64,000 nt of DNA from Schmidtea polychroa (lineage: Eukaryota). How positions within the stretch are numbered: the stretch's first letter is position 1; every line of letters starts with the position of its first letter. A program made the translations under genes and the position numbers. The stretch covers positions 20,896,001 through 20,960,000 of the forward strand of contig CM097885.1 of the NCBI GenBank assembly GCA_044892525.1, read 5' to 3'. Below the pieces are notes generated by a model. The model had not been told where the DNA came from and searched no databases. It saw only the letters and a program-made list of their open reading frames with translations. This document shows, one piece after another, positions 1-64,000 of the stretch.

Positions 1-458
1 GTCAAATTGGTTATAAATTGAATTTTTTCATAATTACTCAGCCGTTTGGTTTTTGCAGTAGGCTAGATAATTTTAGATACAATGACATATTTATTTATTT
101 ATTTCTAATAAATTAAAGAAACAAATTTAATTAAAGAAAATACAATAATTGATTTTCCTAGAAAAATATAATAAATATACCCCGTTATAATATTTGCAAT
201 TTGTGATAAAAACAAGCTTTATGGAAAATATATCCTTAATTTAAAAATAAACATTTGGATATGATAAATGAAGGGTTTTCCTGTGCTCTGGACTGCAACC
301 TTATCTTTCAACTTTTCTGATGGACTAATAGAACAATTACAATCAAATCCTTATAATACAATATATTTTGGGCATATACATATTTTATTGTCAGGCAACA
401 TGACAGCAATTTTAGTCTCATTATTTATTAACCAACTAATTTTTTTTAATAAAGCAAC

Positions 459-628
<170 letters not shown>

Positions 629-1899
629 TTAATATTATTTTAATATTATCTAAGAGTTCATTTTAGAATTTATTGGCATTGTAAATAACTAAGTAAAACC
701 ACTGCAAGAATTGTCGAGATGAGTTAAAATTTCTGCATTCCATATTTCCTCTAAAATAAGATTTCCCATTGAAACCCAATCAGAGATCTAAGTGGCGAAT
801 TCTATATCAAACTTGTCTTGAATTCCATACTGAGAATGATGGCAATTGATATGTAAATGTTAAGATATTGTAATTATCACAATAATGCAGGGAACTAAAA
901 ATATTTCCAAAGATACTAATCAGCATTCTGAGATTTCCTATTTACTGTAATTTTTTTGTATAAAGCAAATTTTCTAAAAAAGAAAGTATTTTCATAGATG
1001 AATAAATCTCACTGTTTTAAAATTACTATGTTTGCAAATGTACTTAATTTTCGCTCTTTTAATTTTGTAATATAATATGATATTGAAGAAAAAAATGAGA
1101 ATGAAATATTTACTGTAGTTCTTAGAAATTATTTATTCAATCATTTAATATTGTTTTAATTAGACATTAAAATTTACTCAGTTTCATTTATCAATTAAAT
1201 ATTTTTAATTTATTTATATAAATTTTAATCGATACATTTAAACAAAAATTATGGAAATTAATTGTTTAGAATTTATTTCTTAAATATAAAACAAAGTTAT
1301 TAAATGACGTGGATCGTTAAATTTCATTTTATTCTGTAGTTAAAACGATAAAAATTAATTAATTGAATGTATTGAAAAATAAATTATCTCTGAAATTACA
1401 TAAAAAGTGAGTCAGCAGGTTTCATTTTATCATTTTTAGCTGCAAATAATATTTTGGATTTTCTATTAAATTTTACTTAATCTTATCCCTTAGTTTTCCC
1501 TAAGATTCCATATGAATTATGTTTTGTTTCAATATTATTTTGTCAACATATCATTTTGAACGTCATTCTTAGAGGTTGCAAGAAAATGGAATTTTATTCA
1601 AAGAATTAAACCTATCACTATTTCTTCTTATGTTATTTAATGACCTAAGGTTATTATTTTCCTTTTTTTGGATTTATACAAATAAAAAAATTGTATATTG
1701 AACTTGTTCAACGTTCCCTTTTTAATGAATTTACATTTATAAATTAAATTTGTACTATTACAAAATTTTAAAGAAAATTGTAAATTCTTTGTTCTGTGGA
1801 AAATATATATTGATGCTTGAAATTGAAGAATATTTTGAAAAATATTTTGATGCGTAATAGTTTTGAATATTTGGTAATAATAATAATAATAATAATAAC

Positions 1900-1967
<68 letters not shown>

Positions 1968-1977
1968 TAATAATAAC

Positions 1978-2111
<134 letters not shown>

Positions 2112-2437
2112 AACTAACTATAGAAAGTCAAAATTGTGCATGTAAAAAATTGCAAAATATTTTCTGCAAAAATTTGTTTCACAAATCAATGAATCGGGAT
2201 TTGTAGACAAATTTCTGAAAGGAAAAAATATATAATTCACATTGATAGAAATCCCCGTGATTTTACAAATCATTTATTAACAATTCACCTGTTAATTTAT
2301 CCCAGTGACGCAATGGTAGAAATATTGAAATATTTTCTTTCAATTAGATTTAGAATGAATTATAATTATATATTATTAATGAAATAAAAAAACGCAATTA
2401 AATTTCAATATTAATTTATTTCTCATTTGATTTCCAG

Positions 2438-45044
<42,607 letters not shown>

Positions 45045-45857
45045 CTTGAAATTAATCCATTTATACATATAAATTTTGTAAACCTATTATTTTGTCTATA
45101 TATATAATAATAATATATATATTTATATATATATATAAATATAATTTGATGAATTATTTTCCGGATATCCTTTGTAAATGTTTGTTGTTTTTATGCTCGT
45201 TTGTTGATTTACGTACAACGACAATACATTGATTTATAACATGGGGCTCTGTGTTCTCTTTTTTGTTTGTCGAATTGTATTTCATTTTTTATGAATATTT
45301 TGTTTTAGATTGCATATCAAAATATTGTTTTTGTTTGTTTGAATCATGTATTATAAATGTTGATAATAAGATGGCGTATTTGACTAATTGGTCTGGCTGC
45401 AAACTACGAATTTCCAATCCGACATTTTTCCTCTGTCGACAAAGTTTCGGGCCTTGAATAATAAATATATATAAATATAAAAGTTATTTATATAACCGTA
45501 ACAGGCGTCGTCTAGAGTGGGTCTTGTTATATTAATTAGTTTCCTTATTGACTACCGAAGAAAACGGGTTTTAAAGAAATGTGATTTGACGTTCAAATTA
45601 ATGATGCTCTACCTGATTATTATATTCATACTAATTATACTTTATACTTTATATTTTGGATATTAATTTGCCAAGTCATTTCTTATTAACTAGTTTTGAT
45701 AGTATTTGCTGATAATCCTTTTCTCTAAAGCTTTCATTTTGAAATTTCCCAACTGAATTATAAATTTTAATTAATTTGTAAATAATTACTATAAAAGTGC
45801 TCGTAAGAAGACAGTTGTATTTTAGTTTAGATAATAATAATAATAATAATAATAATG

Positions 45858-45965
<108 letters not shown>

Positions 45966-47907
45966 TTAATAAAAATAATGATAATAATAATAATAGTATA
46001 AAGTGATGATTTCTTGGTAGCAGCATTTATTATTTAAAACAATAAAGTGATTATTTAAGCCTTTTGCTGCAAATAATGTATTTAATGAAAAGGTTTGACA
46101 AGGACTATCTTGTCTTTTTATGCTTTAAAGAAACATAGTTATATCTAAATGTTATTCAGCTAGATATTTAATTTTACTATTTAAGTAAATATTGCATTGT
46201 TGATTAACTTATAATAAAGAATAACAGTGATATAAGTGAGAGAGGAATCCTATGAGTATAATAAGATAAACGATATGAAACAAATTTTCTTTTTTCGTCA
46301 TGCAATAGCTGATGTTTTCCCCTAATCAAATGTATGAACGGTATAATGAAAATTATTCAATGGAATATGAAAAAACAAACAAACAAAATGGCAGCATTTC
46401 TCCAAAATTTCAAAGAGATTTTTTTATAATATTACATAAAAGGGCAAGTTGGGGGTGTTTAAGATATTTGAATATTCATAGGAAACTAATTTCAATGGTT
46501 TCTTTGGCAAATGAAGTCATAATAAATGTTGAAAGACGGTGCAACGTATAATTCTGGTCTGTAAAGAAGATTGGTTTCTCTCTCTATTTTAAAGGGTACT
46601 TTGACGTTCTCTTATTGATAACCATATCACATCTCCCATGACCCTGTGAAATATTCCAGAATTCCAAATTATGCGATATTGCTAATTTGTTCTTTACTAT
46701 TTCTCAGTTTAGTTTGCAATAGGTCAATATTATCACTTTATAAATTTTTCTAATTGTATCATTAACCGTGATTCAGATTATGCATTTGATCACTTGGTGG
46801 ACTAGGTTGTTCTGATGCTGTTATGTTAACATCAATTTAATTGTCACACAAAATTTCAAATTTAAAATGATCAAAAAGTAAAGACAGAACATGTAAATAT
46901 GGTGTTGTTGATTTTTCCAAGTTTCGTATTAGATCTTTGATTAGCTGTCTTTGCTTCCTATTATGCTACCCCACAGAAAACAACCCTGAATCACTTCTAA
47001 TTCCTTCAAAGAAATCTAATTTTGCGCAGACAAAATATTTAATTTTTGATAATTCATGACAGAGTAAAGTATTTACATTTCCTTTTAAACAGGAAAATAT
47101 TCAGAATTCTTATCGACCATAAACCTTCTATACACCGGACACCTTCAAAATGACAATCTCTTAATAAACATTTCAAAATTGCGTTTCTATCAGAAGTCAG
47201 CTTTAATATTACTGAACCAGATCACATTTCTCTGAACCCCCTTGAATTCTTTAAAATTGATTCCCGCTAGGCTTAAGATAAAAGGCAACTGAATAAATTA
47301 AAACAAAACATGCACTGCGTCGTATGAATGGGATAATTAAACATTTTCACACAAATTAATTAAAAGGTAATGAAAAAGAAAAACAATAAAACAACCAAAT
47401 GATCGGAAGGGGTTTTTCATTTTTAATTATATTTTTTTAAAAATGTTTCGAAACATCTAATAACTAATTATTTATTAAATACTAGTTGAAAACTATAGCT
47501 TGTATAGGGACTCGTATGAAACCTTCAAGTCTTAAACGTCATGCATGACCATTAACCTTTTGAAGGTTAAAGCCTATGAGTAGCTGTCAATTAAAGGTAC
47601 AAAAGTATACAAATTTTAATTTATAATCATGTAAAATAACCCAAAAACAATTTATGAACTACCAATATTGTCAAGATAATATATAATGTGACATTGAAGG
47701 CTATAACTCCCCAGATAATCCCATTGAATTATTCTCCGTTCTTAGCGCATTTAGAGAAAATCCGCTAATTAGAACGTTAAGGAAAATAACGTTATTAATC
47801 TTGTAGATTTAATAATCTTATTAATTATGACTCTCTAAATATGACGAGATTTATTTCTTATTATTATTTTTGTTTTACTGTTTCGATTAATGTAATTTGT
47901 ATTTTAG

Positions 47908-48038
<131 letters not shown>

Positions 48039-48677
48039 ATTTCTGTTGGAAGTAGGACTTTTAAAATGATATTTACTTTAACATAAATTTTAAAAATAAA
48101 TATTTAAAATAACCCAAATTAATATGTTCTACACAAGGACTGTTTACTGACCATTCACACGCTTCGAGGAGAGATGGTCGACGAATAGATTTGCTCGCTT
48201 GTTCCGGACGCAACCTCCGATAAATATTCCTACACAAACATGTGCAAGAATATTATTTTATTACATTTTGATTAAAAATTCAAAATGAATGTGTACCTCA
48301 AATTCATAAAAATTACATTCTAAATGCATGTATGCAATACGTATCTGAAAAATAGTTAGATTGAGACATTTTTGAGACATTAATTGTTACACGAAACATT
48401 CTAAAATTTAGGAAAAGTATAAAAGTTATTAACCATAATTGAAAACAAAAATAAAGCATACAGAAAACATAGTCCAGCTTAGGTAGTTACATTCATTAAC
48501 ATCAAAAGATATGTATAACGAATATCTTTATAATATAAGAGGATGTTACATTTCTTCAGAGTATTTTCGATGAGAGGTTTTTCAATATAGGAGTTTCGTT
48601 ACTTTTCAAAAAGTGAAACGAAATTGATGATGTTCGTGATTTTTTAGTAGCCTTTAAATACCTATATTTTTAAAAAA

Positions 48678-48896
48678 ATGCGATTTGTAATGAATCGTGT
48701 GCAACCTAGTACAAGCAATACTCTTGAAAGATTTAATCGCACAATAAAATCAAGGTATGTAGAACATGAAACGTCTTCAATGAAGAATTTCATCAAAATT
48801 TGTGGTTTAATTTTCAAATCAGAAGGACTTAATATTGCATGTTTAGACAGACCATTATACGATACGTTCAAGTTGTATGAGGATATTCAGTTTTAG
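48678..48896 (+). mobile_element. Possible decayed Mutator-like (MULE) transposase fragment
   Basis: STSNTLERFNRTIKSRY resembles the T-N-N-x-x-E-x-F-N-x-x-I-K motif around the catalytic Glu of MULE transposases; no TIRs found. Confidence 0.4.
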
Positions 48897-49583
48897 TTTC
48901 AATTTTTGCGTGAAATCGGTAATAAAAATGTCGTTATAGTCTCTAAACATCCATTGGATTCCAGCGAAATTGACTAATGCTCTCAATACTTAAATTTGGA
49001 TTTTGAGAAATTGCGGAATTTGAAAGATTTTATATTTAAACATGTTAGTAACTAGTTGATAACTAGCTATTTGGATCTGCAGCGCGCGTGGTTTGGTTTC
49101 GTTAAAAATAGAAGATGTAATCATATCTATAATTTTCTGAAAATATTAATAAGTTGAATATCACTTGTTTTTCGATTGTTTAGGGGAGTAAACAGAAAGA
49201 TAGACCAATTGCTAAAATTGCAAAAAATTCGGCTCTGAAAAAATTACCAGGCAATAAGTTATTTAAGTAAAGTCTTTTTAGTTTTTCTTTTTCGTTTTAT
49301 TGTATATTTTTGTATTGGTGTGGATAATTAAATGTAATTAATAATATAGTGTATGGATTAGTTTTAGCCTTTGGGTAACCCTAACACTGGTATTCTTTTA
49401 GAAATCGCATCAAATAATGCATTAAAACAATTTTTTTTAGTTTACATAAAAGTGTTATTTAAATATTTTATTTTTTCGTTAAAATTAACACTACTCTTCT
49501 CTATAACATTGTAGAACTCTACATTTTGGAATGGTTTTGAAGAATATATACATGGACAATAATTATAACGATAATAATATTAA

Positions 49584-49813
49584 CCCCTTAACGCGCACTT
49601 ACGTATATATACGTTCGCGCAAAACCGGACAAAATGTGCAGTGACGTGATAGTTTTTGAATAGTTTTAGTTTATTATTTTTCAGCTAATAAATATTATTA
49701 TTTTATTGTTACATTATATTGTTATTTATTGAAATTGGTCCAAATATATATTTTCTTAAAGAAAAAAATTGATTTTTTTTGGTCGGTTTTTTTTTAAATT
49801 GTGCGTTAAGGGG
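49584..49813. mobile_element. piggyBac-type MITE
   Basis: TTAA flanks; 11-bp TIR CCCCTTAACGC / GCGTTAAGGGG. Confidence 0.82.
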
Positions 49814-49937
49814 TTAATAATAATAATATCAAAAAAACTTCGATATCTTTGCAGATTCATAGTCATAATAATAAGAATATAATAAGAATATAATAAGAAT
49901 AATAAGAATAATAATAATACCTTTTTTATAAAAAAAA

Positions 49938-50627
49938 TGTTGGTTAGGTTGGTGATAATATTTGCAAAGTTGGAATTCTTATTCTGACTCCAAGAGTGTC
50001 TTTGACTGACCCACAAATAACACTTGACAACAGAAATCTTTATTGAAAATCACAAATAATTTTAACTTTACACTGACAATCAATTCAACACTCTGCTAGG
50101 TGACTATACAATCCTTATTGCAATCCTTATTGTTTTCTTTGACCTTCTTCGACAACTTTATTCAAATATTAAAATAACTTCTTTTTGCTTATTTCTCAAC
50201 TAATTCTTTTCTGAAAATCTTCTCCAATAATTATTCCTCACAATTATTCTCCAACAAATAGTTTTCCAATAAATACTCGTCTCAATGACTTCTATAAATT
50301 TCTCCCACAATTTCTCCGTTAGTTTTATCTCCTTTTTCCGCAGATTCTTGCCTCGTCTTCCGTTCGTTTTCGTCAAAATTTTCGTCTGATACTTTGTCTC
50401 GGTTTTTGTATGAATTTTGTTTCTTTATATAGCTTGCTTTACTTGTGGCACTAGAGATAATCAATGTTTTCCACTTTTCTTTCTCCCGTATTTCCTAGGC
50501 CGACTTCTCTCGGCAATTCCGATATTTTTGGCAATTCCTCAAGATATCCCTTTTTCCTCTTGTTCTGTTTCTGTTATTTAGGTATCATCGACAAAGATTT
50601 GCCTATCAATGATCTATTGAGTCAACA
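49938..50627. mobile_element. Candidate solo LTR
   Basis: TGTTG...CAACA termini, composition distinct from the flanks, minus-strand AATAAA near 50040. No matching target-site duplication. Confidence 0.3.
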
Positions 50628-51629
50628 TATCCGTATGAGACGCAGGTTAGTTTTAAAACTTTTTAATTAAAAAAGAAATTAAAATTTAATGAAACTAACA
50701 AACAAATATTTAATGTCACAAAAATCATAAAAAAGTAAAATATTATTATGTAGAAAATTATTATCAACAGTTTTGGATTTTCTTTTGTTTAATTATTAAA
50801 ATGTCAATTTTTAATGATAATAATTTTATGAAAAATTGATACTTAAAAGAATGTTTTTCCATTCTTAAAAATGGTGTTTCAGATGCACAGAATAGATAAA
50901 TATTTCATGACATTAAGTGATACTTACAGTTTGATGTAAAAAAACATCAGCCAAGGCTAGAAACTGAAAATTCCCATTCACTGTCAGTTGAGTACCCATT
51001 GAAAGAGTATCAAACCTGTCGTCAGATTTTCTAATTTGCAGAGTCATTGTTCATAGTGACGGGGAGACGCATGATTAAAACCGGATAATTTTGGATTCAA
51101 GTTACTAAAATTAAGTCTCATTAAATCTGATAGTCATTTTGTATATCAAAGAACAGCTAATGACAGAAATGCTTTTTTGAAGAATTAGAAATATCATTTT
51201 ACAAAAATTTTAATATTCTGTGGAAAATTTAGCTTTCATGTACATGGGAAATTGCATTTCCTTTAAAACTGTTATAATATATTAAATATTATCTTATTTG
51301 TATTAGTTGTTAATTATTGATTTGAATTTTTGGTTAATAGTCATGGTAACGGCAACTATATTTGGAAATCCATTTGGGTTCAAATAGTTTAAGATCTATT
51401 TAAAAATTACTTTAGTTTTATCGATTAATTTTTTATATTTTACCAAATTTTGATTGTTGTTTTTGACTGTTTATTTATTTTAGAATTTATTTTTATAATT
51501 GAAAATTATATTTCTCTTCGGTCAATCCGCGATAATTTTTTAAATGCAGAGCTAATTTTTATAAACCAATTTAAATCTATTAAGTAGAAGTAGCACAGGT
51601 CGTCATAAGCGCCTTTATTACATTTACTA

Positions 51630-51839
51630 CCGTATTAACCCGAATATAACGCGACAATTTTTAACATTTTATTTATTAAATTTTGGTTTAAATTAATTAA
51701 ATTTATTGTCATGAATATAACCTATGTACTACTTTTAATTACCTAACCAACGCTTATCTGATTGAATTTCCCTTAATTTTAATTTTATTATGAGTATTTT
51801 TTTCTAAATTTGGGGTCGCGTTATATTCGGATGATACGG
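51630..51839. mobile_element. Tc1/mariner-pogo-type MITE
   Basis: TA flanks; about 25-bp imperfect TIR CCGTATTAACCCGAATATAACGCGAC / GTCGCGTTATATTCGGATGATACGG. Confidence 0.85.
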
Positions 51840-52452
51840 TAATTCCTGGTAGGTAGTATGGCAGAGCTGATCCAGTTTCATAGGATTTGTTTCGTAATTC
51901 TTTGGGGAAATATTAAAAAACGTTTGATAGTTTCCGCTCAGCAGTAAGTCTTGGGTTAAAAAACACAGATTTAAAGTGAAAATTTATTTAAAAGATTATT
52001 GTCACTATTGCTTAAAGTATTTTATTTATCAGCAAAATTCTTGATATTTTGATTACCTTTAATTTTGTTTTTCTTTTAACATTTCACTTATTTTCTTTGC
52101 AATTTTAGATCAAATTTATGCAGAGGTGTCCCGACCCCATATACAAAGTGTGCTTCACACGCAAGCGTTAAATATTTGAGGTCAGAAGGATATATTTAAA
52201 AACAAAATTGTTATTCATTAACTCAATTGTATTAAACTGAATTATATAAAATTAAAATGAAAAATATATAACACAATTAAAATAAAATAATCAGAAAATA
52301 AATTAAAAGAATAAAAAGAATAGAATTTAAACGGATTTAATGGGAAGAAAGAGATATCCTAGAAAAGTTGAAAAATTCACTATGGAGTCACAAATAATAA
52401 AAATAAAATAAAATATAGAAATTAAAATAAATAATAATTATTGAGAAATCGG

Positions 52453-53180
52453 CAGCCCCGTACCGTGACACCTTTTGACGGGGGGGCAGACTTGCGTTTG
52501 GGGGGGGGGGGCAGTAATTCTCGTGTAAACTAAGTATTTTATGAAAACAGACTAGTCACTACTCACACTTTGCACTCCGAAATGTTCAATTTAAAAAAAA
52601 GGAAAGCAAAATCGACATTTTGTCTGAGCATTATTTTGCTACATTATTGCATATACTAGTATATAGTAAATGATTTTCGCACATTTTTTAGGAACAAACA
52701 CAAAAAACAAATAGCTGCATGTATTTGCACGACGGACAATTGGACATACAAAGACAGCACACACAGTCACACAGATTTGAAAACTAAAGGTGAGTGCAAT
52801 AGAAATTACACAGGAACTAGATCCAGAAAAAAGAAATTACGTGTGTGAGATATCGACATGACTCAAAATAGCTGCAGTCGACGATTTTTCATTTCATGAA
52901 ACCGCCGAAGAAACTCATCAGATTTGATGTTATTACTGATGTCACTTTCAAATGAGAGCAATACAAGGTTGGCTTTACGAGAATGGCTCATCGACGTACG
53001 AAAGGGAGTTAAGACACGAGATAAAGTACTGAAAGTCGCCTCACATGTTGCAGTTGAAGCACCGATTGTCAGTGTAGAAGCTGCAAGACGATAGACAGAT
53101 GGAAAAGCATCTCGGTATGAGTACAGTTCTTGCACTAACTGATGAACGTTTGTCACAGTACTGGCTCTCTTCAAATCGCT
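52453..53180 (-). mobile_element. 3' remnant of a hAT transposon (ZMYM1/Tip100-like) encoding the C-terminal dimerisation domain
   Basis: AFPSVYRLAASTLTIGASTATCEATFSTLSRVLTPFRTSMSHSR...LVLLSFE fits the hAT dimerisation pattern; GC-rich CAG-initiated end at 52453. Confidence 0.8.
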
Positions 53181-54229
53181 ATTAGAAATGAAAACGATTA
53201 TACAAAAAATAAATTGAATTAAAATAGTTTGAATTCGATTTAATGAATTAGTGTACACACAACAACTTGCACACACAAAATACACCAAACACCACTGAGA
53301 TACGTTTCCTATAATATAAGAAAAAATCAATAATCTTACATTATAGAAACATACATACCTTCTTTGATTTCACGCTGATGTTCTCATTAATAGTGCAATG
53401 AGATACATCTTACACTATAGAAATCTAAAAAGTGGTAGAAAAATTAAATACTGCACACAAATACAACACGTACTGAAAAACATATGCGAACTTTCGATAT
53501 ATAGAAATGCGCTGCTGAGATACGTTTCTATAATAACTTTATTTTAGACAATTTTTAGATAAAAAATGATCGCTGAAAATGTTTTTTAATGTATTTTTAA
53601 AGAAACTACGTTAAATTGTCATGAAAATGACGAAATATCATTTTAAGAATTATTTTTGAGTTAAAATTAAGTTTATAATTCATTAGAATTTTAGATATTG
53701 GTTTTAGAAATATTTTAGAAAAATACATTTTTGGCAATTGATTTAATTATTTAATAATAATTAAAAATATAAATGATTTATGTTATATCAAAATAATTCC
53801 AAAATAACTATAGAATTTTTTTTATTCTATTTATTCTATTTTCTAAAATTCTTAAAAATCCTGAAGATTAATTAAAAATAATTTATAATACAAATGTTGA
53901 CTAAAGGTAATATTTAAGAAATTGAATAATGATCTCATATCTATATGAATCAAAATCCAAGTCTTAAGATTTACTTAAAACTAAACATCTTAGCTGAAAG
54001 ACGCAGGCGCCACGGCGGAAAAATACAAAAGGCGGCAAAATTGTACAGAAATTTGTTATTTTCATAAGATTTTTATGTTTTTATAATAAATATGAATTAA
54101 ATTAAAAGTAATAAAGTTATATTGTTTTGTTATGTATGCATTTATCGTTTTTTTTACTCTTATTATGGAATGCGAAGGCGGTAATATGCAATTTTCACAC
54201 ATCATCTGAAACTCTAGCGCCGGTGCTGG

Positions 54230-54392
54230 TTAAGCATGTAGATAAGACTGTGTTTATGATTATTTCAACGCCCTGCAAAGTTAGTAGCATGTTCACTAAT
54301 AAATCCCAACTCCAATTGGTTTGTGTTTTTAACTTGTGTATCAATTTTCATATAAAGGGTGTAAAGCCACATACATTGGAGAGACTGCCCGT
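54230..54392 (+). mobile_element. Decayed PLE linker/GIY-YIG fragment
   Basis: KVSSMFTNKS then, after a frameshift, LVYQFSYKGCKATYIGETAR. Confidence 0.72.
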
Positions 54393-54969
54393 TTAAAAAT
54401 TTATTACAAAATTCAGAGAATGGAAATTTTCTAATTAAAACAATTTACATTAATTCAAGAATTTAAATTTATTGCATTTTTTTCGAAATGGTTTTCACAG
54501 ATTTTCAACAGGCAATAAAAAGAAATAACAAGTAATTAAAAGGAAATTGGTTCAATAAAATTTATGACTATTTGAAAATAAGACATAAAAAAAATGTTAC
54601 CCTGCTGCAAAAAATTGTCACAAAAAGCGATACAATCAGAAAATTATGAAGAGTTTTTGTTATCAAATCATGCTCAGGGTTGTCAGATTGAGATCTTGAT
54701 AATATAAATCACGAAATTCAACAATATTAAATATCCTAGGAGAATAAATTTATATTTACAGATAATAATATGAATAAATATAATTTGCTATTGTTTATTT
54801 AAATTAATCTGGTAAAATCAAACTTCTTAAAATTTGCTGAGTGATTATTGGCAAACTCCTCTTGCTCTTGTTTATTAAAATAATACACAATACACAATAC
54901 TTTATTAAACAACATTGTCAAATATATTTTTTATTTGATCTACGCTCTTATAAAATTAATAAGATAGAT

Positions 54970-55407
54970 CATCTATTCTCAAACTATGGGTCACGACCCG
55001 CATGTGGGTCGTGGAAACTTCCCAGGTGGGTCGCGAGGATGCTATTTGTAAAAAAATGAAACAAACTACGTCACAAAGTTTTTAATCTGCTACACACAAA
55101 ACGAACTAGTCAGCAATATGCAAGCTCACCCATCTCATTAATATGCAAAATTTATTCGAGAATGCTACTGTGTTTTTTAAATTTATTCTTTTTTTTCGAA
55201 TAATTAATTGTAATAATTATCTTTAAGAATTAAGGGTTTGTTAGGAAAATTTTGAAAGAATTAAAATACGTTTAATGGGAAAATATTTTAGTCGGAGTTG
55301 GTAAATATAAAGTTGATTGCAAAAGAAGGAAAATATTTTGTATTGGGTCGCCAAGTTTCTGGTTTCTAGCTAGTGGGTCCCTATTTAAAACAGTTTGAGG
55401 ACCCCTG
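54970..55407. mobile_element. hAT-type MITE
   Basis: Perfect 8-bp target duplication AGATAGAT (54962-54969 and 55408-55415); imperfect TIR CAtctaTTCTCAAAC / GTTTGAGgAcccCTG; subterminal GGGTCGC/GACCC motifs. Confidence 0.88.
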
Positions 55408-55986
55408 AGATAGATAACCCAACGGGAGATTACCTTTAAATATGTTTTTTCTGTTATAAATTTGATTTCGTTCAATTTTCAACTATTTTCTTCATTATCC
55501 TTCGTAAGAATCTCTTTGCGAATAGTACATTCTTTAACCAAACTAGCAATTTGTTATTTGTGTCACTTCTTTTTATACTTTTCTCTCCTTCATCAAAATA
55601 CTTCAATAAACCGCAAAGTAGCACTCTCAAAACTAATAACGAATAATAACAAACAGAACTTTCCAAAAAAAATTAATTAGCCAGGCGAAAGTTTCTTCTT
55701 TACGCTCAAACTAACTCAATTTTAGAAAACTAATTCCATTATTGATTTCAATTATATATCGATGTTTTTATTTTTAATTAATTTTAATTTTTTTAAATAT
55801 TTTTATCTGGGATTTCCCATTGATTTTATATTTATTGTATCTGTACTCGTCTCATCATATATTTTTTTTTCAAATTTCTAATTAATTGATTAATTTTGAA
55901 TTTTATATGTTTTGTCATTTTATTGATTTGCAGTTTAAATTTCTTTTGCAACACTAGACGGATCCCAACTAATTGGAATTCATTAA

Positions 55987-56233
55987 CCACTTAAGCATCT
56001 CGAACGAGACTCCCTCGCGTATCAAATGTGTTCCGATTTGCGCTATTTCAAATACCTCTCACCACTTATAAATATTATGTTTATATTTTTATCTGGACTG
56101 ATATGTTCTCGCCCGTTTGTATTTCATTATCTAAGTGTATATTTATTGTATGCTCGTTCGAATTTTATGCTTGCTTACCATTACTAAACAAAGGATATTT
56201 GATCTCATTTAAAAATACCCTCGCATTAAGTGG
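55987..56233. mobile_element. piggyBac-type MITE
   Basis: TTAA flanks; short TIR CCACTTAA / TTAAGTGG. Confidence 0.6.
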
Positions 56234-56261
56234 TTAATATTGTCAAAATACACAATTATTA

Positions 56262-56356
<95 letters not shown>

Positions 56357-56362
56357 AAATTA

Positions 56363-56410
<48 letters not shown>

Positions 56411-56422
56411 ATTATAAAATTA

Positions 56423-56482
<60 letters not shown>

Positions 56483-57267
56483 AATATTTTTTTCAATTTT
56501 TTCTCCAAATGAAAATTGTTAAGAGAAGATCGGATTTCTTTGTTCTAAGTACACATAACAACTCAAAGCCTAATTTAATATTTAAAAAGCAATATTTTAA
56601 TTGACTTTTCAGGGAAAGATGTAAAATATGAGAGTCTAATTTATTCAGTTATTAACTCCAATTTCTAAGTTTCAATGTTGAATGGAAGGGATTAGCGAAA
56701 ACGAATGCGGGATAATGCTACTATAAACTGTCATTAATAAGTATAATAATTACACTCTGCGACGTCTTTAAAGAAATTCTCCCGGAACACGTCATAATGA
56801 TAAATGTGTCAAGCGGCCTAATTATGATAGGATAAACGGCGGAGTGTTTAACAACAGTTACTTACCATCAACATGAAACATTACATTTTGGTGACATTAA
56901 TGCCGGATTTTATATTCGAATTATATATTATTTGATGCAAATGATTGCCTGTGCATTCAGCATTTTGAATTTACTTCTACTTTTTTTTCAAACAGTTTTC
57001 TTTATCAAAAGGAAACTGTTCGGTAAATGTGCTTTTATTCATCATTATTTCCTATGGAAATATCATGAATGGGAAATGATTTGCGTATGATAAAGCAGGC
57101 CCATTAACGTGATTTACACCGCACCGCAATTTATGTTTATCTAAAATATTTATTAAGTGTTATATTTCATTTTTTTGTAAAAATGTCGAATGTGATAATT
57201 ATGAAGTCATCGAAACCTTTATCCGGTCAAGTAAAGCAAAATTTAGTTCAAAATAAAATTCTTTTTA

Positions 57268-57452
57268 CCGTTTGCGGGCGGAATTAATTTTAATAAGTAG
57301 TATTTTTTAGCATAATTTTTTTTAATATACGAATACCCGATATCGTGGTATGATTTTTTTAAAGTTTGTCCAGCACAGCTGGCCATTATACATTGTAGAA
57401 CGTCTGGGACAAAATTCGTGGCCAGCACTGCTGGCCTACCGTCCGCAAACGG
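57268..57452. mobile_element. Small TIR element, probably piggyBac-type
   Basis: TIR CCGTTTGCGGgCGG / CCGtCCGCAAACGG; TTAA on the right, TTTA on the left. Confidence 0.65.
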
Positions 57453-58855
57453 TTAATAACATTTTTATATTTTTTTAATTAATATGAAATTTAAAAAAAC
57501 ATTTTAATATTAATTAAAATTAAATATTTGAAATTAAATCAAATCTTTACATTGTGATTTACACAAATAAATCTCAATAGATACTTGGAGGAAAACTCCG
57601 TAAACATTGCGAGATGTGTAAAAATACTCTAAAGATTTCTATAAATTATTTGTATTAAAAGAAGTATTTTGTAAAAACAATTCTTTTAAAGTAAAAATAA
57701 TTATCAAATAAAACTTTTAATTATTAGAAATCAAATTTTAAATTACAATAAAAAGTTTAATAAAATTTTATTAAATATATCGGTTTATTAAAATATAACT
57801 GAAATTAATTTAAAAAATAAGTTAAAATAAATACAGTAATTAACAATCGTATGTTGAATGTATGTATGAATATTTAAAAAGAAAAAAAAGAAAACCACCC
57901 AAGGGAATTGATCTACGAAGTACAAAGACAAGCTTTCATGCCAACAAAAGCACATTATTCCCGACGAATTGATAAAAGAATCAAACACCTATTGAGAAAA
58001 AGGAACTCAAACTAGGCCCTGGCACGAACAAGGAAACACTGAACGAAAGCGAAAACATTACAATGAACAAGGAAAGCAAAGAATTAGTAACCGACCTCAC
58101 AAATTCTTTATCCGATTGTGAAAAAGGATTACTTTCACTAGAACCAAAGTTCAGTATAAGCAGAGAAATAGATGACACAGCCATCCTCAATTTCAAGATA
58201 GTTCTTTGCTCATTGCGTACCAAATCAAATAGAACAATACGATACCTCAGGAAAATAACCAAGAAAAGCTCCCAGCATATACAAACGCAGACAAATTCTA
58301 TCATCAAAATCCTGATGCAGAATTAGATTCAACACTTTCAAAGGTTTGTCGCAAAATTTTTAAAATTAAAAAATATTTAAGCAAAAATAGTTAAATTGCG
58401 TTTATAAATAGTTATTGGAAATTATTTTATAAATATTTTAAGGTATTATTTATTAAAATAGGTTTCTAGGACCTAATTATAAAAGCTTTAAAAATTTAAA
58501 AATTTTACTTAGTGAGTTGTTTTGTATTTTAAAGGATATTTAAATAAAAAGAATTTTTTAATGTTAAATTCGTCAGAAAAAAAATATTATTATTTTTAAT
58601 CAATGATAAGTAAGAAAGGGAAATAAAAGAGAAGATCAAAGAGCGTTTTAGAAAATAGAAGAAGCTAAATCCCATGAAATTGAAAAGGGCTATCTTATAG
58701 TCGAAATTTTTTCATTTGTATTAAATATATTATTCGCAGCAAAAGGCTTAAATTATCATTTAATTGTTCTAAAATATTATTATTATTATTATTACTATTA
58801 CTATTATTACTATTACTATTATTACTATTACTATTATTACTATTACTATTGTTAC

Positions 58856-58934
<79 letters not shown>

Positions 58935-58966
58935 ATTATTATTAATATTATTATTATTATTATTAT

Positions 58967-59292
58967 TGTTTAATTCGATGTTCGGGTCTGTGTGCGCCTT
59001 TTACTATCCTTGTGTTGTTGGCTGTGGGCGCACACAGACGCATATAGTTGTGGGTGTTGTTTGGCTTTTTGTGTTCGCGTCTGTGTGCGCGGTCTGGTTA
59101 GACCGATTCTTGTGGGTGTGCGCACACAGATGCGAGAGAAATTAATGGTTGGTAAATTAAATTGATTTTGCTGGATTAATTGCTTTAAAAGGATTTTAGT
59201 GGAATTAAAAATGTTTTGGTGAAATTGTTTTACTGGGAGAAGTTTCGTTATTTGGTTCTAGAAGTTTTTTGTGATTATAATTGGAATTAACA
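58967..59292 (+). repeat. Putative 5' LTR (326 bp) of the BEL/Pao element
   Basis: Starts TGTTTAATTC right after the microsatellite and ends GAATTAACA (imperfect terminal inverted repeat, TG..CA). Followed by PBS-like tttgtttcgaaaccgga. The 3' LTR is not in the window. Confidence 0.7.
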
Positions 59293-59326
59293 ATTTGTTT
59301 CGAAACCGGACGTTGCCAATAATCAA

Positions 59327-59419
59327 ATGAATCCCGAATTGGAAGATGATACTTATACTGAACAATGCAGAAGCACAATTGGAGTTGACTTTAAAATCAG
59401 AACTATTGATTTAGATGGA
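59327..59419 (+). other. Captured Rab1 GTPase fragment (N-terminus plus switch I / beta2) at the polyprotein start
   Basis: [31 protein letters not shown] versus Rab1 MNPE...[25 protein letters not shown] (Rab1 sequence recalled from memory). Confidence 0.9.
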
Positions 59420-62400
59420 ATTATTGTTGTATATGCGAAAGGAAAAGTTCCCGATAAAATGATTGAGACGAGTTCAGCTACGAGATTGTTTAATATTACT
59501 GAAAGTACTGGAGGCGTTATGATTGGTATGATCCCTGATTGTCGATCTCAAGTATGTCGTGCACAAATGGAAGCAGCTCGATTTAGATATAAACATGGAT
59601 ATGAAATGCCTTGCGACAGGATATGGCGTTCTATGGCGGATATGGCTCAATTCCATTCCCAATCGGCACCAAGGCGGCCATTAGGATGTTCAATGATGGC
59701 GGTATCTTCGATTATAGACCTGGACAAATTGTTATCCAAAAATAAAATCATTGTTCGCGATATTGACTTTAAAAATGAACATGGTAGCAGAGCGTGGTTT
59801 CGGCTAGCCAGCCGGAACAAGGTAATTAATATGTATTATAAAATGTCTTTTTTGGTTTTATATATATTATGTAAATATTATGTTTATTATGTGTTTAATA
59901 ATATTTTTGTAATTAATAATATTTTGGTAATTAATATGTATTATAAAGAATCTTGTTTGTGGTCACGCATATTATGTATATATTATAATACTTTTGTAAA
60001 ATTAAACATCCTCCCTTCCCTACCGAGCGTGGGAAAGTGCTGCTATGGGCCCCAGCACTCTTTTAAAGGGGGAAGCCAGGGGAACAGGGTAAAGAACAGA
60101 GCTGAGTCAAGGGTGAGGGCGAGCGGGGTAATGGGTTTTGAGTTGCGATGGGAAAGTCAAATATTTGTCAAAACTCTTACTGGTAAGACAATTACTCTGG
60201 ACGTTAAATGGAAGGACACAATTGAAAAGATAAAAGGAAAAATCCAGGACAAAGAAGGAATTCCGGAAAATTATCAAATGTTAGTATACGCAGGAAAGCA
60301 GTTAGAAAATAAAAGAAGATTGAATGATTATAGGATACAAGTAAGGTCGACACTTCATTTGTCACTCAGGCTGTGCGGGGGCAATGACGAAGAGATTTTA
60401 GAAGAAGGACTGTGGAAAAAGAGAATGAAAAAAGGAAAATTAACGAGATTAAGAAACAAGATTCTCAATGATATAAATGGGAAGGATGTTAGCGAATGGT
60501 TGGCGGAATATGAAGATCAAAAGGAGAGTCTAGATGAAGAATTAGGGGATCTGAGAACAATCAGTAAAAAATTGCAAAGATTGGACATCACTGCAATCTT
60601 AGATAAAGACCTGCAAGAGATCGAGGAAAAACATCAAATAATTGGGGCATTGATGGAAAGAAAAGCAAATCAATCTTTTATGGAAGAGAAGGAAAATGTG
60701 AATGATGATACCATCAAGAAGAATAATTCCGGGCATAAAAGAAAACTGGAAAGTCTACAGAAAATTACAATCCCTGTTTTTGAAGGCAAGATGAAAGAGT
60801 ACGAACCATGGAAAGCAGCTTTTACTGCATGTGTTGACGAAGCGGAAGGTGATGAGGTTGAAAAGATGTTTCACCTGCACAAGTACCTTCACGGAGAGCC
60901 ATTAAAGTTAATTGAAAATCTTGGATATTCGGCAGAGGCTTATCAAATGGCAAAAGAGAAGTTGGATAGGCGATATGGTGGGGATGAAAGGATATATTTA
61001 TCAATGTTAGAGGAGATGGAACAGTTCAGGCCAATTCGAGAAGGAGATTTGAAGGATCTAGACTCATTTGTTGGATTATTAGAAACGGTCACCGTGCGAT
61101 TTAAATCCACTGGGAAAGAATCCGAGTTAAAGACTGGCTATCTTTTTCAAAAGTGTTTGGGCAAGTTAACGACGAATCTTGTGTATAAATGGAAAAAAGA
61201 CAAAATAGAAAAGGAATTGCGGGAGACGATAGAGGATTTGAGAAGATGGATACAACAAGAAGCGGAGATCCTAAGGTCCACTAACGAGGTTGTGTATGGG
61301 ACTAAACCAAGCACCAGGGCTTATGATGGGTCAAGAGTAGAAGGGGTGTCTAGGGGAAGAGAAAGATTCAATCCTGGAGGTCGGACGCATTTTACGGGGC
61401 AACCAGATGGCAGAGTTAAAAGTGGAACAGTTATACAGGTGAATAACTCTAACGGCTATAGATCAGAGTGTGTACACTGTGGTGGTCAACATTACCTAGA
61501 CCAATGTGACAAGTTCAAGCAACTCACAATTCCTAAAAGGAAGAAAGTCATCGAAGAAAAGAAACTGTGCAGGAATTGCTTTAAAAGAAATCACATGGCC
61601 AAGGAATGTCGTAAAGAATCTTTCTGCAAGGTTACCGGATGTAAGCAAAGGCACAACGAATTATTACATGAAAGACAAATTAGTGAGGAGAGCGAAAAAG
61701 GTAACAACACGATGCTGACCCAGAAAGGGATGAACGAGAAAAACCTAAGACCTTACCTTAGTTTAAGAACAATTCCAATCTACCTGGAAAATGGGAACAA
61801 GAAAATAAAAGTCAATGCACTGTTAGATGATGCAAGCTCAGTAAGCTACATCAATCTAAGAATTTTAAAGGAGCTTGGGTTAAAAGGGGTGGAAAAGAGG
61901 ACACCGATAGGGGTTATCGGAGGTAATGTCCAACAAATGATGGCTACTCCAGTGACCATGAAGTTAATTAGTAATGACGGCCGATTGACGAAAAACTTCA
62001 ACGCACTGGCCGTAACAAATATCACGGGAGAAATGAAGGTAGTAAATTGGGCCAGAGAAAAACATAAGTGGACTCACCTGAAGGGCATCCATTTTCCGAT
62101 GCTAGACGAGAGACAGGCAGTTGAAGTGTTAATTGGCGCGGATTATTTAACGCTTCAACGAGCACTCAAAGAAATCGATGGTAAGTTGGATGAACCGATT
62201 GCCCGTTTAACGCCACTTGGCTGGACATGTGTGGGAAGAACCTCGGTGGGAAGAACTTGGAACCATCAAAGCAATTTCATACGAACGTTCTTCGGTAATG
62301 GCGAGGATTTGCAACGACAGATGGAGCGATTTTGGGAAATTGATGATAGCGGCTTAAAGGAAAATATATTTGCAGCGAAAGACCAAGCGATTTATGAGAA

Positions 62401-64000
62401 AACCAAATCTGAGATGAAGAAAGTAGACGGACATTTCGAGGTAAAAGTGCCATGGAAAGAGTCACCAACAGCTTTGCCCAATAGTGAAAAAATGGCAGAA
62501 AGTCGACTGCGAAGTTTGGACAAGAGGCTTGAAAAGGAAGACTTACGAACTGAGTATCAGGATATTTTGAATGGTTACCTGAAAAAAGATTATATAAGTA
62601 TTGTAAAAGAGAAAATGATGCCTGGAGATTCGGAATGGATATTACCACACTTTCCCGTGGTTAGAAGAGATAAGGACACCACGAAAGTGCGTATTGTGTT
62701 TGATGCGGCAGCCAGGTGTAATGGGGTGGGACTTAATGATATGGTGGAAGTTGGCCCAAAATTACAAAATGAAGTTTTTGATATTTTAATTCGTTTTCGT
62801 CGATTTTCCGTAGCTGTTGTTTGTGATATAGCAGAAATGTATCTGCAAATAAGAATGGCTCTTGAAGACAGGAAATATCATCGGTTTTTATGGTCAACTG
62901 GGGGGAAAATTATTAAGTATGAGTTTAATCGGTTAGTGTTTGGTCTTAATGCATCTCCATTCCTTGCCCAGCTAGTCGCGCAAGAGAATGCAAAGAAATT
63001 TGAAAAGGACTACCCAAAAGTGACAGAATCTATTTGCAAGTCTACGTATATGGACGACACCATGGACTCTGTTGATTCTGAAGAAGAAGGAATGAGGCTG
63101 AAAGAGGGGCTAGAAACAGTTTGGGGCAATGCCGGAATGCGGCCTAGAAAATGGCTATCCAACTCGGAAAGAATTATGGCGACAATCCCAATTGAAGAAC
63201 GAGCTAAAACACTGAATATTGAAAAGGAAACGACAATGGCCGTCAAGACCCTAGGTTTGAAATGGTACTCGGAAGACGATGAATTTAGTTTTCAAGTAGA
63301 TCTGCCGAATGAGGAATGTTTATCGAAAAGAAAGGTATTGAGCATAGTGGCAAGAATCTTTGATCCATTGGGACTGTTAGGCCCATTCATAATCATAGGG
63401 AAAAAGATTATTCAGAAGTTGTGGTTGTCAGGGCTTGATTGGGACGAAAAGCTACCTCCAAAGTTGAATAAAGAAATACACAAGTGGGTAGAGGACACAA
63501 ATAATCTCGGAGATCTGCGAATTGCGAGATGTTTAAGGACTCAAATGAAAAATGAATGGCAATTACATGTCTTCTCCGATGCGTCAAGCACCGCATATGG
63601 GTCAGCTATATATCTACGGGAAGAAACTATGGTGGGACCTAAAAGTGTGTTAATTGCGTCAAGGGCAAAGGTAGCTCCAGTGCAAATTATAAGTATACCA
63701 AGGTTGGAATTAATGGCCGCGTGTACTGGAGTTAAATTAGCAATACGGGTTTCAGAAGTGCTCGGGAAACCGATGAGTGAGATATGGTTCTGGTCCGATA
63801 GTAAAGACGTAATACATTGGGTTCGAAATTATTCGAGACTATTCAAGCCATTCGCAGCTAATCGAATTGGGTTCATTCAAGAAATGACCAAACCTGGGCA
63901 ACGGCATTATGTTCCAACAAGTGAAAATCCATCGGATTTGATCACAAGAGGATTATCGGCATCGGATTTGATAAACAGCACCATGTGGTGGGAGGGACCG
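59327..64000 (+). CDS. BEL/Pao polyprotein, at least 1558 aa and open at the window end: Rab1 fragment, proteasome alpha-6 fragment, hydrophobic linker, ubiquitin, Gag, protease, RT, RNase H
   Basis: ATG at 59327 after an in-frame TAA at 59288. No stop seen in hand translation, and the track lists no stop-terminated ORF in this frame. Motifs: [11 protein letters not shown]...W..F (Gag, ~60755); [13 protein letters not shown] / [14 protein letters not shown] / [15 protein letters not shown] (~61470-61670); [12 protein letters not shown] (protease, ~61817); [27 protein letters not shown] (63047-63058); [21 protein letters not shown] (RNase H). Confidence 0.93.
59420..59707 (+). other. Captured proteasome subunit alpha type-6 (PSMA6/alpha1-like) internal fragment
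   Basis: [84 protein letters not shown] aligns without gaps to PSMA6 [84 protein letters not shown] (recalled from memory). Confidence 0.92.
60155..60382 (+). other. Complete 76-aa ubiquitin-derived domain immediately upstream of Gag
   Basis: [76 protein letters not shown]; 53/76 identical to canonical ubiquitin by my hand count, no gaps, terminal GG kept. Confidence 0.96.

What the first reader, a model, noticed from the sequence alone, without database searches (positions are those of the whole stretch)
59327..60382. BEL/Pao polyprotein starts with a chimeric leader of three captured host genes (Rab1, proteasome alpha-6, ubiquitin) fused in frame to Gag-Pol
Seen: one stop-free frame runs from ATG 59327 through a Rab1 piece (aa 1-31), an ungapped proteasome alpha-6 piece (aa ~32-127), a ~150-aa linker and a full ubiquitin unit (aa 277-352) into BEL Gag, PR, RT and RNase H. 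All of it lies inside the element, just downstream of the LTR and PBS. The ORF is absent from the supplied track because it has no stop in the window. Established: Rab1, proteasome subunits and ubiquitin are strongly conserved housekeeping genes, and LTR elements can capture mRNA pieces by RT template switching. Inference: each piece has many substitutions yet no stop or frameshift, which suggests an old, translated, selected leader rather than a fresh accident. Two of the three pieces come from the ubiquitin-proteasome system, so the leader may control Gag-Pol processing or stability, or act as a host-mimic decoy. I do not know of this combination in a BEL element, but I cannot search to confirm novelty.
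Basis: partly seen in the sequence, partly recalled or inferred. Interest (0 to 1): 0.93.

Follow-up and report, generated by a model that had tools for sequence, protein, structure and literature searches.

The report
Ubiquitin-fused retrotransposon with host-gene leader
A young BEL/Pao retrotransposon starts its reading frame inside its own terminal repeat, reads through scraps of host genes and then a ubiquitin unit into Gag-Pol, and the ubiquitin probably serves as a built-in cutting site that discards the scraps.

Summary
The open frame and all three host-derived modules are real: Rab1, proteasome alpha-6 (PSMA6) and ubiquitin, in frame with BEL/Pao Gag-Pol. It is no assembly artefact, because the same junctions recur in 13 LTRs at 8 loci.

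The ATG, Rab1 piece and PSMA6 piece lie inside the 815-bp LTR. The frame then reads through the poly(A) signal, the LTR end, a 21-nt tRNA-Met primer binding site and an AT-rich spacer into ubiquitin.

The leader is not a fixed, selected trio. Sister subfamilies swap in pieces of SNF8, a dual-specificity phosphatase or unidentified sequence, always in frame. The pieces are fragments under relaxed constraint. PSMA6-bearing LTRs gave 1473 first-look candidates, and one copy matches the spliced host gene at 257 of 258 bases.

Ubiquitin is the conserved part. It sits at the same Gag junction in six diverged lineages, keeps Gly-Gly in five, and shows purifying selection within the element lineage.

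Best reading (inferred, about 0.55): host deubiquitinases cut after Gly-Gly and release Gag-Pol. The LTR-encoded leader is then free to collect host mRNA fragments, provided the frame stays open. Translation and cleavage are untested. I found no published description.

The parts
58780..58966 (.). (ATT)n microsatellite into which the element is inserted. The same repeat continues after the 3' LTR.
   Evidence: The flanks ATTAT...|TGT and ...ACA|ATTAT are uninformative as a target-site duplication because they lie in a repeat.
58967..59781 (+). 5' LTR, 815 bp, TGT...ACA ends. Its twin lies beyond the window at window-equivalent 65654-66468.
   Evidence: Self-BLAST of L031 matches 468-1282 to 7155-7969 at 814 of 815 bases. 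A polypurine tract AAGGGGGGGAGGA directly precedes the 3' LTR.
58967..59168 (+). The only LTR block shared by all leader types (LTR nt 1 to about 171-202). It is GC-rich with GTCTGTGTGCGC / GCGCACACAGAC repeats. Inferred to be U3 with the promoter.
   Evidence: BLAST of the type A LTR against nine other LTR versions (a tenth, L062, gave no hit): only this block (69-95% identical, 700-930 nt before the LTR end) is common besides PSMA6-derived sequence. The promoter role is inferred.
59327..59329 (+). First in-frame ATG of the long frame. The stop-to-stop frame opens at 59291.
59342..59428 (+). Rab1 fragment (ORF aa 6-34, about Rab1 residues 27-58). No P-loop.
   Evidence: phmmer against solved structures: Rab1A/B, E 1.4e-6 to 2.7e-6. 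Pfam gave no Ras call. The DNA recurs in 139 first-look candidates in the genome.
59423..59704 (+). PSMA6 fragment (ORF aa 33-126, host PSMA6 residues about 47-140), ungapped.
   Evidence: Pfam Proteasome E 8e-17. Solved-structure PSMA6 E 4e-27. Against the host gene's spliced CDS: 71 of 94 aa, 85-88% nucleotide identity, omega 0.36-0.46.
59741..59746 (+). AATAAA, read in frame as Asn-Lys, 41 nt before the LTR end. Inferred poly(A) signal marking the end of R.
   Evidence: An AATAAA sits exactly 35 or 41 nt before the LTR end in 11 of 11 distinct LTR-PBS junctions of all leader types. The function is inferred.
59782..59802 (+). Primer binding site, 21 nt, translated as part of His-Gly-Ser-Arg-Ala-Trp-Phe.
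   Evidence: It is the reverse complement of the 3' 18 nt plus CCA of a host tRNA-Met(CAT) gene, found by ARAGORN in L070.
59797..59828 (+). Conserved post-PBS element: a hairpin at 59797-59818 (9-bp stem, loop AGCC, contains the palindrome GGCTAGCC), followed by AAG|GTAATT, which looks like a 5' splice site.
   Evidence: The 43 nt after the LTR are identical but for one base (T or C) in two families whose spacers otherwise differ. The 60-nt stretch holding the hairpin folds at -16.9 kcal/mol, z -2.35, with 6 of 200 shuffles as good. The function is inferred.
59823..60154 (+). Spacer: an AT-rich part at 59823-60026 (GC 0.19) and a GC-richer part to 60154. It is open in the ORF frame only.
   Evidence: Stops in frames 0/+1/+2 are 0/4/10 and 0/3/3. 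Four different spacer versions are all open, with shuffle P <5e-5, 0.006, 0.006 and 0.012.
60155..60382 (+). Ubiquitin unit (ORF aa 277-352). By my hand count, 53 of 76 residues match host ubiquitin. It ends LRLCGG and is followed by Asn-Asp-Glu-Glu of Gag.
   Evidence: Pfam ubiquitin E 3e-21. Solved-structure alignments. Host comparison. The junction is homologous in six lineages.
60383..64000 (+). BEL/Pao Gag-Pol: DUF1759 at 60779-61198, zinc knuckles, DUF1758-like protease at 61796-62152, RT at 62810-63121, Peptidase_A17 at 63323-63802. The frame ends beyond the window at equivalent 64342, before the integrase region that sister copies still read.

Best explanation
The window holds a young copy of a BEL/Pao LTR retrotransposon. 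It belongs to a clade that makes Gag-Pol behind a ubiquitin unit.

Shown from sequence:
- The long frame begins at an ATG inside the LTR.
- It then crosses host-gene fragments, the AATAAA, the LTR end, the tRNA-Met primer binding site and a fast-evolving spacer.
- It reaches a ubiquitin unit whose C-terminal Gly-Gly abuts Gag.

Inferred:
1. Transcription starts in the conserved 5' 170-200 nt of the LTR, so the variable part is R and sits in the 5' leader of the RNA.
2. Ribosomes start at the LTR ATG.
3. Host deubiquitinases cut after Gly-Gly, as they do in polyubiquitin and ubiquitin-ribosomal fusions. This frees Gag-Pol (new N-terminus Asn-Asp-Glu-Glu) and discards leader plus ubiquitin.
4. 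Because the leader is thrown away, its sequence is unconstrained apart from frame and absence of stops.
5. The leader has therefore become a sink for host mRNA fragments, picked up by template switching during reverse transcription and refreshed by homologous recombination with host mRNAs.

On this reading Rab1 and PSMA6 are passengers and ubiquitin is the working part.
For: Architecture:
- LTR pair, PBS and polypurine tract.
- The PSMA6 frame leaves the LTR in the same phase in every type examined.

Frame constraint:
- In 17 of 23 distinct loci the frame upstream of the PBS is open for 120 aa or more.
- Over 17 distinct junction sequences the median open length is 198 aa in the ORF frame, against 22 and 2 in the other frames.
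- Four unlike spacer versions are all open.

Swappable leader: Rab1+PSMA6, SNF8+PSMA6 (Pfam EAP30 E 1e-6; SNF8 structure E 6e-7), a phosphatase piece (DSPc E 4e-20) and two unidentified leaders sit on near-identical internal regions.

Capture from mRNA, and ongoing:
- LTR PSMA6 pieces are spliced, and one is 257 of 258 identical to the host CDS.
- In the sister family, the first roughly 300 nt of its two ubiquitin units are 98-99% identical to a host polyubiquitin locus. Identity then drops abruptly to about 68%, which is a crossover signature.

Ubiquitin conserved:
- All 9 element ubiquitin units read in this genome end in Gly-Gly.
- The ubiquitin/Gag junction aligns in six lineages that are 37-45% identical. 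The last Gly is invariant and Gly-Gly is present in 5 of 6.
- Within the element lineage the whole ubiquitin unit shows 8-9 synonymous against 3 nonsynonymous changes (P 2e-4 to 7e-4). The adjacent Gag shows 22 against 16.

Promoter argument: only the 5' LTR block and the AATAAA-plus-end are shared by all types.

Precedents:
- In Ty1 the tRNAiMet PBS lies inside the GAG ORF (PMC4974528, passages).
- Cytopathogenic pestiviruses carry one or two host ubiquitin copies directly before NS3 (PMC13517609, passages).
Against: - There is no direct evidence for the transcription start, for translation from the LTR ATG, or for cleavage.
- The sequence context of ATG 59327 has C at -3. Three short out-of-frame upstream ATGs (59130, 59145, 59211) would be in the RNA if transcription starts before them (read).
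- The tail is LRLCGG here and GLAGG in the sister family, not LRLRGG, so deubiquitinase recognition is not assured.
- One related public record has Glu-Gly in place of Gly-Gly.
- 6 of 23 copies have a stop in the leader. One of them (L003/L033) still has a 1984-aa frame downstream, so an internal start is possible.
- An in-frame ATG at 60131, eight codons before ubiquitin, could start translation without the leader.
- Most copies are 97-99% alike, so open frames within one subfamily say little.
- The synonymous excess of the window's ubiquitin against host units is confounded by synonymous divergence among the host's own ubiquitin loci.
Confidence: 0.55

Rival explanations
1. The leader is untranslated RNA, either 5' UTR or U3. 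Translation starts at ATG 60131 just before ubiquitin, or later. On this reading the open frame through the LTR, PBS and spacer is a by-product of young age and of captured coding pieces being open in their own frame.
For: No expression or protein data exist. The runs found were only guessed to be RNA and are contigs. The ATG context is weak. Leader pieces evolve under relaxed constraint. 6 of 23 copies have leader stops.
Against: The frame would have to match by chance in every independent leader type and in four unlike AT-rich spacers. In the sister family no ATG lies directly before the first ubiquitin unit, whose own Met is replaced, yet that unit is kept open. The other two frames carry 2-14 stops over the same stretches.
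Confidence: 0.17
2. The host fragments are themselves adaptive. Either they act as protein decoys that interfere with the proteasome, ESCRT or trafficking, or they act as 'hostages' at the RNA level: small-RNA silencing of an element that carries near-identical pieces of essential host mRNAs would also hit those genes.
For: Several recognised pieces come from ubiquitin-proteasome, ESCRT or trafficking genes: PSMA6, ubiquitin, SNF8, Rab1. PSMA6-bearing LTRs are very abundant and up to 257 of 258 identical to the host CDS. Host-gene capture that targets host silencing genes is discussed for Drosophila telomeric elements (PMC13534243, search listing only).
Against: The pieces are truncated and cannot form their native folds. 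They are exchanged freely among subfamilies. A phosphatase piece, an HSP90 piece and unidentified pieces break the theme. Omega of 0.36-1.8 among PSMA6 copies gives no sign of protein-level selection. The RNA-level idea does not explain the in-frame rule.
Confidence: 0.13
3. Ubiquitin is not cut off. It stays on Gag as a signal, for example to recruit ubiquitin-binding ESCRT factors for particle assembly or release, or to set Gag-Pol turnover.
For: The hydrophobic-patch residue Ile44 is conservatively kept as Val, and Lys48 is kept. From recall: ubiquitin fused to retroviral Gag can stand in for a late domain.
Against: Conservation centres on the C-terminal Gly-Gly at the exact junction. Patch residue Val70 is Ser here. 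From established knowledge, an uncut N-terminal ubiquitin normally marks a protein for degradation. The junk leader would also stay attached to Gag.
Confidence: 0.1
4. Assembly chimera or a one-off accident at this locus.
For: None found.
Against: The Rab1-PSMA6 junction occurs at 97% identity or more in 13 LTRs, as 5 LTR pairs 6.5-6.7 kb apart plus 3 singles, on three chromosome-scale contigs. Both LTRs of this element carry it. Three other copies (L032-L034) align to this element over most or all of its length, the 5' LTR included, at 97.7-99.4%.
Confidence: 0.01

Closest known systems
Cytopathogenic pestiviruses (BVDV strains such as Osloss) with host ubiquitin insertions before NS3
   Same: Host ubiquitin coding sequence, in one or two copies, is acquired by recombination with host mRNA. 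It is placed directly N-terminal to the protein to be released, often with other host or viral fragments upstream as a mosaic (PMC13517609, passages). From recall: cellular ubiquitin hydrolases make the cut.
   Different: Those are RNA viruses, and the insertions arise sporadically in single infected animals. Here the ubiquitin is a fixed, old feature at the N-terminus of Gag in a retrotransposon clade, under purifying selection, and cleavage is untested.
Ty1 of yeast (Ty1/copia group)
   Same: The GAG frame starts upstream of the primer binding site, which lies inside the ORF and pairs with initiator tRNA-Met (PMC4974528, passages).
   Different: It is a different superfamily, with a short leader, no ubiquitin and no host fragments.
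Repbase BEL1-I_SM, a planarian BEL element listed with an incorporated host gene piece
   Same: Abrusan et al. 2013 (PMC3597677, supplementary files 2 and 3) list a host-derived piece at nt 346-589 of its 5685-bp internal region, with Ks 0.025 to the host gene. This is the same slot just before Gag, in a BEL element of a planarian.
   Different: The piece matches FBgn0024733/YLR075W (a ribosomal protein L10 gene, from recall), not ubiquitin. No ubiquitin, PSMA6 or Rab entry is listed for Schmidtea elements there. The LTR part was not analysed. I could not compare sequences because Repbase is not available here.
Natural ubiquitin fusion genes (polyubiquitin, ubiquitin-ribosomal protein fusions)
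   Same: Ubiquitin acts as a cleavable N-terminal module ending in Gly-Gly. The host polyubiquitin seen is the source of the sister family's recent patch.
   Different: Those are host genes. Here the cargo is a retrotransposon polyprotein, and the ubiquitin carries an N-terminal junk extension.
Transduction of host sequences by retroviruses and LTR elements (Gag-onc fusions, captured gene fragments)
   Same: Capture of spliced host mRNA pieces in frame with Gag by recombination during reverse transcription.
   Different: Here the captures lie in the LTR and leader, are many and interchangeable, and do not replace element genes.

Membership tests
BEL/Pao LTR retrotransposon | Paired LTRs with TG..CA ends, PBS after the 5' LTR, polypurine tract before the 3' LTR | tested here: met
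   LTRs match at 814 of 815 bases. The PBS is complementary over 21 nt to tRNA-Met plus CCA. The polypurine tract is AAGGGGGGGAGGA.
BEL/Pao LTR retrotransposon | Gag with DUF1759, Pao-type aspartic protease region, RT, Peptidase_A17 block, integrase | tested here: met
   DUF1759 E 2e-12, RVT_1 E 6e-10, Peptidase_A17 E 2e-45. The integrase zinc domain is seen only weakly in sister copy L035 (E 0.0025, below cut-off). This copy's frame ends before that region.
Ubiquitin (functional, cleavable unit) | Full-length ubiquitin-family match | tested here: met
   Pfam PF00240 positions 1-71 of 72, E 3e-21. Alignment to ubiquitin residues 2-76.
Ubiquitin (functional, cleavable unit) | C-terminal Gly-Gly at the junction with the downstream protein | tested here: met
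   [10 protein letters not shown]. Gly-Gly is present in 9 of 9 element units in this genome and in 5 of 6 aligned lineages.
Ubiquitin (functional, cleavable unit) | Cleavage by deubiquitinases | not testable with these tools
The tail differs from LRLRGG at Arg74.
Proteasome alpha subunit (working PSMA6) | Alpha-subunit N-terminal signature plus the whole proteasome domain | tested here: not met
   Only profile positions 12-110 of 189 are present, and PF10584 is absent. The piece covers host residues about 47-140 of the protein.
Rab/Ras small GTPase | P-loop and the full G domain | tested here: not met
   No Ras or Rab Pfam hit at E up to 1. Only about 29 residues align to Rab1 residues 27-58.
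Pestivirus-like ubiquitin processing site | Host-derived ubiquitin directly N-terminal to the released protein | tested here: met
   The position is shown. Host origin is shown for the sister family's patch, which is 98% identical to a host locus.
Pestivirus-like ubiquitin processing site | Release of the downstream protein by a cellular hydrolase | not testable with these tools
   Needs a cleavage assay.
Ty1-like ORF through the PBS | Translation start upstream of the PBS in the LTR | tested here: inconclusive
   The frame is open and in phase in all leader types, but the transcription and translation starts are unmapped.

The most novel reading that the evidence does not exclude
A clade of flatworm BEL/Pao retrotransposons has turned host ubiquitin into a permanent self-releasing joint. 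Host deubiquitinases free Gag-Pol from whatever the LTR encodes. This makes the LTR leader an open slot where host mRNA pieces are continually spliced in and refreshed. The resulting thousand-plus LTR copies carry near-exact coding sequence of essential genes (PSMA6, ubiquitin, Rab1). They could then couple small-RNA silencing of the element to damage of those genes, which would be a hostage strategy.
Probability: 0.15. Interest if true: 0.88.

Novelty: new variant of a known kind. Interest (0 to 1): 0.74.

Why it matters
If the model holds, this is a natural retroelement that uses a ubiquitin fusion to process its polyprotein. That trick is known from host fusion genes, from sporadic pestivirus recombinants and from the laboratory, but I found no description of it as a stable retrotransposon feature.

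It also gives a concrete reason why one element family can pick up host exons again and again without dying, which bears on exon shuffling and chimeric gene birth.

There is a practical side. More than a thousand candidate copies each of PSMA6 and ubiquitin coding sequence in this genome will distort gene annotation and read counting for those genes. They will probably also confound RNAi against them, in either direction.

Tried and rejected
- RNA evidence: no RNA holder listed. I laid contigs of four runs, three of them only guessed to be RNA. They cover the spacer, ubiquitin and Gag start unspliced, and one contig enters the PSMA6 piece from SNF8-type sequence. No canonical GT..AG joint spans the AT-rich spacer. 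Contigs cannot show starts, strand or level, so I draw nothing on expression from them.
- Intron idea: 59823-60027 (205 nt) would break the frame, while 59823-60068 (246 nt) would keep it. No read support, and the spacer is open in every version, so splicing is not needed to explain the frame.
- Exon-border idea for capture: the borders of the window's PSMA6 piece do not coincide with host exon borders.
- Public protein searches:
  - Leader aa 1-135 hit only two cestode PSMA6 proteins and one plant GTPase.
  - A search that included ubiquitin was swamped by polyubiquitins and was useless.
  - A Gag-only search gave 6 BEL polyproteins, none with ubiquitin; I read the best two, and both start directly with Gag.
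- Unidentified leaders: types C, D and E have no Pfam family, no solved-structure match for the one (type C) searched, and no convincing Atlas match for types C and D, the two searched there (0.80 and 0.90 to unnamed clusters).
- Structure: single-sequence AlphaFold2 of leader plus ubiquitin gave mean pLDDT 31.9, which is meaningless. No fold search was made.
- Selection tests against host ubiquitin units are confounded by synonymous divergence among host loci. I rely on the within-element comparisons instead.
- Literature: searches found no paper describing ubiquitin fused to a BEL/Pao or other LTR-retrotransposon Gag. The BEL/Pao survey PMC3118150 has 0 occurrences of 'ubiquitin' (listing). 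Repbase, Dfam and GyDB could not be searched.
Full report

Yes, for the most part. A single frame runs from ATG 59327 to the end of the window. On the contig it is 1671 aa and ends at window-equivalent 64342.

Pfam finds these domains:
- Proteasome, aa 29-126, E 8e-17
- ubiquitin, aa 279-349, E 3e-21
- DUF1759, RVT_1 and Peptidase_A17, the BEL/Pao set

A sequence search of solved structures gives:
- PSMA6 for aa 33-126 against chain residues 48-141, E 4e-27, ungapped
- Rab1A/B for aa 6-34, E about 2e-6
- ubiquitin residues 2-76 for aa 278-352, with the terminal Gly-Gly kept (LRLCGG)

Every leader segment has no stop in this frame and 2-10 stops in each of the other frames.

**2. Where it really sits**

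A search of the window's own genome (781 Mb; the window is C1:20896001-20960000) shows that window 59000-59781 recurs 6.7 kb downstream. Self-comparison fixes the LTRs at window 58967-59781 and equivalent 65654-66468. They match at 814 of 815 bases and have TGT...ACA ends, and a polypurine tract precedes the 3' LTR.

Directly after the LTR comes TGGTAGCAGAGCGTGGTTTCG. Its complement, apart from the CCA, is the 3' end of a tRNA-Met(CAT) gene that ARAGORN finds in a 454-bp tandem array.

The frame reads out of the LTR through the primer binding site (His-Gly-Ser-Arg-Ala-Trp-Phe), then a 372-nt spacer, then ubiquitin and Gag.

The element is young and sits in an (ATT)n microsatellite. This copy's frame stops before the integrase region that sister copies still read.

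**3. It is not an artefact**

The 120 nt spanning the ATG, Rab1 piece and Rab1-PSMA6 junction occur at 97% identity or more in 13 LTRs. These form five LTR pairs 6.5-6.7 kb apart plus three singles, on three chromosome-scale contigs. Three other copies (L032-L034) align to this element over most or all of its length, the 5' LTR included, at 97.7-99.4%.

**4. The leader is a swappable mosaic**

Copies whose internal regions are 97-99% identical to the window's carry different LTR interiors. Each reads in frame from an ATG in the LTR through the PBS.

| Type | Leader content | Evidence |
|---|---|---|
| A (this window) | Rab1 + PSMA6 | |
| B | piece of ESCRT-II subunit SNF8 + PSMA6 | Pfam EAP30 E 1e-6; SNF8 structure E 6e-7 |
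| B' | SNF8 + a shorter PSMA6 piece + a different LTR end | |
| C, D | 105-230 aa that I could not identify | |
| E | a 384-aa open frame joined in the middle of the PSMA6 piece | |

A sister BEL family ('family 2') shares the PBS-encoded peptide and has two ubiquitin units. Its leaders are made of PSMA6, of the type C sequence, or of a dual-specificity phosphatase piece (DSPc E 4e-20).

Frame statistics:
- In 17 of 23 distinct loci the frame upstream of the PBS is open for at least 120 aa; 6 have a stop in the leader.
- Over 17 distinct junction sequences the median open length is 198 aa in the ORF frame, against 22 and 2 in the other two. These junctions share LTR ends, so they are not fully independent.
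- The PBS-to-ubiquitin spacer exists in four unlike versions (372, 216, 213 and 183 nt; GC 0.33-0.37). All four are open in frame, with 3-14 stops in the other frames and shuffle probabilities <5e-5, 0.006, 0.006 and 0.012.

**5. Where the pieces came from**

The true host PSMA6 gene has short introns, and the PSMA6 pieces in LTRs lack them, so they came through mRNA.

A search with a cestode PSMA6 protein gave 1473 first-look candidates in this genome. All 150 that were scored matched. One of these is the host gene. The twelve I examined are LTR copies of about 900 bp, and at their PSMA6-side end the shared sequence gives way to unrelated sequence or microsatellite.

One such copy is 257 of 258 identical to the host coding sequence. 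The window's piece is only 85-88% identical, at 71 of 94 aa. PSMA6 sequence has therefore entered or been refreshed more than once.

Between the window's piece and the host gene, omega is 0.36-0.46, from 12.5-14.5 synonymous and 19.5-27.5 nonsynonymous differences. By my own rough arithmetic this is a mild synonymous excess at best. Because the host lineage contributes mostly synonymous changes, it is compatible with near-neutral drift in the element.

The window piece's borders do not fall on host exon borders.

Functionally the pieces are fragments. PSMA6 lacks its N-terminal signature and its C-terminal half, and Rab1 lacks its P-loop.

**6. Ubiquitin is the conserved part**

The Pfam ubiquitin model finds 1240 first-look candidates in this genome. 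Of the 150 scored, 95 by my hand count lie in open frames of 400-1395 aa, often as two adjacent units. Ubiquitin fused to long element-like frames is therefore common here.

The window's unit matches host ubiquitin at 53 of 76 residues (my hand count). It is at most 69% identical in nucleotides to the 9 distinct host units, from 4 of the host loci, that I compared, and those loci differ from each other by 14-23%. It is old.

Family 2 shows a crossover signature. Against units 2-3 of one host polyubiquitin locus, mismatches per 38-nt bin run 2 0 1 0 0 1 | 2 0 5 10 12 13. This is a recent host patch of about 300 nt joined, inside a ubiquitin unit, to an old element-resident C-terminal part.

That old part is under purifying selection within the element lineage. 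Between two family-2 sublineages, codons 39-76 show 7 synonymous and 3 conservative nonsynonymous changes. For the whole unit the counts are 8-9 against 3 (P 2e-4 to 7e-4). The first 150 Gag codons show 22 against 16.

All 9 element ubiquitin units I read in this genome end in Gly-Gly.

**7. Beyond this genome**

I searched 1.84 billion representative proteins with HMMER, using the Gag part alone, and took the best 150 hits. I scanned 31 of them with Pfam: the 28 with 150 aa or more of N-terminal overhang, plus three top hits.

Four of the 31 have ubiquitin directly before DUF1759. One of them also has an HSP90 fragment upstream and begins with a PBS-like peptide. Their sources are unnamed.

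Aligned with the window and family 2, the ubiquitin/Gag junction is at the same place in all six lineages, which are 37-45% identical to the window. The pattern is L-x-L-x-G-G followed by Asn, Ser or Gly and an acidic stretch. The last Gly is invariant and Gly-Gly is present in 5 of 6.

A separate Gag-only search of the word-indexed protein collection found six BEL polyproteins, none annotated with ubiquitin. The best two, at 35% and 32% identity, start directly with Gag. The fusion therefore marks a clade, not all BEL elements.

**8. LTR anatomy (inference)**

Across all leader types, only two LTR parts are shared apart from PSMA6-derived sequence:
- The first 170-200 nt, a GC-rich block 700-930 nt before the LTR end.
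- An AATAAA placed exactly 35 or 41 nt before the LTR end. It is present in 11 of 11 distinct LTR-PBS junctions and is read in frame as Asn-Lys.

A promoter has to be conserved, so it is most likely in the 5' block. The variable leader would then be R, present at the 5' end of the RNA, and the AATAAA would mark the R/U5 border.

The 43 nt after the LTR are identical in both families but for one base (T or C). They comprise the PBS, a hairpin whose 60-nt stretch folds at -16.9 kcal/mol (z -2.35), and AAG|GTAATT.

By analogy with retroviruses, a 5' splice-site-like sequence just after the PBS could bind U1 snRNP and suppress the poly(A) signal of the 5' LTR. I saw only the search listing and the abstract start of PMC3694450 on foamy viruses. 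This is a lead, not a result.

**9. Mechanism proposed**

Shown:
- the architecture
- the in-frame rule
- the mRNA origin and turnover of leader pieces
- the conservation of ubiquitin and its Gly-Gly

Inferred:
- Ribosomes start in the LTR.
- Host deubiquitinases cut after Gly-Gly and release Gag-Pol.
- The leader is discarded, so only its frame matters.
- This tolerance lets template switching during reverse transcription load the leader with fragments of host mRNAs, probably abundant ones.

After cutting, the window's Gag would begin with Asn, which is a destabilising N-terminal residue in the N-degron pathway (recalled). Family 2 would begin with Ser. I make nothing more of this.

I put about 0.55 on the whole model. 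Taken one at a time, I would put about 0.7 on translation from the LTR and about 0.6 on cleavage.

**10. Rivals**

- Untranslated leader, with a start at ATG 60131 or later (0.17).
- Leader pieces adaptive as protein decoys or RNA 'hostages' (0.13).
- Ubiquitin retained on Gag as a signal (0.10).
- Artefact (0.01).

The evidence for and against each is in the Rival explanations section.

**11. Comparison with what is known**

- Ty1 already shows a GAG frame that contains a tRNAiMet PBS (PMC4974528, passages).
- Cytopathogenic pestiviruses show one or two host ubiquitin copies, often in mosaics, directly before NS3 (PMC13517609, passages).
- A screen of Repbase listed the planarian element BEL1-I_SM with a recently incorporated host piece (Ks 0.025) just before Gag (PMC3597677, passages and supplementary files 2-3). 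That piece is a different gene, and the LTR was not treated.
- Giant planarian Gypsy elements with extra domains linked to ubiquitination are reviewed in PMC6431247 (passages). They are a different superfamily.
- The BEL/Pao survey PMC3118150 reports two families in Schmidtea mediterranea and does not mention ubiquitin (passages; 0 occurrences in the listing).
- Searches found no description of a ubiquitin-Gag retrotransposon. Repbase and Dfam could not be searched, so the architecture may be catalogued there unnoticed.

**12. Host**

The PSMA6 matches are to cestodes. The genome is AT-rich, 781 Mb, and most of it lies in four very large contigs. From recall this fits the planarian Schmidtea mediterranea. 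No tool named the organism.

**13. Verdict**

What stands is, to me, more interesting:
- a clade-wide ubiquitin-Gag fusion
- a frame that begins in the LTR and crosses the PBS
- an LTR leader that keeps exchanging pieces with host mRNAs

I class it as a new variant of a known kind, with interest 0.74.

Noticed in passing
G000 C1:79326092-79386738 and beyond; locus L070 54-125 (-): The 18-nt 3' end of a tRNA-Met(CAT) gene occurs 1227 times in the genome without a following C. The listed places form a tandem array with a 454-bp period, so this is a very large tRNA-Met gene array. One unit was confirmed by ARAGORN.
   Followed up: partly
window 59797-59828: A hairpin directly after the PBS (9-bp stem, loop AGCC, palindrome GGCTAGCC) followed by AAG|GTAATT. 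The sequence is identical in two element families whose spacers otherwise differ. The order PBS, hairpin, splice-donor-like site recalls a retroviral leader.
   Followed up: partly
loci L061-L063 (sister family), ubiquitin units 1-2: The sister family's two ubiquitin units are a recombinant. About 300 nt are 98-99% identical to units 2-3 of the host polyubiquitin locus in L052. This is joined inside a unit to an old part that is about 68% identical.
   Followed up: yes
loci L038-L049 and window 58780-58966: The window's element and 5 of the 12 PSMA6-bearing LTR copies examined (L041, L042, L044-L046) are followed by ATT/AAT microsatellites. This could reflect an insertion preference, or microsatellite growth at LTR ends.
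   Followed up: no
locus L014 508-1659 (+): A 384-aa open frame of unknown origin, with no Pfam family, is fused in frame to the middle of the PSMA6 piece, 625 nt into the query. It may be a further leader type or a nested insertion.
   Followed up: partly
locus L042 (- strand) 2387-3313: A Gag-like ORF with zinc knuckles lies about 300 bp after a PSMA6-bearing LTR copy, in another frame. Either this LTR type also flanks another element, or the two are merely adjacent.
   Followed up: no
window 43854-45044 (+), 23394-24134 (+), 40375-42285 (+): There is a 396-aa open frame with a tyrosine kinase domain (E 9e-85) and, 20 kb upstream, a frame with a weak Frizzled-domain match (E 1e-5, below cut-off). 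This could be a ROR/MuSK-like receptor kinase gene. Between them lies a 636-aa frame with a reverse transcriptase domain from another retroelement.
   Followed up: partly
G000, one search places such as C2:14086135, C1:233492213, C1:65337292: The Rab1 core (window 59338-59418) recurs at 88-95% identity in at least 20 further places. At five of those I checked, it lies about 170 bp before a PSMA6 piece (residues about 53-185). Rab1+PSMA6 combinations therefore exist in older, more abundant LTR variants too.
   Followed up: partly

Follow-up and report, generated by a model that had tools for sequence, protein, structure and literature searches.

In the pestiviruses BVDV Osloss, CP1 and CP Rit, captured host ubiquitin lies directly before the viral protein that is released; one or two units are present, sometimes with a host peptide in front or with the first residues missing, and host hydrolases have been demonstrated to give the viral protein its authentic N-terminus (PMC8310069, PMC13517609). 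The ubiquitin of CP Rit, for example, lacks its first three residues and follows a piece of S27a, and is cut by host hydrolases to yield authentic NS3 (PMC8310069). These inserts are recent and near-identical to host ubiquitin, and they arise repeatedly in short-lived viruses. A host counterpart is found in Fubi-S30 (FAU) and the ubiquitin-ribosomal fusions. Fubi, part of a host housekeeping gene, is a diverged N-terminal unit that keeps its Gly-Gly and, in the surveyed species, also retains P47/V40 and ends in RxLGG; the human protein has a non-polar residue 74, a hydrophobic I44 patch and hydrophobic residues at the R42 and Q49 positions, changes that exclude most human USPs yet permit USP16 and USP36 (PMC10611586). 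Among LTR retrotransposons, BEL/Pao elements, including Sinbad/Flow-like relatives, have LTRs, a primer-binding site (PBS), a polypurine tract and a single Gag-Pol frame with DUF1759, protease, RT, peptidase A17 and integrase. The giant Gypsy elements of planarians, Burro/GYPSM1, encode a polyprotein with captured host domains, including an internal Ubi2/SUMO-like motif (PMC6431247), and in LTR-mediated retroposition host mRNAs are captured between the LTRs by template switching, giving multi-gene chimeras with a sense and in-frame bias (Tan et al. 2016, PMC5131818).

The element described here lies in a 64,000-nt stretch of the Schmidtea polychroa genome (the window; GCA_044892525.1, contig CM097885.1, positions 20,896,001 to 20,960,000), and all of its features are on the forward strand. 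It is a young BEL/Pao LTR retrotransposon, with paired TG...CA LTRs, a PBS and a polypurine tract. The 5′ LTR (58967..59781) is 815 bp long, and the 3′ LTR, which sits outside the window, differs from it by 1 base. The PBS (59782..59799), which we take to be that for initiator tRNA-Met, is translated through in frame. A single frame encodes Gag (60383..61615), comprising an N-terminal helical region, DUF1759 (60779-61198) and a zinc knuckle (61565-61615), followed by Pol (61796..64000), in which Pfam recognises a DUF1758/aspartic protease, RT and the Pao peptidase A17/RNase H; Pol extends past the window, and beyond its end an in-frame stop precedes the integrase in this copy. The element landed in an (ATT)n microsatellite (58760-58966), which makes its 5-bp target duplication, ATTAT, uninformative. 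A direct-repeat scan of the window gave only microsatellites, apart from a dispersed repeat of ~480 bp whose two copies (25103-25584 and 39220-39763) are 95% identical and which recurs in part at ~8814-9001.

Related copies are abundant in this genome. The 601-bp junction gave 457 candidate matches, the 40 scored ones being 97–100% identical, and an exact 22-nt PBS word occurred 237 times (an earlier, narrower PBS pattern had matched only 12 times). We assembled a sample of 127 distinct elements from the window's 30 top-scoring matches, the PBS-bearing loci among the 30 best PF00240 loci, and 90 PBS loci (88 of them among the first 100 in the list and 2 via the narrower pattern), after removing 5 loci retrieved twice. 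It comprises 71 elements of the window's own family (family A), 44 of a second family (family B) and 12 that are truncated or unassigned, and it is skewed toward chromosome C1 and toward good copies.

Directly before Gag lies a diverged ubiquitin unit of 76 residues (60155..60382), which matches PF00240 at E 7e-24 as well as PDB ubiquitin, and is identical to host ubiquitin at 53/76 positions. It offers the complete ubiquitin fold with Gly-Gly immediately before Gag, as in the pestivirus inserts. Comparison with host ubiquitin bore out the preliminary description of a full-length unit that keeps G75-G76 and K6, K11, K27, K29, K33 and K48 and is followed in frame by NDEEILEE, which leads into the BEL/Pao Gag-Pol; the six changes it had listed (M1S, R42M, I44V, K63V, V70S and R74C) are all present, as a subset of 23 differences. 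One further difference, E64R, is private to the window copy, since the 29 other best copies differ there. At the DNA level the family-A unit is 70% and the family-B unit 96% identical to a unit of host polyubiquitin, in keeping with derivation from host ubiquitin mRNA. Between the window unit and the nearest host unit we obtained dS ~1.75 and dN 0.23 (dN/dS ~0.13), which argues that the unit is old and has been under purifying selection; its sequence marks it as host ubiquitin that was captured and has since become worn. An AlphaFold prediction made without an alignment reached a pLDDT of 38.7 and was set aside.

The ubiquitin unit is not the N-terminus of its frame, which is open from 59291, within the 5′ LTR, and through the PBS. 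Inside the LTR, an ATG-started ORF without a stop of its own (59327..59781) carries a Rab1 fragment (~59342-59428) fused to a proteasome alpha-6 fragment (~59423-59704), and other copies carry instead pieces of a DUSP-type phosphatase (DUSP12), adaptin/coatomer, EAP30 (ESCRT-II) or CCT, or unassigned pieces. Families A and B have cargo types in common. Between PBS and ubiquitin, an AT-rich leader (59800..60154; last in-frame ATG at 60131) varies in length but not in frame: among copies with ubiquitin located, it is in frame in 59/73 of family A and 36/45 of family B, with 20 or more different lengths. An ATG-initiated ORF of at least 100 aa ended stop-free in the ubiquitin/Gag frame in 87 of the 127 elements and in the other two frames in 2 and 0, a control weakened by the LTR-end sequence that the copies have in common; from the cargo ATG to 30 residues beyond Gly-Gly, 55 of 115 family-A and family-B copies are open. 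With 250–350 arbitrary residues ahead of Gag-Pol, there is a reason for a removable linker. The hydrophobicity of the leader (Kyte-Doolittle, 19-mer) ranged from 1.0 to 2.5 across copies, with 1.37 in the window, and the idea of a membrane anchor was dropped because these values vary too widely. Proteasome alpha-6 also occurs in this genome as many dispersed, intronless, decayed copies with no PBS nearby (80 PF10584 matches), which probably represent retrocopies or solo LTRs. Among 12 loci, none could be identified as the host proteasome alpha-6 gene, and we thus do not claim a spliced-mRNA origin for the cargo of the window.

The likely poly(A) signal of the LTR, an AATAAA at 59741..59746, recurs within the final 80 nt of the LTR in 112/127 elements (control windows, 5–17). 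Its place near the LTR end suggests that U5 is short and that the cargo lies 5′ of it, probably in the R region. Across the 127 elements the AATAAA stands ~35–53 nt short of the LTR end, and 40 nt beyond that end there is a conserved splice-donor-like site (59741-59827 in the window). Since this donor-like site 3′ of the PBS (59819..59827, cut point 59821/59822, phase 0) is accompanied by in-frame splice acceptors at 60055 and 60079, a spliced in-frame form is possible, and the ATG at 60131 could start a shorter form; with either, ubiquitin would still precede Gag. By analogy, a U1-type block of 5′-LTR polyadenylation, as in HIV, would account for a donor that goes unused in splicing. The stretch is not present in any public run recorded as RNA. 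Contigs from public runs whose RNA status is a guess span the leader-ubiquitin and ubiquitin-Gag junctions of family A with the leader unspliced, and a synonymous change at 60379 is present in contigs of three such runs. A donor-to-acceptor joint was not seen in the public contigs matched to families A and B, although contigs cannot prove its absence.

We then compared the copies at the junction with Gag. The tail of the window unit, LRLCGG (60365..60382), ends in G75-G76 at 60377-60382, and a deubiquitinase would be expected to cut at 60382/60383. In family A, residue 74 is C in 70/70 covered copies, in place of the R of an intact LRLRGG, and R72 is likewise kept in 70/70, whereas family B has G72. 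The preliminary description had proposed conservation of Gly-Gly across copies as a check on a processing role, and the pair indeed held, in 66/70 family-A copies and in 38/40 at the Gag junction of family B, with every loss confined to a single copy. Variants shared by at least two family-A copies, counted after merging ten suspected duplicates, comprised 5 synonymous and 0 non-synonymous changes in residues 71–76, compared with 13 and 24 in the ubiquitin body (Fisher p 0.010) and 28 and 35 in Gag (p 0.023); the shared tail variants also differed from tail singletons (2 synonymous, 5 non-synonymous; p 0.028). These p-values are optimistic, given the small counts (5 tail events) and the relatedness of the copies. 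G75 is encoded by four synonymous codons, which argues against constraint at the RNA level.

Family B, whose Gag is 33% identical to that of the window family over 270 aa, carries two ubiquitin units, the first near-host and the Gag-proximal one ending LGLAGG|SPVSD. In 4 copies, unit 1 and the first half of unit 2 (~340 nt) are 86–100% identical to units 2–3 of a host polyubiquitin gene, whereas the last 114 nt of the Gag-proximal unit are only 60–72% identical, a split which argues that the family captured ubiquitin afresh from the host but retained its old Gag-proximal tail. Gly-Gly is kept in 35/42 copies at the internal junction, and its loss there compared with the Gag junction (7/42 vs 2/40, p 0.16) is not significant alone. 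G76V is common to 4 family-B copies at the internal junction and is never shared at the Gag junction. Many family-B copies have IRGG just before the first ubiquitin (in the leader, e.g., L074 and L056), which may be left over from the tail of another ubiquitin. The internal part of one copy is ~3.5 kb, and the two long frames analysed (L153:1888-5358 and L156:1846-4731) hold di-ubiquitin and Gag, followed by no more than a protease; Pfam found no RT in these two frames, which end in an acidic low-complexity region, and family B is likely non-autonomous.

These junctions bear on whether the unit is removed or stays attached, tuning Gag-Pol as a UFD-type degradation tag, a ubiquitin-receptor decoy or a folding aid. 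An attached domain would fit the purifying selection on the ubiquitin body (dN/dS ~0.13) and the retention of K29 (65/66) and K48 (67/69) in family A, and most human USPs are blocked by changes like R74C together with R42M (PMC10611586). Yet a domain that is not cleaved would have no need of L73 or Gly-Gly, which are the invariant tail positions; G76V, which blocks cleavage, spreads at the internal junction only; and the I44/V70 patch that a decoy or receptor-bound tag would use is eroded in both families (I44V/V70S in one; I44N with Q49V or I in the other). We therefore regard permanent attachment as rather unlikely.

Similar arrangements occur outside these two families. Of 162 Gag relatives, three carried a ubiquitin domain immediately ahead of Gag, and one more starts with a ubiquitin tail, whereas 15 further relatives had no ubiquitin, so that overall 4 of ~175 carry the unit or its tail. 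Gag-only and alignment-based homologue searches returned 26 BEL/Pao proteins, 0 of them with ubiquitin; a search with ubiquitin plus Gag returned mostly polyubiquitins and was uninformative. We compared six lineages, namely family A (LRLCGG|N), family B (LGLAGG|S) and the four public proteins P0133 (LKLRGG|G), P0270 (LNLYGG|S), P0153 (FKLKGG|S) and P0176 (MRLKEG|N), the last of which has no Gly-Gly and a tail that looks degenerate. L73 and G76 are invariant in 6/6 and Gly-Gly is present in 5/6, while residues 72, 74 and +1 vary freely between lineages. Purifying selection acts on the tail at L73, G75 and G76 as well as on the unit as a whole. Upstream of its ubiquitin, P0270 reads through a PBS-like GSRA and contains a fragment of HSP90, which suggests that the cargo-ubiquitin-Gag layout exists beyond this genome; in P0153 there are CCCH zinc fingers along with a CFAP58-like coiled coil. 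Gag trees, built mostly from unnamed proteins, group the six ubiquitin-bearing rows (2 changes, with 0/500 shuffles as low), but a single clade is marginally rejected (p-AU 0.038, from a quick tree with long branches), and we do not claim one origin of ubiquitin-Gag.

This distribution also weighs on whether the ubiquitin is carried along neutrally, as the changing LTR cargo is. These elements do capture many pieces of host mRNA, and the copies are young and near-identical. A passenger, however, would not be expected to combine saturated dS with low dN, to occupy the same position in lineages whose Gag proteins are only 22–42% identical, or to show an excess of synonymous shared variants. The selection estimate and the conserved position across lineages largely refute it, and we consider it highly improbable.

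The residue after Gly-Gly tells less. The preliminary description had suggested that cleavage would expose an N-degron, and had proposed conservation of +1 as a check. Within family A, Asn is indeed kept at +1 in 68/69 copies and the host has an NTAN1 gene, whose product converts N-terminal Asn to Asp in the Arg/N-degron pathway (PMC11441550). Across the six lineages, though, +1 is N in two, S in three and G in one, so that four of six have S or G, and at +1 to +4 neither family has a shared variant of any kind from which selection could be read. Moreover, unmodified N-terminal S and G are degrons of the separate GASTC pathway (PMC11441550), and nearly any +1 residue could thus be labelled a degron. 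The S or G in four lineages and the lack of shared variation leave an N-degron as at most a family-level side effect, and we hold it distinctly unlikely that cleavage serves to expose Asn and have Gag-Pol degraded through the Arg/N-degron pathway.

Whether such tails can be cut was a worry raised in the preliminary description, according to which R74C and the altered I44 patch might block cleavage. The worry is probably misplaced, since Fubi has changes of the same kind. Fubi-like changes recur in family A (R74C with R42M/T), in family B (R74A with Q49V/I and I44N) and in P0270 (R74Y), and the single S30 gene of the host has a Fubi-like domain ending PLEGG, which argues that arginine-free tails are likely cut in this host. 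If S30 is released here as in human cells, the host would have an enzyme that cuts an L-x-G-G tail without either arginine. That CP Rit ubiquitin is cut argues that M1S and an N-terminal extension are no obstacle. Cleavage could nonetheless be slow or partial, because the same changes block most human USPs (PMC10611586).

Alternatively, Gly-Gly may do no more than link the domains flexibly, or may be cut by the aspartic protease of the element, with host deubiquitinases uninvolved. The element does encode a protease, and the typical deubiquitinase contacts R72 and R74 are not kept. Retroviral-type proteases, however, favour hydrophobic residues at the cut, unlike Gly-Gly, and neither the purifying selection on the whole ubiquitin fold nor the re-capture of ubiquitin would be explained. 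We give this alternative little credence.

We consider it fairly probable, on sequence evidence, that the unit is a Fubi-like linker cleaved by host deubiquitinases, which releases Gag-Pol from arbitrary cargo. The processing signal first suggested for this site thus gains support from the retained Gly-Gly, the exclusively synonymous shared changes in the tail and L-x-G-G in 5/6 lineages. Translation would start at the cargo ATG inside the LTR and produce one chain of LTR cargo, ubiquitin and Gag-Pol; a host deubiquitinase would then cut after Gly-Gly, and Gag-Pol would always be freed with the same N-terminus, irrespective of the cargo ahead of it. With residue 74 non-polar and the R42/I44/Q49 surface altered, cutting would be limited to Fubi-type USPs (USP16/USP36-like) and the unit would be less active as normal ubiquitin. 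R72 is the gate for E1 (Uba1) (PMC3731359). It is conceivable, although we think it unlikely, that the ubiquitin linker turns the LTR into a working expression cassette from which deubiquitinases release a cargo-ubiquitin protein that acts on host proteostasis, and that the family-A piece, with R72 and Gly-Gly, could even be E1-activated and conjugated to proteins of the host, serving as a modifier made by the element. The cargo pieces relevant to such a cassette are Rab1, proteasome alpha-6, DUSP12, ESCRT-II, CCT and coatomer.

If the unit is cleaved, a lineage of LTR retrotransposons would, independently of the pestiviruses and over long evolutionary time, have domesticated host ubiquitin as a linker that removes itself. 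This would explain how host coding pieces can be continually swapped into the LTR without harm to Gag, and would identify a step, carried out by a host enzyme, that an abundant transposon family relies on. The diverged L-x-G-G tails, in which residue 74 is C, A, Y, K or R, would then form a natural series for studying deubiquitinase specificity.

In the literature we covered, with Repbase Reports, subscription journals and supplements outside its scope, we found no account of ubiquitin fused to a BEL/Pao Gag, and the word ubiquitin occurs 0 times in the main text of a BEL/Pao survey (PMC3118150). The element shares its LTRs, PBS, polypurine tract and Gag-Pol frame with known BEL/Pao elements, but differs from them in the ubiquitin before Gag and the coding cargo inside the LTR. 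As in LTR-mediated retroposition, host coding pieces have been joined in sense and in frame; the retrocopies of Tan et al. lie between the LTRs, whereas the cargo here lies within the LTR, is copied whenever the LTR is and continues in frame into Gag (PMC5131818). Burro/GYPSM1 likewise carries captured host domains, but belongs to another superfamily, and the available text describes no Gly-Gly processing role for its motif (PMC6431247). With Fubi the unit has in common the retained Gly-Gly (PMC10611586), a non-polar residue 74 and a hydrophobic residue 42 only; it is fused to Gag, the units are 70–82% identical to ubiquitin and family A keeps Q49, which points to convergence with Fubi rather than membership. 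Closest are the pestivirus inserts, in which captured host ubiquitin likewise sits directly before the protein to be released and may follow a host peptide; cleavage is demonstrated there and is deduced from sequence for the element, whose unit is, unlike theirs, old and diverged, shaped by long-term selection, and placed in an LTR retrotransposon downstream of swappable cargo.

Follow-up and report, generated by a model that had tools for sequence, protein, structure and literature searches.

We show here that a proteasome-like reading frame in a 64,000-nucleotide stretch of the Schmidtea polychroa genome (contig CM097885.1, positions 20,896,001 to 20,960,000; hereafter the window) is a piece of spliced host mRNA for proteasome alpha type-6 (PSMA6), carried in both long terminal repeats (LTRs) of a BEL/Pao retrotransposon. 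Such pieces belong to swappable, in-frame patchworks of host sequence, which are likely translated as a disposable leader ahead of Gag and probably cut off after the Gly-Gly of a captured ubiquitin.

A sequence-only reading had described an ungapped fragment of the middle of PSMA6 at 59420-59707, and its identity was borne out. The plus-strand translation is free of stops, lies within a frame that stays open from 59291 up to the end of the window, matches PF00227 (Proteasome) in Pfam over residues 41-138 of the open reading frame (E 8e-17) and finds its best solved relatives in PSMA6 chains, over residues 48-141 (E 4.7e-27), a value on which we rejected a chance match; the closest PSMA6 homologs among the matches listed are flatworm proteins. 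The exact ends had to be moved. Host residues 53-153 are encoded at 59439..59741 (+, about 85% nucleotide identity), homology to PSMA6 continuing some 11 codons past 59707, and the IIVVY at the start of 59420 belongs to the 'GIIVVYDV' of Rab1. The gate segment and much of the C-terminal part are missing, as had been stated: with residues 53-153 of 246 only, both the N-terminal gate segment and the complete beta-sandwich fold of a 20S alpha subunit are absent.

The host PSMA6 gene was located elsewhere in the genome (L084), with introns of 50, 43 and 42 nt. The 43-nt intron of the host gene (intron 2) has no counterpart in the fragment, in agreement with the earlier observation of an intronless fragment. 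Among 72 distinct matching segments, intron 1 is absent from 11 of the 11 that span it and intron 2 from 50 of 50. Because the host intron is precisely missing, the fragment derives from spliced host mRNA, and the proposal of capture from mRNA, which was to be checked against the host introns, is upheld. We rejected a host exon, since the host gene lies elsewhere and has introns, and an assembly artefact, given the paired LTRs, target duplications and many copies. A decayed second copy of the PSMA6 C-terminal part, with stops, was also seen (L085, G000:C3:79.62 Mb).

The element around the fragment is BEL/Pao by anatomy (LTR, primer-binding site, polypurine tract and domain order). It is inserted in an (ATT)n microsatellite (58770..58966, strand not assigned) with ATTAT on either side, and its 815-bp 5' LTR (TG...CA) spans 58967..59781 (+). 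The 3' LTR lies 6687 bp downstream, beyond the window, after a polypurine tract, and is identical at 814 of 815 nt (one mismatch). The primer-binding site (PBS, 59782..59802, +) comprises 21 contiguous nucleotides complementary to the 3' end of host tRNA-Met including CCA, which we take to be the initiator type (tRNA-iMet) from its hallmarks. The 3'-end pattern of this predicted primer tRNA has 1227 matches genome-wide, and at G000:C1:79.32-79.39 Mb (L227-L230) tRNA-Met genes are repeated in tandem every 454 bp. Sister copies are flanked by 5-bp target-site duplications (CTAAG, CGTAG and ATATG); that of the window copy is ambiguous because its site is (ATT)n. The sequence-only reading was right that the fragment is carried by a retrotransposon; the fragment is not a domain of the internal coding region, but lies inside the LTR, upstream of the PBS, once in each of the two.

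Two further landmarks of the LTR may bear on its expression. Its head, which is recognisable in many LTR variants, contains two tandem GC-rich hairpins (58985..59136, +; z -4.42, with none of 200 shuffles equally stable), and an AATAAA at 59741..59746 (+), likely a poly(A) signal, lies 35-41 nt upstream of the LTR end. An AATAAA occurs within 70 nt of the LTR end at 95 of 110 loci and is absent from the other 15; at 87 of those 95 it reads Asn-Lys in the frame of Gag.

Downstream, the region 60383..64000 (+) encodes a BEL/Pao Gag (DUF1759, with the three Cys/His knuckles that are a hallmark of BEL/Pao), aspartic protease, reverse transcriptase and Peptidase_A17. DUF1759, RVT_1 and Peptidase_A17 were matched by Pfam in the frame of the fragment, so ordered that the element reads Gag-PR-RT-RNaseH/Peptidase_A17-IN; protease and Integrase_H2C2 matches fell below their cut-offs and DUF5641 above. 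The pol of the window copy is split across two frames just past the window end, where the integrase-region domains lie in a different frame, and one unbroken frame from inside the LTR through Gag-Pol to the 3' LTR was present in 3 of 11 fetched elements. The window copy is young, and the two LTRs of one element are at least 99% identical wherever the second was found. Elsewhere, two tandem elements have one LTR in common, with Rab1-CCT cargo (L114/L115, L214; 905 nt, 100% identical).

Immediately upstream of the PSMA6 part, a Rab1A/B match (E about 1e-6) marks a second captured host mRNA. The host Rab1 gene was located (L222), and nine other candidate regions were rejected as other GTPases. 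The window copy holds a remnant of the Rab1 5' UTR at 59267..59326 (+; 78% identity to the host locus and 98.6% in the sister LTR L174), followed at 59327..59438 (+) by the host Rab1 start codon and spliced coding remnants, from which 69, 87 and 63 nt have been lost in net deletions. In LTR copies, Rab1 sequence comprises about 60 nt of 5' UTR, the start codon and coding sequence spliced across four introns; in one abundant type of LTR, Rab1 up to about residue 110, counted from residue 1, is joined to PSMA6. Measured against such a parent-type LTR (L185), the window leader has net deletions of 69 (28+41), 87, 63, 3 and 27 nt, five of five being multiples of 3. The Rab1/PSMA6 junction, a single case judged by eye, falls in an A-run that is shared.

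Our data demonstrate that the LTRs of this element are exchangeable mosaics in which cargo is swapped, trimmed and fused. In the AT-rich 781-Mb genome searched, the 20-mer at the LTR-PBS junction occurs 351 times (control, 0). The first 100 of the 351 listed occurrences gave an unbiased set of 80 PBS-selected loci (12 were already in an earlier set and 8 were skipped), which together with 30 earlier loci make the full set of 110. Copies about 99% identical in their internal regions carry unrelated LTR middles. Scanning segments in the Gag frame, we found 20 of 41 above a Pfam cut-off, from nine donor families: Proteasome, EAP30/Vps36 (the host Snf8-type gene, L196), DSPc, Adaptin_N, Cpn60_TCP1, Ras, LIM, zf-RING_2 and HSP70. 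A tenth, SelR, is fused in frame behind Rab1-PSMA6 at one locus (L194), at which we saw no PBS. The other frames yielded 167 segments, of which 150 were scanned and 4 exceeded a Pfam cut-off. Three of these 4 are donors already named, in copies with a frameshift, and the fourth is a 7-residue antisense Xin-repeat match on a tandem repeat. PSMA6 itself ranges across lineages from residues 12-187 (94-98% identity) through about 52-153 (85%, the window lineage) to 49-72. Cargo is not required, since short cargo-free LTR variants exist (L088, L099 and L149). Four other variants (L019, L020, L109 and L142) have long open cargo reading frames with no Pfam match above cut-off, and in-frame tandem duplications within the cargo were seen at five loci (L015, L086, L145, L095 and L143), including a 26-residue unit present at least three times and a PSMA6 helix segment present three times.

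Throughout this exchange the frame into Gag is kept while the amino-acid sequence drifts. The open frame of the fragment continues into ubiquitin-Gag-Pol, and we defined the Gag frame as the one in which the CA that ends the LTR and the TGG after it read His-Gly. At 54 of the 80 PBS-selected loci this frame runs without a stop through 100 or more codons ahead of the PBS, a length that the other sense frames reach at 1 and 0 loci (76 against 2 and 0 at all 110). At 44 of 80 it has no stop within the final 150 codons of the LTR, as against 1, 0, 0, 0 and 0 in the other frames; the copies are related, so these counts are not independent. Five indels in PSMA6 are shared between copies. Two deletions of 3 nt and, in 18 segments, a –1/+1 pair make up the four that preserve the frame; the fifth, a 14-nt deletion, breaks it. 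Between the PBS and ubiquitin, the linker comes in more than ten lengths and is open in the Gag frame at 62 of the 85 loci with ubiquitin found and broken at 23; ubiquitin was not found in 25 of the 110 loci. In the window copy it is a stop-free, AT-rich, hydrophobic stretch of 125 codons (59783..60157, +).

The captured ubiquitin unit that follows (60158..60382, +; Pfam, residues 291-361 of the open reading frame) ends in LRLCGG directly before Gag. A second family, with a Gag about 37% identical, has the same junction and layout, its own linkers and two ubiquitin units, and cargo types are common to both families. Its Gag-proximal ubiquitin ends in LAGG where the first family has LCGG, and Gly-Gly is retained in this proximal unit while the distal one has lost it in some copies. 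The canonical ubiquitin tail is RLRGG, and recognition of LCGG or LAGG by deubiquitinases is uncertain. In pestiviruses, ubiquitin insertions act as a cleavage signal for host proteases. The corresponding feature, a conserved Gly-Gly directly preceding the protein to be released, is present here, and cleavage at it is putative. A search for relatives of ubiquitin-Gag in other organisms was swamped by polyubiquitins in the best 120 of 662 matches and says nothing on distribution.

Selection distinguishes the parts of this long frame. Codon changes were counted against a natural reference (the host gene or the window copy) with Nei-Gojobori sites, a change in at least two copies being called shared and any other private. 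Among shared changes in PSMA6 we counted 42.5 synonymous, 124.5 non-synonymous and 0 stops (dN/dS 0.86), and among private ones 51.8, 168.2 and 9 (dN/dS 0.96); the stop counts differ (p 0.012). The copies are related and protein-based searches favour open frames; in the unbiased subset, where dN/dS is 0.88, stops are 0 shared against 2 private and the difference is not significant. Shared dN/dS is 1.17 in Snf8 cargo and 0.91 in the linker (2 shared and 7 private stops), as against 0.40 in ubiquitin (private 1.06), 0.32-0.33 in Gag and 0.55 in pol, the last from few changes, and the PSMA6 value differs from those of ubiquitin (p 0.011) and Gag (p 0.002). Family-wide purifying selection on the PSMA6 protein is thus absent. 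Because cargo evolves neutrally while ubiquitin and Gag are under purifying selection, and because only 28 of the 80 PBS-selected loci carry PSMA6, selection keeps the frame and not proteasome function. The earlier suggestion that the fragment is a tolerated passenger is essentially right: its substitutions are near neutral, its span shrinks and copies do without it.

A mechanism that we consider probable can be proposed. Transcription would start near the hairpin-bearing LTR head and polyadenylation would follow the AATAAA near the LTR end, which would place the cargo at the RNA's 5' end, within an extended R region; in the window copy, the Rab1 AUG would start the polyprotein. While copying this 5' end, reverse transcriptase may switch templates to co-packaged abundant mRNAs, and the captured pieces, sometimes with start codons, would then be present in both new LTRs. 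Out-of-frame captures would act as blocking upstream open reading frames before Gag and be lost. In-frame captures would be tolerated, because scanning ribosomes could still reach Gag and host deubiquitinases would remove the leader, freeing Gag with a fixed N-terminus. We infer the transcription start, translation and cleavage from sequence. Several observations run against this model: the stretch of LTR from the end of the hairpins to the Rab1 AUG region contains three AUGs that are out of frame (59130, 59145 and 59211), two stops are shared in the linker and the 14-nt PSMA6 deletion is shared. In addition, Gag could start downstream of the LTR, because in-frame AUGs exist in the linker (59831-60131). 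Four contig sets that we guessed to be RNA, and that resolve neither start, strand nor splicing, were not used as evidence; one of their contigs links a variant of the cargo with the region around the LTR end.

The model also leaves the predominance of long cargo unexplained, and the leading candidate for this, which we regard as doubtful, is that cargo is kept for its nucleotide sequence, hiding the 5' end from piRNA silencing or borrowing host translation signals, with the frame as a side constraint. Such a role is compatible with an in-frame leader. It would fit the choice of donors, all those identified being general housekeeping genes, the inclusion of the Rab1 5' UTR and start codon, and the turnover of cargo next to an internal region that stays about 99% identical. 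Planarian LTR elements are described as piRNA targets in the available parts of one study (PMC8532177), and gene capture against host silencing is reported, as far as the accessible text goes, for Drosophila telomeric elements (PMC13534243). However, drift to 85% host identity and trimming would erode any mimicry, no piRNA-pathway gene is among the donors identified by Pfam, and genic piRNAs are described, in those same parts of the planarian study, as mostly sense and unlikely to be regulatory (PMC8532177).

It is unlikely that the leader serves instead as a misfolded degradation signal limiting element activity, uncut leader-ubiquitin-Gag going to the proteasome, or that the hydrophobic linker anchors the precursor in a membrane. 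The captured pieces are domains cut short, every subfamily read has a hydrophobic linker despite differing sequence and length, and the Lys48 region of ubiquitin is intact, all of which would suit one version or the other. Against them, the linker evolves near neutrality and T-rich DNA alone yields hydrophobic codons, and the conservation of Gly-Gly favours cleavage over an uncleavable fusion.

The sequence-only reading had proposed that the fragment might be a proteasome-binding module, docking the polyprotein on the 20S particle or disturbing its assembly, and our results make this very unlikely. PSMA6 is the commonest recognised cargo and PSMA6-like sequence has 1469 candidate places in the genome; the fragment retains the RPLG motif and both helices, and amino-acid changes found in at least two copies number 16 over 28 invariant columns and 48 over 58 variable ones. 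The sole result pointing to some constraint on the peptide, a borderline one, is the comparison of the window lineage with host PSMA6, where dN/dS is about 0.42 (12.5 synonymous and 20.5 non-synonymous changes; p 0.02-0.04 with no transition/transversion correction). Contrary to this stand the near-neutral values across the family, the range of boundaries, and young, intact-frame copies with internal regions about 99% identical that are entirely without PSMA6. The fragment is also structurally incomplete: with secondary structure placed on an AlphaFold model of flatworm PSMA6 (one of five models was confident), it covers three whole strands and a decayed fourth of nine core strands, about one third, and two of five helices of the predicted subunit, and the Tyr-Thr-Gln-Ser-Ala-Glu-Met preceding RPLG is changed at 4 of 7 positions. 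Neutral substitution, including at interface residues, had been named in advance as what would speak against docking, and it is largely what we see: the window copy is changed at 3 of 28 invariant columns and 14 of 58 variable ones (p 0.25), the window-lineage dN/dS being the contrary result.

Finally, it is extremely unlikely that the cargo escapes translation, whether by falling within U3 or in some other way, with Gag made from a downstream AUG or a spliced RNA and the frame agreement an accident of descent: the linker AUGs, a conserved AAG/GT after the PBS (a possible splice donor at 59822, +, at which the four guessed-RNA contig sets, again not used as evidence, gave no GT-AG joint) and the relatedness of the copies, whose counts are not independent, speak for it. 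Against it, a single frame is kept through nine donors unrelated to one another, through the five net deletions and through linkers of more than ten lengths, and the AATAAA is held in one phase.

By analogy, the leader model makes the system work like LTR-mediated retroposition combined with a pestivirus-style ubiquitin spacer, in an element that is BEL/Pao by anatomy. LTR-mediated retroposition, including maize Bs1, is described in the accessible parts of one study as template switching that yields partial spliced mRNA captures and multi-gene chimeras copied onward with the element, Pao/BEL elements being among the carriers (PMC5131818). Intron loss and partial multi-gene mRNA chimeras are likewise present here. 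In the described cases, however, the retrocopy replaces part of the internal open reading frame and leaves the element non-autonomous (PMC5131818), a feature absent here: the cargo lies in both LTRs, is in frame and is exchanged across hundreds of copies, and Gag-Pol can be intact. Cytopathogenic pestiviruses are alike in having captured host ubiquitin, single or double, before a polyprotein part and mosaic inserts of host mRNA, yet these are sporadic insertions in an RNA virus, going by the portions available (PMC13517609), whereas here ubiquitin is fixed and under purifying selection, with variable cargo upstream of it in the LTR. The planarian BEL/Pao 'Flow' families share the domain set and order, LTR, PBS, polypurine tract, 5-bp duplication and length of about 7.5 kb; the main text of that paper contains no 'ubiquitin', and the parts of it consulted mention no coding LTRs (PMC3118150). 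The giant planarian Burro/GYPSM1 elements are also LTR elements with host-like domains, including a ubiquitin-like one, in the polyprotein, but in the text available they are gypsy-type, over 30 kb long, and carry the extra domains in the internal open reading frame and not as exchangeable LTR cargo (PMC6431247). Drosophila telomeric retrotransposons show repeated capture of host gene fragments by an active retroelement; they are non-LTR elements whose captures are reported, in the sections at hand, to suppress host silencing (PMC13534243), whereas the donors here are housekeeping genes. Full-text literature searches and the parts consulted of PMC3118150, PMC6431247 and PMC8532177 yielded no account of LTRs that are coding and exchangeable and run into ubiquitin-Gag.

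The window and its surroundings hold other features of note. Penelope-like remains at 39226-42285 pair a minus-strand GIY-YIG open reading frame (below cut-off) with a plus-strand 636-aa reverse transcriptase one, and a C-terminal fragment of a hAT transposase lies at 52863-53369 on the minus strand. On one strand, an open reading frame with a Frizzled-type domain (23394-24134, below cut-off) and a tyrosine-kinase one (43854-45044) are possibly exons of one receptor tyrosine kinase gene. In the genome downstream of the window, a cluster of open reading frames including a P-loop ATPase-like one and a long one of 1050 aa (L032-L033) is, by eye, presumably a Polinton-like element.

LTRs are usually regarded as control regions that encode no protein, and a captured gene normally takes the place of an element's interior and disables the element. 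In the present case the polyprotein of elements whose Gag-Pol is intact appears to begin inside the LTR, in swappable host-derived sequence. Such elements offer a natural system in which one can measure how mRNA is captured, how selection acts on an open frame but not on the protein it encodes, and how ubiquitin serves as a processing insulator. There is also a practical consequence: LTR copies account for at least 150 of the genome's PSMA6-like fragments and for many of its Rab1-like ones, and for these housekeeping genes they can lead to inflated gene counts, misleading RNA-seq mapping and poor choices in RNAi design. We raise as a tentative idea, possible and short of probable, that the LTR is an evolved, self-renewing cassette that samples host mRNAs into the 5' end of the element for disguise or retuning, while ubiquitin insulates Gag. 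If this is true, the genome would harbor a standing exon-shuffling machine, with thousands of fused host-gene fragments behind LTR promoters.
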